Positions 1 to 64,000 of a stretch of DNA of 64,000 nucleotides are shown piece after piece. Position 1 is the stretch's first letter. The number at the start of each line of letters is the position of its first letter. Made by a program: the position numbers and the translations under genes. Under the pieces are notes generated by a model. The model saw only the letters and a program-made list of their open reading frames with translations. It ran no database searches and was not told the DNA's origin. Origin of the DNA: Candidatus Giovannonibacteria bacterium (GTDB taxonomy: Bacteria; Patescibacteriota; Minisyncoccia; JACPKW01; UBA11713); contig JACPKW010000003.1 in NCBI GenBank assembly GCA_016186825.1, forward strand, positions 34,120-98,119, given 5' to 3'.

Positions 1-63
1 CTCAAAACTTTGGCGTGAGGATAAATATCGCTCTTAAACATTACTTAATTCTAGCAATAAAAA

Positions 64-471
64 CTAAGAATTACTTGTTGATTGTTTTAACCGCAAAAGG
101 TAATTTTCGAGGATTAAAGCCGCGGCGGAAGCATCCCGCATTTTGCCCGGCGCAGACCTGGATTTCAGAACCTGTTTAGTAGAAAGCAGCTCGTTTTCAA
201 ATGCTACGGGGATATCTAGGATTTTATTTATTTTTAAGCCGAATGCTCTCGCTTTTTTTGTTGAAAGCGTCTCCTGATTCTTAAAACCCAAAGGCAAACC
301 GACAACAATTATTGAAACATCTTCTTTGTAAACAATATCTCTCAAGGCGCTCTCAAATTTCTCCCATTTATTTTCAATAACTGTTTTCGGAAATGCCAAA
401 TTTTTCTCTTCATCAGAGATTGCAACCCCTATTTTTTTTTCTCCGTAATCCAAGCAAAGAACCCGCGCCAT
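64..471 (-). CDS. ruvX: RuvX/YqgF Holliday-junction-resolvase-like nuclease (pre-16S rRNA nuclease)
   Basis: 135 aa. N-terminus LCLDYGEKKIGVAISD matches the YqgF/RuvX family signature. Typical size. Confidence 0.75.
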   Translation of the reverse strand: MARVLCLDYGEKKIGVAISDEEKNLAFPKTVIENKWEKFESALRDIVYKEDVSIIVVGLPLGFKNQETLSTKKARAFGLKINKILDIPVAFENELLSTKQVLKSRSAPGKMRDASAAALILENYLLRLKQSTSNS

Positions 472-472
472 G

Positions 473-1234
473 TTAAATTTTTGTGATAACTTCTCCGAAA
501 TTTTTCCCTATTATAATCGTATGTTCAAAATGAGCGGAGCGCTTGCCGTCTTTAGTTTTCCAAGTCCAGCCATCTTTTGCCAAATAAACCTCTTCGGAGC
601 CTTCAGTTGTCATAGGCTCAATCGCAATCACCTCGTCTTCTCTAAAAACGTTTCCCTCTCCGGCTTTCCCCCAATTTGGAATTTCCGGATCTTCGTGAAC
701 TGCGCGGCCAACGCCATGTCCGACCAATTCCCTGATAATTCCAAAGTTATTTTCCGTTACATATTTTTCTATAGCGAATCCAACATCGCCCGTAGTCGCG
801 CCCGCTTTTAAAATTGCGATCGCTCGTTCGAGTGAATTTTTTGTTACGTCAATTAACTTTTCCGAAACAGCATCAATTTTACCGACAGAAACAGTCTCAG
901 CCATATCCGTAAATAAACCCCTATACTTCATCCCGATATCAAGCCCGACGATATCACCATTTGCTAATTCGCGCCCCGAAGGAATGCCGTGCACCACCTC
1001 GTCATTGATTGAAATGCAAACCGTTCCAGGATAAGGATTACGCGCTCCATATACCTTATAGCCCTTGAAAGAAGGCTCGCCTCCCGTTTCTAATATTAAT
1101 TCTAAGGCAAGCTGGTCAATCGCTGCGGAAGTGACGCCAGCCTTGATTTCTTTTTTAAGCATAGCTAAAACGGCGGCCAACTTACGGCCGCCTTCTCGTA
1201 AAATTTCACGTTCTTCAGAATTCCTTATTATCAT
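473..1234 (-). CDS. map: Methionine aminopeptidase type I
   Basis: MetAP fold motifs (GYKVYGARNPYPG, HGIP, metal-ligand region HEDPEIPN). Start moved to the internal ATG at 1234, which forms an ATGA overlap with the adk stop. Confidence 0.85.
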   Translation of the reverse strand: MIIRNSEEREILREGGRKLAAVLAMLKKEIKAGVTSAAIDQLALELILETGGEPSFKGYKVYGARNPYPGTVCISINDEVVHGIPSGRELANGDIVGLDIGMKYRGLFTDMAETVSVGKIDAVSEKLIDVTKNSLERAIAILKAGATTGDVGFAIEKYVTENNFGIIRELVGHGVGRAVHEDPEIPNWGKAGEGNVFREDEVIAIEPMTTEGSEEVYLAKDGWTWKTKDGKRSAHFEHTIIIGKNFGEVITKI

Positions 1235-1818
1235 GCAAAAAATGAATCTAGTTTTTCGCAAAGTTCCTTAAAAACTTCTTCAGGCGTCTGCTCCCCATTA
1301 ACTTTGATCAAATGTTTCCTTTTTTCATAGTAGTCAAGCGCAGGCCTAACATCAGTCTCAAACCAATCCATACGCGCATCAATAGCGGATTCGTTGTCGT
1401 CATAGCGCGCCCTAAGCAACAAGCGCTTTTTTGCTTCCTCCGGCGAAACCTCAAAATAAATTGCTATGGCTTGCGGCCTTCTTACAAATTCCAGCGCTTC
1501 GTCTATAAATCCAGCTTCCCGCAAACTGCGCGGCGAGCCGCTGGAAAAAACAATTTCTTCAGCGAAAACTTTTTCGCCAAAAAAACTTAACCAACCCAAA
1601 AAGGCGAACCAGTCCGGCTGGCGTTCGCCGTTATCCAGAATTTCTTTTGCGCGTTTTCCTAACAGAGACTCTTTCTCCGCAATATTCCGGAAAAAATCTC
1701 CAGTTGAGATTTCAATGGGCTTGGCCAAATCCGGGCGTCTGCGGAGCATTTCTACCTGCGTGTCCTTCCCCGATCCCGATCTGCAGGGAAATACGAATGT
1801 AGTTCCTTTTGGAATCAT
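1231..1818 (-). CDS. adk: Adenylate kinase
   Basis: P-loop-like GSGKDTQ. Position secY-adk-map is canonical. Confidence 0.75.
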   Translation of the reverse strand: MIPKGTTFVFPCRSGSGKDTQVEMLRRRPDLAKPIEISTGDFFRNIAEKESLLGKRAKEILDNGERQPDWFAFLGWLSFFGEKVFAEEIVFSSGSPRSLREAGFIDEALEFVRRPQAIAIYFEVSPEEAKKRLLLRARYDDNESAIDARMDWFETDVRPALDYYEKRKHLIKVNGEQTPEEVFKELCEKLDSFFA

Positions 1819-1950
1819 GCTTTATTTTTACAATTTTTTACAAAAATGCCAAATAATTTTATCCAGAATTTCTAGCACGCAAAATAAAAAGGAGCAAATA
1901 TCGAAAGCGAAAACGGGCGAGCCAGTTTTCAGAGAAGAGCGAATTTAGAT

Positions 1951-3240
1951 TTAATCGTATTCGCGCATTACAAGCTGGGCATCAACTTGTTTGACAGTCT
2001 CAAGCACAACGGAAACGGCAATTAATAAACTGGTGCCTCCGATAGTCAACCCGACATCTCCGGTAAGTCCTTGCGCAACGAACGGCAAAACCGCTATCAA
2101 GCCCAAAAATAGCGCCCCTACCAAGGTAATGCGATTTAAGATCCTAGCGAGAAAATCTGAAGTAGGATGCCCCGGGCGAATTCCAGGAACAAACGCTCCT
2201 TGCTTTTGGAGATTGGTCGAAATCTGATCGGGATCGAATGTAACTGCCGTATAAAAATAAGTAAAAAGAAAAACAAGCACAAAATAGAAAATTCCGTAAA
2301 GCCAGGTGCTATTTAAAAACCATAAGAGCGCTCCGGCAACGGACTGTGCAATTGAACTGCCCGATTTTGACAATATTCCCGCGAACATCTGCGGAAAAAG
2401 CAAAATTGAAAGCGCAAAGATTATCGGAATCACTCCAGCTTGATTTACGCGCAGGGGAAGATGCGTTGAAACTCCACCGTAAACTCTCATTCCGCGGATT
2501 CTTTTAGCGTAAGAAACTGGAATGGGGCGCTCCCCTTCCGTCACGATAACTACAGCCGCTATTACAGCGATCCCCGCGACCAGAAAGGCGAGAATGACTG
2601 GAATTTTAGAGGGATCAATGAAAGGAAAGCCCTGCTGCGAAATTTTAAAAAACTGCTGCTGAAGCGCAGAGGGGATGCTCGAAACAATGCCTGCAAAAAT
2701 CAAAAGCGAGATCCCATTTCCAATTCCTTTTTCTGAAATCAACTCGCCAAGCCACATTAGAAAAACAGAGCCTCCGGTAATTATTACTATATTTACCAGC
2801 CTTGCCGCCATAGTTAAATTTTCGATTATACCTTGGCGCTCAAGCAAAACCAATAGGGCAAAACCCTGAAGAATCGCGAGCGGTACGGTCAAAAGCCTGG
2901 AATACTGATTGAATTTCTTTCGCCCCATTTCGCCTTCCTCGGAATAAATTTCCTTAAGGCGCGGAATAATCATTGTCAAGAGCTGCATAATAATGGAAGC
3001 CGTAATGTAGGGCCCCACTCCAAGCATCACAATCGAAAGGTTATCCAAAGCGCCTCCTGAAAAAATATTTAAAAGCCCGAAAAGCTGGTTGCCCTGAAAA
3101 AGACGCTCCAGTTCCGCCACATTTATGCCCGGAATAGGCAAAGCTGCTCCTATTCTAAACACCACCAAAATTCCGAGAACGAAAAGAATCTTTTTTCGAA
3201 GATCCTTATCTTTAAAAATTAATGCAAGTCTTTCAAACAT
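1951..3240 (-). CDS. secY: Preprotein translocase subunit SecY
   Basis: 429 aa, 10-TM profile, SecY motifs. Follows rplO as in the spc operon. Confidence 0.95.
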   Translation of the reverse strand: MFERLALIFKDKDLRKKILFVLGILVVFRIGAALPIPGINVAELERLFQGNQLFGLLNIFSGGALDNLSIVMLGVGPYITASIIMQLLTMIIPRLKEIYSEEGEMGRKKFNQYSRLLTVPLAILQGFALLVLLERQGIIENLTMAARLVNIVIITGGSVFLMWLGELISEKGIGNGISLLIFAGIVSSIPSALQQQFFKISQQGFPFIDPSKIPVILAFLVAGIAVIAAVVIVTEGERPIPVSYAKRIRGMRVYGGVSTHLPLRVNQAGVIPIIFALSILLFPQMFAGILSKSGSSIAQSVAGALLWFLNSTWLYGIFYFVLVFLFTYFYTAVTFDPDQISTNLQKQGAFVPGIRPGHPTSDFLARILNRITLVGALFLGLIAVLPFVAQGLTGDVGLTIGGTSLLIAVSVVLETVKQVDAQLVMREYD

Positions 3241-3245
3241 TTAAA

Positions 3246-3701
3246 TTAATCAGCTTGAACTTTTCCTCCGGCTTTTACTACAGCTTCGCGCGCGCTCTTC
3301 GAAAAATCAAGATCCTTGAAAACCAGCGCTTTTGTGATACTGCCTCTTCCCAATATTTTCACCTGCGGAGCTTTTCCAGAAACTCTTCGCACCATTTTTT
3401 TCTTAGCAAGAATCTCTGGAGAAATTACTTCCCCTGCTTTAAAATTTTTCTCGAGATCCAAAATATTGATCGCTTGAGGCTTCATGCGTGAACCTACCGT
3501 GCTCCTCGAACGATGTTTCCCATAACCTCGTTTTTTTGGAAGCTTTTTCAATATGTCGCGCAATTGCGGGCGGATTCTGCGCCCCGCACGGGCTTTCTGC
3601 CCCTTCATCCCGCGCCCGGAATAAGTGCCACGTTTTCCGCCACGGCCGACTCTTTTCTTGCTTTTTATTCCTTTGGGAGATTTAATATCGTGAAGCTGCA
3701 T
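3246..3701 (-). CDS. rplO: 50S ribosomal protein L15
   Basis: KKRVGRGGKRGTYSGRG glycine/arginine-rich N-terminus typical of uL15. Confidence 0.9.
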   Translation of the reverse strand: MQLHDIKSPKGIKSKKRVGRGGKRGTYSGRGMKGQKARAGRRIRPQLRDILKKLPKKRGYGKHRSRSTVGSRMKPQAINILDLEKNFKAGEVISPEILAKKKMVRRVSGKAPQVKILGRGSITKALVFKDLDFSKSAREAVVKAGGKVQAD

Positions 3702-3705
3702 ATAT

Positions 3706-4179
3706 TTATTTTGTCAGTCTTAATTTTTCCAAAGCTCTGATGGCCGCTTTCGCGGTGTTAATTTTATTTTTTGTGTGCGACAAAACTTTTGCGGAAGTAT
3801 TTTTGACGCCGGCCAAATCCAGCACTGCGCGGACCGCCCCGCCCGCAACCAAACCGCGCCCAGCTCTCGAAGGGCGCATCCTCACTTTCGCCGCTCCGAA
3901 TTTCGCCTCGACTTCAAAACTGATAGCGCCTTCTTTATCAAGAGCGACGGTGATCATATTTTTTCTTGCTTCTCGCTTCGCTTTGTCCATTGCCAAAGAC
4001 GCATCCGCTCCTTTACCGAGTCCGAACCCCACCCGTCCTTTTCTGTCTCCTAAAATAACAGCGGAGCGAAAACTGAACCTGCGGCCCCCCGCCACAACGC
4101 GCGCAACACGCCGCAAATCGATCATTTTTTGATCGAATTCAGATTTTTTCTGGAATCCTCTGTTTCTTATATCTGCCAT
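3706..4179 (-). CDS. rpsE: 30S ribosomal protein S5
   Basis: RVARVVAGGRRFSFRSAVILGD...GFGLGKG motif. Directly abuts rplO, so there is no uL30 gene in between. Confidence 0.9.
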   Translation of the reverse strand: MADIRNRGFQKKSEFDQKMIDLRRVARVVAGGRRFSFRSAVILGDRKGRVGFGLGKGADASLAMDKAKREARKNMITVALDKEGAISFEVEAKFGAAKVRMRPSRAGRGLVAGGAVRAVLDLAGVKNTSAKVLSHTKNKINTAKAAIRALEKLRLTK

Positions 4180-4190
4180 ATTTTATATAA

Positions 4191-4535
4191 TTAGAATTCT
4201 AAGCCGCCTTTACGAAGGCTTTCCGCAAGACTTTTGATTCTTCCATGATACTGATATCCGCCGCGGTCAAAAACAACTTTTTTGAAACCTTCATCCGTTA
4301 TTTTTTTTGCTGCAAGTTTGCCTAATTCAATGGCACGCTCCTGTTTCGTGCCTTTTTTAACTTTCAAATCGCTAAATCCGAACAGAGTTTTATGCTTCAA
4401 GTCATCGATAAGTTGGAGCTGAAGATACCTACTCGATCTGTAAACAGCCAAACGCAAGCGCCCGCCGCTTTTTAGCTTCGATGTAATTCTCTTGTGGCGC
4501 CTTAGCCTTTTAATTTGCTTGTTTCTGATTTTCAT
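4191..4535 (-). CDS. rplR: 50S ribosomal protein L18
   Basis: RLRLAVYRSSRYLQLQLID matches uL18. Confidence 0.9.
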   Translation of the reverse strand: MKIRNKQIKRLRRHKRITSKLKSGGRLRLAVYRSSRYLQLQLIDDLKHKTLFGFSDLKVKKGTKQERAIELGKLAAKKITDEGFKKVVFDRGGYQYHGRIKSLAESLRKGGLEF

Positions 4536-4539
4536 ATTT

Positions 4540-5082
4540 CTATCCTACACTCGCAGCTTTTTTACCGGCCTTTCTTCTCACCACCTCACCATCATAGCGA
4601 ATGCCTTTGCCTTTGTAGGGCTCGGGTTTTTTGAGTTCGCGGATTTCTGCGGCAGTCATACCGACTTTTTCTTTATCAATTCCGGACACAACAATGAAAT
4701 TTTTTTCTACGTTGAACGAAATTCCCAAAGGAGCAGGAAATTTAACAGGGTGTGAAAAACCGAGCGAAAGCAATAAGTCTTTTCCTTCAAGCTGCGCTTT
4801 GTATCCGATCCCCTGCAGTTCAAGCCGTTTTGTATAGCCCTCTGTTACTCCCAAAATCATATTTTTTAAATGCGAGGCATAAGTCCCCCAAAGCGCGCGG
4901 GCAAGGCGAGTTTCTTTCGCGATTGAAAGCTGGAGAGTTTTATTTTCTTCCACCATTTTTATTTCATCCCGAAAATCCCTCGAAAGTTCTCCTTTCGGCC
5001 CTTTGACTGTAACCCGGCTTCCGTCTATCGCTACGCTCACGCCGGAAGGTATTGCGATTGGTTTTTTGCCTATTCTAGACAT
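4540..5082 (-). CDS. rplF: 50S ribosomal protein L6
   Basis: MSRIGKKPIAIPSGV N-terminus. Two-domain uL6. Confidence 0.9.
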   Translation of the reverse strand: MSRIGKKPIAIPSGVSVAIDGSRVTVKGPKGELSRDFRDEIKMVEENKTLQLSIAKETRLARALWGTYASHLKNMILGVTEGYTKRLELQGIGYKAQLEGKDLLLSLGFSHPVKFPAPLGISFNVEKNFIVVSGIDKEKVGMTAAEIRELKKPEPYKGKGIRYDGEVVRRKAGKKAASVG

Positions 5083-5088
5083 AATAAT

Positions 5089-5478
5089 TTACCAGACTTC
5101 ACAAATAACTTCTCCGCCAAGATGCTCTTTTCGCGCTTCGGTATCAGTTTTCAGGCCTTTGGAGGTCGAAACGATCGCCATCCCAAATCCCTGCTTAATC
5201 TTTTTCAAATCTTTCGAGATCTTATAAACGCGCCGAGAGGGCTTCGAAATTCTCTTAATTCCGGTAATAGCCGCTCTATCAGGATGATACTTCAAAGAGA
5301 CTTCAATAAGTTTTCGGTTTTTTCGTCCCCTTCTTTCAACTGCCGCGAGATAGTCGTTTTCTTGCAAAATCCGCACAATTTCCATTTTGATTTTTGAGTA
5401 CCCAAAAACAGCGGTCTCTTTTTTAACTGCGGATGCATTCTTTATTCTTGTGAGCATGTCTGCTATTGGATCTGTCAT
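5089..5478 (-). CDS. rpsH: 30S ribosomal protein S8
   Basis: MTDPIADMLTRIKNA N-terminus. Confidence 0.9.
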   Translation of the reverse strand: MTDPIADMLTRIKNASAVKKETAVFGYSKIKMEIVRILQENDYLAAVERRGRKNRKLIEVSLKYHPDRAAITGIKRISKPSRRVYKISKDLKKIKQGFGMAIVSTSKGLKTDTEARKEHLGGEVICEVW

Positions 5479-5487
5479 ATTTTTTAT

Positions 5488-5673
5488 TTACCAACTTGAT
5501 TTTCTAATGCCCGGGATTAATCCTTCATTCGCCAATTCTCGAAAACAAATGCGGCAAATTTCAAAATCCCTCATGTAGCCGCGCTTGCGGCCGCAGCGAA
5601 AGCATCTTCGCACAATGCGGGTTTTGAATTTCGGTTTTTTCAGCGATCTTTGGTATGTAGATGTTTTTGCCAT
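5488..5673 (-). CDS. rpsZ: 30S ribosomal protein S14 type Z (zinc-binding)
   Basis: 61 aa, CxxC...CxxC (CFRCG...CRIC). Confidence 0.9.
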   Translation of the reverse strand: MAKTSTYQRSLKKPKFKTRIVRRCFRCGRKRGYMRDFEICRICFRELANEGLIPGIRKSSW

Positions 5674-5674
5674 A

Positions 5675-6208
5675 TTAAGAACGGAAAGGAAAACCTAATA
5701 ATTTTAAAGTATCCATAACTTTTTCGCGATCGCGGGAATTCGTTGCGAATGTGATTGCGAGTCCGAAAACATTTCTGACATCTTCCCCGATTATTTCAGG
5801 AAAAACAATATGCTCCCTTACCCCAAGCGTCAAATTTCCGGAACTATCGAGCGACTTTGGCTCGAGCCCCCTAAAATCTCTCGTGCGTGGAAGAGCAACT
5901 CGAATAAAACGCGAAACAAAATCATACATTCTTTTGCCTCGGAGTGTGACCATTAAGCCAATGATGCTGCCCTGCCTTGACTTGAATGAAGCAATCGATT
6001 TTTTCGCTGGGCAAGGTTTTGGCTTTTGGCCGGAAATCAGCGCAAGCTGTTTTGCAATCAAGTCCCGAGTACCCTCGTCCGCAACGCGGCCAATCCCCAC
6101 ATTTAAAACGACTTTATCTATTTTCGGAACAGCCATCGGCGAATTTAAATGATGTTTTTTCATCATCTCCGGAATAACTTCTTTTTCATATTTCTCTTTC
6201 AAACCCAT
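5675..6208 (-). CDS. rplE: 50S ribosomal protein L5
   Basis: 177 aa. uL5 motifs. Position between rpsZ and rplX. Confidence 0.9.
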   Translation of the reverse strand: MGLKEKYEKEVIPEMMKKHHLNSPMAVPKIDKVVLNVGIGRVADEGTRDLIAKQLALISGQKPKPCPAKKSIASFKSRQGSIIGLMVTLRGKRMYDFVSRFIRVALPRTRDFRGLEPKSLDSSGNLTLGVREHIVFPEIIGEDVRNVFGLAITFATNSRDREKVMDTLKLLGFPFRS

Positions 6209-6226
6209 GTTTAATCTAAAAATTTA

Positions 6227-6541
6227 TTAAAACGACTGTCCGCATTTTTTGCAGACTCTGGACCGTTTCCCGTCGGCAGAAACATTTATTCCCACCCGCA
6301 CGGATTTTCCGCAGTGCGGGCATTTCGGCAACAGTTTCGATAAGTTTATCGGCGAAGGAACTGAAATAATGCTTCCTTTCTCGCCGCCCCGCTTCGGACG
6401 CTGATGCCTTTTAACCAATCCCAAGCCCTCCACCAAAGCGCGGTTTTCTTTGGTAAAAACTCTCAAGATCTTCCCTTCCCGGCCCTTATCCTTGCCAGCC
6501 ACAACTGAAACAATATCGCCTTTTTTTACTCGCATGCTCAT
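6227..6541 (-). CDS. rplX: 50S ribosomal protein L24 with C-terminal CxxC-x17-CxxC
   Basis: KOW domain ([18 protein letters not shown]). The C-terminal segment carries CPHCG...CKKCG, which canonical bacterial uL24 lacks. Confidence 0.85.
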
Positions 6542-6903
6542 AATACTTCCGGCGCAAGCGAAATAATTTTTATAAAACCTCTATCTCTTAACTCTCTGGG
6601 CACAGGTCCGAAAATTCTTCCGCCCTTTGGTTCTTTTCCATCAAGAATAACCACGGCATTATCGTCGAAGCGGAGATAAGTTCCGTCTCGGCGCCTGAAA
6701 TTATTTTTCTGCCGCACAACAACAGCGCGCAATACATCCTTCTTCTTTACGATTTTTCTAGGTTCAGCGCTTTTGACTGAAATCACAATAATGTCGCCGA
6801 TCTGTGCGTAGCGCCGGCGCGTCCCGCCCAAAACTTTTATGCATTGCACGAGCTTCGCTCCGCTATTATCAGCCACATTCAACATAGATCTAAGCTGTAT
6901 CAT
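6538..6903 (-). CDS. rplN: 50S ribosomal protein L14
   Basis: [18 protein letters not shown]-terminus. Confidence 0.9.
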
Positions 6904-7186
6904 CGGATTCTCCTGATGCTTCGGCCGAAACGCTTTCCGGTCGTTCTATTAATTTGATAATTTTCCAGCGCTTGTCGCGGCTCTTCGGCGCAGTTTCCAT
7001 TATTTCAACTTTGTCGCCGTCTATGTATTCATTCGAATCAAGATGCGCCTTGAATTTTTTTGAAATTTTCACGTATTTCCCATATTTCGGGAAACGCTTC
7101 AAGCGTGTGACTTCCACCACAGCCGTTTTCTGCATTTTTGTTGAGACTATGCGTCCCTGTAATATTTTTGATTTTCTTTCACTCAT
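6890..7186 (-). CDS. rpsQ: 30S ribosomal protein S17
   Basis: [18 protein letters not shown]-fold motif. Confidence 0.85.
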
Positions 7187-7371
7187 TTTTGATTTTTCTC
7201 ATTAAGCAAAGTCAAAATTCTCGCAATTGCTCTTTTGATATTTCTTTTTTCTTTGGTATTTTTAACTCTTCCGGACTGCAGTTTGAATTGCACTGCCCTC
7301 AAGGCAGTTTCTTTTTCCGAAAGCAAGCGATTCAATTCTTCAGAGCTTTGGGCTCGCAGTTCTTTTTTCAT
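7183..7371 (-). CDS. rpmC: 50S ribosomal protein L29
   Basis: 62 aa helical. ELRAQSSEELNRLLSE motif. Position. Confidence 0.8.
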   Translation of the reverse strand: MKKELRAQSSEELNRLLSEKETALRAVQFKLQSGRVKNTKEKRNIKRAIARILTLLNEKNQK

Positions 7372-7473
7372 CCCGTTAGAAAATTGGACAAACTGGCCGA
7401 CGCGACGTTCGCCTTTTTAAATTTATAAATTTTATTAAAAATGGCATAAGTTGCAATTTTAACAAGATTCATC

Positions 7474-7887
7474 TTAGTCTCTGTAAATTAATTTTGTTTT
7501 AATCGGAAGTTTCGCGGCCGCTCTCTTCAAGGCCTGCTCGGCGATTTCGACAGGCACGCCGTCCATTTCAAAAAGGATTCTTCCCGGTTTAACCACCGCG
7601 ACATATCCGATTGGATCGCCCTTGCCCGCGCCCATAGTTACTTCCGGCGGTTTTTGCGTAACGGGCTGATCTGGAAAAATTCGGATCCATATTTTCCCGC
7701 CTTTCTCGACATATCTTGTCATTGCTTTGCGGGAAGCCTCGATCTGCTGGGAAGTTATCCGGCTCGGTTCCATAGCTTTCAAGCCGAACCCGCCGAATGC
7801 CAAATTCGTGCCACGCGTTTCATTTCCCTTAAACTGGCCGCGGAGCCTCTGCCATTTTCTGTATTTAACTTTTTTAGGAAACAGCAT
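7474..7887 (-). CDS. rplP: 50S ribosomal protein L16
   Basis: [18 protein letters not shown]-terminus. Confidence 0.9.
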
Positions 7888-7898
7888 GATATTTTCAA

Positions 7899-8576
7899 TT
7901 ATCTTTTATTGGAATTGTTTTTTGCGTTTTCAAACACTTCCCCTTTGTAAATCCAGACCTTGATTCCGATATCGCCATAGGGAAGGTGCGCCCGTTCCCG
8001 CGCAAAATCAACATTGGCGCGAAGTGTAGTTAAAGGAATCTTCCCTTTCTTCAGCCATTCATAGCGCGCCATTTCCGCGCCCCCCAATCTGCCGGACAAA
8101 GCAACTTTCACGCCTTCCACTTCTTTATTTGCCATAACTTTATCCAAGGTTTGTTTAAGGGCTCTGCGAAACGGCAAACGTTTTTCCAAATCATCAGCTA
8201 CCATCTGCCCCACGATTTTCGCATGAGTTTCAGGAGCTTTGATTTCTTCAACTGAAATTTTCATATTTTTCGGCAAAGTCAATTTTTTCTTTCGCGCCCA
8301 AGCCTGAACTTCATTTTTTAATTTCTCAATTCCCTCACCTCCGCGCCCGATCAGTATTCCAGGACGCGAAGTTTTCAATATCAAGTTAAAATCATTCTGG
8401 TTGCGCTCTATTTCCACGTCAGAAATGAACATTCCGCGCAGTCGCTTCGAAAGCCATTCTCTTAAAAGCACATCTGTCTTGAAAAATTTCTTATAATTTT
8501 TTAAATTAAACCAACGCGACTTCCAGTCCCGAATAACTCCTAACCTGAATGAATATGGGTGAACACTGTGACTCAT
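7899..8576 (-). CDS. rpsC: 30S ribosomal protein S3
   Basis: 225 aa. KH-like N-domain. [10 protein letters not shown] motif. Confidence 0.9.
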
Positions 8577-8580
8577 GTTT

Positions 8581-8958
8581 CTATTTTGTTTTTACTTTAG
8601 CCGCTGATTTTTTGTGCGCCTGGTTTCTCTCATCCGACAACACCAAATAAATATGGCTGGTTCGCTTCCTTATCTGATAAGCTCGGCCAAATGCGCGCGG
8701 CATAAATCTTTTTAATGTCGGACCTTCGTCAATTTTTATTTCTTTCACAAAAAGATTTTCGGATTTAACACGGCTATTTTTTGCGTTGGCATTCGCGGAA
8801 TTGAGCAGTTTTTCGATCGCCCGCGCCGGACCTAGAGGCGCAAACTTTAAATAAGCTGCGGCTTCCTTAACCGATTTTCCCCGAATTAAATTTGCCCACC
8901 TGCGCATTTTTTGAGGAGAAGCTCTAAAATAACTCAATTTTGCTTTAACTTCAGCCAT
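8581..8958 (-). CDS. rplV: 50S ribosomal protein L22
   Basis: Start trimmed to the internal ATG at 8958 (MAEVKAKLSYFRASPQK), so it abuts the rpsS stop. The upstream part of the track ORF overlaps rpsS. Confidence 0.85.
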   Translation of the reverse strand: MAEVKAKLSYFRASPQKMRRWANLIRGKSVKEAAAYLKFAPLGPARAIEKLLNSANANAKNSRVKSENLFVKEIKIDEGPTLKRFMPRAFGRAYQIRKRTSHIYLVLSDERNQAHKKSAAKVKTK

Positions 8959-8959
8959 T

Positions 8960-9271
8960 TTATTTTTTAGCCTCCGGAGCGGCCGTTTCCTTTGCAGACG
9001 CTTCAATTTCACGCTGCATTTTCCCGCCGTGCCGTGTAAATTTACGCGTTTGAGAAAATTCGCCGAGCCGATGGCCAACCATGTCTTCAGTTACGCTTAC
9101 AGAAATGAAATCTTTTCCGTTATGCACTCCGAAAATAAAACCTACCATCTCCGGCGATATTTGGGAATCCCTCGACCAAGTCTTAATAATTTCCCTAGAG
9201 CCTGACTTAAGCTTTGAAATTTTTTTCAGAAGCTTCGGATCCACGTAAGGGCCCTTTTTCGACGATCTCAT
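8960..9271 (-). CDS. rpsS: 30S ribosomal protein S19
   Basis: KKGPYVD...HNGKDFISV motif. Confidence 0.9.
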
Positions 9272-10095
9272 TTTGTTCTCCTTCTTAAAATTAACATCTT
9301 TGAATATTTCTTTTTATTGCGCGTTTTAACTCCGCGGACTCCCTTGCCCCAGCGATTGATCGGACGGCGTCTGCCGCGAAGCGCTCTCCCTTCACCACCA
9401 CCATAAGGATGGTCTACCGGATTCATCGCTGAACCTCTGACAGTCGGGCGAATTCCCAAATGCCGCGATCGCCCGGCTTTTCCGATATTAACAAGATTGT
9501 TTTCCTCATTTGAAGTCTGTCCCAAAGACGCCCAGGAATTTGACAAAACTTTTCTGATTTCTCCTGAAGGAAGCTTGATCTGGGTATAAGGAAAATCCTG
9601 CGCTAAAACTTCGGCAAAGCTTCCTGCTGACCGCACCAGTTTTGCGCCCTGGCCGGAATAGGTTTCCACATTATAAATTTGATATCCAACCGGAATATTT
9701 TTCAAAAGCATGCGGTTCCCCTTTTTCAAAGGCGCAGTTTCTGAAGTAATCACTTCTTCTCCTAAAGAAACTCCGGCCGGCAGAAGCGCGTATCTCTTTT
9801 CTCCATCCGCGTAAACCAAAAGTCCGATGAAAGCCGAGCGGTTTGGGTCATATTCAATGCTTTCAACTTTCGCCGGAATATTTTTCTTATCATAAATAAA
9901 ATCGACTTCCCGCCATAATCTTTTTGCGCCGCCGCCTTTGTGGCGGGTAGTTATTCGTCCGAAACTATTTCGTCCGACGTAGCGCTTGCGCCCAAACGTC
10001 AGTTTCTTTTCCGGTTTGGAGCGCGTCAAAACTTCGCGGTAATTGATTACCGTCATGTGCCTTCTGGATGGAGTTCTTGGTTTATAAACTTTCAT
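9268..10095 (-). CDS. rplB: 50S ribosomal protein L2
   Basis: 275 aa. C-terminal GGGEGR motif. Confidence 0.95.
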
Positions 10096-10112
10096 GTTGA
10101 TTACTTATTTTT

Positions 10113-10538
10113 TTATGCAACTTCTAATTTTTCACCGGCTTCCAGATAAACCACAGCTTTTCTGTGTCCGGCATGCATCCCGATCCGCCCCCGCAAATAG
10201 CGCTTTTTTGCTGGAATATTTATCAAATTTACGTGCCGCACTTTTACCCCGTAAAGCTCTTTAATAGCGAGCGCGATCTCTTTCTTGGTAGCTCCAGTTT
10301 TCACCTTAAAAATATAGGCTCCGGCGTTTGCGGCGAACGTCGCTTTTTCCGTAACATGCGGCACAACAAGCGTTCGAAAAGCTCGCTTGGAGTGCTGATT
10401 TATTTCTCTAAATCCTTCGGGCTCTGCTTTCTTTTCTTCTCCTGCATCGAGCTTTGTTGCCTTTTCTTTCTTCTCGGCTCTTTTGGAAGTAAACCGCTCA
10501 GATTCTTTTTTTCTTTTAAAAAAATCAAATAGCGCCAT
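10113..10538 (-). CDS. rplW: 50S ribosomal protein L23 with ~45-aa K/E-rich N-terminal extension
   Basis: Core LVVPHVTEKATF...IFKV. Preceded by a lysine/glutamate-rich extension not present in canonical uL23. Confidence 0.8.
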   Translation of the reverse strand: MALFDFFKRKKESERFTSKRAEKKEKATKLDAGEEKKAEPEGFREINQHSKRAFRTLVVPHVTEKATFAANAGAYIFKVKTGATKKEIALAIKELYGVKVRHVNLINIPAKKRYLRGRIGMHAGHRKAVVYLEAGEKLEVA

Positions 10539-10556
10539 GACAATTTTTACAAATTA

Positions 10557-11210
10557 CTATAACTTTGCAAAGGTTTTCTCTAAAACTTCGAGCGACTTTT
10601 TGGGCATCAGCAGAAATTTCTTCGAGAGGACGCGAAGCGTATTTATATTTCTCGTCTCGTCAACTTCAATATTTTTAATATTCCGAAGCGACCTAATCAC
10701 GGACGTGTTCGGTTCAGGCAATAACACCAAAACGGATTTGGAATTTATTTTCTCAAAGTTCTCAACTTTTGAAAGATTTTTTATAACGCCTGCGCCATTT
10801 TTCGTTTTCGCTTCCGGAATTTTAAAATCATCCAGAATCAAAACTTCCTGATCGCGCAGTTTTTGCGAAAGCACAGTTAACAACGCTTTTCGTTTCATTC
10901 TTTTATTTATTTTCTTTTCGTAGTCCTTGTCTTTAGTCGGACCATGCGTAACTCCGCCGCCGATCCAGATCGGAGAGCGGATCGAGCCGTGACGGGCTCG
11001 GCCTGTTCCTTTCTGTCTCCAGGGTTTTTTGCCACCGCCTCTCACTTCGCCTCTGCCCTTGGCATGTGCAAGACCCTTGCGCTTGTTTGCTCTTTCCGAT
11101 TCAGAAACTTGATAAACCAGAGCGGGATTCCAAGGCAAACTAAAAAATTTCTCTTCAACTTTCAGAGCCTCAACTTCGTCGCCTTTTTGATTGTAAACTT
11201 TAACTTCCAT
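10557..11210 (-). CDS. rplD: 50S ribosomal protein L4
   Basis: 217 aa. Glycine-rich loop region (KGRGEVRGGGKKPWRQKGTGRAR). Confidence 0.85.
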   Translation of the reverse strand: MEVKVYNQKGDEVEALKVEEKFFSLPWNPALVYQVSESERANKRKGLAHAKGRGEVRGGGKKPWRQKGTGRARHGSIRSPIWIGGGVTHGPTKDKDYEKKINKRMKRKALLTVLSQKLRDQEVLILDDFKIPEAKTKNGAGVIKNLSKVENFEKINSKSVLVLLPEPNTSVIRSLRNIKNIEVDETRNINTLRVLSKKFLLMPKKSLEVLEKTFAKL

Positions 11211-11239
11211 GCGAATTTTTAAAAATGCAATAATTCAAT

Positions 11240-11851
11240 TTATTTCGCCGATTTGATTTCAATTAAACTTCCGCGTCCTCCGGGGAGCGCTCCCTTTACA
11301 TAAATCAAATTATCCGCGGCATCGATTTTAACAATTTTCAAATTTTTCAAAGTAATTTTATTTCCGCCCATACGCCCCGCCATTCTTTTTCCCTTTAAAA
11401 CCCGCTGCGGCCAGACGCTTCCAATCGAACCTGGCTCACGTTCCGAATGTTTTTGACCGTGGGTGCGCGGACCGCCGTGAAAACCGTGTCTTTTCACAAC
11501 TCCCTGAAACCCGCGCCCTTTTACAATTCCGCTCGCAGTTACATTATCGCCTTCACTAAAAACCGAGGCATCAATTTTATCGCCTACTTGCATTACTTCG
11601 CCAGTTTTGAACTCTCTCAAAATCATCGGGCTCGCGCCGGAAGCTTTCAGGTGGCCTGCTTGCGGTTTTTTTATATTTTTTGTTTTGCGCTCGCCGAAAC
11701 CGATCTGAACGCTCTCATAACCGTCTTTCTCCTTGGTTTTAACGAATGTGACTATATTCGGGAGAACCCGAAGAACCGTCACTGGCATGACGGCTCCATC
11801 TTCTCCGAAAATCTGGGACATCTGTATTTTTTTTGCAATCAAATGCGGCAT
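11240..11851 (-). CDS. rplC: 50S ribosomal protein L3
   Basis: 203 aa. uL3 motifs (GFQGVVKRHGFHGGP). Confidence 0.9.
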   Translation of the reverse strand: MPHLIAKKIQMSQIFGEDGAVMPVTVLRVLPNIVTFVKTKEKDGYESVQIGFGERKTKNIKKPQAGHLKASGASPMILREFKTGEVMQVGDKIDASVFSEGDNVTASGIVKGRGFQGVVKRHGFHGGPRTHGQKHSEREPGSIGSVWPQRVLKGKRMAGRMGGNKITLKNLKIVKIDAADNLIYVKGALPGGRGSLIEIKSAK

Positions 11852-11915
11852 GTTGTTTTTTTACCAAAAAATTCCGGGATACCGGAACTTTTTGAAGTGG
11901 TAATCCTTAGTTATG

Positions 11916-12251
11916 CTACGACATTTTGACCTCGATATCGACGCCGGCCGGAAGGCTCAAATTTGTAAGGGCATCGATAATCTTGGGCGTAGGGTTCAGG
12001 ATATCTATTAATCTTTTATGCACCCTCATCTCGAACTGTTCGCGTGCATTTTTGTAAACAAAGGATGAGCGATTAACCGTATACTTGCGAATTTCCGTTG
12101 GAAGCGGGATCGGCCCAAGGATTTGGCCGCCGTAACGGAGCGCAGTATCTACAATTTGTCTTACCGAAGCGTCCAAAATCTTATGATCGTACGCTCTTAC
12201 GCGAATTCGAAGTTTTTGGAGTTCCTCTGTTTCTCGAGCTTTCTCGGGCAT
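11916..12251 (-). CDS. rpsJ: 30S ribosomal protein S10
   Basis: Start trimmed to ATG at 12251 (MPEKARETE...[12 protein letters not shown]). Follows tuf. Confidence 0.85.
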
Positions 12252-12338
12252 AAAAAATATTAGTTTGCCAATGTTGTTAAAATTCCAAGCTTTGGCATCC
12301 AAAATCTCATTGGCAATGAGATTTTGGACCAACTCACT

Positions 12339-13532
12339 TTACTTAATAATTTTTGTCACTACTCCGGCTCCCACCGTCTTTCCGCCTTCACGAATGGCAA
12401 ATCTCTGCTTTTCTTCCAACGCGACAGGCGCGATCAGTTTTACCGTAAACTTGATTGTATCACCCGGCATAACCATTTCTGTTCCGGCAGGCAATGCAAC
12501 ATCGCCAGTTACATCGGTAGTTCGGATATAAAACTGCGGCTTGTAACCCGTGAAAAACGGAGTGTGTCTCCCGCCTTCCTCTTTGGTTAAGATATATACT
12601 TCAGCCTCAAATTCAGTGTGCGGGGTAATCGAACCCGGTTTTGCAACCACCTGGCCGCGCTCTACATCTTCTTTCTTTAGACCGCGCAAAAGAATTCCGG
12701 CGTTGTCGCCCGCGATTCCCTCGTCAAGCTGTTTATTAAACATTTCAATTCCGGTGACAATCGTTTTCTGCGTGTCGCGCAGCCCGACGATTTCAATTTC
12801 TTCGTTTACTTTCACTTTTCCGCGCTCAATTCTTCCGGTTACCACTGTACCACGTCCTTCGATCGAAAATACATCTTCAACTGGCATCAAAAAAGGCTTT
12901 TCAATTTCGCGAACCGGCTCGGGAATATATTCATCGAGCGTTTTTGCAAGCTCGAGAACTGGTTTTGCCCACTCATCATCAACAGATTTAGCTTCAAGCG
13001 CCTTCACCGCAGAACCTCTGATTATCGGGGTCTTATCCCCAGGATATTCATATTTAGTTAACAGTTCACGGACTTCAGCTTCAACCAAATCAATAAGTTC
13101 TTTATCATCAACCATATCCACCTTGTTCAAAAATACAATTATAGAGGGCACACCCACTTGATGCGCAAGCAAGATGTGTTCTCTAGTCTGCGGCATTGGA
13201 CCGTCAGCAGCTGAAACCACTAAAACAGCGCCATCCATTTGAGCAGCGCCAGTAATCATATTTTTAATATAATCGGCATGTCCCGGAGCATCGATGTGCG
13301 CATAATGTCTTTTCGCAGTCTCATATTCAGAATGGTGAAGCGCGATAGTGATGCCTCGCTGGCGCTCTTCAGGAGCTTTGTCGATCTGGTCGATGGATTC
13401 CAATTTAACCTTATTTCCAGCCAAATTTAAAACATGCAAAATAGCCGCTGTAAGCGACGTTTTTCCATGGTCCACATGCCCGATGGTTCCTACGTTAAGA
13501 TGCGGCTTGGTTCTTTCAAATTTTCCTGCCAT
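12339..13532 (-). CDS. tuf: Elongation factor Tu
   Basis: 397 aa. [17 protein letters not shown] GTPase motifs. Confidence 0.97.
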
Positions 13533-13629
13533 AAATAAAAAAAGACTTTAAATTTCCTATAAAATTAGGACTAATAATCGTAATTACAATAATAAGCTAA
13601 GGGCTAAATTCCGTCAACACCCCTTAAGT

Positions 13630-13764
13630 TTATAGGGGCAAATCATTGAGTGTCTTTACAAGCTCAAAATCATCTTTTAAAAGTTCTTCTGACATTAGAA
13701 AATCGACATTAGCCATATTTTCATCATGATCTTTTTTAATTTCGTCCTCAGTCCGCTCGTCCAT
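13630..13764 (-). CDS. Candidate small acidic ORF (44 aa) in the fusA-tuf spacer
   Basis: ATG-initiated ORF MDERTEDEIKKDHDENMANVDF..., below the ORF-track size cutoff. No clear Shine-Dalgarno. Confidence 0.15.
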   Translation of the reverse strand: MDERTEDEIKKDHDENMANVDFLMSEELLKDDFELVKTLNDLPL

Positions 13765-13844
13765 TGATCTAATTCTTTATCGAAAAAAGAGTAAAATAAA
13801 GTGGCTATTTCTCGATAAATCGAGGAGCCCCTTATACAGACGCG

Positions 13845-13988
13845 TCAGTCGTCAGAGTTTTCATTTTCAAACTCTTCCATAAGAAGCATAAAAATGAAAT
13901 CCGGCTCTATTTCTAGGGGGAAAACCGGACTTTTTTCCTCGGTTTTTCCCTTATAAGGATCGGTTTTAACCTTCTTGGTTGCGATCAT
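13845..13988 (-). CDS. Candidate small ORF (47 aa, acidic C-terminus) in the fusA-tuf spacer
   Basis: ATG preceded by AAGGAGGG Shine-Dalgarno at 4-nt spacing. MIATKKVKTDPYKGKTEEKSPVFPLEIEPDFIFMLLMEEFENENSDD. Confidence 0.25.
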   Translation of the reverse strand: MIATKKVKTDPYKGKTEEKSPVFPLEIEPDFIFMLLMEEFENENSDD

Positions 13989-14022
13989 AAGCCCTCCTTA
14001 TCAAATTCTTCCAAACAAGGCG

Positions 14023-16110
14023 CTATTTCTTACCTTCTTTAATCAGTTCCGCAATATTTGAAGGCACCTCCTCATAATGGTCGAACTCCATCGTGTATGA
14101 CGCGCGGCCCTCCGAAATGCTACGAAGCGTGGTGACGTATCCAAACATCTCGGAAAGAGGCACTTTGGCATCAATCACTTTTAAATTCAACCTGTCATTA
14201 ATTGCTTCGATTCGCCCGCGTTTCGAATTCAAGTCGCCCGTAACATCGCCCATAAATTTGTCGGGCGTAATAACTTCAACTTTCATGATCGGTTCAAGAA
14301 TAACCGGCTTTGCTCTTTTCGCTCCTTCCTGGAGCGCCAAAGATCCTGCAATTTTAAATGCGGCTTCTGAAGAATCAACTTCGTGGTAAGACCCGTCATA
14401 AATCGTAACCTTAACGTCCACCAAGGGATAGCCCGCAACAATCCCGCGCTCTGTAGCTTCTTTCACGCCCTTCTCAACCGCCGGAATAAATTCCTGCGGC
14501 ACCACGCCCCCGCGAATTTTGTTTTCAAACTCAAATCCTTTTCCGCGCTCTAGAGGCTCAATTCGGAGCCAAACATGTCCGTATTGCCCGCGCCCGCCGG
14601 ACTGGCGAATATATTTTCCTTCCGCCTCCGCAGTATTTTTAACCGTTTCTTTATAGGCAACTTGCGGACGCCCAACATTTGCTTCAACTTTAAATTCGCG
14701 CCGCATCCGGTCCACAATGACCTCGAGATGTAGCTCGCCCATTCCCGAAATAATGGTTTCCAATGTTTCCTCATCACCCTTGATTCTGAAGGTCGGATCT
14801 TCTTCGGAGAGCCTTCTCAAAGCCAAGCCCATTTTTTCCTGGTCAGCTTTTGTTTTTGGTTCAATTCGAAGCGAGACAACAGGCTCCGGGAAAGTAATTT
14901 TTTCAAGCACGATCGGATTTTCAGGATCCGAAAGCGTATCGCCAGTGCGCGTGCTTTTGAGTCCCACAATCGCGCCGATTTCGCCCGCATACATTTCCTT
15001 AACTTCTTCGCGGTGATTCGCATGCATGCGTACAATCCGCCCGACTCTTTCTTTCTCTCCGTTCGACGAATTTAAAACATACGACCCTGCTTTGATTGTT
15101 CCAGAATAAATTCGAAAATATGTTAGCTGCCCGATATACGGATCGGTCTGAAGTTTGAAAGCAAGCGCAGAAAAAGGCGCGGTATCACGAGTTTCTCTCG
15201 TTGCATCTCCTCCAGTTTTCGGATCATTTCCCTTTACCGGCGGAAGTTCGATTGGGCTTGGAAGATAATCAATTACTCCGTCCAGCATCATCTGCACACC
15301 TTTATTTTTCAAGGCAGACCCGCAAAAAACCGGAACTAATTTGTATAAAATAGTCGCTTCGCGCAAAGTTTTTTGAAGTTCCGCTTCGGAAATTTCTTTT
15401 CCTTCCAAAAATTTTTCTGCGAGCGCGTCATCAACTTCCGCAATTTTTTCCACCATTTTTGTCCTCCACTGGGCAGCTTCAGCTCTGTGGCTTTCAGGAA
15501 TTTCTTCAACAACAAGTTTTTCTCCATGCTCACCTTCGAATTTAATAAACTTACTCCGCATGAGATCAATTACGCCGGAAAAATTTGCTTCAAGTCCCAC
15601 CGGGATTGAAACAGCAACAGCATTCGGGGTCAAACGTTCGAGAATAGATTTAAAACTGAATTCAAAACTCGCGCCCATGCGGTCAAGCTTGTTTATAAAA
15701 CAAATCCTTGGAACTTTATATTTGTCGGCCTGCCTCCAAACAGTTTCCGATTGCGGCTCAACTCCCGCAACGCCGTCAAAAACAACAACGCCGCCGTCGA
15801 GCACGCGAAGCGAGCGCTCAACTTCAACAGTAAAGTCCACATGCCCCGGAGTATCAATGATGTTTATTCGGTATTCTTCGCCTCCGCGAGTTGATTTCCA
15901 AAAACAGGTAGTTGCGGCCGCGGTAATAGTAATCCCGCGCTCGCGTTCCTGCTCCATCCAGTCCATTATCGCTTCCCCCTCATGCACCTCGCCTATTTTG
16001 TGGGAAACGCCGGTATAAAAAAGTACCCGTTCAGTAACGGTAGTTTTTCCTGCGTCGATGTGGGCAATAATGCCGATATCTCTCGTTTTTTCGATGGGAT
16101 AATCCCTCAT
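14023..16110 (-). CDS. fusA: Elongation factor G
   Basis: 695 aa. [17 protein letters not shown] GTPase motifs. Position between rpsG and tuf. Confidence 0.97.
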
Positions 16111-16123
16111 AGTTTAGCCATTC

Positions 16124-16594
16124 CTACCAAGCAAAATGTGCGAAAGCCCTGTTCGCTTCAGCCATTTTATGAGTATCTTCACGCTTTTTTACCGCAGCGC
16201 CCTCGTTTCTCGAAGCCGCCAGAAGTTCTTCAGAAATCTTTTCCGCCATTGGTTTTCCTTTTTTTGATCGCGCAGCCTGAATAATCCAGCGCATCGCAAG
16301 CGTGGCTTTCCGCTCGGGTCTGACTTCACGCGGCACTTGATAAGTAGCGCCCCCGACTCTACGTGATCTCACTTCAACGACAGGCGAAACATTCCTCATC
16401 GCCGTCTCCAAAATTTTAAGCGGCTCTTCCCCTTTGCTTTTATCCTTCATCAGCGAAAAAGCGTCATAAATGATTCTGCGCGCTGCATTCTTTTTTCCGC
16501 CATACATCAGATGGTTTACAAATTTCTCGACGAGCTCTGATTGAAAGCGCGGATCGGGACTTATTTTTGCTCTATGTTTGATTTTGCGTCTCAT
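16124..16594 (-). CDS. rpsG: 30S ribosomal protein S7
   Basis: 156 aa. uS7 motifs (MRRKIKHRAKISPDPRF N-terminus). Confidence 0.9.
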   Translation of the reverse strand: MRRKIKHRAKISPDPRFQSELVEKFVNHLMYGGKKNAARRIIYDAFSLMKDKSKGEEPLKILETAMRNVSPVVEVRSRRVGGATYQVPREVRPERKATLAMRWIIQAARSKKGKPMAEKISEELLAASRNEGAAVKKREDTHKMAEANRAFAHFAW

Positions 16595-16685
16595 GCAAAA
16601 ATTATACGAGTGTTAGCGAGTTAATAAAATAAATGGTTTGCAGTTCTCCGATGAAATTTTCACTAAAAATTTCGGGCAATTCGCT

Positions 16686-17096
16686 TTATTTAGGAGTTTT
16701 TGCGCCATATTTCGATCTCTGTTGCTTGCGGTTTTCAACTCCGGCTGCATCCAAAACTCCGCGAACGATATGATAGCGGACGCCCGGCAAATCCTTCACG
16801 CGGCCGCCTCGGATCATGACAACCGAGTGTTCCTGCAAATGATGCCCTTCGCCCGGAATATAAGCGCTTACCTCCATGCCATTTGTTAAACGCACCCGCG
16901 CCACTTTTCTCAAGGCAGAGTTCGGTTTTTTGGGAGTCATCGTGAAAACTTTCGTGCAAACTCCGCGCTTAAAAGGCGACGGATAAAATCGCGTCCGATT
17001 TTGTTTAATATTAAAACCGCGCGCTAGCGCCACTGCCTTCGATTTCTTTTTAGTCGCTTTTCTTCCGTGGCGAATTAATTGATGTATTGTCGGCAT
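16686..17096 (-). CDS. rpsL: 30S ribosomal protein S12
   Basis: [13 protein letters not shown]...[11 protein letters not shown]. Confidence 0.95.
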
Positions 17097-17158
17097 GCCA
17101 ATTTTTTACAAAAATAACTTATTTTTCTTTTATAATCAATATTGTCCTAAAAATTGAG

Positions 17159-17258
17159 CACCCCGCCTTCTAAGCGGGATGGCTTCAAATATTAAATAAT
17201 TTTCAGCCTTTTCTTTGAATTACACAAGTCGAAATGCATCTACATAGAAGGCGGGGTG
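17159..17258 (-). promoter_or_regulatory. Perfect 14-bp long-range inverted repeat (caccccgccttcta / tagaaggcggggtg) in the rpsL upstream leader
   Basis: Arms at 17159-17172 and 17245-17258 enclose about 72 nt. Lies about 60-160 nt upstream of the rpsL start. Confidence 0.3.
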
Positions 17259-17357
17259 AAGGTTTAGCTATCAAAATTTTCTTCTCCGGCTTCTAGCGGA
17301 TCGAAAATTTTGAGCTAACTCGCTTCAAAGCTTAACAGAAAGAAATTGGGGCGTCAA

Positions 17358-17451
17358 CCCCGTTAGAAATATTTTAAAAAAAATCGCGTGAAATTTTTTT
17401 TATACAGAGAACTGATTAGTCCAAACGGAAATTATCAGATTTCTAACGGGG
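17358..17451 (-). promoter_or_regulatory. Perfect 13-bp long-range inverted repeat (ccccgttagaaat / atttctaacgggg) just downstream of the M50 protease gene
   Basis: Arms at 17358-17370 and 17439-17451 enclose about 68 nt. A small GGGG-cgtcaa-CCCC hairpin is nested at the left arm. Confidence 0.3.
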
Positions 17452-17463
17452 TCAATTAATTCT

Positions 17464-18102
17464 TTAAGTAAAGCCTCCGACGCCCGTAATTAGAGAAAAA
17501 ATGAAATTAGCCACGGGAGATATGATGTAAAAAGCGAGGAGGAGCGCAAGAATTATCCCAAAAGCGCCAGTCTGCATTGTAAAATTCTCCGTTTGGGGGA
17601 ACAAATCGGTGAGAATTTTTGACCCGTCCAGAGGAGGAAATGGAATCAGATTGAAGAGAAAAAGCACTATATTAATGTAAATTATTGTGCTCAAAATCTG
17701 AAAAAACGTCTGTGATGCTGACTGCAAAATCATTGGAGATACAAGCGCGAATCTTAAAAATAACCCGAGCCCGAGCGCGATTATGAGATTTGCAGCCGGC
17801 CCCGCAAGCGCGACTTTCAAAGATCCGTATTTTTGGTCAGAAAGATTGTAGGGATTATAAGGAACAGGCTTTGCCCAGCCAATAAAGATTCCTCCGGAAA
17901 ATAAAAGCGCAAGAGGCAGGAGCACTGTTCCGATCAAATCCATATGCGCGAAAGGATTTAGCGTAAGGCGCCCCGCATATTTCGCGGTTGGATCTCCGAG
18001 ACGATAAGCGGCAAAACCGTGCGCGTATTCATGAAAAACTGCCGAGATCACGATTATCACGTATAGCATCAGCTTTGCCAGAATTTCTACTTGGTTATCC
18101 AT
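17464..18102 (-). CDS. Site-2 protease family (peptidase M50) integral membrane metalloprotease
   Basis: HEYAHG zinc-binding HExxH inside a TM helix. Polytopic 212-aa membrane protein. Confidence 0.7.
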   Translation of the reverse strand: MDNQVEILAKLMLYVIIVISAVFHEYAHGFAAYRLGDPTAKYAGRLTLNPFAHMDLIGTVLLPLALLFSGGIFIGWAKPVPYNPYNLSDQKYGSLKVALAGPAANLIIALGLGLFLRFALVSPMILQSASQTFFQILSTIIYINIVLFLFNLIPFPPLDGSKILTDLFPQTENFTMQTGAFGIILALLLAFYIISPVANFIFSLITGVGGFT

Positions 18103-18171
18103 AGGTTGAACTAAGCGTTTCCTTATTATATACTAGCCCCATTGTCATTTAAACTTTAAACCGATTCACAT

Positions 18172-18372
18172 ATGGCTAAGTTTTGTCCGATCTGCAATAA
18201 AGGGTCTCAAATATCCGGAACTCGCGTTTTGCTCCGAGGAAATTACAATCCTACAAAAACATCCAGAAAATACCCCAATCTTCAGTGGGCTTCTTTGCCT
18301 TCAGGCAGACGGATAAAAATCTGCACCGATTGCCTTAAAAAAGGCAGGTACTTGAAAGAGAAAATTAAATAA
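18172..18372 (+). CDS. rpmB: 50S ribosomal protein L28 (Zn-ribbon form)
   Basis: MAKFCPICNKG...CTDCLKKG. 66 aa. Confidence 0.85.
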   Translation: MAKFCPICNKGSQISGTRVLLRGNYNPTKTSRKYPNLQWASLPSGRRIKICTDCLKKGRYLKEKIK

Positions 18373-18392
18373 TTTTATTGAAGTTTTTTAAA

Positions 18393-18548
18393 GTGTCCTC
18401 AATTCTAAACTTTGGGCGAACCCATTTTGAGGGGAAATGACCGCCTCCGCTTCGCTCGGCGGAACGCTCGGGCGCGGCGGAATCCCCCCCGTGACCCCCC
18501 TTCCGCCGCGCCCTCGCGGGAGGCAAAATTTTTTTCGACGGCATTCAT
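18393..18548. repeat. GC-rich inverted repeat A, copy 1 (about 156 bp), beginning with core gtgtcc
   Basis: About 98% identical to the reverse complement of 20206-20363. Contains an internal 11-bp-stem hairpin, gcgcggcggaa...ttccgccgcgc. Much more GC-rich than its flanks. Confidence 0.85.
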
Positions 18549-19165
18549 GGATTTTCGGAATTTCTCCCAAAAATACTTTCGAATTGTTCTTTAAAATCCT
18601 CGAAATTCTTAAAAACAAGACCTCGCATCCCCGCCTCTTTCGCGGCGAGAACGTTGTTTTCAGAATCATCTACAAATAAACATTCCTCAGGCTTCAAAGC
18701 GATTTGATCAGAGGCATAACGGTATGCGTCAAGTGATGGCTTTTTCTTTTGAATATTGTATGAACTTACTACAGCATCAAACAAATGTTCGATATGAAAA
18801 CGCTCCGCAAGATAATCCTCAATACCCTTTGGAAAATTTGAGAGTAACGCAACTTTATATTGCCGCTTCAATACAGTTATAAAATCAACCATCCGTTGAT
18901 CAATAGAGGCGGACGCTTCCATCTCATCAAAAACTTCAGCTACAATATCAACGCCCACGGATGCCTCTGGTTTTGCCCTTTCGAAATAATCTTGAACGCT
19001 GTGATATGTTCCTTCGTGGGCAGCATTGAGATAATCCCAAATAATATCTTTGATGCTTTCCTTTGGCAATCCTAAAGCAAGTGAGCGTGCCTCACCTAAA
19101 GCGTCAGTTTTCCAAAAACAGATAACGTCGCCGAAATCGAAAATTATACCTCGTATCATACTCAT
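18545..19165 (-). CDS. HAD-superfamily hydrolase (subfamily IA-like)
   Basis: N-terminal DxD motif in IIFDFGDV. C-terminal VDDS..N motif. 206 aa. Confidence 0.75.
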   Translation of the reverse strand: MSMIRGIIFDFGDVICFWKTDALGEARSLALGLPKESIKDIIWDYLNAAHEGTYHSVQDYFERAKPEASVGVDIVAEVFDEMEASASIDQRMVDFITVLKRQYKVALLSNFPKGIEDYLAERFHIEHLFDAVVSSYNIQKKKPSLDAYRYASDQIALKPEECLFVDDSENNVLAAKEAGMRGLVFKNFEDFKEQFESIFGRNSENP

Positions 19166-19932
19166 AATGGTTTCTGTAAAAGTTTTTCAACTAAATTTGG
19201 TAAATTCTCAATATCGTCAAGATTAACATAATTTTGATACTCTTCTGCCGTGGGATAACGGCCACATGTAATGGGATTTTTTATCCAGATTGCTCGGATA
19301 CCCAATTGTTGCGGCACATGCACATCAACATCGTAGTTGTCTCCAACCATTATACAATCCTCGGACTTTCTTCCAACGATTTCTAATGCGCGCTTGTAAA
19401 AATCTGGGGATTCTTTGCGAAGTCCAATATCTGAACTATACACAAAATAAGAAAAGAATTTTTCGATATCGAGTTCTCGCAATTCTAATTGCGTAAAAGA
19501 GCCTTGTGTGTGGCTTGCCGTTGATAGAGTATATTTTTTTGAAAGAGTGGAAAGCGTTTCAAAAACGCCAGGATATAATCGCAGCCAACCTCGATTTGCT
19601 TTACGGTAGACATAGACCAAATTCAATAATCCCTCCGGCGAGCGTTGAATATTAAAATCTTTTTCTAAAACTTCGGCTATTATTTTCTGCATATTGTGGT
19701 GATGGATGTTTTTATCTCTATTTGCAGAATAGAATTCATCTCGCCGCTTTTCATAGAGTTTTAAAAATTCATTAGCGGCAATGGTTATTCCGTATTTCTT
19801 TAATGCATCCGCGAATGGTTCCCAGCCAACCAATTCCTCTTTCGGTTTCATTGTTGGGTCTGTGGAACTTATTTTGACATCAAGAAGAGTCTGATAGAGA
19901 TCGAAAAATATAACTCTGGAATGTTTTTCCAT
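19162..19932 (-). CDS. HAD-superfamily hydrolase
   Basis: N-terminal IFFDLYQTLLD (motif I-like). C-terminal VGDNYDVDV (motif IV-like). 256 aa. The start overlaps the stop of the upstream XRE gene. Confidence 0.65.
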   Translation of the reverse strand: MEKHSRVIFFDLYQTLLDVKISSTDPTMKPKEELVGWEPFADALKKYGITIAANEFLKLYEKRRDEFYSANRDKNIHHHNMQKIIAEVLEKDFNIQRSPEGLLNLVYVYRKANRGWLRLYPGVFETLSTLSKKYTLSTASHTQGSFTQLELRELDIEKFFSYFVYSSDIGLRKESPDFYKRALEIVGRKSEDCIMVGDNYDVDVHVPQQLGIRAIWIKNPITCGRYPTAEEYQNYVNLDDIENLPNLVEKLLQKPL

Positions 19933-19935
19933 AAT

Positions 19936-20157
19936 TTATTTGATTAACTCGTCTGCCGAAACACCAAGCGCGTCAGCCAATCTTTGAATTGTCGCAAGGG
20001 TGGGATTGCGCTTGCCGTTCTCAATTCCGCTTACATACGCTCTGTGTACTTCTAGGGCGCGCGCAATATCTCCTTGCGACATTTTTCTCCTTGTTCTGAT
20101 GCGCTTGAGATTTCGGCCTAATTTTGACGATATTTCATTCATAAGTGATATCAACAT
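19936..20157 (-). CDS. XRE-family helix-turn-helix transcriptional regulator (74 aa)
   Basis: LKRIRTRRKMSQGDIARALEVHRAYVSGIENGKRNPTLATIQRLADALGV is a classic Cro/C1 HTH. The start was reset to ATG at 20157. The longer track ORF runs into repeat A2 and is an artefact. Confidence 0.75.
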   Translation of the reverse strand: MLISLMNEISSKLGRNLKRIRTRRKMSQGDIARALEVHRAYVSGIENGKRNPTLATIQRLADALGVSADELIK

Positions 20158-27804: not shown

Positions 27805-28290
27805 TTATTCGGTTTTAAACTTTCTAAGATCCATGTAGTAATACCCGAAAACAGCTCCCGAAGTCGCAAGCACCGTCAAAACCTTCAAAATAAATCTTGC
27901 AGTCAGTCCTCCTTGCAAAAGGTAATAAATCAATGTGACCAAATCTACTATAATAACTATTGCGGCGAGAAAAAGCGTGAAATAAATCAGCCACTTTCTA
28001 ATCCGGAGATCCCTTTTAGATGGAGTTTGGAGATAACTTTTATTGAGCATCCAAGAAGTTGCAATAAACACAGGAAAAATAACTATCAAGGCTGCAACCG
28101 ACCAACGAATCGCTTCATAATAATATGTCGGATCAAAATAAGGACCTTCTTCAACCGGATCGGGAAAATAAATATTAATAATCTGAAAAATCAGCGCCAA
28201 GAAACTGATCACGCTCACGTAGAGCGCAAGGATTGCCAAAAGGTGCATGAATACATCCTTTGGCGATGTTCTTTGGGTTGTTCCGTCCAT
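27805..28290 (-). CDS. Hypothetical polytopic membrane protein
   Basis: Four TM helices. Y-rich termini. Confidence 0.4.
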   Translation of the reverse strand: MDGTTQRTSPKDVFMHLLAILALYVSVISFLALIFQIINIYFPDPVEEGPYFDPTYYYEAIRWSVAALIVIFPVFIATSWMLNKSYLQTPSKRDLRIRKWLIYFTLFLAAIVIIVDLVTLIYYLLQGGLTARFILKVLTVLATSGAVFGYYYMDLRKFKTE

Positions 28291-28302
28291 AATTTAATAA
28301 AG

Positions 28303-29088
28303 TTATTTTATTTGATAAGTAACAGTAACGTTAACTACGACTTCATTTTCACCAGGCGGAAGACTTGGAGGCGTTGCATCGCTTGCCCCGCCCATTCCCT
28401 CTCTATAGTAAGGATAGGGGCTGACCGGTCCGCCATATTCGCCAAAGCCGATCACTCTGCCGAGGCGAACACCTAACTTATCCGTAAGCTCTTTTGCTTT
28501 TCTCGCAGCATCTTCGATCGCTTTATTTCTCGCTTCAAGCTGGGATGTCTCCGGATCTTCAGTCGTAAACGAAAGCCCTCCCACTTGATTCGCGCCTGCG
28601 CTCGTTCCAGCCGCCAAAATTTCACCTGCTCTTTCAAGATTTCTTATTTTTACCTGAAAATTTTGCGAGACCGTATATCCGATAATTTCTGGCGCACGCT
28701 GTGATCCGTCGGACATGGGCATATTGTAAAAATAATTGTATTTCGGGGTAATGGAATAATTCGTGGTCTTTATATCTTTTTCCTCGACTCCTTTTTCTTT
28801 GACTGCCGCGTAAATCCTGTTTGAAAGTGCCGTCGCCTCATCTTGCGCTTCTTTCACGGTTTTCTTTTCGACGACTACCGCGAAATTTATTTCGCCGATA
28901 TCAGGTTTTACAAATACTCTTCCCTCGCCTGTTATCGAAATGCTCGGAGCAGTTATGTCAGGCTTTCTCAAAACTTCCACGATTTCCCACGTTTTCGCCG
29001 CCAGAAAAATTATTAAAAATAAACCAACTGCACTTAAGACCCATCTCTTAATCGAATAGCCCATAAACCTGTTTTCTTCGTTGTCCAT
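28303..29088 (-). CDS. SIMPL-domain (DUF541, BP26/OMP28-like) periplasmic protein
   Basis: N-terminal TM anchor. DIKTTNYSITPKYNYF and the LSFTTEDPETSQLEARNKAIEDAARKAKELTDKLGVRLGRV helix typical of SIMPL. Confidence 0.65.
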   Translation of the reverse strand: MDNEENRFMGYSIKRWVLSAVGLFLIIFLAAKTWEIVEVLRKPDITAPSISITGEGRVFVKPDIGEINFAVVVEKKTVKEAQDEATALSNRIYAAVKEKGVEEKDIKTTNYSITPKYNYFYNMPMSDGSQRAPEIIGYTVSQNFQVKIRNLERAGEILAAGTSAGANQVGGLSFTTEDPETSQLEARNKAIEDAARKAKELTDKLGVRLGRVIGFGEYGGPVSPYPYYREGMGGASDATPPSLPPGENEVVVNVTVTYQIK

Positions 29089-29253
29089 TTTAGGTATTAA
29101 ATTTAGTTATAATTATCTCAATTATACTGACGATTTGAGCTTATGGAAAGTTACAAAAAGCAACAAAGCCCCGGGCAACGCAAGGTCGCGAACGGGGCTT
29201 TGGGTTAATTCATGGGCGGCCTACTACACCTTGAGTCCACGAAGAGGAGAGCT

Positions 29254-29643
29254 TCATTCGTTAGAGCGGGGCTCCGACTCTCGAGATTCGTTTTCTTTTC
29301 TAGCCAGTTTCCGCGACCAACATCCCGCCCGGCCACTTCCATATTTTTTTTCGTTTTCAGCCGCCTCCGCCGGAGTATCTCCAAATCCTAGGCAAAAATC
29401 CTCGTCCATGCTGGTCAAGCAGAGCGCCTTGCCTCCGCTCTCCTCTGCCAATCGAAGCGCCTCGTCCTGCTGCTCTGAGACGGTTTTAAAATGACCGACG
29501 AAAAGGCGGTGCAAGATTCTACGTTTCCCGTCTGCCATATCTGCTAAACGTAAAGATACTCGATAATAACTGGCAGCTGCTGTCATCACAGAAAACTCTT
29601 CGTTGAGCTTCTGCTCCTGCGCCTTTGGAATTAACTTTCCCAT
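29254..29643 (-). CDS. Hypothetical protein in GC-rich islet (strand uncertain; overlapped by + ORF 29081..29494)
   Basis: ORF only. Local GC clearly above neighbours. Confidence 0.3.
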   Translation of the reverse strand: MGKLIPKAQEQKLNEEFSVMTAAASYYRVSLRLADMADGKRRILHRLFVGHFKTVSEQQDEALRLAEESGGKALCLTSMDEDFCLGFGDTPAEAAENEKKYGSGRAGCWSRKLARKENESRESEPRSNE

Positions 29644-29778
29644 TATTCACCTCCAAAAGAATTTTCTTTGATTTAACTGAAGCATAATTATGAAATTCCG
29701 TCAAACTAAAAATCCCGCCCCACGCATTGCGAGGCGGGATCATTTAAATCCGGTTCGAAGAAAATCAGCTCAAGAAAT

Positions 29779-30255
29779 CTAAGCCGCCATCTTTGGATAC
29801 ATTGGGACGCTCTTTAAAACATGCACAAGAACCATCCCGTCCGGCGGTTTAAGTTCGAGAGCCTTTTTGGCCGCAATCGTGCCGCAGGATAAGTAGCCGA
29901 GCGAGAGCACCTTATCTCCTCTGCCATCGCCACATTCATTACGATACAGCGCGAAATACTCTTCGACACGATCAGTCATCTCGATGACTGATCGGTCGCC
30001 GGCAACAACCGCTGACAAAAGCCTAATGACAAGATCCGTTCCGAGATCGGGTACGACAAGCAATACCCGATTAAAAAAATAACTCGCGACCACATCTCCT
30101 TGGCCATTCTCCAGACGAGCTAATTCCTGCGCCGCCAATGCCGCCGCCGCGAGCAAAAAACCACGAACAGCAACTCCGGTTTGTTCAGACATTAGCTCTG
30201 CATGAGCGATGATGTCGCCCAATACTTCCTCAACCCGGCTTTCATCTTTTTGCAT
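29779..30255 (-). CDS. Hypothetical protein in GC-rich islet
   Basis: 158 aa. Ala/Leu-rich. No recognised motif. Confidence 0.4.
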   Translation of the reverse strand: MQKDESRVEEVLGDIIAHAELMSEQTGVAVRGFLLAAAALAAQELARLENGQGDVVASYFFNRVLLVVPDLGTDLVIRLLSAVVAGDRSVIEMTDRVEEYFALYRNECGDGRGDKVLSLGYLSCGTIAAKKALELKPPDGMVLVHVLKSVPMYPKMAA

Positions 30256-30340
30256 CTCTTTCTCCTCTCCGAAAAAATTTTTTGAAACGAACTACAAATC
30301 AAAATTAACGCTTCCGCGAGAAAACGTCAATTCATTTAAA

Positions 30341-30745
30341 TTATTTATCCAACAGTGTCCGCAAATTAAATCTCGGAAAAACTTTTGAAAGAAGGAATCC
30401 AGGAACTAAACCAACAAGCAGCGGAATTATCATTAATTGAACAACAACTTCGGTAATTATAAATAATCTAGAAAAAATAAAAAATAATAAGAGAATTAAA
30501 ATAATCCAAATATACTTATTCTGATCTCCGATAAAAGAAAAAACTAATGATAAAAAGAACGGTAGAGCAATAAAAAAACCCAAAATAGCATCTAATCCAA
30601 AACCCCACATTCCACTCCCACATTCAAAATTTTTACAGAACCAATCACCAACAGGTCGTGAAGCAAGACCAGCAATAATAAAAACTAATGCGCTGATCAG
30701 AATATTAAATATTAAATTCCGAAAAAATATTTTTAAATTTTCCAT
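30341..30745 (-). CDS. Hypothetical membrane protein (very AT-rich gene)
   Basis: 3-4 TM helices. Confidence 0.4.
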   Translation of the reverse strand: MENLKIFFRNLIFNILISALVFIIAGLASRPVGDWFCKNFECGSGMWGFGLDAILGFFIALPFFLSLVFSFIGDQNKYIWIILILLLFFIFSRLFIITEVVVQLMIIPLLVGLVPGFLLSKVFPRFNLRTLLDK

Positions 30746-31327
30746 TTAATTATTTATCAGCCACTTAATATCATCTCTTAATATATTATACGCTCTTAAA
30801 TCTATTTGATTAATTCTCTTTGCCACATCTAGATGTTTTAACGCAGTATTTAGAAGCGCCTTTCTGGCTATTTCATGATTGGACTTATCTGCTGACATAA
30901 GCAATCTAATCAATGAATTTTTCAGAGGAAAGCGAGCACCAAACCACCCAAGTTCCGCAGACCTTTTTACATCCGAAATAGTGCTTTCTATTTTCGCTGT
31001 GACTAGAAAATCAATATTAGTGCTAGTTGGGTTTCCTAAAAAATCAACAGCAGAAACGTATAATCTATGTTCACCCAGTTTTTCATAAAAAAGATCTATG
31101 CTTGATGTCCCACTAATAATCTTACCGTCGAATTTTATCGTAGAAGATGCCACACCTGATTCCAAATCAAAAATATTAACTTTCAAATAATCCGAATGCA
31201 GATATTTTTTATCGGGAGGCAGATTAATTTCAATTTGGGGCGGTTCGTTGTCGGCAGGCAGAATTTGGAGATTTTCAGGATGCAAATTATCAACATTTAC
31301 CAACAACTCCTCTTCTTGTTCAGGCAA
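30746..31327 (-). CDS. Hypothetical protein (193 aa) downstream of the lipase-like gene
   Basis: TTG start per track. No motif recognised. Confidence 0.35.
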   Translation of the reverse strand: MPEQEEELLVNVDNLHPENLQILPADNEPPQIEINLPPDKKYLHSDYLKVNIFDLESGVASSTIKFDGKIISGTSSIDLFYEKLGEHRLYVSAVDFLGNPTSTNIDFLVTAKIESTISDVKRSAELGWFGARFPLKNSLIRLLMSADKSNHEIARKALLNTALKHLDVAKRINQIDLRAYNILRDDIKWLINN

Positions 31328-31476
31328 AGTTTCTGCGCTAAATTCTTTCTCAACAAAAGCATCATCAGAAATATATGCCGATAAAACAGTATATGATCCG
31401 CCATTATCCGTTCCCTTTGTATAAACTTTATATTCTCCATCGAGCGGATTTGGAATAGTAATATATTCATCATCCG

Positions 31477-33525
31477 TTAATTGACTTCTTCGTTTGTACT
31501 GAAGTTTCGCCCTATTTTTTTTCCATCCGGCGATACAACCAACATATCAGCCGGGGAAAGCATCTTGAAAATAATTATTCGCCACCCAGTGTCCGAACCA
31601 ATAAATAACTTTTCAGCATCTCTTCCAGTTAACTCTTTAAAAACCAGTCCTTCCGCTTTAGTGGGAAGTTCGCCATGTTCTGATATAATAACATTCAAAT
31701 TTTCTGTTATCCTGCCTGCACTATTATTTGGAACTGTTCCGTCACCTTGTCCTCTCTCCAGACCTCTATCCCCAATTTTTTCATAAAAACCTTCTGGATA
31801 GCCATATTCCCATTTTGGTAGTGCTTTGGAACTAACAACGCGAATTAATGTTATGGTATCGTCAGTTATTTTCAATCCTTGAAAATTAGCAACACGCACA
31901 CGAGATTCAAGTTTAAAACGTGTATTATCTAAATTTTCAAGAAATATATTTCTAGGATAATCATAAGGATAATCATTAAGGTATTCGCTATTTTTGTCTC
32001 GGATGTATGCATAAACTGGTAATAGTTCTTTTATAGATAAAATAGGTTTTTTGTGAATGTACTCATACAAGTTATCATACCCAGCTTTTTCAGCTTCTCT
32101 AATCAGATAATATTTTAGTAACTGATTTCTAAAATTTATATCCGTTTCTCCTCCTTCCCACATTAAATAGTCATTAGGAGCCCCCAAATGCGGCGTGCCT
32201 AAAAATATCAACTGATCCACGTCATTTTCATACTCATCAGACTGAACATATTGGCGTGCGACGAGACCGCCCATTGAATGCGCGACAAGATCAACCTTTT
32301 CGCATCTGCAAACTTCCTGAACTTTATTAATTTTTTGCCGAAGTTTTTCCGCAGTAATAATATTAGACTCATGCCAATCGTAAGGAAAAGTGAAAAGATT
32401 TTTTTCTTTTTCATAACCGTTTTCGGCCAAAGTTTCGATCAAATTATCGTAAGTATGCAAAATGCGATCCATATACCAGGTGCTGTATACCTGCGTAGAG
32501 CCGAGAATTCCCGGAATAATTATTACGGGGTCCACCAAGGCAGGCGCTTTTTCAATCGGTTGGGGAGTAGAAACTACGGCGCTATTTGGAAAGCTGGTCA
32601 GCCCAAAAAATGAGACATAGCTTGCTTCCGACCCGTCGGGCAATAAATTGGAAAAATCTTGCGAGCAAAGAGAGCACTCCTCTTTCTGGTTAGTTTCATC
32701 GTTCCAAATTTCATAATGCGTAGGGCTCGTGAAGCGCACACTGAAATATCTGGTCCAACGCTTTATCCATGCGCTATATGGATCAGGCGGATCAAATGTT
32801 TTTTTAAGAACGCAATCTTCGTCATATAAAAATAAGCGCGGAAACCACCCGCGCCCATCGTCATACAAAGAATTAAAACGAAAATAGAGCTTTAGATAGC
32901 CGTTTTCATATTCTGATCTTTCGTAATTATCAAAGAAATCTCCGTTGGAAAAAAACTCTGGGCAAGCAATAGGTTTTGCAAGCGAAAAATTTCTGATAGG
33001 AGGTCCGGTCGCATCTCCCTTAATTCGATACGGCGAAGTCCTTATAAAACTAACAGATTCATAAGTGCTCCCTTGAAAAAAGAGCTCGTTGTAGTCTCCG
33101 ACGACAGGAACATCACCTGAACAATATACGCAATCTTGGCGGACATCGAGCTCGTCATTCCAAATTTCATAATGCGTGGGTGTTATAAATCGAATGCTGA
33201 AATATTCGATTCCGGGATCGAGAAATAGCCATCTAACTTCATTCTTAATAAAGAAATTCTTGCAGTTATCATCAAGGATAGAATAATTTAGAATCCACGG
33301 GCGGCTGTCATTTTGAGGCGTTTTCAGTTTCAGATGAATTCGAAGCAGGTTGTTTATATACTCAACCCGCTCATAGTCATCGAAAAAATAGTTATTGTAA
33401 ATTAGATTTCCCCAAGTTTTAAATCCATAGTCGGTGCATTCAGAAGCAGCGCGAACCTTGGAAGGCAAAATAAAAAAGCTGCCAATCATAGCCGCTCCTA
33501 TCAAGAATGAAATTTTTTTATTCAT
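31477..33525 (-). CDS. Secreted alpha/beta-hydrolase (lipase/esterase-like, GHSMGG nucleophile elbow) with two tandem N-terminal beta-rich domains
   Basis: Signal peptide from ATG 33525 (MNKKISFLIGAAMIGSFFILPSKVRAA). Duplicated ~170-aa module (FSIRFITPTHYEIWNDE / FSVRFTSPTHYEIWNDE). PVIIIPGILGS oxyanion-hole-like segment and DLVAHSMGGLVAR. Confidence 0.65.
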   Translation of the reverse strand: MNKKISFLIGAAMIGSFFILPSKVRAASECTDYGFKTWGNLIYNNYFFDDYERVEYINNLLRIHLKLKTPQNDSRPWILNYSILDDNCKNFFIKNEVRWLFLDPGIEYFSIRFITPTHYEIWNDELDVRQDCVYCSGDVPVVGDYNELFFQGSTYESVSFIRTSPYRIKGDATGPPIRNFSLAKPIACPEFFSNGDFFDNYERSEYENGYLKLYFRFNSLYDDGRGWFPRLFLYDEDCVLKKTFDPPDPYSAWIKRWTRYFSVRFTSPTHYEIWNDETNQKEECSLCSQDFSNLLPDGSEASYVSFFGLTSFPNSAVVSTPQPIEKAPALVDPVIIIPGILGSTQVYSTWYMDRILHTYDNLIETLAENGYEKEKNLFTFPYDWHESNIITAEKLRQKINKVQEVCRCEKVDLVAHSMGGLVARQYVQSDEYENDVDQLIFLGTPHLGAPNDYLMWEGGETDINFRNQLLKYYLIREAEKAGYDNLYEYIHKKPILSIKELLPVYAYIRDKNSEYLNDYPYDYPRNIFLENLDNTRFKLESRVRVANFQGLKITDDTITLIRVVSSKALPKWEYGYPEGFYEKIGDRGLERGQGDGTVPNNSAGRITENLNVIISEHGELPTKAEGLVFKELTGRDAEKLFIGSDTGWRIIIFKMLSPADMLVVSPDGKKIGRNFSTNEEVN

Positions 33526-33686
33526 ATCCTTTCGACAAAGTTCTTTCTGCGCTCTTGGGACGCTGGCACTATTTTCAGGAAAGCAAGGTTTGAAAATAAA
33601 ATCAACGTGGTGCCATCTTCCCACGATCGTGGAGAGATGGCGCCATAAAAAGAAGAGGCGGAGGGAATGGGCGAGATTCGCACATT

Positions 33687-34103
33687 TTATTTCCCTCCGC
33701 GCTCATTAAACCAAGCTATAACCTCATCCTCTGACCATTTGGAATCCTCAAGATAACGGCCCCTTTCGTCAACTAGCGACAAAAAATTTATGAGGCCGCT
33801 TTTTGGGCTCCATCCAATCCTGAAAATTCTGTCGCGGAGAGTTCTCCTGTTTGAAAAATAAAAATTGCGATAACTCGCAGTCTCCGCACGCAAAATTATA
33901 GAATAGACCGCAGATGTGATCAGTTCTTTTGCCCACGGTTTTAAAACTCTCACCGGGTTTCTCATATCCTGAAGCGGGATTCCAGCCCATAAAAGAAAGA
34001 GCTTGGGGTCAACTAGCTTTATTTCTTCTTTTGTTAAAACGATCATATTGCCCTCCTTGCTATACTTTCCAAGAAAACAGAAAACCGGAGAGAAATCAAG
34101 CAT
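33687..34103 (-). CDS. Hypothetical protein
   Basis: ORF only. Possible alternative start at MIVLTKEE. Confidence 0.35.
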   Translation of the reverse strand: MLDFSPVFCFLGKYSKEGNMIVLTKEEIKLVDPKLFLLWAGIPLQDMRNPVRVLKPWAKELITSAVYSIILRAETASYRNFYFSNRRTLRDRIFRIGWSPKSGLINFLSLVDERGRYLEDSKWSEDEVIAWFNERGGK

Positions 34104-34124
34104 CCCTTTTTAAAAATCGCGAAA

Positions 34125-34355
34125 TTATTTTTTTGCTGAAGATGAAGCTTTAATCTGTTTCCTTGAAATGGTTTTTCTGTCTTCTTCTGTTGGTTTCGGG
34201 GATTCGGCTGGGGGATTTTTGACTTTCTTGGCAAAGCGCGCGTAAAGTTCAGAAATTTTTTCGCGCCGAATTCCAAGATCTGAAAACTGCCCGCGGATAC
34301 GGCTTTTTTCAAATCGAATAAATTTTCTCGAACTCTTTGGTAATCTTTTGATCAT
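34125..34355 (-). CDS. Hypothetical small basic protein
   Basis: K/R-rich 76 aa. Confidence 0.3.
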   Translation of the reverse strand: MIKRLPKSSRKFIRFEKSRIRGQFSDLGIRREKISELYARFAKKVKNPPAESPKPTEEDRKTISRKQIKASSSAKK

Positions 34356-34386
34356 AAATAGTGAGGCCGCCGGCCAACTTTAAAAA

Positions 34387-34578
34387 TCAGTAATCGGCCG
34401 GCGGCGGGTTTTGGATGAATTTTTCGGGGCGCACTATGTTAGCCGATAAAAACGTGTTGGCAAAATAAATGCCGAAAACAAGGAAGGCGACAAGCATCAC
34501 CAGAATAAACTTATTCAAAATTTTCTCTGCCTGTTCTTCTTCTTTTTTCCTTTCCTCTTCTCGCTCAGAATCAGTCAT
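34387..34578 (-). CDS. Hypothetical small membrane protein
   Basis: Acidic N-terminus + 1 TM. Confidence 0.3.
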   Translation of the reverse strand: MTDSEREEERKKEEEQAEKILNKFILVMLVAFLVFGIYFANTFLSANIVRPEKFIQNPPPADY

Positions 34579-34693
34579 ACAGAGCTCCTTTCCGCACCCA
34601 AAAAATTCACCTGAAAAAATTATAATCTTCTTTCAGAAATTAGTCTAGCTAAAAAAGTTAGCCGCCGGTCGATGAAATTCGACGACCGGCGGT

Positions 34694-34894
34694 TTAAGGA
34701 AAAAGGGGCGACAAAATTGAGCTCGAAGGAACACTTACCAGTATCCCGAGCAGGACAAAAAACAAAAAAACGATAATCCATGGTCCCAAGTCATCGCCCT
34801 TTTTTAAACACGGGTTTTTTCTGTCATTCTTCATCTGCCACCTCGAGATAACTAAATTTTCAATATCAGCCGATAGTATAGCGCGCGGGCTCAA
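34694..34894 (-). CDS. Hypothetical small membrane protein
   Basis: 1 TM. 66 aa. Confidence 0.25.
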   Translation of the reverse strand: MSPRAILSADIENLVISRWQMKNDRKNPCLKKGDDLGPWIIVFLFFVLLGILVSVPSSSILSPLFP

Positions 34895-34896
34895 AA

Positions 34897-36117
34897 TTAG
34901 TCCAGCCTTGAACTATTAAACAAATTTTCGAGTTCTTCGCGCGCAACACGGCGGTCGTCCCACGGCGTTTTCGTTCCGTGCGGACCCATAATCCAAGGCT
35001 CCGAACCTTTGCCGGTGATAACAACGGTTTCATTTTCAGCGGCAGACTTCAAAGCTTCGCGGATTGCAACTCTCCGGTCAAGAATCTTTTCGAAATTATG
35101 CGATCGCGACACCTGCTCAATAATTTCATTCGGATCCTCGTCATACGGGTCCTCATTCGTAACATAAATTTTCCTGCAATATTTTGCGGCGATATCTCCC
35201 AAAACTGAACGCTTCCATTTGTCGCGCCCTCCTCCCGCCGCACCCAAAACACAGACAAGGCTCGGGCTTTCTCTCCTCGTATATTCATAAAGCGTTTCCA
35301 AAGTCTGCGGCAAAAAAGCATAATCAACGAGAACTTTGAATTTCGGATTCACGCCCTCAGGCGGATTAATATATTCCATACGTCCAGGCAATGTAATTAT
35401 TTTTTCAAGCGCACTTTTAGAAGTTTCATCTGAAATTTTCTCGTGGCGGGCAAAAGCGAGCGCAGCCATTGCGTTTGCCTTGTTAAAATCGCCCAAAAGC
35501 TTCAGCTTTATTGAATCGGGAAATCTCGAGGGATGAAAAAATACTTTGTCCAAAGAAGGCAGTTTGTTAAAAAAATCAAAATATTGGTCTTCCGCGTTCA
35601 AAACGTGAATCGGCGCCAGATAAAATATTTTAGCCTTCGAATCACGATAGTTTTCAAATCCACCATGCGCTTCCAAATGCTCCTTCGAAAGATTATTTAG
35701 TACCGCGGCGTAAAATTTTATAAATTTATGCCGGAATTGTTTTATCCCTTCCGAAGTAGTCTCAAGAAAAACATAATCGCATCCGGCATTCCGGGCATCC
35801 GCCAAAAACTTCTGTACGCGAAAGCGCCCCGGCATCGTCATTTTTAAAAGATTTGGCTCTGCTCTGTTTTGAATTTTAAACCGGAGGCCCGAAAGTGAAG
35901 CAGTTTTATATCGAGCCTCCGAAAAAATCGCATGGAGCATTTCAACAAGCGTTGTTTTTCCGGAAGTTCCAGTAACTGCAATGACTTTCATTTTTCGAGA
36001 GGGAAAACCGTAATAAACCGCGCCGATCAGCGCCAATATATAATGGTAGGCAGGCTGGAAAAATTTAAATGCTGAACGCGGCATTATTTTTTTTAAAATC
36101 CATAAAACTTTTTCCAC
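34897..36117 (-). CDS. Mur-ligase-family protein (central ATP-binding + C-terminal domains)
   Basis: P-loop VIAVTGTSGKTT. ETTSEG motif. 406 aa. Confidence 0.6.
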   Translation of the reverse strand: MEKVLWILKKIMPRSAFKFFQPAYHYILALIGAVYYGFPSRKMKVIAVTGTSGKTTLVEMLHAIFSEARYKTASLSGLRFKIQNRAEPNLLKMTMPGRFRVQKFLADARNAGCDYVFLETTSEGIKQFRHKFIKFYAAVLNNLSKEHLEAHGGFENYRDSKAKIFYLAPIHVLNAEDQYFDFFNKLPSLDKVFFHPSRFPDSIKLKLLGDFNKANAMAALAFARHEKISDETSKSALEKIITLPGRMEYINPPEGVNPKFKVLVDYAFLPQTLETLYEYTRRESPSLVCVLGAAGGGRDKWKRSVLGDIAAKYCRKIYVTNEDPYDEDPNEIIEQVSRSHNFEKILDRRVAIREALKSAAENETVVITGKGSEPWIMGPHGTKTPWDDRRVAREELENLFNSSRLD

Positions 36118-36137
36118 GATTTATAAATTAATATTTA

Positions 36138-36716
36138 TTAACTTGAGTGCTTCCCGAGCATTTTAAGCGCTTCTCTAACCCTTGCAGAGGTGCCTTCGAC
36201 TTCTGAAGGAATTTTTTGCAAAGCTTCGCGCGCTTCGCGTAAAGAATACCCGAGCGATTCAAGCGCTTCGAGGGCATCCCGCTCCTCCTTCAATAGCGGC
36301 CCCTCGGGCGAAGCTTTCCCGAATTTCTCCCGAAGCTCCACCATAATTTTTTCGGCGGTTTTCCTTCCAATTCCCGAAACCTTAGTTAAATAAGAAAGCT
36401 CGCCTGATGCAATCGCGTGCTTCAGCATATCAAGCGGAGCCACATTGGTAATTCCTAAAGCTGTCCTCGGCCCCACGCCGGGAACGCCGATCAGAGTTTC
36501 GAAAAAGTTAAGTTCTGCCGGTAAAGAAAAACCGTAAAGCTCTATTGCGTCTTCCCGCTGATGCAAATGGGTCCAAATCTTTGTTTTTTCCTCTGCGAAT
36601 GGAATTTTCGCCGAAGTTTCCGTGTTAATAAAAATCTTATAACCGACTCCGCTAACGTCCAATATAATGTAACGCTCGCCCTTAAAAACAACTTTTCCTT
36701 CCAAATAACCGATCAT
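36138..36716 (-). CDS. ruvA: Holliday junction DNA helicase RuvA
   Basis: MIGYLEGKV OB-fold start. Double HhH (GVGPRTALGI / VSGIGRKTAEKI). C-terminal domain III. Confidence 0.85.
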   Translation of the reverse strand: MIGYLEGKVVFKGERYIILDVSGVGYKIFINTETSAKIPFAEEKTKIWTHLHQREDAIELYGFSLPAELNFFETLIGVPGVGPRTALGITNVAPLDMLKHAIASGELSYLTKVSGIGRKTAEKIMVELREKFGKASPEGPLLKEERDALEALESLGYSLREAREALQKIPSEVEGTSARVREALKMLGKHSS

Positions 36717-36811
36717 AAGTTCATGCTACTTAATTAAAGAAGCCTAGGCAAATAAAAACTCACATAGGTAAATAAATTTTTGTTTTCATGGTATAATGCA
36801 AGTTTCCAATC

Positions 36812-38803
36812 ATGATTTTTTCTACAAAACATCTGCTAAAACCGGCCGGTGACCAGCCGCAGGCGATCAAGAAGCTTTCAAAACACATCAAGGAAGGCAA
36901 ACCCTTTCAAACACTTTTGGGCGTTACAGGATCCGGAAAAACTTTGACAATGGCGCACGTAATTGCAAAATGCAATCGCCCCGCGATAATAATTTCGCAT
37001 AATAAAACTCTTGCCGCGCAGCTCTATCAGGAATTCAAAGAATTTTTTCCCGAAAACTCGGTGCATTATTTTGTTTCTTACTATGATTATTACCAACCCG
37101 AAGCTTACCTTCCCGTAACAGATACTTATATTGAAAAGGACGCGAAAATAAATGCTTTCATCGACCAGCTCCGGCATGCCGCAACGCAAGATGCGCTCAC
37201 GCGAAGGGATTTTGTGATTGTAGCCTCTGTCTCCTGCATTTACGGAATCGGAGATCCGGAAGAATACGAAAAAATGTCCGTCGATCTCAAAATCGGGCAA
37301 AAAACAAAACGCCAGGAACTTTTAGGGAGACTCGCCGATCTGCAATACGAAAGAAACGATTTTGAGCGAAAGCCCGGGAGTTATTCCGTGAAAGGAGATG
37401 CAATCAATATAACTTCTCCCGATGCTTCGAGCATAACTAAAATCGAGCTGTTTGGAGATGAGATTGAAAAAATTTCAGATCGAAAAAATGGCCTGGGATC
37501 GCTGGGCGCAGCGCTTAAGACAAAAAAGATTTTTCCGGCAAAGCATTTCGTCACCCCTAAGAACAAACTTGATCTGGCAATAAGAAACATCGAACGCGAA
37601 CTGGAAGAACGCCTGAAAGAACTTCGAAAAGATGAAAAGCTGCTTGAAGCCGAGCGGCTCGAGCAAAAAACGCGCTTTGATCTCGAGATGCTCAAGACCA
37701 CGGGATTTGCAAGCGGGATTGAAAACTATTCCAGGCAGCTTTCATTCAGAGCTCCCGGATCCCCGCCCGCCACCCTTTTTGATTATCTGCCTGATGATAC
37801 GCTGGTCTTCATAGATGAGTCGCATATGACAATCCCGCAAATTCGCGGAATGTATTTTGGAGACAAATCGCGAAAGCAAACACTTGTTGACTATGGCTTT
37901 CGCCTCCCTTCTGCGCTTGATAATAGGCCTCTTAAATTTGATGAGTTTGAAAAAAGAATCAGCCAGGCAATTTTTGTCTCCGCCACACCGAGCCAATACG
38001 AAATTTCAAAGTCAGAGGCGCAGATCACAGAACAGCTCGTCCGCCCCACCGGACTTTTGGATCCAATCATCGAAGTCCGGCCCATTAATCCACCGGCTGG
38101 AGGCGCTCCCGAAGGAGGGCAAATTAAGGATGCGATTTCAGAAATTCAGAAAAGCGTAGCAAAAAAAGAGCGCGTGCTTTTGTTAACTCTAACGAAAAGG
38201 CTCGCGGAGGAAATTTCCGATTACCTGAAGGAGCATGATATCAAAGCGGAGTATCTCCACTCTGAAATAAAAACTCTCGAGCGCACGAATATTTTGAAAA
38301 AGCTGCGGGAAGGAGAATTTGACGTGCTTGTCGGAATAAACCTTTTGCGCGAAGGGCTCGATCTTCCCGAGGTCGCGTTAATTTTGGTCCTCGACGCAGA
38401 TAAAGAAGGATTTTTGAGAAATAAGACGAGCTTGATTCAGACAGTCGGGCGCGCAGCGCGCCACGTAAACGGACGCGCAATTCTATACGCGGACCATATT
38501 ACAGATTCAATAAAATTTACGATCGAAGAGACAATCCGCCGCAGGCGATATCAGGAAAATTTCAACAAAAAAAACGGCATTACCCCAAAGGCGATTAATA
38601 AACAGATCCGCCCGTCCATTTTTGAAGAAACAAAATCCGCTGGCTGGCGGACAGATGACCTGGCAAAAGAGCTTGAAAAACTTTCCAAAAAAGATCGGCT
38701 AGTCGCGAAGGCCGATCTTGAAAAAATGATGCTCGAAGCGGCCGCGCGCCTCGAATTCGAGAAAGCGGCCGAGTTGCGCGACATTCTGAAAACTTTTTCT
38801 TGA
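36812..38803 (+). CDS. uvrB: Excinuclease ABC subunit B
   Basis: GVTGSGKT Walker A. Helicase motifs. C-terminal UVR domain. Confidence 0.97.
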   Translation: MIFSTKHLLKPAGDQPQAIKKLSKHIKEGKPFQTLLGVTGSGKTLTMAHVIAKCNRPAIIISHNKTLAAQLYQEFKEFFPENSVHYFVSYYDYYQPEAYLPVTDTYIEKDAKINAFIDQLRHAATQDALTRRDFVIVASVSCIYGIGDPEEYEKMSVDLKIGQKTKRQELLGRLADLQYERNDFERKPGSYSVKGDAINITSPDASSITKIELFGDEIEKISDRKNGLGSLGAALKTKKIFPAKHFVTPKNKLDLAIRNIERELEERLKELRKDEKLLEAERLEQKTRFDLEMLKTTGFASGIENYSRQLSFRAPGSPPATLFDYLPDDTLVFIDESHMTIPQIRGMYFGDKSRKQTLVDYGFRLPSALDNRPLKFDEFEKRISQAIFVSATPSQYEISKSEAQITEQLVRPTGLLDPIIEVRPINPPAGGAPEGGQIKDAISEIQKSVAKKERVLLLTLTKRLAEEISDYLKEHDIKAEYLHSEIKTLERTNILKKLREGEFDVLVGINLLREGLDLPEVALILVLDADKEGFLRNKTSLIQTVGRAARHVNGRAILYADHITDSIKFTIEETIRRRRYQENFNKKNGITPKAINKQIRPSIFEETKSAGWRTDDLAKELEKLSKKDRLVAKADLEKMMLEAAARLEFEKAAELRDILKTFS

Positions 38804-38889
38804 AATGAAAAATAAAAATCTCATCAAGGGAGGAGATTTTGACTTTTCAGTTGCATAAATTCTAAGATTAATTTAATATATCCAAGCAT

Positions 38890-39144
38890 ATGCCAATACT
38901 TAAATCAGCAAAAAAGGCGCTCAGGCAAGCCACAAGAAAGCGGGAACGGAATTTAATAAAGAAACGCGAGCTCGAAAAAGTTCTCAAAAATTTTTCGCGC
39001 TTATTAAAAGCAAAAAAAATCGATGAGGCTAAAAGCGCCTTCCCTAAACTTCAAAAAGCTATCGACAAGGCTGCAAAAAACAGAATTCTGAAAAGAAATA
39101 ATGCCGCCAGAAAAAAATCCAGACTCGCAAAAGCGCTCCGGTAG
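38890..39144 (+). CDS. rpsT: 30S ribosomal protein S20
   Basis: MPILKSAKKALRQATRKRERN. Confidence 0.85.
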   Translation: MPILKSAKKALRQATRKRERNLIKKRELEKVLKNFSRLLKAKKIDEAKSAFPKLQKAIDKAAKNRILKRNNAARKKSRLAKALR

Positions 39145-39984
39145 TTAAAGCGCCAAAATCAAATTTTCGAGCCCTTCTTCAAAACTCGTTTCATTGCGCC
39201 TCACACGCGAAAATAAATCTACAAGATTCAGCGAAATTTTCCTAAGCTCTCCCGAGGAAAAATTTTTTAATTCTGCTTCAGATTTCCTCATGACAAACGG
39301 ATGAATGCCGGAAATTTTTCCGCCGGATCCAATGAGGCGGAGCATTTTTATTTTCCAGCAAACTTTCCAATAAGCTTCCTCCCCTCCAAAGCCGTCTTTC
39401 TCATAGGAAAGCAGGAGCTTTAATGCCTGCTTTTTATTTTTTTCTGAAAAAGCATCAGCAAACTGGAAATAATTCGGCTCCGAAAAATTCTTTGCATGTT
39501 CATATTTACCTTCAAGGGAGAAGCGTTCCAGTTTTGAAGAAACTCTTTGCGGGTCATCTTCACCGGAAAGAAGATCATGCGTTTTTTCAGGGCTGATTCC
39601 GAGACGCTCTGCTTCGGCCTTACCAAAAGCGACTACGCGAGAGGAAGAATTTTCAAATTTTGCGATTTTTGCCCCAGCTTTCTCCGCATTTCTTAAAAAA
39701 TCTTTTTCAAATTCTTCCTCAAAAAAAACAGCGATATTTTTCGACTCAACAAAAAAATCTGTCAGCCGCTGAAGCTCGCCTTTGTAAAAAGCGCTCGCCA
39801 TAATATTTTCTCCGATCAGAAAAATTTTTCGTCCGAATAAATCTGGCGCTAAAAAGTTTGCTAAAGGATCACTCGATTCCCCCGTAAGTTTGTAAACAGA
39901 ATAGTTTTTATCTACAGCTTTCTTCAAAAGCTCCTCGATTTTTTTCTTAGCCCAAAAATGGTCGCCCCAAAACAAAAAAAACAT
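39145..39984 (-). CDS. Possible DNA polymerase III delta subunit (HolA-like)
   Basis: Size and position adjacent/divergent to rpsT, as in many Firmicutes. Weak motif evidence only. Confidence 0.35.
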   Translation of the reverse strand: MFFLFWGDHFWAKKKIEELLKKAVDKNYSVYKLTGESSDPLANFLAPDLFGRKIFLIGENIMASAFYKGELQRLTDFFVESKNIAVFFEEEFEKDFLRNAEKAGAKIAKFENSSSRVVAFGKAEAERLGISPEKTHDLLSGEDDPQRVSSKLERFSLEGKYEHAKNFSEPNYFQFADAFSEKNKKQALKLLLSYEKDGFGGEEAYWKVCWKIKMLRLIGSGGKISGIHPFVMRKSEAELKNFSSGELRKISLNLVDLFSRVRRNETSFEEGLENLILAL

Positions 39985-39994
39985 GGCTTAAAAA

Positions 39995-40399
39995 TTATAC
40001 ATATTTTTTATTTAAAACTTGCTTCACTTTTTCAACAATTTCCCCGGGAGTGAAGTTCGCTTTTATCATAAAGTCTTCTGCGCCAAGCGAACGCGCGCGA
40101 TCGATATCTTCGGATTGCCCCAAGTTAGAGAGAACAAGCACGGGTATACTCGACAGGTTAGCGTCATTGCGGAGCCGTTCAAGAATTTCAAAACCGTCGA
40201 TTCCCGGCAGAATAAGGTCGAGCAGGATCAGCGCCGGACGCCTTTCGCCGATTTCCTTCATGCCAATTTCCCCATCGATAGCGGTGCGAACTTTGAACCC
40301 TTCCCTATTAAGCTTTTGCGAAATAAGGTCGCGCAGGAATTTATCGTCCTCAACTATCAAAATGTCCATTTTGCTAAGCCCAGTCCCCTTTTCATCCAT
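39995..40399 (-). CDS. Response-regulator receiver domain protein
   Basis: ILIVEDD. ALILLDLILPGIDGFE with phosphoacceptor D. 134 aa, no output domain. Confidence 0.75.
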   Translation of the reverse strand: MDEKGTGLSKMDILIVEDDKFLRDLISQKLNREGFKVRTAIDGEIGMKEIGERRPALILLDLILPGIDGFEILERLRNDANLSSIPVLVLSNLGQSEDIDRARSLGAEDFMIKANFTPGEIVEKVKQVLNKKYV

Positions 40400-40420
40400 A
40401 CCTCAATAATAAGTTACAAA

Positions 40421-42412
40421 CTACATTGACTCAAGGAAATTCTGCAAAGGCTTCTCGCCTTCCGGAATGAATTCTTTCTTGAGCGGAATTCTAAATTCGA
40501 AGCGCGTGCCAAAACCTGTTTTGGAGCTGAAGACAAGATCACCTCCGTGGCGCCTGACTATATTTTTTGCGATAAAGAGCCCGAGCCCCGAGCCTTCGGT
40601 TTGAATTCTGATTACGTTATCCGCTCTGAAAAATTTCGTGAAAACACGTCCCTGCTGGTTTTCCGGAATGCCGATGCCGCTATCTGTCAGCCCCACTTTC
40701 AAAAAAAGCCCTTCTTTTTTATATTCAAGCGTTACGTGTCCTCCCGGCAGGGTGTAATTAATCGCGTTATCAAGAAGGTTGAAAAGGACTATTTTTATGC
40801 GGCGCGGATCGAAAACAAATTTTTCTAATTTTTCCTGCGGGAACTTGATTTCCAGATTAATCGATCTTTTTTTAGCGATATCGCGGAAATAAGCTAGCGC
40901 ATCTTCCGCCAAAACGCTGAAATCGGCTTCTTCAAATTCGTAGCCGAATCTTCCCTCCTCAATTTTGGACGCATCGAGCAAGTCGGAAACAAGGCCAATC
41001 ATTCTCTCATTTGAAACGTAAGCTTTTTCTAGATATTCTTTCTGCTTAGGATCAAGTTTCCCGATTTCCTCCTCCAAGAGAACTTTAATCGTCCACTTTA
41101 ATGCCGCCAAGGGAGTCCGGAGCTGGTGCGCGGCTACGGAAATAAATTCGGATTTTACGCGCGCGAGAAACAAGTCACGACTCACATCATGAATTACTTT
41201 TATGTAGCTTTTCTTCCCAAGATGAGTTGAAGAAAGAGTGGCAAGTTCAAGGTAACTTTTTTCGTGGACACCTTCCAATATAAACTGGCGCTGTTTATTG
41301 TCGCCAAACATGATTAATTTCAAAAGATTGTTCAACTTTTTCAGATCCGAGCTTTTTAAATCCACGCCCTTCGCTTCTTTCAGCTTTACTCCCGTAATTT
41401 CTTCGGCCCTCGGATTCATTAAAGAAATCCGAAAGTCAGAATCGTATTCAATGATCCCATCCGCGAGCGTATTTACGATAAAAGCGACGTGGTCTTTTTC
41501 TTCCTCTAAAACTTTCGAGGTATTTAACAGATTTCTTGAATTAATAATCAATAAGACCAGCAGAATTATCGCGGCAAGCGTCAAAAATATCGCAAAAATA
41601 AGAACGCGCTCTCTCCCCGCCAATATCTCCGAGGAAGGCGCCTCGATAACGACAGCCCAGGGGAAACCTGAAAGCATCGCGCTTGTAATAAGAACTTTTT
41701 TACCCGGGAAAAATATTTCGGATTCAAATTCTTCGCCGCGGATTTCACGCCTTGCTAAAATCTCTCCAGCGAGTTTTGTCCCTTTTAATAAAAGGCCGGA
41801 CTCAAGACGCGCAGCCTTGTCGATAAAGAGCGCCTCCCCATTTTCACTCAATAGGTAAGTAATTTCAGAGCCGCCAAGCCCAATCTTTATAAATCCTTCG
41901 CTGAAATTTTCAAAATCCACAACCGCCCTTAAAATCGCTGAGCTCGATTCGAGCGGAACTGAAATCACAAAGCCGGTTTCCTTGTCCGGCAATGACACTG
42001 GACCGGAAATTTCATAGCCTCTCTTATAAAATTCTTCGAGACGAGTTTTTCTGGGCAAGATGCTTTTAAAATCAACGTTCGTTCCTGCTGATTCGATGAT
42101 TTTTTCTCCCGCAAAGCTTTCTACAAATAAATATTTTAAATTCCGATCGCGCTTTTTCGCCTCTTCCATATTTTTCGAGATTTCGGAGAAATTGGAACCT
42201 GCCGCCGCCTGCTTCACGGAAGACACTTCTTGCTCAAAAAAATGTTCTAAAATTTCCTTGGCCCGCAGCATTAATTGAAGCTCGCTAAGCGAAGCAGTTT
42301 TTTTAATTTCATCAAGCGCGGGCAAAACAACCAGAAAATTCAGAGAAAATAAAACAAACGCCGCAAGCGCAATAAAAGACCAGGTTAAAAGCGGCGCAGG
42401 AAGTTTTTTCAT
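40421..42412 (-). CDS. Sensor histidine kinase (N-terminal TM/extracytoplasmic sensor, PAS, HisKA, HATPase_c)
   Basis: H-box SVAAHQLRTPL. N-box LLDNAINYT. G-boxes DSGIGIP / GSGLGL. Confidence 0.85.
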   Translation of the reverse strand: MKKLPAPLLTWSFIALAAFVLFSLNFLVVLPALDEIKKTASLSELQLMLRAKEILEHFFEQEVSSVKQAAAGSNFSEISKNMEEAKKRDRNLKYLFVESFAGEKIIESAGTNVDFKSILPRKTRLEEFYKRGYEISGPVSLPDKETGFVISVPLESSSAILRAVVDFENFSEGFIKIGLGGSEITYLLSENGEALFIDKAARLESGLLLKGTKLAGEILARREIRGEEFESEIFFPGKKVLITSAMLSGFPWAVVIEAPSSEILAGRERVLIFAIFLTLAAIILLVLLIINSRNLLNTSKVLEEEKDHVAFIVNTLADGIIEYDSDFRISLMNPRAEEITGVKLKEAKGVDLKSSDLKKLNNLLKLIMFGDNKQRQFILEGVHEKSYLELATLSSTHLGKKSYIKVIHDVSRDLFLARVKSEFISVAAHQLRTPLAALKWTIKVLLEEEIGKLDPKQKEYLEKAYVSNERMIGLVSDLLDASKIEEGRFGYEFEEADFSVLAEDALAYFRDIAKKRSINLEIKFPQEKLEKFVFDPRRIKIVLFNLLDNAINYTLPGGHVTLEYKKEGLFLKVGLTDSGIGIPENQQGRVFTKFFRADNVIRIQTEGSGLGLFIAKNIVRRHGGDLVFSSKTGFGTRFEFRIPLKKEFIPEGEKPLQNFLESM

Positions 42413-45003
42413 GCCTGCTTATATTTTTGCATTTCGCCCCAGTTTACTCCAGTTTTTATATCAACGGCGAGTGTTATTTCATTTTTATAAACGCTCTCAA
42501 GAATTTCTTTGGTAGGCGGAATAAAAGCGCTGATATTTTGCTGTTTAACTTCAAACAAAAGTTCATCGTGAATCTGAAGGAGAAGATATGCGGATCCTTT
42601 AAATTTATCTTCAATCATCTCACCCGCGCGAATCATGCCTAATTTGGCCACGTCAGCTTCCGTGCCCTGGATCGGAGCGTTTACGGCCATCCGCTCGGCT
42701 TCTTTTCTAATGTATTCCGCCGCAGACGAGAGTTCCGGAAGATAGCGCCTGCGCCCAAAGACCGTTTCCACATATCCTTTTTCGTGCGCCATTTTTTTGG
42801 TGTCTGCAATGAATTTACTGACGCCTTCGAAGTCACGAAAATATTCGTTCCAAAAACGTTCTGCTTCATCTCGGGGAACTCCCATACCTTCAGCTAATGC
42901 GTTGATGCCCATTCCATATAATATCCCGAAGTTAATTACTTTAGCTTTACGCCTCATCTGTTCAGTTACCCTGTCTTCGGGAACATTGAAAATTTCAGCG
43001 GCCGTAATCGCGTGAATGTCTTTTCCCGTTTTAAAAGCTTCGAGCATTTTTTTATCGCGGGCTAAAATTGCCGCGATCCGCAGTTCAAGCTGGGAATAGT
43101 CAAACGCGACGAGTTCAAATCCCGGCGCAGCGCGGAAAGCTTTTCTGATTTTTCGTCCTTCCTCGGAGCGGATCGGGATATTCTGCAAGTTCGGTTCAAG
43201 TGAAGAAAGCCTCCCCGTAACAGTGCCCGTCTGATCAAAGGTCGTATGGACCCTTTCATCTTTGTCGGCAAGTTTAGGAATCGCATCAATATAAGTGGAT
43301 TTTAATTTTGAAAGCTCGCGGTGAGCCAGAATCAATTCAATGATCGGATGCGCATTTTTTAATTTGAAAAGCTCGGACTCGCGCGTCGAGCGGCTCCCCT
43401 TCGCAGTTTTTTTAAGCCCTTTTGCCTGAAGCCCGATCCGCTCAAAAAGAATTTCACCGAGCTGTTTGGGAGAGCTGATGTTGAATTCAATTCCGGAAAG
43501 CTCATAAATTTTCGAAGATAAATCGATTATTTTTTCGCTCGACTCTTTTGAAAGTTTTTTCAAAAGCTCCGTGTCCGTCAAAATTCCCCGCGCTTCCATT
43601 CCAAAAAGCACCTTAATCAAGGGAAGCTCAATTTCGCCGTAAACTTTTTCTAATTTTTTTTCTTTAAGCTCGCGTGCTAGGGCCGCATAAATATCGGGCA
43701 TCGTTTGCGCCATTCGCAGCATGTCTCCCTCCGAAAAGAAAATCTTCGGCAGATAGTTATGAATTGTTTCCAAAAGCGAAGGATTTTGGAGGCTTGGGCG
43801 CGCGAGCCAGGCCGCGATTTTTAAATCAAAGTGAACTTCCGGGTTAATGCCCACCGGGCGCAGTAAATGGAGAATTTTTTTGGCGTCGAAAAAGATGTGG
43901 TTCTTTTTTAGATTCAGAACCTTCTCGACATTCGCGGTATCTCCGTCCAAACTGAACTCCGATATTTTTTTTTCTGCGGATACTGCGTAAAGTTTTCGGT
44001 CCGTTTCTGAAAAATGCCAGAAGATGTTTTCTGAATCTTCGAGGAATTTTGAATCTGCTTCAGTTTTTATTTCGGGAAGTTCGCGCCGAGCCTCTGACTC
44101 TTCAGGCAGACGCGAAATAAGGCTCGCAAAACCAAGCTCTTTAAAAAGCTTGGCAGCTTCCTCCTTTTTAAAATATTTTTTCCAATCGAGCCGATCGAAA
44201 GAGAATTCTAGCGGCGCATCGCGCCTGATCTCGGCCAAAGCTTTTGAAAAAAGCGCCTCTTCCTCGTGCTCCTCCAAAAGTTTGAGCGTCCGCTCCTTGA
44301 TGCCCGAGGCCAACATGCCTTTTTTGTCTTTTTTTAGAGCTTTAAATATTTTTTCGAGCGTCCCGAATTTTTGTATGAGTTCGGCTGCGGTTTTCTCTCC
44401 GATCCCCGGAACGCCTATGATATTGTCAGACGGATCGCCTTTCAGCCCCTTGAAATCGGCCAGAAACTTCGGATGAAATCCGTAGCGCTCTTTCACTTTT
44501 GCTTCATCGTAAACAATCGTATCCTGAAGCCCTTTTCGAAGCGTATAAACTTTCACGTGCGTTTTTTCAACAAGCTGCAGCGTGTCCAAGTCTCCCGATG
44601 CAATAATAATATCCAAATCTTTTTTTGATTTTGAAATTTCAACGAGCGATCCGATCATGTCATCTGCCTCGAATTTTTTATGCTCGAAAATCGGGATCGC
44701 GAAAACTTTCGTAATATCATAGGAGCGTTCAATCTGATTCGCTAAATCAGACTCTATTTTTTGGCGCGTTCCTTTATATTTTTCATATGCAATATGGCGA
44801 AAAGTCGGTTCGGGCAGATCATAGGCGGCGGCTATATAATCCGGCTTCAATTCTCGAAGCGCCTTCAATAAAAAAGCCGAGTAGCCGTAAAGCGCGCCCG
44901 TGGGTTCGCCCTTGGGAGACGAAAAAGACGGAAGCGCGTGAAAGGAACGGTGTAAAATCGCATGGGCGTCCAGGATTACGAATTTTTTATTTGTTTTTGC
45001 CAT
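42409..45003 (-). CDS. polA: DNA polymerase I
   Basis: 5'-nuclease N-domain. Pol A motifs (DYSQLELRI, RRKAKVINFGILYG, QIHDEL). Confidence 0.95.
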   Translation of the reverse strand: MAKTNKKFVILDAHAILHRSFHALPSFSSPKGEPTGALYGYSAFLLKALRELKPDYIAAAYDLPEPTFRHIAYEKYKGTRQKIESDLANQIERSYDITKVFAIPIFEHKKFEADDMIGSLVEISKSKKDLDIIIASGDLDTLQLVEKTHVKVYTLRKGLQDTIVYDEAKVKERYGFHPKFLADFKGLKGDPSDNIIGVPGIGEKTAAELIQKFGTLEKIFKALKKDKKGMLASGIKERTLKLLEEHEEEALFSKALAEIRRDAPLEFSFDRLDWKKYFKKEEAAKLFKELGFASLISRLPEESEARRELPEIKTEADSKFLEDSENIFWHFSETDRKLYAVSAEKKISEFSLDGDTANVEKVLNLKKNHIFFDAKKILHLLRPVGINPEVHFDLKIAAWLARPSLQNPSLLETIHNYLPKIFFSEGDMLRMAQTMPDIYAALARELKEKKLEKVYGEIELPLIKVLFGMEARGILTDTELLKKLSKESSEKIIDLSSKIYELSGIEFNISSPKQLGEILFERIGLQAKGLKKTAKGSRSTRESELFKLKNAHPIIELILAHRELSKLKSTYIDAIPKLADKDERVHTTFDQTGTVTGRLSSLEPNLQNIPIRSEEGRKIRKAFRAAPGFELVAFDYSQLELRIAAILARDKKMLEAFKTGKDIHAITAAEIFNVPEDRVTEQMRRKAKVINFGILYGMGINALAEGMGVPRDEAERFWNEYFRDFEGVSKFIADTKKMAHEKGYVETVFGRRRYLPELSSAAEYIRKEAERMAVNAPIQGTEADVAKLGMIRAGEMIEDKFKGSAYLLLQIHDELLFEVKQQNISAFIPPTKEILESVYKNEITLAVDIKTGVNWGEMQKYKQA

Positions 45004-45137
45004 TTTGTTTTGAAAACTCTTTTTTCGCCATCACTTTTTCAGGAGAACGGCATAAATTTCTGCTGAAATTTTGCCTCGTTCTCGCCCGCCTACGCTGGCT
45101 CCGAAAGTCTCCTCGAAAAAGTATGGCTCAACGAGTT

Positions 45138-45599
45138 TCAAATTAGAAGTTTAATTTCGCGCGATGTTCTCGAAATTAATTTAAATTTTAATTTGAAATA
45201 ATTTTTCGGAAGGATTTTTTGGACTAAGTCTGCCCACTCGATCAGCAAAATATTGTTAGGATTGTTTAAAAGGCTTTTGAAACCGAGCGCTAAAAATTCT
45301 TTTGAATCACTGATTCGGTAAGCATCAAAATGAAAGAAATGGGACTTTGACTTCGGAACTCTGAAAACACGCATTAAAATAAAAGTCGGGCTTTTCATCT
45401 CCTCTTTAATCCCGAGCCCTTTTGCAAATCCTTTTGTAAAGGAAGTCTTCCCCGCACCCAATTCACCCTCAAGACCTATTACTAGAGCTTTTTTCTGTCT
45501 GGTTCGGGCGCTAAAAATTTTCAGTTCCCGCGCGAAAAGCTCCGCAAATTTCTTCGTTTCTTTTTCGTTTTTTGTAGTAACCCGCAAAGCCTCCGTCAT
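45138..45599 (-). CDS. tsaE: tRNA t6A37 biosynthesis ATPase TsaE (YjeE)
   Basis: GELGAGKTSFTKG Walker A. 153 aa. Confidence 0.8.
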   Translation of the reverse strand: MTEALRVTTKNEKETKKFAELFARELKIFSARTRQKKALVIGLEGELGAGKTSFTKGFAKGLGIKEEMKSPTFILMRVFRVPKSKSHFFHFDAYRISDSKEFLALGFKSLLNNPNNILLIEWADLVQKILPKNYFKLKFKLISRTSREIKLLI

Positions 45600-45730
45600 A
45601 GTAAATTCATATTACCCCGACAGAAAAATTTTCTCTAACGACGCCACAAACGAAAAAGAGCGCTCGCGGCCGAGGCAGAACCTCGTGGAGCGCTCTTTGA
45701 AATTGTTGGCGGGTCTGGTGGAGGCTACTG

Positions 45731-46099
45731 TTACCAGTAGCCGTAATACCGGTCACGATGCAGATCGTAACCCGTCCGGCGCGCTCGGTAGAGCGCGTCT
45801 TGGCGGTTTTGCCGCTCCGCTTCGGCGGCGCCGGCAAGACATTCTTGCCTTTCGACCTCCGAGTGATACCGCTCGCACGAGAGGCCGTAGCGGTAAACCT
45901 CGGCATGACGTTCATGCGGTCTTCGATCAAGAACGTCCGCAATAGCCCCACCGATTATGCCAATCCCTGCGCCAGCGGCGGCCCCGGGACCGCGGGCAAC
46001 GCTATATCCAATTGCGCCTCCAGATGCAGCGCCGATTGTCGCCCAATGGCAACCGGAGAAAAAAAACGCCAACAACAACAAAATCGAAATTTTTTTCAT
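45731..46099 (-). CDS. Glycine-zipper lipoprotein in GC-rich islet
   Basis: Lipobox LAFFFSGC from ATG 46099. GxxxG repeats (GAASGGAIGYSVARGPGAAAGAGIGIIGGAIA). Arg/Tyr-rich C-terminus. Confidence 0.5.
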   Translation of the reverse strand: MKKISILLLLAFFFSGCHWATIGAASGGAIGYSVARGPGAAAGAGIGIIGGAIADVLDRRPHERHAEVYRYGLSCERYHSEVERQECLAGAAEAERQNRQDALYRARRTGYDLHRDRYYGYW

Positions 46100-46196
46100 G
46101 TACAAACCCTCCTTGATAATATTATAACATAACCACAATCTTTTTCAAGTCTCCTTAAGCTTGAGATTCTCCATACAGACGTGCTAAGAATGGCGG

Positions 46197-47345
46197 ATGG
46201 ACGAGAGAATGGAAGCAATAAAAAACCTTATGGCGGGGGCGTCTAAAGCCGCGCTCGTCATTCCCGCGAGCCCGACAGAAGAGGAATTTTTGCTTGAAGA
46301 AATTTTACGCGAGGCGCTCGAAAAGACCGGAAAAAAAGTTTATGTCTCGAAGGGCGACACCGAGAAATATAAAAATAACTGGCGCGATTTCATAAAATCG
46401 CCCGTTTCGCAGTTTCCAGAAAAAATTTACATAAGATTTCCCGGAAAAATAGAATTTGAGGGAATCTCGCAAACTAATGAAGCGCTCCTCACATTCGCGC
46501 CCGACGCGCCGATGCCGCTTGAAAACATCCAGATTCAAAAAGGGCTTGCCGTCCCCGACGCGCTGATCGCATTTGTCGAAAATAAAGATGCGCTTTCATC
46601 CAGAAACCTTGAAATTACTCTCCCTGAAGAAAGCAAAATGATTTTTCTCGGATCTAAAACACGCACACTTTCAGAAAAAATTTTTGATCTCGTTAAATTG
46701 ATCTCGCCTGAAGTGGCGGGAAGCAAGTCGACAATGCTTTACGGAGCGCTTGCAATCGAAACGAAACAATTTTCAAAAAATTTAAGCGCGGGCGTTTTCG
46801 GACTCGCAAAAACTCTCCTTGAGGCAGGCGCGAAGCCAGACTCAATCTCCGGGCGGCTTAATAAAACAGAGAATCTTTCGGCCGGGGAGATTCAGCTTTT
46901 GGGCCGCGCGCTTGCGCGAAGCATGGATGATCAGGCGCTGAAGATTTTCTGGACTTTTTTGGCCGCAACAGATTTTGAAAAAACGCACATCGGCTCGAGC
47001 GAAGAAAAAATAATTTCACTCCAGCAAAGAATTGCAAAATATTCGCCCAAGGACTGCGTTATGCTTATTCTCTGGGAAAATAGCGACAGAAAAGTTTTTG
47101 GATTAGCGGCGGGTGAAGGCGAACGCCTAATTTTACTCGCAAACTCGCTTGGCGCGGCGCTCAAGAATAATAATTTATTTTTCGGGCCTTACGAAAATTT
47201 CTCGAGCGCAGAAAAAGCGCTCCGGGATATCTTCAAAGGGAAAAGCCAGGCTGAAATTTCGCGCAATTTGTCGGGAAATTCTCTTTCGGCCTTTGAAATA
47301 AAAACCGGAGAAGCGAACACGCATAAGCCCACGGACTTAATTTAG
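46197..47345 (+). CDS. Hypothetical protein (382 aa) upstream of the PilB-like ATPase
   Basis: No canonical motifs. No DHH/GGGH motifs found. Confidence 0.4.
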   Translation: MDERMEAIKNLMAGASKAALVIPASPTEEEFLLEEILREALEKTGKKVYVSKGDTEKYKNNWRDFIKSPVSQFPEKIYIRFPGKIEFEGISQTNEALLTFAPDAPMPLENIQIQKGLAVPDALIAFVENKDALSSRNLEITLPEESKMIFLGSKTRTLSEKIFDLVKLISPEVAGSKSTMLYGALAIETKQFSKNLSAGVFGLAKTLLEAGAKPDSISGRLNKTENLSAGEIQLLGRALARSMDDQALKIFWTFLAATDFEKTHIGSSEEKIISLQQRIAKYSPKDCVMLILWENSDRKVFGLAAGEGERLILLANSLGAALKNNNLFFGPYENFSSAEKALRDIFKGKSQAEISRNLSGNSLSAFEIKTGEANTHKPTDLI

Positions 47346-47438
47346 GATTAAAAATCGGGTGGGTAAACCCTTTTAGAGGCCAAATTAAAGTTTCTAAATT
47401 CTTTTGTGCTAAGAACTCCTAACGGGGTAAAATAAGGT

Positions 47439-49109
47439 ATGACTAAATTTGATGAAGCAGAGGGCAAAAAGAAATTAGCGGAACTCTACGAAAAGGAGGC
47501 TGAAGATCTCGCAAGAATTCTTGCCCAAAAGCACGCCATCCCCTATTTAGATCTTTCGAGAATTACAATTGATCTCGATTCCCTAAAGATTCTCTCGGAA
47601 AATGAAGCCCGCGAAGGCGAAATGGCGGTATTCCAGTCCATCGGGAGGCGACTCCAGATTGCGGTAAAAAATCCGGAGCTTCTAAAAACCAAGGAAATCG
47701 TGGACGACCTTAGGAGAAAACAATACGAGCCGGAGCTTTTTCAGGTATCTGAAATGAGCATGAAAAAAGCTTTCTCGCGCTATCCGGAAATTCCAGCTTT
47801 TGTGGAAGTTTCTTCGGGCATTATTGATATCTCTCCCGCAAAGCTTGAAAGCTTTAAAGAAAAAGTTACGGGGCTTGAAAGTTTGAAAGAACTTTTGACA
47901 CAAGTTTCAGCCGCACGGGAATCGCGAAAAGTCTCAGAGGTCGTTGAAATTCTCCTGGCGGGTTCGCTTTCGCTCGAAGCATCCGATATTCATATCGAGC
48001 CCGAAGAAGATCGCGCCAATATCCGCTTCAGGCTGGACGGCGTGCTTGTTGATGTAATTTCATTTACGAAAAACATTTACCAGCTGCTTGCCTCAAGAAT
48101 AAAGCTGATCTCTGAAATAAAATTAAACATCAAAGACCGCGCGCAGGACGGGCGCTTCACAATCCGCACCAAAGAACACGATATTGAGGCAAGAACGGCG
48201 GTCCTTCCCGGGCCGTATGGGGAATCGATTGTGCTGCGCGTCTTGCAGCCGCAGGCAATCAGCATGTCTTTTGAAAATCTTGGAATGCGCCCGGAGCTTT
48301 TGGAAATAATTGCCTCTGAACTTAAAAGACCAAACGGGATGATTCTCACGACGGGACCGACAGGATCGGGGAAAACCACAACGCTTTATGCTTTCATAAA
48401 AAAAATTGCAACGCCCGAAATTAAAATTGTTACAATTGAAGACCCGATCGAATACCGTCTGCCCGGAATTACCCAAACCCAAGTTGACCAAAAGAAAGGG
48501 TATGACTTTTCCAACGGGCTGCGCTCTATTTTGCGCCAAGACCCAGATATAATTCTCGTCGGCGAGATCCGAGATTTTGAAACGGCAGAAATATCCATGC
48601 ACGCCGCGCTCACCGGACACTTGGTTTTTTCAACCCTTCACACCAACGATGCCGCCGGAACTATTCCGCGCTTGATTGACCTTGGAGTAAAACCCAACAT
48701 CATCGCGCCCGCAATAAATGTTTCCATGGCCCAGCGGCTCGTTCGAAAACTTTGCCCAAACTGCGCGAAAAAAACTGAAGCTGAAAATAATGAGTTGGAA
48801 TTTATTAAAAAGGGCGTTCGTAGCCTGCCCGCAAAATATAAAAAACCTGAACTTGCTGGTTTAACTTTGCCACGGCCCGGAAAATGCAAAGCTTGTAATG
48901 AAACCGGCTACAAAGGCCGCGTTGGAATTTTTGAGGCAATTTTGATCGATGAAAAAATGGAACGGATGATTCTTGAAAGCCCATCCGAGGCGGCAATTCT
49001 GAACGCCGCGAAAGAACAGGGCATACTTACGCTCACGCAGGATGGAATATTAAAAGTTCTTGAGGGGATAACTTCCCTTGAAGAACTCCGGAGAGTTGCA
49101 GGAGAATAG
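47439..49109 (+). CDS. Type II/IV secretion system ATPase (GspE/PilB family)
   Basis: Walker A GPTGSGKTTT. Asp box. His box. Tetracysteine CPNC...CKAC. Confidence 0.9.
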   Translation: MTKFDEAEGKKKLAELYEKEAEDLARILAQKHAIPYLDLSRITIDLDSLKILSENEAREGEMAVFQSIGRRLQIAVKNPELLKTKEIVDDLRRKQYEPELFQVSEMSMKKAFSRYPEIPAFVEVSSGIIDISPAKLESFKEKVTGLESLKELLTQVSAARESRKVSEVVEILLAGSLSLEASDIHIEPEEDRANIRFRLDGVLVDVISFTKNIYQLLASRIKLISEIKLNIKDRAQDGRFTIRTKEHDIEARTAVLPGPYGESIVLRVLQPQAISMSFENLGMRPELLEIIASELKRPNGMILTTGPTGSGKTTTLYAFIKKIATPEIKIVTIEDPIEYRLPGITQTQVDQKKGYDFSNGLRSILRQDPDIILVGEIRDFETAEISMHAALTGHLVFSTLHTNDAAGTIPRLIDLGVKPNIIAPAINVSMAQRLVRKLCPNCAKKTEAENNELEFIKKGVRSLPAKYKKPELAGLTLPRPGKCKACNETGYKGRVGIFEAILIDEKMERMILESPSEAAILNAAKEQGILTLTQDGILKVLEGITSLEELRRVAGE

Positions 49110-49127
49110 AATTGGCAATTCCTACCT

Positions 49128-49277
49128 AAAGTCTCTAGGCAATTCTCGCACCAAGGGTAGCGCGAGTTAAGGAGCATTCTTGGGATAGGCCTCGCGTAAA
49201 ACGCCGAAACGCCTGCCAGGACGTCCTACAAGTAAGACCCCAGTTTGAGCAATAAAGCTTAATCGCCTAGAGACTTT
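49128..49277 (+). ncRNA. Candidate structured RNA element between the pilB-like gene and ruvB
   Basis: A perfect 13-bp closing helix (aaagtctctaggc / gcctagagacttt) encloses about 125 nt. Inside are nested hairpins (ctcgc..gcgag, gcgtaaaacgc, ggacgtcc). Confidence 0.25.
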
Positions 49278-49367
49278 AGATAGGTATTGTTATTCGGAAC
49301 GATTTATTAAAGCGGATATAGCTTAACAAAAAAATACTGCACTGTCAATAGCGCTAAATAATATCAA

Positions 49368-50384
49368 ATGGCACTCACAAACCCCAAAATTCAAAAAGAA
49401 GATAATTCGCTCGATCAAACCCTGCGCCCGCAATCCTTTCAGGAATACATCGGGCAAGAAAATGTAAAAAATAATCTTAAAATCTTGATCCAGGCAGCCC
49501 AGGAGCGCTCCGAACCGATCGAGCATATTTTGTTTTACGGTCCTCCGGGCCTCGGAAAAACCACTCTCGCGCATCTGATCGCGCGGGAACTCCGCGCTCA
49601 AATCAAAGTTACCTCTGGGCCGGCAATCGAACGCGTCGGGGATCTCGCATCCATTCTTACAAATCTCTCGCCCGGCGATATTTTATTTATCGATGAGGCG
49701 CACCGCTTGAATAAACTGATTGAGGAAATTCTTTATCCCGCGCTCGAATCGCGTTCCCTTGATATCGTAATCGGAAAAGGGCCCTCCGCAAGAACTATCC
49801 AGCTCGAGCTCCCACCCTTCACTTTAATCGCGGCGACTACAAGGATCGCGCTCCTCTCTTCCCCGCTTCGCTCCCGATTTTCCGGCGGAACATACCGCTT
49901 GGAATATTACAGTTTTGCTGAGATAGAAAGTATTATCGAAAGGTCCGCAAAGTTGCTCGGTATTGAAATCGAAAAGGAAGCGGTAGGAGAAATTGCAAAA
50001 AGATCGCGTTTCACGCCGCGGGTTTCAAACAGGCTTTTAAAGCGGTGCAGAGACTTTGCTCAAGTTGAAAAGTCGGATCGGATCACAGCTCAATTTGCCC
50101 TGCAAGCACTGGATTTAATGCGGATCGATCCGATGGGGCTCGAGTCAACCGATCGGATGATTTTAAATACGCTAATTTCAAAATTCGGCGGCGGACCGGT
50201 CGGGCTTTCCACGCTCGCGGCCGCCACTTCGGAAGAAAGGGAAACGATTGAAGAAGTCTACGAGCCGTATTTGATGCAGTTGGGCTTTTTGGAGCGGACT
50301 TCGCGCGGCAGGCTCGCAACGAACAAAGCATTCGAACACCTAAAGCATAAAGCTCCCGTTGAAGCGCAATCGAAATTGGTTTAA
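49368..50384 (+). CDS. ruvB: Holliday junction DNA helicase RuvB
   Basis: GPPGLGKTTLAHLIA. AAA+ sensor motifs. Winged-helix C-terminus. Confidence 0.95.
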   Translation: MALTNPKIQKEDNSLDQTLRPQSFQEYIGQENVKNNLKILIQAAQERSEPIEHILFYGPPGLGKTTLAHLIARELRAQIKVTSGPAIERVGDLASILTNLSPGDILFIDEAHRLNKLIEEILYPALESRSLDIVIGKGPSARTIQLELPPFTLIAATTRIALLSSPLRSRFSGGTYRLEYYSFAEIESIIERSAKLLGIEIEKEAVGEIAKRSRFTPRVSNRLLKRCRDFAQVEKSDRITAQFALQALDLMRIDPMGLESTDRMILNTLISKFGGGPVGLSTLAAATSEERETIEEVYEPYLMQLGFLERTSRGRLATNKAFEHLKHKAPVEAQSKLV

Positions 50385-50417
50385 AAAAAAGAATACCGCC
50401 ACGGCTTTCACCGTGGC
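50383..50417 (-). terminator. Rho-independent terminator (stem gccacgg/ccgtggc + T-run on the minus strand)
   Basis: Hairpin 50398-50417 is followed, on the minus strand, by tttttttt. Sits after the 50438..51022 gene. Confidence 0.4.
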
Positions 50418-50437
50418 AGTTGAAAAAGCTGAAGGTC

Positions 50438-51022
50438 CTACAAACAAAAGCAATGAGCGAGCCTCTTTATGCCGAGCCAGGCGGCAATTTGCCGCCCAAG
50501 AATTTTATCGTCTTCCCAAAAAGTATCACCATCCGCTTCAGAGTAAAGAACCAAAAGCTTTTTTATTGAAGTTTCACCGTCCTTGCAGGCGATTTCCCGT
50601 TCAAGAAGCTCTGAAACTCTTTCGGCGAAATCGCGCGATTTTTCGAGACAACGAAATCTCGCTCGCATTTTCATCGTCTGATTGAGAAGATGAGACGGAA
50701 GCGCGCGTAACGGCATATGAAAGCACCACCCCGTTACTTCTCCAAATTCAGAGGCGTGCACTCCATATTCCTCTACTCTTGTGCCCGCCTTACGTCTAGC
50801 CGGAACAGAAAGTCTCGGCAACGCCGAACAAATTTTTTTCCTTTCTTCCGGGTCCGAAAGAATCCGAACGGGTTTTGGGAAAAGAAACACAATTAATTTA
50901 TTTTGACCTTCGGATTCTACCGCAACTAAAACCTTGAGCGATTTAGCGATTTCGGGCGCTTCTTTTTGCAAGCCCTCCTTGTAAAGAGCCACCAACCTAT
51001 CCAGAATGATTCGATAGTCCAC
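50438..51022 (-). CDS. Hypothetical protein (194 aa)
   Basis: ORF with a terminator downstream. No motif recognised. Confidence 0.4.
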   Translation of the reverse strand: MDYRIILDRLVALYKEGLQKEAPEIAKSLKVLVAVESEGQNKLIVFLFPKPVRILSDPEERKKICSALPRLSVPARRKAGTRVEEYGVHASEFGEVTGWCFHMPLRALPSHLLNQTMKMRARFRCLEKSRDFAERVSELLEREIACKDGETSIKKLLVLYSEADGDTFWEDDKILGRQIAAWLGIKRLAHCFCL

Positions 51023-51096
51023 TTTGAGACCCCCCTTGTCCGAGAATATTTCGATGAAATTATAGCAAAACCTTTATTAAATGCTAGGATAAACTT

Positions 51097-51315
51097 ATGG
51101 CGCTCGCGTTTATATTTTTAATGATATTTTTTGCAGCCTATTTTATTTTCGCAGGAGCGATAATTTATCATCTGAAAATCTACGCTTTTTCGCGCTCCGC
51201 GAACTGGATGGTTAATTTGTTTCTTGTCGTCTCTGCACTACTCGCGGTTTTGGCAATAATAGTTTTTTGGAAAATAAATTGGCCGGAACTCTGGACGCTT
51301 TATGTTAAACCTTGA
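51097..51315 (+). CDS. Hypothetical small membrane protein (2 TM)
   Basis: Overlaps the start of the next gene, suggesting an operon. Confidence 0.35.
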   Translation: MALAFIFLMIFFAAYFIFAGAIIYHLKIYAFSRSANWMVNLFLVVSALLAVLAIIVFWKINWPELWTLYVKP

Positions 51316-51829
51316 ACCCGCGGAAAAAATTTTAATAGTCCTGCATCATCATTGGATCGCGATTCTTGGACCCGCTCTCCTTGTTATTTTTCTTGCACTA
51401 CTTCCTTTAATTGCCCTTCCATTCCTAACAGGCATTCCGGACGCTTCGATCGTAACCCCGCTCTATTTGCTTCTTTCTCTTTTATGGTGGCTTTTGGTTT
51501 TAATGCTCGGGTTTATTTTTTGGGTGGATTATTATTTGGATGTTTTGATAATTACTTCGCTTCGAATTATCAATGTGGATCAGGACGGCCTTTTCAGACG
51601 GGAATTTGCGGAATTCAAACTCGATAAGGTGCAGGATGTTTCAATTGAAATCCCAGGCTTTGTCGCAACATTTTTCGGGTATGGCGACGTGATTATCCAA
51701 ACTGCTTCGGAATCGAATTTCACTATCAAAGAAGTCCCGCGGGTTTATGAAGCGAAAAATTTAATCCTAAAGCATTCGGGCGCTGCGAGCGCTAAAACTG
51801 TGCAAGGCTTTGGGCATCCAGGCGAGTAA
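51302..51829 (+). CDS. Membrane protein with bacterial PH domain (YdbS/YdbT-like, bPH_2)
   Basis: Two TM helices, then LRIINVDQDGLFRREFAEFKLDKVQDVSIEIPGFVATFFGYGDVIIQTAS typical of bPH_2. Confidence 0.5.
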   Translation: MLNLEPAEKILIVLHHHWIAILGPALLVIFLALLPLIALPFLTGIPDASIVTPLYLLLSLLWWLLVLMLGFIFWVDYYLDVLIITSLRIINVDQDGLFRREFAEFKLDKVQDVSIEIPGFVATFFGYGDVIIQTASESNFTIKEVPRVYEAKNLILKHSGAASAKTVQGFGHPGE

Positions 51830-51865
51830 ATATGAAAAAAATTCGGAAAACTATAAATTAAAGGC

Positions 51866-52417
51866 ATGTCAGGACATAGCAAGTGGGCGCAAATAAAACA
51901 CAAAAAGGCGATCACGGACGCAAAACGCGGACAGCTTTTTTCAAAGTTTGCGCGCTTGATTACAATTGCCGCAAAAGAAGGCGGAGCCGATCCAAAAAAT
52001 AACTCAAAACTCGCGGCTGTCATTCTGGAAGCAAGGAATGTGAACATGCCGAATGACAATATTGAACGCGCGTTAAAAAGAGCTTCGGAAAAATCAGAGG
52101 CGGAACTGAAAGAGGTAATTTACGAGGCTTTCGGCCCGGGAGGCTCTGCACTCATCATTACGGCAGTTACCAATAACTCCAACCGGACCACAAATGAAAT
52201 CAAGCATGCGCTGTCCGAGCATGACGGGAAACTCGGCGTCGCGGGATCTGCAATGTGGGCTTTTGAAAAAAACGGCAATGAATTCGTATCAAAATTCCCG
52301 ACAAAATTGAGCGAGTTGGATTCGAAAAAATTCGAAACTTTGCTGGAAGCGCTCGATAACCTTGAGGATGTAAATGAAGTTTACTCTAATGCCGACCTTG
52401 GCGAAACGCAAAGCTAA
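51866..52417 (+). CDS. yebC: YebC/PmpR-family regulator (short, 183 aa)
   Basis: MSGHSKWAQIKHKKAITDAKRGQLFSKFARLI. Confidence 0.8.
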   Translation: MSGHSKWAQIKHKKAITDAKRGQLFSKFARLITIAAKEGGADPKNNSKLAAVILEARNVNMPNDNIERALKRASEKSEAELKEVIYEAFGPGGSALIITAVTNNSNRTTNEIKHALSEHDGKLGVAGSAMWAFEKNGNEFVSKFPTKLSELDSKKFETLLEALDNLEDVNEVYSNADLGETQS

Positions 52418-52421
52418 AGAA

Positions 52422-52889
52422 ATGGTTGTGCTCGGAATCGACCCTGGAATTGAGCGCTTGGGCTGGGGGCTTGTGAAAAAAAACGCATCTAATTCCGAAC
52501 GCCTTGACTCCGGGGTTAAAAAAACCTCGCAGAAAAAGGCGACCCCGGAAAGACTTTACGAAATAGAGGAATTCATGGATAATCTACTGTCGGACAAAAA
52601 GCCGGACCTGGTCAGCATTGAAAAATTATTTTTTTCAAAAAACGTCAAGACCGCGCTTTTGATCGGCGAAGTGCGCGGAGTAATACTCGCCGTGACCCAA
52701 AAGCATCGGATCCCCATTAGGGAGTTTTCACCTTCTGAAATTAAAATAGCGGTTTGCGGTTACGGCCAGGCGGACAAAAAAAGCGTTGCGGAAATGCTTA
52801 GGCTGCAGATAGAATTCCCTCAAAGAAAAATGATTGATGATGAAACCGATGCGCTCGCATGCGCGCTTTGCGGAATTTATTCCAGATGA
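52422..52889 (+). CDS. ruvC: Crossover junction endodeoxyribonuclease RuvC
   Basis: Start reset to ATG 52422 (MVVLGIDPGIERLGWGL). Catalytic D/E residues. yebC-ruvC synteny. Confidence 0.85.
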   Translation: MVVLGIDPGIERLGWGLVKKNASNSERLDSGVKKTSQKKATPERLYEIEEFMDNLLSDKKPDLVSIEKLFFSKNVKTALLIGEVRGVILAVTQKHRIPIREFSPSEIKIAVCGYGQADKKSVAEMLRLQIEFPQRKMIDDETDALACALCGIYSR

Positions 52890-53031
52890 GAGCCCCGAAT
52901 TTAGTTTGGGTTATCCACATTTCCGCTTTGCAAACTCACAGAGACCCGCTATTTTCAAAAGAGGTTAATTTTAAATACAACCAGAAGGGAAATTATTATT
53001 AAAGGTCGCGACTAAATTCATAAACCTTTTT

Positions 53032-53139
53032 ATGAACGACGAATATTTCAAGTCTTTCGAGGGCGAGGATGAAGAAAAGACAGAAGAACTGCCTGAAGAA
53101 GACGTGGATGAAGACCTCGAAGAAGAGGAAGAAGAATAG
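53032..53139 (+). CDS. Candidate micro-ORF encoding a 35-aa extremely acidic peptide
   Basis: MNDEYFKSFEGEDEEKTEELPEEDVDEDLEEEEEE. Followed at once by a strong terminator. No clear Shine-Dalgarno. Confidence 0.2.
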   Translation: MNDEYFKSFEGEDEEKTEELPEEDVDEDLEEEEEE

Positions 53140-53145
53140 AAAAAA

Positions 53146-53188
53146 TAGAAATCTCCCGGGCTAAAGCTCGGGAGATTTCTATTTTGGG
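53146..53188. terminator. Bidirectional rho-independent terminator (16-bp stem, taaa loop, U-runs on both sides)
   Basis: tagaaatctcccgggc-taaa-gctcgggagatttcta-ttttggg. Serves tyrS (minus) and the micro-ORF (plus). Confidence 0.6.
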
Positions 53189-54342
53189 ATGATTTTCAAA
53201 AATTTCTTTTTTCCGACCCGGACTTTAATTTCTCCTTCAGGAGTCCAGTTAGAATCTTTAACGATTTCTTGATTTGCCTCAATTGCGCCTGCGCGAATGA
53301 GTCTCCGAAAATCGGAATTTGAGGAAACATATCCGGCTTTCTTCAAAATGCCGCCAAGGCTTTCTCCTGCCCGGTAGCTGAAAGATTCGGCTACTTCTGG
53401 GAGTCTTTTCTTTCGAAAGGTCATGTCAAAATAATTTCGAGCTTCCTTGGCTTTTTGGGGTCCGTGGTAAATTTCCACAATTTCAAACGCTAGGCGCTCC
53501 TTTGCTTCAAGCGCGGAAAGCTTCATTATTTTTTCAATTTCAACTTGTGTGAGGGACGTTAAAAGGCGGAAGTACTTTTCGGTCATCCGGTCTTTTAGCG
53601 ACATGACTTTCCCAAACATCTCATTTGGCTTATCGGTTAATCCGATATAATTCCCGAAGCTTTTTGACATCTTTTTTTCGCCATCAAGCCCTTCAAGCAA
53701 AGGCACGGTAAGAATATCCTGCGGTTTCATTCCAAGGCGCTCCATTAATTGACGCCCCATCAGCAAATTGAAAAGCTGATCAGTTCCGCCGCATTCAATG
53801 TCAGCTTTAATTACAGCCGAATCATAAGCCTGCATGATGGGATAAAGCAATTCATGCATCCGGATAGAGTGGTGCGCTTTAAAACGGCTGTTAAAATCCT
53901 CGCGTTCCAAAAGTTGGTTTACACTTACAAGCCCTAAGATTTCGAAAATTTTTTCTCCATTCAATTTTTTAAGCCAGGAGCTGTTATAAAGAATCTCCGT
54001 TTTTTTGAGATCAATAATAACCCCGGCCTGCTTAAGATATCCTTTCATATTCGCCTCGACTTCGGATTTTTTTAAGGGCGGGCGGGCGGAGACCCTTCCG
54101 GAAGGGTCTCCGATCATTGCGGTAAAATCTCCAATAATAAAAACGATTTTGTGCCCGAGCTCCTGGAATTCCCTAATCTTTCTAAGCACTACAGCGTGCC
54201 CAAGGTGAAGATCGGGGCTCGTGGGGTCGACCCCCAATTTTATCCGCAGTTTTTTTCCTGAAGCCAGTTTTTTTTTGATATCTTCTTTGACGATTACGTT
54301 TGAGGTATTTTTTTCCAAAAGCTCTTTTATTTTCTTCTCCAT
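53179..54342 (-). CDS. tyrS: Tyrosyl-tRNA synthetase
   Basis: HLGH and KMSKS class I motifs. C-terminal S4 domain. Confidence 0.95.
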   Translation of the reverse strand: MEKKIKELLEKNTSNVIVKEDIKKKLASGKKLRIKLGVDPTSPDLHLGHAVVLRKIREFQELGHKIVFIIGDFTAMIGDPSGRVSARPPLKKSEVEANMKGYLKQAGVIIDLKKTEILYNSSWLKKLNGEKIFEILGLVSVNQLLEREDFNSRFKAHHSIRMHELLYPIMQAYDSAVIKADIECGGTDQLFNLLMGRQLMERLGMKPQDILTVPLLEGLDGEKKMSKSFGNYIGLTDKPNEMFGKVMSLKDRMTEKYFRLLTSLTQVEIEKIMKLSALEAKERLAFEIVEIYHGPQKAKEARNYFDMTFRKKRLPEVAESFSYRAGESLGGILKKAGYVSSNSDFRRLIRAGAIEANQEIVKDSNWTPEGEIKVRVGKKKFLKIIPK

Positions 54343-54417
54343 TAGGTTAAATTTAGCATTTATTAGCCCATAGATCGAGGATTCAAAAAAGGGGCTAAAA
54401 AAGATAGAATAACATAA

Positions 54418-56952
54418 TTGATGCTCGCTAAGCTGAGAAAAAATTATAAGAAGATCATCGCCTGGGGAGCGGGTGCGGTTTTTTTGGTATTTGCGCTTTT
54501 TTTAATTATTTATATCAATATCTCGCTCCCGGATTTTTCGGCCTTCGAAAACAGGCTTATCGTTGAATCCACAAAAATTTACGACCGCACGGGGAAGGTG
54601 CTTCTATATGACATCCATTCGGACATTAAAAGAACGGTTGTGCCGTTTGATTCAATCCCAAGGAACCTGAAAAACGCCACGATAGCGATCGAGGACGCAG
54701 ATTTCTATAAGCACAGGGGCATAAGCTTTTTATCTATCGTCAGAGCTTTCCTGGTAGACCTTCTTTCTGGACGTCTCAAGCAGGGCGGGTCCACAATCAC
54801 CCAGCAGCTTGTTAAAAAAGCGCTACTGACTGACGAGCGCACATTTACAAGAAAAATTAAAGAAATCGTGCTCGCCTTCAAAGTTGAAGCAAATTATTCA
54901 AAAGATGAAATTTTGGGGCTTTATTTGAATGAAATCCCATACGGTTACTCAAACTATGGAATTGAGGCCGCAAGCCAGAACTACTTCGGCAAACGTGCCG
55001 CGGAGCTGACGCTGGCAGAGTCAGCGTATCTTGCCGCGATACCAAAAGCCCCAACTTATTATTCACCTTTTGGAAACCATATGGATGCGCTTGAAGCTCG
55101 AAAAAATCTCGTGCTCGAACGGATGAAAGCTTTGGAATTCATAAGCGCCGATGAATACGAAGCCGCAAAAAATGAGATCGTAAGTTTCCAAAGCAGGTCG
55201 CTCGGAGGGATTAAGGCGCCGCATTTTATTTTTTACCTGAAAGATTACCTTGTAGAAAAATATGGAGAGGATGCGGTTGAAACCGGCGGGCTGCAGGTAA
55301 TCTCGACTTTAAATTGGGATTGGCAGCAAAAAGCTGAAAAATTAGTGCAGGAATTCGGAGAAACAAATCAAATAAATTACAATGCGTGGAATGAGGGATT
55401 GGTAGCGCTTGACCCAAAAACCGGACAAGTTTTGGTTATGGTCGGGTCTAGAGATTATCAGGCAAAGCCTCTTCCGGAGGGATGCACGCCGGGGAAAAAC
55501 TGCAAATTTGATCCGCAGGTAAATGTCACCGTGCGCTCACGGCAGCCCGGATCTTCTATAAAACCGGTTGTCTATGCGACTGCTTTCAATAAAGGGTTCA
55601 CTCCTAACACAGTTCTCTTTGATCTCCCCACGGAATTCAATCCCGCTTGCAGTCCAGACGGCGTTACTTACGGCCGAGTCAGCCAGCTTGCATGCTATCA
55701 TCCGAGGAATTTTGACGGCCGTTTCCGTGGTCCGGTTACAATGAAGAGCGCTCTTGCGCAATCTTTAAACCTTCCCTCGGTTAAAACCTTGTATTTGGCT
55801 GGTATCGAAGATTCAATTGACACCGCGGAGAAAATAGGGATAACGACCCTAAAAGACCCGAGTCGGATTGGTTTGTCGCTCGTTTTGGGAGGCGGAGAAG
55901 TTAAACTGCTCGAACTCGCAGGAGCATATAATGTGTTTGCCAATGACGGCATATTTCACCCTGAAACAGCAATCCTGGAAATAAAAGATTCTTCCGGAAA
56001 AGTGCTCGAGAAATATGAAGACCGCGGCAGAAGAGTTTTTGATCCAAATATTGCGCGGCAAATTACGGATATTTTAACTGATAACAACGCCCGTGCTCCG
56101 ATTTTCGGCTCAAATTCGCCCTTGAATATCGCGGAGCGTCCCGTCGCGGTTAAAACCGGGACTACAAACGATTTTAAAGACGGGTGGGTTTTGAGCTACA
56201 TGCCAAATTTAACCGTCGGAATCTGGATGGGAAATAGCGATAACACAACAATGGGAAGCAAGGCCGCAGGCGTTATTGTTACGCCCATGTGGAACGCATT
56301 TTTAAAAGAAATGTTTAAGGAGCTGCCGCGGGAAGACTTTAAACCGCCCGCACCAACTTATCCTCCAAAACCCGCCTTACGCGGCGAATGGAAAGGCGGG
56401 AGAGTTTATAAGATAGATAAAATCTCTGGGAAATTAGCGACCGAGTTCACGCCGGAAGAGTTGGTTGAAGAAAAAATAATTCCCGAAGTCCATTCAATTT
56501 TATATTGGGTGGACCCGCGGAACCCCACCGCGCCGTCCCCAATAAATCCGGGCGAGGATCCGCAGTTTAGAAACTGGGAAGCAAAAGTGAGGTCTTGGGC
56601 GTTCGCGCAGGGTTACTATGATGCGGGAGAGGGAATTATTCCCTCCGAGACTGATAACTCCCATCTTCCTGAAATGGCGCCCGTTGTAAAAATAGACGAG
56701 CCCCTCGAAGATCATTATCCCCCAAACACAAAGATAAGCTTTGTCTTATCGGTCGAAAGCAAATTCCCAATAGATCAAGTTGATTTCTTTTTAGACAATA
56801 AGTTTCTGGGTTCAGTAAAATCATCGCCCTATTCTTATTCGGTCGCGCTCTATGGTCTTCCAGGAGAAAACTTCAACCTTATTGCAAACGTCTACGACCA
56901 GGTGCGCAATAAGACATCTGTTTCGAAAACAATTACTATTTCCGAAAACTAA
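54418..56952 (+). CDS. Penicillin-binding protein 1A (bifunctional glycosyltransferase/transpeptidase) with C-terminal extension
   Basis: GT51 motifs (EDADFYKHRGIS, GGSTITQQ). SxxK (SSIKP), SxN, KTG(T). 844 aa. Confidence 0.9.
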   Translation: MMLAKLRKNYKKIIAWGAGAVFLVFALFLIIYINISLPDFSAFENRLIVESTKIYDRTGKVLLYDIHSDIKRTVVPFDSIPRNLKNATIAIEDADFYKHRGISFLSIVRAFLVDLLSGRLKQGGSTITQQLVKKALLTDERTFTRKIKEIVLAFKVEANYSKDEILGLYLNEIPYGYSNYGIEAASQNYFGKRAAELTLAESAYLAAIPKAPTYYSPFGNHMDALEARKNLVLERMKALEFISADEYEAAKNEIVSFQSRSLGGIKAPHFIFYLKDYLVEKYGEDAVETGGLQVISTLNWDWQQKAEKLVQEFGETNQINYNAWNEGLVALDPKTGQVLVMVGSRDYQAKPLPEGCTPGKNCKFDPQVNVTVRSRQPGSSIKPVVYATAFNKGFTPNTVLFDLPTEFNPACSPDGVTYGRVSQLACYHPRNFDGRFRGPVTMKSALAQSLNLPSVKTLYLAGIEDSIDTAEKIGITTLKDPSRIGLSLVLGGGEVKLLELAGAYNVFANDGIFHPETAILEIKDSSGKVLEKYEDRGRRVFDPNIARQITDILTDNNARAPIFGSNSPLNIAERPVAVKTGTTNDFKDGWVLSYMPNLTVGIWMGNSDNTTMGSKAAGVIVTPMWNAFLKEMFKELPREDFKPPAPTYPPKPALRGEWKGGRVYKIDKISGKLATEFTPEELVEEKIIPEVHSILYWVDPRNPTAPSPINPGEDPQFRNWEAKVRSWAFAQGYYDAGEGIIPSETDNSHLPEMAPVVKIDEPLEDHYPPNTKISFVLSVESKFPIDQVDFFLDNKFLGSVKSSPYSYSVALYGLPGENFNLIANVYDQVRNKTSVSKTITISEN

Positions 56953-57214
56953 TTTTATCCGGAGCGTTCTTTCCAAGTTGAGCTTGGAGCTCTGATAAAA
57001 TTTTATCTTTTCGGAGGTAAATTTCGTTTTTTAAAACGGAACTTTTTGTAGAAATGAAAATTGTTTTCTCTTTATTTTCTACTTTGATGTGCGCTCTGGG
57101 AAAAAAACGCATTATCAAGTCCGACGCGGCTTTGTTTATATACTCCTGTTTAAGCGACTTCCTAGTATTAGAAAACTTTCCAAGAACATTTCCAATCTTC
57201 TTAAAAGCCATCAA
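56936..57214 (-). CDS. Hypothetical small protein downstream of dnaN (possibly DUF721/DciA-like)
   Basis: Position right after dnaN. Size ~92 aa. No motif evidence. Confidence 0.3.
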   Translation of the reverse strand: MMAFKKIGNVLGKFSNTRKSLKQEYINKAASDLIMRFFPRAHIKVENKEKTIFISTKSSVLKNEIYLRKDKILSELQAQLGKNAPDKISFRK

Positions 57215-58308
57215 ATCCCCCGCATCGGCATTATTAAGTGCAGATATGAATTTTCTTCGTGGCCTCTTAAAAATAGCGCTTTGTCCCGTCCATTCATTCC
57301 TAAAAAAACTTTATCCCGCCCAATACTTGAGAGGGCTTCGAGTAAATAACGGTAATTAAAAACTGTTTCTACATCCTCGCCTGATATCTTGGCATTTGTA
57401 ACTGATATATGTTCTCCGGTTTCACTAGAGCTAGATTTGACTTCAACGGTTTGTCCTTTTACACTCGCAGAAATTGAGACTTCTGAAAGGCGGCTTGAAA
57501 ATACTCCCGCCGCCCGAAGTGCGGATGTAAGTTGATTTTTGTCCATTACAATCTGTGTTGAAAATGCTTTGGGAATAATACTTTGATAATCCGGAAACTT
57601 TCCCTCTGTAAGATTTGAAATAAAGTAAAACCCGCCGCCACTAAACGAGATTTGATTCTGATTAAAGATAACATCAATATTTCCCGCTACATTTTCAAAG
57701 ATTCTCGCAACCTCTTGGGCATTTCTTTGGGGTAATAGGAGTGAGATGGGGGTTATATTAAAGCTAGTCTTTTGTTCGGCAAGCCTAAAAGAGTCGGTTG
57801 TAACGAGGGTCAGGGGGATTTTAGACTGGGCATGAAAAAAGACACTTGCTAATTCGGGTTTTGTATTTGAATTTGAAGTAAAAGAAATTACACGATCTAT
57901 ACCTTTAACAAGAATGTCTGCTGGAATTTCAAAATGATTTTCTTTTTTAATTTTTGGGATAACAGGAAATTCCTCGTGCGGGAAGCAATTAATAACCGTC
58001 GCAGAGCCTTTGGAAGAAACTTTTAAATTGGCAGAATTTTTTTCCAAATTAATATTTCCATCTGCAAGTGATCCTAAAAGTGAGGAGAGTGTTTTGGCGC
58101 TTAAAGCGGCCTCGCCGTCGCTCTCAATTTTGGCGTTTATTTGAGCCTCAAAACCAACCTCGAGATTTGTTGAAGAAATATGCATTTTATTTTTTGAAGT
58201 GCTGATTAAAAGAGCTGCGAGGATTGGGAGTGTTGTGTTTTTACTTGAACTTCGTTCCGCAAGATTTACAGCTTTTTGAAATTCATTTTTCGCACAAATT
58301 ATTTTCAC
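57211..58308 (-). CDS. dnaN: DNA polymerase III beta sliding clamp
   Basis: 365 aa. Three-domain clamp. dnaA-dnaN synteny. Confidence 0.9.
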   Translation of the reverse strand: MKIICAKNEFQKAVNLAERSSSKNTTLPILAALLISTSKNKMHISSTNLEVGFEAQINAKIESDGEAALSAKTLSSLLGSLADGNINLEKNSANLKVSSKGSATVINCFPHEEFPVIPKIKKENHFEIPADILVKGIDRVISFTSNSNTKPELASVFFHAQSKIPLTLVTTDSFRLAEQKTSFNITPISLLLPQRNAQEVARIFENVAGNIDVIFNQNQISFSGGGFYFISNLTEGKFPDYQSIIPKAFSTQIVMDKNQLTSALRAAGVFSSRLSEVSISASVKGQTVEVKSSSSETGEHISVTNAKISGEDVETVFNYRYLLEALSSIGRDKVFLGMNGRDKALFLRGHEENSYLHLIMPMRGI

Positions 58309-58572
58309 AATAATATTTTTATTTAATTAAATTTATTTTTTATTAAGAATATCTGTGACTTTGTGTGTAAGATTTTTTTCTTTGAATAAATCATTGTTTT
58401 TTAAATTAGTTATCTTTTAAAGGTGTGGGGAAAGTGGTGATATTTATGGGTATGAATTTGAGTTTAATGAAAATTTCCAAAACTCGGCAATTTTATTTAC
58501 TTATTATTAATCCTTTATAAATTAAAAATTCACACCTTATCTACAGTAAATATAAAAACTTGAGCTGATGTC
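58309..58572. promoter_or_regulatory. Candidate oriC segment (AT-rich dnaA-dnaN intergenic region with DnaA-box-like 9-mers)
   Basis: About 80% AT. ttatctaca and tgtgggga-type near-consensus DnaA boxes. Classical location. Confidence 0.35.
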
Positions 58573-59934
58573 TTATACATTTTCATATTCGTAAAGTTCG
58601 CGGATTCTTTTAATCTCTTCAAAGACCTGACTTGATTTTTTAAATTCTTTTGCAACTTTTTCAAAAGCGTGAATAGCTGTGGTGTGATCACGGCCACCAA
58701 ATTTTTGTCCAATAAAGGGGTATGAGCCGTTATAGTCCTCTCTTAATAAATACATTGCTATCTGACGAGGCTTTACAATTTCTTTTTTACGAGTTTTCTC
58801 ATAGAGAATTTTCTCATTCATATCATAAAATTGCGCGACAGCTTTAATAATTTGGTTCGCGGTTATTAACCGCTTTGGTTGTATATTCTTTGCTAATATT
58901 TCCTTTACTTCGTTTGAGCTAAGAATTTTCCCAAGGAGTTTAGATTTTGCAATTGTGGCGTTTAGGGAGCCTTCAAGTTCGCGAATATTCTTTTGGACAT
59001 TGGAAGCTATGAACTCAAGGATTTCATCGTTGATAAAAGCTTCTTTGCCATGGCATTTGCTTTTAAGAATCGCGAGGCGCGATTCATATTCAGGAAGGCT
59101 GATATCCGCCACCATTCCTCCCGCGAAGCGGCTCCGGAGCCTTTCCTCAAGTTCTGGAATCGCCTGGGGCGGTTTATCTGATGAAAAGACAATTTGGTGT
59201 CCTGATTCGTAAAGCGCGTTAAAAATATGAAAAAACTCCTCCTGTGTTTTTACTTTACCTGCTATAAATTGAATGTCGTCAATTACAAGTAGGTTGTATG
59301 ACCGATATTTTTCCTTGAACCCGTTCACTTCATTATTCTGCATTGAATTAATGAGCTCGTTTGTAAACCGTTCTGAAGAAGTATAAAAAACCTTCAAGCG
59401 CGGATTGGCTTTTTTAACGGCGTTGCCAATTGACTGAAGTAAATGGGTTTTTCCTAAGCCGACGCCTCCATATATAAATAAAGGATTGTAGGTTGTCCCA
59501 AGATTTTTAGAGACAGCAAAAGCGGCGGCGTGTGCGAGCTCGTTGAAAGCCCCCACTATAAAGGTTTCAAATGTGTAGCGCGGATTTAAATTTGTTTCCC
59601 GATCAACAAAAAACTCTCTAAATTCCATCTGCTCTTCCTGTGGAAGATATCCGCGCTGGGCTTTTTGGCGGGCCAAGAGCGGCGGAAGCTGGGAGGATAT
59701 GATGTATTCAACGCTCCTGACCTCTGGAGAAAGGGCTCTAAGCGCCTTTACAATGAATTTATGATATTTGTACTCAAGCCATTCTTTTGCGAAAGCATTG
59801 GGAACATGTAAAACCACTGCGCCTTCCTGCCTCGCTGCGATCGTTGTATTTTGAAACCATGTCGCAAAATTAGCCTTTGAAACCACAGTCTCTAATTCCG
59901 CCAAAGCTGACTGCCACAGCTCTTCATTGGTCAT
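58573..59934 (-). CDS. dnaA: Chromosomal replication initiator DnaA
   Basis: AAA+ GGVGLGKTHL. Box VII. C-terminal DNA-binding HTH. Confidence 0.97.
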   Translation of the reverse strand: MTNEELWQSALAELETVVSKANFATWFQNTTIAARQEGAVVLHVPNAFAKEWLEYKYHKFIVKALRALSPEVRSVEYIISSQLPPLLARQKAQRGYLPQEEQMEFREFFVDRETNLNPRYTFETFIVGAFNELAHAAAFAVSKNLGTTYNPLFIYGGVGLGKTHLLQSIGNAVKKANPRLKVFYTSSERFTNELINSMQNNEVNGFKEKYRSYNLLVIDDIQFIAGKVKTQEEFFHIFNALYESGHQIVFSSDKPPQAIPELEERLRSRFAGGMVADISLPEYESRLAILKSKCHGKEAFINDEILEFIASNVQKNIRELEGSLNATIAKSKLLGKILSSNEVKEILAKNIQPKRLITANQIIKAVAQFYDMNEKILYEKTRKKEIVKPRQIAMYLLREDYNGSYPFIGQKFGGRDHTTAIHAFEKVAKEFKKSSQVFEEIKRIRELYEYENV

Positions 59935-60079
59935 ATCTTTTAAAAATGTTACGGGTGATAATTAATCTTATACTTTAAAGGAAAAATATCTATCCACGAT
60001 GAACATTATTAGAATGTTAATAAACTGTTGATTATCTGTGAATCTTGAAAAAGAATGAATTTATTGTAAAATTGAAAAC

Positions 60080-60214
60080 ATGTCCAGAACATACCAACCA
60101 AAGAAACGCAAGCGTGCGCGATCGCATGGTTTTCTCGTCCGCAGAAGAACTTCAGGCGGCAGAGCTACTATAAAAAGAAGAAGGAAAAAGAAGCGAAGCC
60201 GACTGTCGTTCTAA
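60080..60214 (+). CDS. rpmH: 50S ribosomal protein L34
   Basis: [27 protein letters not shown]. 44 aa. Not in the ORF track (too short). Confidence 0.85.
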
Positions 60215-60236
60215 TAATATACTAAATAGTACTAAA

Positions 60237-60572
60237 ATGTTAAAAAAAATGAATCGCCTCAAGAAAAGCGATATTGATTCTATTTTTAAATCCGGGAAAT
60301 TCAGGAAGTTTGGCGCAATTTCAATGCACTTTAAAAAAAATAACTTGGGATATCCCCGCTTCGGCTTTGCGCTCTCTAAAAAAAATTTTAAAAAGGCCAC
60401 CGAAAGGAATTTAGTGAAGCGAAGGGCGCGCGAGATTATCAGAATGCACGCCGCGGGCTCGGCTAGCGGCCATGACGTACTTTTAGTTTTTGGCAGTGAA
60501 ATAAAAAATTTAACTTTCAGCGCTCTGAAGGAACAATTGATTGATGCGCTAAAAAGCGCTAGAATTTTATAA
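60237..60572 (+). CDS. rnpA: RNase P protein component
   Basis: rpmH-rnpA synteny. Basic RNR-like motif VKRRAREIIR. Confidence 0.85.
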   Translation: MLKKMNRLKKSDIDSIFKSGKFRKFGAISMHFKKNNLGYPRFGFALSKKNFKKATERNLVKRRAREIIRMHAAGSASGHDVLLVFGSEIKNLTFSALKEQLIDALKSARIL

Positions 60573-60848
60573 TTGTTTATGCCGAGCAGACCCGTCAGGG
60601 ATTTTTTAAAAAACGGACCGAAAAAAATCGCCATTGGGCTGATTTCTTTTTATCAGATCGTTTTATCGCCAGATCAAGGGATTTTTTCTAATAGAAAAAA
60701 ATATTGCGTTTTTTATCCTAGTTGTTCCCAATACACCAAAGAAGCTATTAAACATGGCGGATTTTTTTATGGCATTAAAAGGGGGGTTTTCAGGATTGTC
60801 CGCTGCCATCCCTTTCAAAAAAATTATTTTGACCCATTTCGCCCATAA
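60573..60848 (+). CDS. yidD: Membrane protein insertion efficiency factor YidD
   Basis: FYQIVLSP...CVFYPSCSQY motif. Confidence 0.85.
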   Translation: MFMPSRPVRDFLKNGPKKIAIGLISFYQIVLSPDQGIFSNRKKYCVFYPSCSQYTKEAIKHGGFFYGIKRGVFRIVRCHPFQKNYFDPFRP

Positions 60849-60856
60849 AATATTTT

Positions 60857-61609
60857 ATGGCTATTCTAAAATTTATTTATTTTGAAATCCTCTACCGCCC
60901 GCTATTAAACGCGCTCGTGTTTTTAGCGGCGCTCATGCCCGGAAATGATATTGGCTTTTCAATAATCATTTTAACTTTAATCGTGCGCGCTATTCTTTTC
61001 CCTTTTTCACACCGCTCTCTCTTAACGCAAATAAAATTAAAGGACATTGAACCCGAAATTAAAAAAATCAAAGATGAAACAAAAAACAAAGCGGAGGAGC
61101 AGGGGAAAAAGATTATGGAACTCTACAAAAGGCACGGCGTGAGCCCTTTTTCCGGATGCCTGATGCTTTTGATCCAGCTTCCCATTCTAATCGCTTTATT
61201 CCATGTGTTCCAATCGAATTTATTATCTGAAGGCGGGAAGCTTTACTCGTTTATAAATATGCCCTCTGGCATCAATGTAAAATTTTTAAACCTCTTTGAC
61301 TTATCAAAATCAAACTGGATCCTGGCGCTTACGGCCGGAGTTTCACAGTATTTTCAGATGCGTCTTGCAATGCCCGTTCTTCCGAAGGGAGGCGAAACTA
61401 TGCGCGAAGAATTTTCACGAGCAATGGCGATTCAGTCGCTCTACATCTTCCCCATATTAATTTTTTATATTTCTTTCCGTTTTCCCGCCGCGCTCGCGCT
61501 TTATTGGACAGTAACAAACCTTTTTGCTACAGTTCATGAAAGTGTCGTTAGAAGTCGCGCAAAAAAAGAATATGGGGGAGAATCTGGAGAAGATAAAAAA
61601 AATAATTGA
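60857..61609 (+). CDS. yidC: Membrane protein insertase YidC (short form)
   Basis: 5-TM core (~250 aa). Confidence 0.85.
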   Translation: MAILKFIYFEILYRPLLNALVFLAALMPGNDIGFSIIILTLIVRAILFPFSHRSLLTQIKLKDIEPEIKKIKDETKNKAEEQGKKIMELYKRHGVSPFSGCLMLLIQLPILIALFHVFQSNLLSEGGKLYSFINMPSGINVKFLNLFDLSKSNWILALTAGVSQYFQMRLAMPVLPKGGETMREEFSRAMAIQSLYIFPILIFYISFRFPAALALYWTVTNLFATVHESVVRSRAKKEYGGESGEDKKNN

Positions 61610-62033
61610 AGAAATTCTGAATAAAATGGGCATCCCCGGCATGGTGGATGTTTTTGAAACTATGGAAAATGTGAGATTTTCGCTACACAGCCCCGAAGCC
61701 GGTCTTTTAATTGGCGATAACGGACAGAATTTAATCGCGCTGAACCATGTTATAAAAAGAATTGTTGAAAAAAATCTTGGAAAAACCGAAATCGCTTTTT
61801 CGCTTGATGTAAACGATTACCAAAAACAGAAAGCTGAAGAAATAAAAGACTTGGCGCGCATGTCTGCCCAGCGCGTAAGATTTTTTAAAAAAGAAGTTAC
61901 GCTTCGTCCCATGACCTCATACGAAAGAAGAATTGTGCACGCGGTTTTGACGGAATATCCAGATATCGTAACTGAATCAGTTGGCGAAGAGCCTCAAAGA
62001 AAAGTAATCATAAAACCCTTTTCGGGAAACTAG
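61572..62033 (+). CDS. jag: Jag/KhpB-like RNA-binding protein (KH + R3H domains)
   Basis: C-terminal R3H (LRPMTSYERRIVHAVLTEYPDIVTESVGE). Start uncertain: 61572 overlaps the yidC end, 61626 is the alternative. Confidence 0.7.
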   Translation: MGENLEKIKKIIEEILNKMGIPGMVDVFETMENVRFSLHSPEAGLLIGDNGQNLIALNHVIKRIVEKNLGKTEIAFSLDVNDYQKQKAEEIKDLARMSAQRVRFFKKEVTLRPMTSYERRIVHAVLTEYPDIVTESVGEEPQRKVIIKPFSGN

Positions 62034-62048
62034 TTTTAAAAATGGGGG

Positions 62049-63272
62049 TTATTTGAGATTCGCTCTCCAGAGCGAGCCGTCATTTCTATTTACAAAGAAG
62101 AGTGCAGATTCGTCTTCTGATAAAAAGGGCTTTACAATATCAAAACCGTCTTCGATTTCGAACCCAGCGGCTGTCATGTCTACAATATTTATTTTCAAAA
62201 TGGTGTCTGTGAAGAAAGAAACTTTGCCTTGGTACCAATCGTCCGGATATACAATTTCGGGGAATGGCGCGGGCAGGCCGCAGAACAGCGCATTTTTCTC
62301 CTTTCTTGACCAAACGCATTTTTCGGGGATGATTTTAAAATCAAGCGGGGTGATTTTCCCGGATTTGATATTTAAGATGGAACTCAAGATAGTCCTGTTG
62401 TCGCGGTCCGATTCGGAAAAAAGAACATTCGCTCCGTCGCTCGTAATCTGAAGCCCGAGCTTTGGCCCGAGCATTTTTTCGAGCGCGCCTGCGGCAATAT
62501 TCAAGCGGTAAAGAAATCCGTCATTAAAAGCGGACGGCGCGTTTGCGAGATAGATATTGTTGTCGCTTACCCAGTTAATGCGCCAGTCGCCGAAGGGATT
62601 TTTTAAAAATGTTTTTTGATTTTTATTTTCGGGGGAAGCGGCTACTAGCAGATTATCATTGCTGTTCGGAACGGAATACAATATCCTGTCCCCTTTAGGC
62701 GAGAATACTATATCTTTTATGTTAGAGGGGAGAAAAATTCCTTCGGTAGTCGAGCTGATTTTTGCGGAGAAGATATTCAGGTTTCCGTTTGAAATATATT
62801 TCAGAATCGCTCGCGATCCGTCAGTAGAAAATATCACATCAAAAATCCCGGGAATTGTCGTATTAGAAATTTTCTTTTTATTTCCACCGTCCAGATCGAT
62901 TTCATAAACGTGGCCAGTTCCACGTTCGATGTAGCGGATTCGCCCAGAGCTTGTCGAAGGGTTTTTTAACAAAATGGCTCCGGATATATTTTCGGAAACG
63001 AGTTTTTTTGTTGCGGACTCCTTCGTCTCAATGTCAGTCAAATCATTATCATCGTTTATATTGTTTTGATTATCGTTTCGATCACCTGAACCCGGAAATA
63101 GGCTAGAAAGAAATCCCCCGTCTCCCTCTTTATTTGCGTCAGGCCCGTCTCTAAAAAAGAAAAACCAAGTCGACCCAAGCACGATGGCCAAAGTTAGCGC
63201 ACCTATTATTATTAAATTTCTTTTTGAAGAAAGCATATTGTTATTGCGCTGCTTCACATGAACCCCTAACAA
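62049..63272 (-). CDS. Hypothetical secreted/membrane-anchored protein (beta-rich, possible propeller)
   Basis: N-terminal TM, then N/D-rich low-complexity and beta-strand-like repeats. Confidence 0.4.
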   Translation of the reverse strand: MLGVHVKQRNNNMLSSKRNLIIIGALTLAIVLGSTWFFFFRDGPDANKEGDGGFLSSLFPGSGDRNDNQNNINDDNDLTDIETKESATKKLVSENISGAILLKNPSTSSGRIRYIERGTGHVYEIDLDGGNKKKISNTTIPGIFDVIFSTDGSRAILKYISNGNLNIFSAKISSTTEGIFLPSNIKDIVFSPKGDRILYSVPNSNDNLLVAASPENKNQKTFLKNPFGDWRINWVSDNNIYLANAPSAFNDGFLYRLNIAAGALEKMLGPKLGLQITSDGANVLFSESDRDNRTILSSILNIKSGKITPLDFKIIPEKCVWSRKEKNALFCGLPAPFPEIVYPDDWYQGKVSFFTDTILKINIVDMTAAGFEIEDGFDIVKPFLSEDESALFFVNRNDGSLWRANLK

Positions 63273-63900
63273 GTCCGCTGACTTTTACATTTCTAACGCG
63301 GGATACGAATTCATCCGTGCATTTTACAAGACACTCTTTGCGGCCATTTACGCCAATATAGGGCCCGGCTACAACAGGGTTATAACCTCCTTTATATACG
63401 GCAAGGCAGTTATATTTCACGTCTTGACAGGTGTCCCCTGTGCAAATTTTAGCTTCCGGGCCGCCAGTTTGATATTGCTCGACATTCCCGCCGCTCTCGA
63501 ATTTATTGAGTTCTGTAATTTGCAAGGCTGGCACGCTGATTTGCATCTTTAATAGCTGGGGATTAATAGTATAGAGAATCAAGAAAGATAGGACGGCGAT
63601 TGCAAGCCCAAATAAAGCGCTATAAATTTTTTCTTTGGCTTGCGTGCGGAGCGCCACGTTTCCAAACGAACCCATCATTTGGATGCCTCCGATTACAATC
63701 ATTAGAACTGCAAGGATTGCGGCGGCGGACAGGCCCAAGGGGAATAAAAATCTTGCCCAACCAAGAAAATCTTTTTCTTGAACGCTGCCTGATGTTTTTT
63801 GCGTGATTGTCCCCCCAGCAGTTTGCGCGAGTGCGTTAACAAAGGGAGCTAAAAAAAGAACGAGAATAAGTAGTGAGATATATAAATATTTATTCCGCAT
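63241..63900 (-). CDS. Hypothetical membrane protein (signal peptide + 2 TM + Cys-rich tail); pilin-like topology
   Basis: Topology resembles TrbC/VirB2-type pilins, but no sequence motif was verified. Confidence 0.3.
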   Translation of the reverse strand: MRNKYLYISLLILVLFLAPFVNALAQTAGGTITQKTSGSVQEKDFLGWARFLFPLGLSAAAILAVLMIVIGGIQMMGSFGNVALRTQAKEKIYSALFGLAIAVLSFLILYTINPQLLKMQISVPALQITELNKFESGGNVEQYQTGGPEAKICTGDTCQDVKYNCLAVYKGGYNPVVAGPYIGVNGRKECLVKCTDEFVSRVRNVKVSGLVRGSCEAAQ

Positions 63901-64000
63901 AGACTATAAATGAAGCTCTAACTTCTTCTAATACATTTCTCAAGTTACTGATCATTAATTTTATTATCGCCTCACCTTTCTCGCCCGAGTTTGATTTAAT

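Follow-up and report, generated by a model that had tools for sequence, protein, structure and literature searches.

In the 64-kb stretch of DNA analysed here (the window), the 258-nt spacer between a PilB-like T2SSE secretion/pilus ATPase gene (47,439–49,109, plus strand; Pfam PF00437, E = 8e-118) and ruvB (49,368–50,384, plus strand; Pfam RuvB_N, AAA_lid_4 and RuvB_C) carries a long inverted repeat. The question raised by this locus is whether the repeat belongs to a structured RNA and, if so, which strand encodes it and what it does. An earlier note on the same DNA had named the two flanking genes, a PilB-like ATPase gene and ruvB, and had described a perfect 13-bp helix enclosing a GC-enriched segment with nested hairpins in an otherwise non-coding spacer; all of this is borne out. 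Positions 49,128–49,140 (AAAGTCTCTAGGC) are the exact reverse complement of 49,265–49,277 (GCCTAGAGACTTT), where by our own arithmetic about 5e-4 perfect 13-bp inverted repeats would be expected by chance within 258 nt. GC content is 0.55 inside the helix versus 0.32–0.45 in the flanks, nested hairpins are predicted inside the helix on either strand (spacer fold z = −5.1, plus, and −5.4, minus; none of 200 shuffles as stable), and the only orfs are mechanical ones clipping the spacer edges. The strand was not considered in the earlier note, and only the core of a longer helix was recognised: a repeat search extends the inverted repeat to 29-nt arms (49,116–49,144 and 49,261–49,289; 90% complementary; 116 nt between), here named P1, the sequence of which is unique within the window. 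Our reading, to which we assign a probability of roughly 60%, is that the spacer contains an independent minus-strand RNA gene, with a product that is likely to bind protein and act in trans and a promoter that would compete with ruvB transcription.

Homologous loci were collected in two ways. A RuvB protein query yielded 80 loci from species-representative genomes (the ruvB-selected set), while metagenome contigs were scanned for the two P1 arms alone, yielding 120 loci, 118 of them with strong matches to the covariance model (R1). As the genomes were chosen through ruvB, linkage to this gene is given by construction in the first set, and as the metagenome loci were chosen through the P1 arms, invariance of P1 is given by construction in the second; the two sets are complementary, each providing a test that the other cannot. 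The closest RuvB relatives (60–70% identity) are Patescibacteria of the Parcubacteria/Paceibacteria type (Ryan-, Kaiser-, Zambryski- and Sungbacteria, ‘Minisyncoccia’). The spacer upstream of ruvB was matched by nhmmer, using the element as query, in four close relatives, and the element is recognisable by eye in nearly all of the closest ones, with arms ATCTCTAAGCAAT...ATTGCTTAGAGAT or covarying versions (e.g. CGTGGGCAAT...ATTGCCCACG). R1 located it beside ruvB in 26 of the 27 closest relatives, and two sequences held out of the model still scored E ~1e-12. Weaker members are L030, L031, L034 and L056, and two variants (L043 and L059) lack the four-way core while retaining the promoter and the long stem. 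The copy in the window has an R1 score of 98.5 bits (E = 5e-25) and is the only one there. No R1 match was found beside ruvB in Chloroflexi, Firmicutes or other candidate-phyla classes, and viral contigs gave zero matches to the element. The RNA gene, with the same promoter and fold, was identified in more than 140 Minisyncoccia (Parcubacteria/Paceibacteria-type) sequences, once per locus and in every case divergent from ruvB.

The structure in the spacer is real and conserved, with covariation in all four helices. The fold is a four-way junction with 0–3 unpaired bases between helices, closed by P1 (~27–33 bp including an outer extension; median of 11 further pairs beyond the model), at whose core are the 13 perfect pairs. 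Of the alignment cells in the ruvB-selected set, 84.6% are paired, compared with ~51% when partners are slid by one column, and double changes are seen at 44 of 53 pairs, with the observed values reached by none of 500 shuffles. The metagenome set (74 distinct sequences) gives 87.1% versus at most 53% when slid and a covariation score of 0.357 versus <0.1, with P2, P3 and P4 all covarying. Because the structure comes from folds of the minus strand and the alignments follow that model, the procedure favours it somewhat; slid partners, shuffles and restriction to pairs with a Watson-Crick majority served as controls. Among ruvB-selected relatives P1 has compensatory changes at 13 of 15 and 15 of 17 pairs in two analyses. 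Double changes affect five of six P2 pairs in the ruvB-selected set and all six in the metagenome set (~75% of cells paired), and eight of nine and nine of nine P4 pairs, respectively (92% of cells paired in the metagenome set). Among ruvB-selected sequences the P1 core is itself almost invariant in sequence, while the other stems vary freely. The core of P3 is nearly invariant (AGGAC-G..CUGG opposite CUG(G)..C-UA-UCCU), with invariant G-C pairs and a small asymmetric internal loop, and in most relatives its CUGG pairs with CUGG of the opposite strand through tandem U.G/G.U wobbles, kept in 18–19 of 23 ruvB-selected and 54–60 of 74 metagenome sequences. The earlier note had proposed comparative alignment and cmscan as checks. 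In orthologous spacers the closing helix and the three inner helices are all kept, with abundant compensatory changes; cmscan returned no match, yet the structure stands, since those same spacers conserve the closing helix.

An inverted repeat looks alike on both strands, so that the strand needed a separate argument. A sigma-70-type promoter, pointing away from ruvB on the strand opposite to it, is found in all 129 non-redundant loci; TTGACA is without mismatch in 127 of them, 128 have the TG extension and 119 a spacer of 17 nt, and the −10 hexamer is always TANNNT. This promoter was missed by a generic promoter scan because the −10 hexamer fits TATAAT at only three of six positions. One minus-strand terminator-like site inside the promoter was reported by the generic scan. 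On the minus strand, pairs with a Watson-Crick majority show G.U and A.C combinations at 62:20 in one set and 121:31 in the other, and all modelled pairs taken together include 189 G.U versus 45 A.C. UUCG tetraloops number 38 in the minus-strand reading and zero on the other strand, separate hairpin-plus-U terminators downstream of P1 number 25 versus seven, and U-rich tracts directly after P1 number 23 versus three. Such a tract follows P1 in 32 of 125 relatives, and an obvious terminator is present in only about a quarter to two fifths of them. Thus, as in an independent small-RNA gene, a dedicated promoter and enriched (non-universal) terminators lie on the strand with RNA-type pairing. Raw minimum free energy (MFE) is lower for the minus strand in 23 of 25 sequences (totals −1386 versus −1142 kcal/mol), but the difference shrank to a modest one after control for composition (mean z −7.7 versus −6.9; minus strand better in 27 of 40) and was given little weight. 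Contrary signals are GNRA loops, commoner on the plus strand (17 versus eight), and about ten A.C mismatches in P1 on the proposed RNA strand. On these sequence signals the element is very probably a minus-strand small-RNA gene, opposite to pilB and ruvB.

In the window (all features on the minus strand) the −35 hexamer TTGACA (49,343–49,348) lies 20 nt from the ATG of ruvB and is followed, 17 nt further on, by the extended −10 (TGT then TAAGCT; 49,320–49,328). The predicted start, ~7 nt past the −10, is near 49,313 (±2) and would give a short 5′ leader (49,296–49,313); in relatives with the shortest leaders the predicted start is at the base of P1. The P1 5′ arm (49,261–49,295) comprises the main arm (49,261–49,289, including 49,265–49,277) and four outer pairs (49,292–49,295). 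P2 (49,248–49,259), a short 5′-side hairpin in the predicted fold, has 3 bp in the window copy and 5–8 bp in most relatives. It is followed by the long arm P3 (49,171–49,241), with core AGGACGUCCUGG (49,216–49,227) opposite CGAGGCCUAUCC (49,183–49,194) and a GUUUCGGC hairpin as its cap (49,203–49,210); the 3′ strand of P3 reads CGAG here, where most relatives have CUGG. On the 3′ side of the junction, a conserved UUAAC (49,166–49,170) leads into P4 (49,145–49,166), a predicted hairpin of 9 bp; the last base of UUAAC (49,166) is the first base of P4. The P1 3′ arm (49,109–49,144) consists of the main arm (49,116–49,144, including 49,128–49,140) and outer pairs at 49,109–49,112, and is followed by a U-rich 3′ tail, UCUAUUCUCCU (49,098–49,108), which is weakly terminator-like and runs into the final codons of the convergent ATPase gene. 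A clear U-run after P1 is absent from the window copy, making this a weak terminator. The predicted minus-strand transcript from 49,313 to 49,098 has an MFE of −81 kcal/mol (z = −6.35). We infer that transcription starts near 49,313 and ends in the U-rich stretch near 49,100, which would produce a stable RNA of ~190–215 nt with its ends locked in P1.

Linkage to ruvB can be judged from the loci retrieved by P1 arms. In all 105 whose sequence extends 600 nt or more upstream of the RNA, ruvB is upstream and divergent, at a distance of 46–423 nt, and a pilus-ATPase homolog is downstream and convergent in 91 of 95 metagenome loci. The ATG of ruvB is the reverse complement of the CAT following TTGACA in 93 of 116 loci (80%), so that the first two ruvB codons (ATG TCA) form part of the −35 region there, and this ATG is the first start codon of the ruvB orf in 91 of the 93. 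The window copy lacks this overlap, the ATG being 20 nt past the −35. A search for a ruvB-sense promoter between P1 and ruvB gave no signal above shuffles (7.65 versus 7.45). ruvB might be transcribed from a weak promoter overlapping that of the RNA, or by read-through from pilB across the RNA gene in antisense, and by either route its transcription would contend with a strong opposing promoter. Polymerase at the RNA promoter should then exclude or collide with ruvB transcription, which would couple ruvB output inversely to RNA synthesis. That such coupling matters physiologically seems slightly more doubtful than probable, judging from promoter arrangement.

As to the product, the RNA is most likely abundant. 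At about even odds, it acts in trans as a protein-bound structural RNA (scaffold or decoy) and not as a base-pairing regulator. This is suggested by the conservation pattern, which is the whole basis for ‘protein-binding’ here: few conserved bases are unpaired, conserved sequence is concentrated in P1 and in the internal loop of P3, and the other stems covary.

The alternative that survives best, although we consider it unlikely, is that the gene acts in cis, transcription itself repressing or insulating ruvB and ending read-through from pilB, with the RNA product secondary; promoter occlusion, polymerase collision or antisense pairing with a pilB-ruvB read-through mRNA could each be the mechanism. 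It would fit a −35 that overlaps the start codon of ruvB in 93 of 116 loci, the strictly conserved pilB-RNA-ruvB order and the lack of a ruvB-sense promoter signal in the spacer, as well as the absence of a plus-strand terminator after pilB (A-runs precede P1 in three of 126 sequences). It leaves unexplained, however, why four helices covary, why sequence is conserved in P1 and in the P3 loop and why the closing helix is so long, and the frequent UUCG loops would be poor partners for antisense kissing contacts. The trans-acting, protein-bound reading takes account of the conservation pattern, and cis effects on ruvB may accompany it.

Among named modes of action, the most likely is a highly diverged 6S-type RNA that binds the sigma-70 holoenzyme as an open-promoter mimic, but even this is improbable. 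RarA is an AAA+ relative of RuvB. In Firmicutes, 6S genes adjoin rarA, a recombination ATPase gene, and aberrant 6S RNAs can go undetected by covariance models, with synteny alone revealing them (PMC8414754). Canonical 6S RNA has a closing stem, a 5′ central region with a large single-stranded bulge, an apical stem and a 3′-side hairpin, and its product RNAs carry a conserved GG (PMC8414754). Mapped onto this scheme, P1 would be the closing stem, the P2 region the 5′ central domain, P3 the apical stem and P4 the opposite hairpin, with the P1 5′ strand as template for product RNA. Length (~190 nt), strong promoter, single copy and the order of elements agree with the canonical description, escape from models and synteny with a recombination ATPase gene have precedents in 6S RNA (PMC8414754), and a conserved 13-nt stretch adjoins the 5′ central region. 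Against this, RF00013 and related models gave no match on either strand, whether on 49,000–49,500 (E ≤ 10) or on 15 homologous loci (E ≤ 5). Where 6S RNA has an open bulge, the 5′ central region here seems to form a covarying hairpin (compensatory changes at 5–6 of six pairs, ~75% paired; only 3 bp in the window copy). The putative template, the conserved P1 5′ strand AAUCUCUAAGCAAY, lacks CC and would therefore not yield the GG hallmark of product RNAs. When the template strand was masked, no shared ‘collapse’ helix was found for the freed 3′ arm, which was unpaired in 58 of 126 sequences and had scattered partners in the rest. Both kinds of RNA are strongly syntenic (6S with rarA in Firmicutes), but that linked to ruvB differs in a closing-stem sequence that is nearly invariant across the whole class. 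Given the lack of a model match, the covarying 5′ hairpin, the missing CC and the missing rearrangement helix, the RNA is not filed as 6S, although 6S RNA is the closest known kind.

It is very unlikely that the RNA mimics a Holliday junction, in which case this four-way RNA would titrate or regulate branch migration through binding of RuvA or RuvAB. In the RuvAB-junction complex, RuvA contacts all four arms and RuvB an opposite pair. The four-way topology with few unpaired junction bases is compatible with this idea, the arm lengths (P1 and P3 long and opposite, P2 and P4 short) would accommodate RuvA and RuvB in that arrangement, and ruvB is linked in 105 of 105 loci. Were it true, the RNA would restrain the branch-migration motor, which would explain why the gene never leaves ruvB and would parallel the mimicry of an open promoter by 6S RNA. 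RuvA and RuvB work on B-form DNA, however, and sequence conservation in P1 and in the internal loops of P3 would not be expected for recognition of structure only. In addition, J2/3 and J3/4 have 2–3 unpaired bases, the four-way core is missing from L043 and L059, which do have the promoter and the long stem, and the linkage can be explained by overlap of promoter and start codon.

The earlier note had suggested a cis-regulatory element or a lineage-specific small RNA. A lineage-specific structured small RNA is what the data indicate; a ruvB leader is not. A plus-strand element, whether a riboswitch or protein-binding leader in the ruvB 5′ UTR or part of the pilB 3′ UTR, has a very small probability. 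It invariably adjoins ruvB, folds well on that strand too (z = −5.1 in the window; mean z = −6.9 in relatives) and has slightly more GNRA loops. Read on the plus strand, however, A.C mismatches are three to four times as frequent as G.U pairs, P3 acquires a conserved tandem C.A/A.C mismatch and UUCG loops disappear. There is no visible expression platform, the distance to the ATG ranges between 46 and 423 nt, and a near-consensus promoter on the opposite strand sits between the element and ruvB. A plus-strand leader alignment was modelled first and dropped on the G.U/A.C counts, the loop types and the promoter, and a ruvB riboswitch or leader was rejected on strand, the intervening opposing promoter and the variable distance. 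A generic scan found no plus-strand terminator in this region of the window.

Weakest is a feature acting only as DNA (a miniature inverted-repeat transposable element, an inverted repeat bound by some protein or a large hairpin terminator), for which the 29-nt highly conserved arms around ~116 bp and the presence of both A.C and G.U mismatches in P1 might speak, but which is scarcely credible given a single copy in the window, none in viral contigs, an identical context in 105 of 105 loci, three covarying inner hairpins and a dedicated promoter. A mobile inverted-repeat element was rejected on the same copy number per 64 kb, viral-contig and context counts.

The earlier note had seen no resemblance to RNase P RNA, SRP RNA, tmRNA or 6S RNA, and Rfam agrees, with no match. 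In the whole window, only tRNAs (at 22–23.4 kb) reach the Rfam gathering threshold, and in E-value mode, with all 4227 families scanned, the region and 15 homologs gave nothing beyond chance matches. ARAGORN identified no tRNA or tmRNA in 48,900–49,500, and both were rejected as identities for lack of an ARAGORN or Rfam match at the element. For SRP RNA and RNase P RNA, there was no Rfam match and, by eye, no GNRA-capped helix-8 motif and no P4 motif, respectively. A retron msr-msd was considered on account of the inverted repeats, but there is no reverse transcriptase gene within ±3 kb and the neighbors are the T2SSE ATPase gene and ruvB. Y RNA/YrlA was rejected in the absence of an Rfam match and of a TROVE domain among the called neighbors (~±3 kb). 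Full-text literature searches found no prior description of the RNA. Nothing in Rfam 15 matches it. Among the structured, independently transcribed RNAs of bacteria, a known kind, it represents a new family, unusual in its almost invariant closing helix and in the fusion of its promoter to the start codon of a neighboring gene.

To our knowledge, the candidate phyla radiation has yielded very few non-coding RNAs other than rRNA, tRNA, tmRNA, RNase P RNA and SRP RNA. An RNA that is single-copy, strongly structured, present across a class and driven by a near-perfect promoter shows a pattern typical of a central cellular job, here in organisms with stripped-down genomes and few regulators. If the RNA is the 6S equivalent of this lineage, that regulator is extended to a major bacterial branch; if not, there is a new ribonucleoprotein to explain. 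The identity of the −35 with a start codon offers a testable link between RNA synthesis and expression of RuvB, a recombination motor, and the RNA itself is a defined pull-down target for a protein partner. The covariance model and the more than 140 sequences can be used for annotation.

The raiA motif RNA, OLE and ROOL are orphan structured bacterial RNAs known from comparative genomics alone. Like them, the RNA is defined by covariation, has its own transcription signals, a multi-stem fold and no known partner, and is restricted to one lineage; unlike them, it belongs to Minisyncoccia and has a promoter that overlaps the start codon of its neighbor, and there is no sequence or model similarity. 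Y RNA/YrlA RNAs are Ro-associated and encoded next to rsr; the helix formed by their 5′ and 3′ ends is their most conserved part, with a variable multi-helix module beyond and T-loop-like hairpins. A conserved long end-to-end helix with a more variable multi-helix module beyond is shared with the RNA described here, which differs in lacking T-loop-like hairpins and in having ruvB and the pilus ATPase gene, not rsr, as neighbors. With overlapping divergent promoters, polymerase at one should exclude the other (transcriptional interference). A strong promoter back-to-back with a gene start resembles such modules, but here, in most members, the −35 hexamer coincides with the first two codons of the neighboring gene (ATG TCA), and the product is a conserved structured RNA and not a simple antisense transcript.

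Across the 64-kb window, Rfam matches at gathering level were limited to three tRNA genes, all on the minus strand (22,033–22,105, 22,632–22,702 and 23,364–23,435). R1, the covariance model built from relatives of the RNA, gave a weak match on the plus strand at 45,107–45,217 (11.5 bits, E = 0.18; GC 0.30), which is probably due to chance. The terminator scan picked out a 5-bp hairpin plus T-run on the minus strand at 49,339–49,354 (GCGCTATTGACAGTGC AGTATTTTTT), enclosing the RNA promoter's −35 hexamer; shuffled sequences also yield about one such site. Among neighbours of the RNA locus, no Pfam match was obtained for the orfs at 46,197–47,345 (plus), 50,359–50,685 (plus) and 50,438–51,022 (minus), the last of which encodes 194 aa, lies directly past ruvB and is called as a gene in every copy of the source contig.

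In 29 of the 129 non-redundant loci with the RNA promoter, the leader (promoter to closing helix P1) contains a hairpin rich in G+C and, after it, a U-run (e.g. L145, L101, L111, L157, L009, L105 and L099); where the leader is at least 45 nt long, the proportion is 23/75. Such a feature, which is missing from the RNA gene in the window, might act in attenuation, protect the 5′ end as a hairpin or represent a very small transcript in its own right.

Two loci carry elements that may be distant variants of the RNA family (L043, 2,775–2,942; L059, 2,812–2,952). Both occupy the position of the RNA gene, on the strand opposite to ruvB and divergent from it, with consensus promoters (TTGACA-16-TATAAT in L043, TTGACA-17-TACAAT in L059). 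Their closing helix is 22–30 bp and the interior is unlike that of the family; model R1 hardly detects these elements or misses them.

At a further locus, L024, a segment of ~40 nt spanning the 3′ end of the RNA gene is duplicated (1,502–1,530 and 2,675–2,705), with a 353-aa orf (1,611–2,672, plus strand) between the two copies, so placed that the gene for the PilB-like ATPase lies on one side and the RNA gene on the other. Inspected by eye, the predicted product appears to have an HTH-like N-terminus and an ATPase-like middle. The arrangement looks like an insertion at the 3′ end of the RNA gene, comparable to the known integration of elements at RNA genes.
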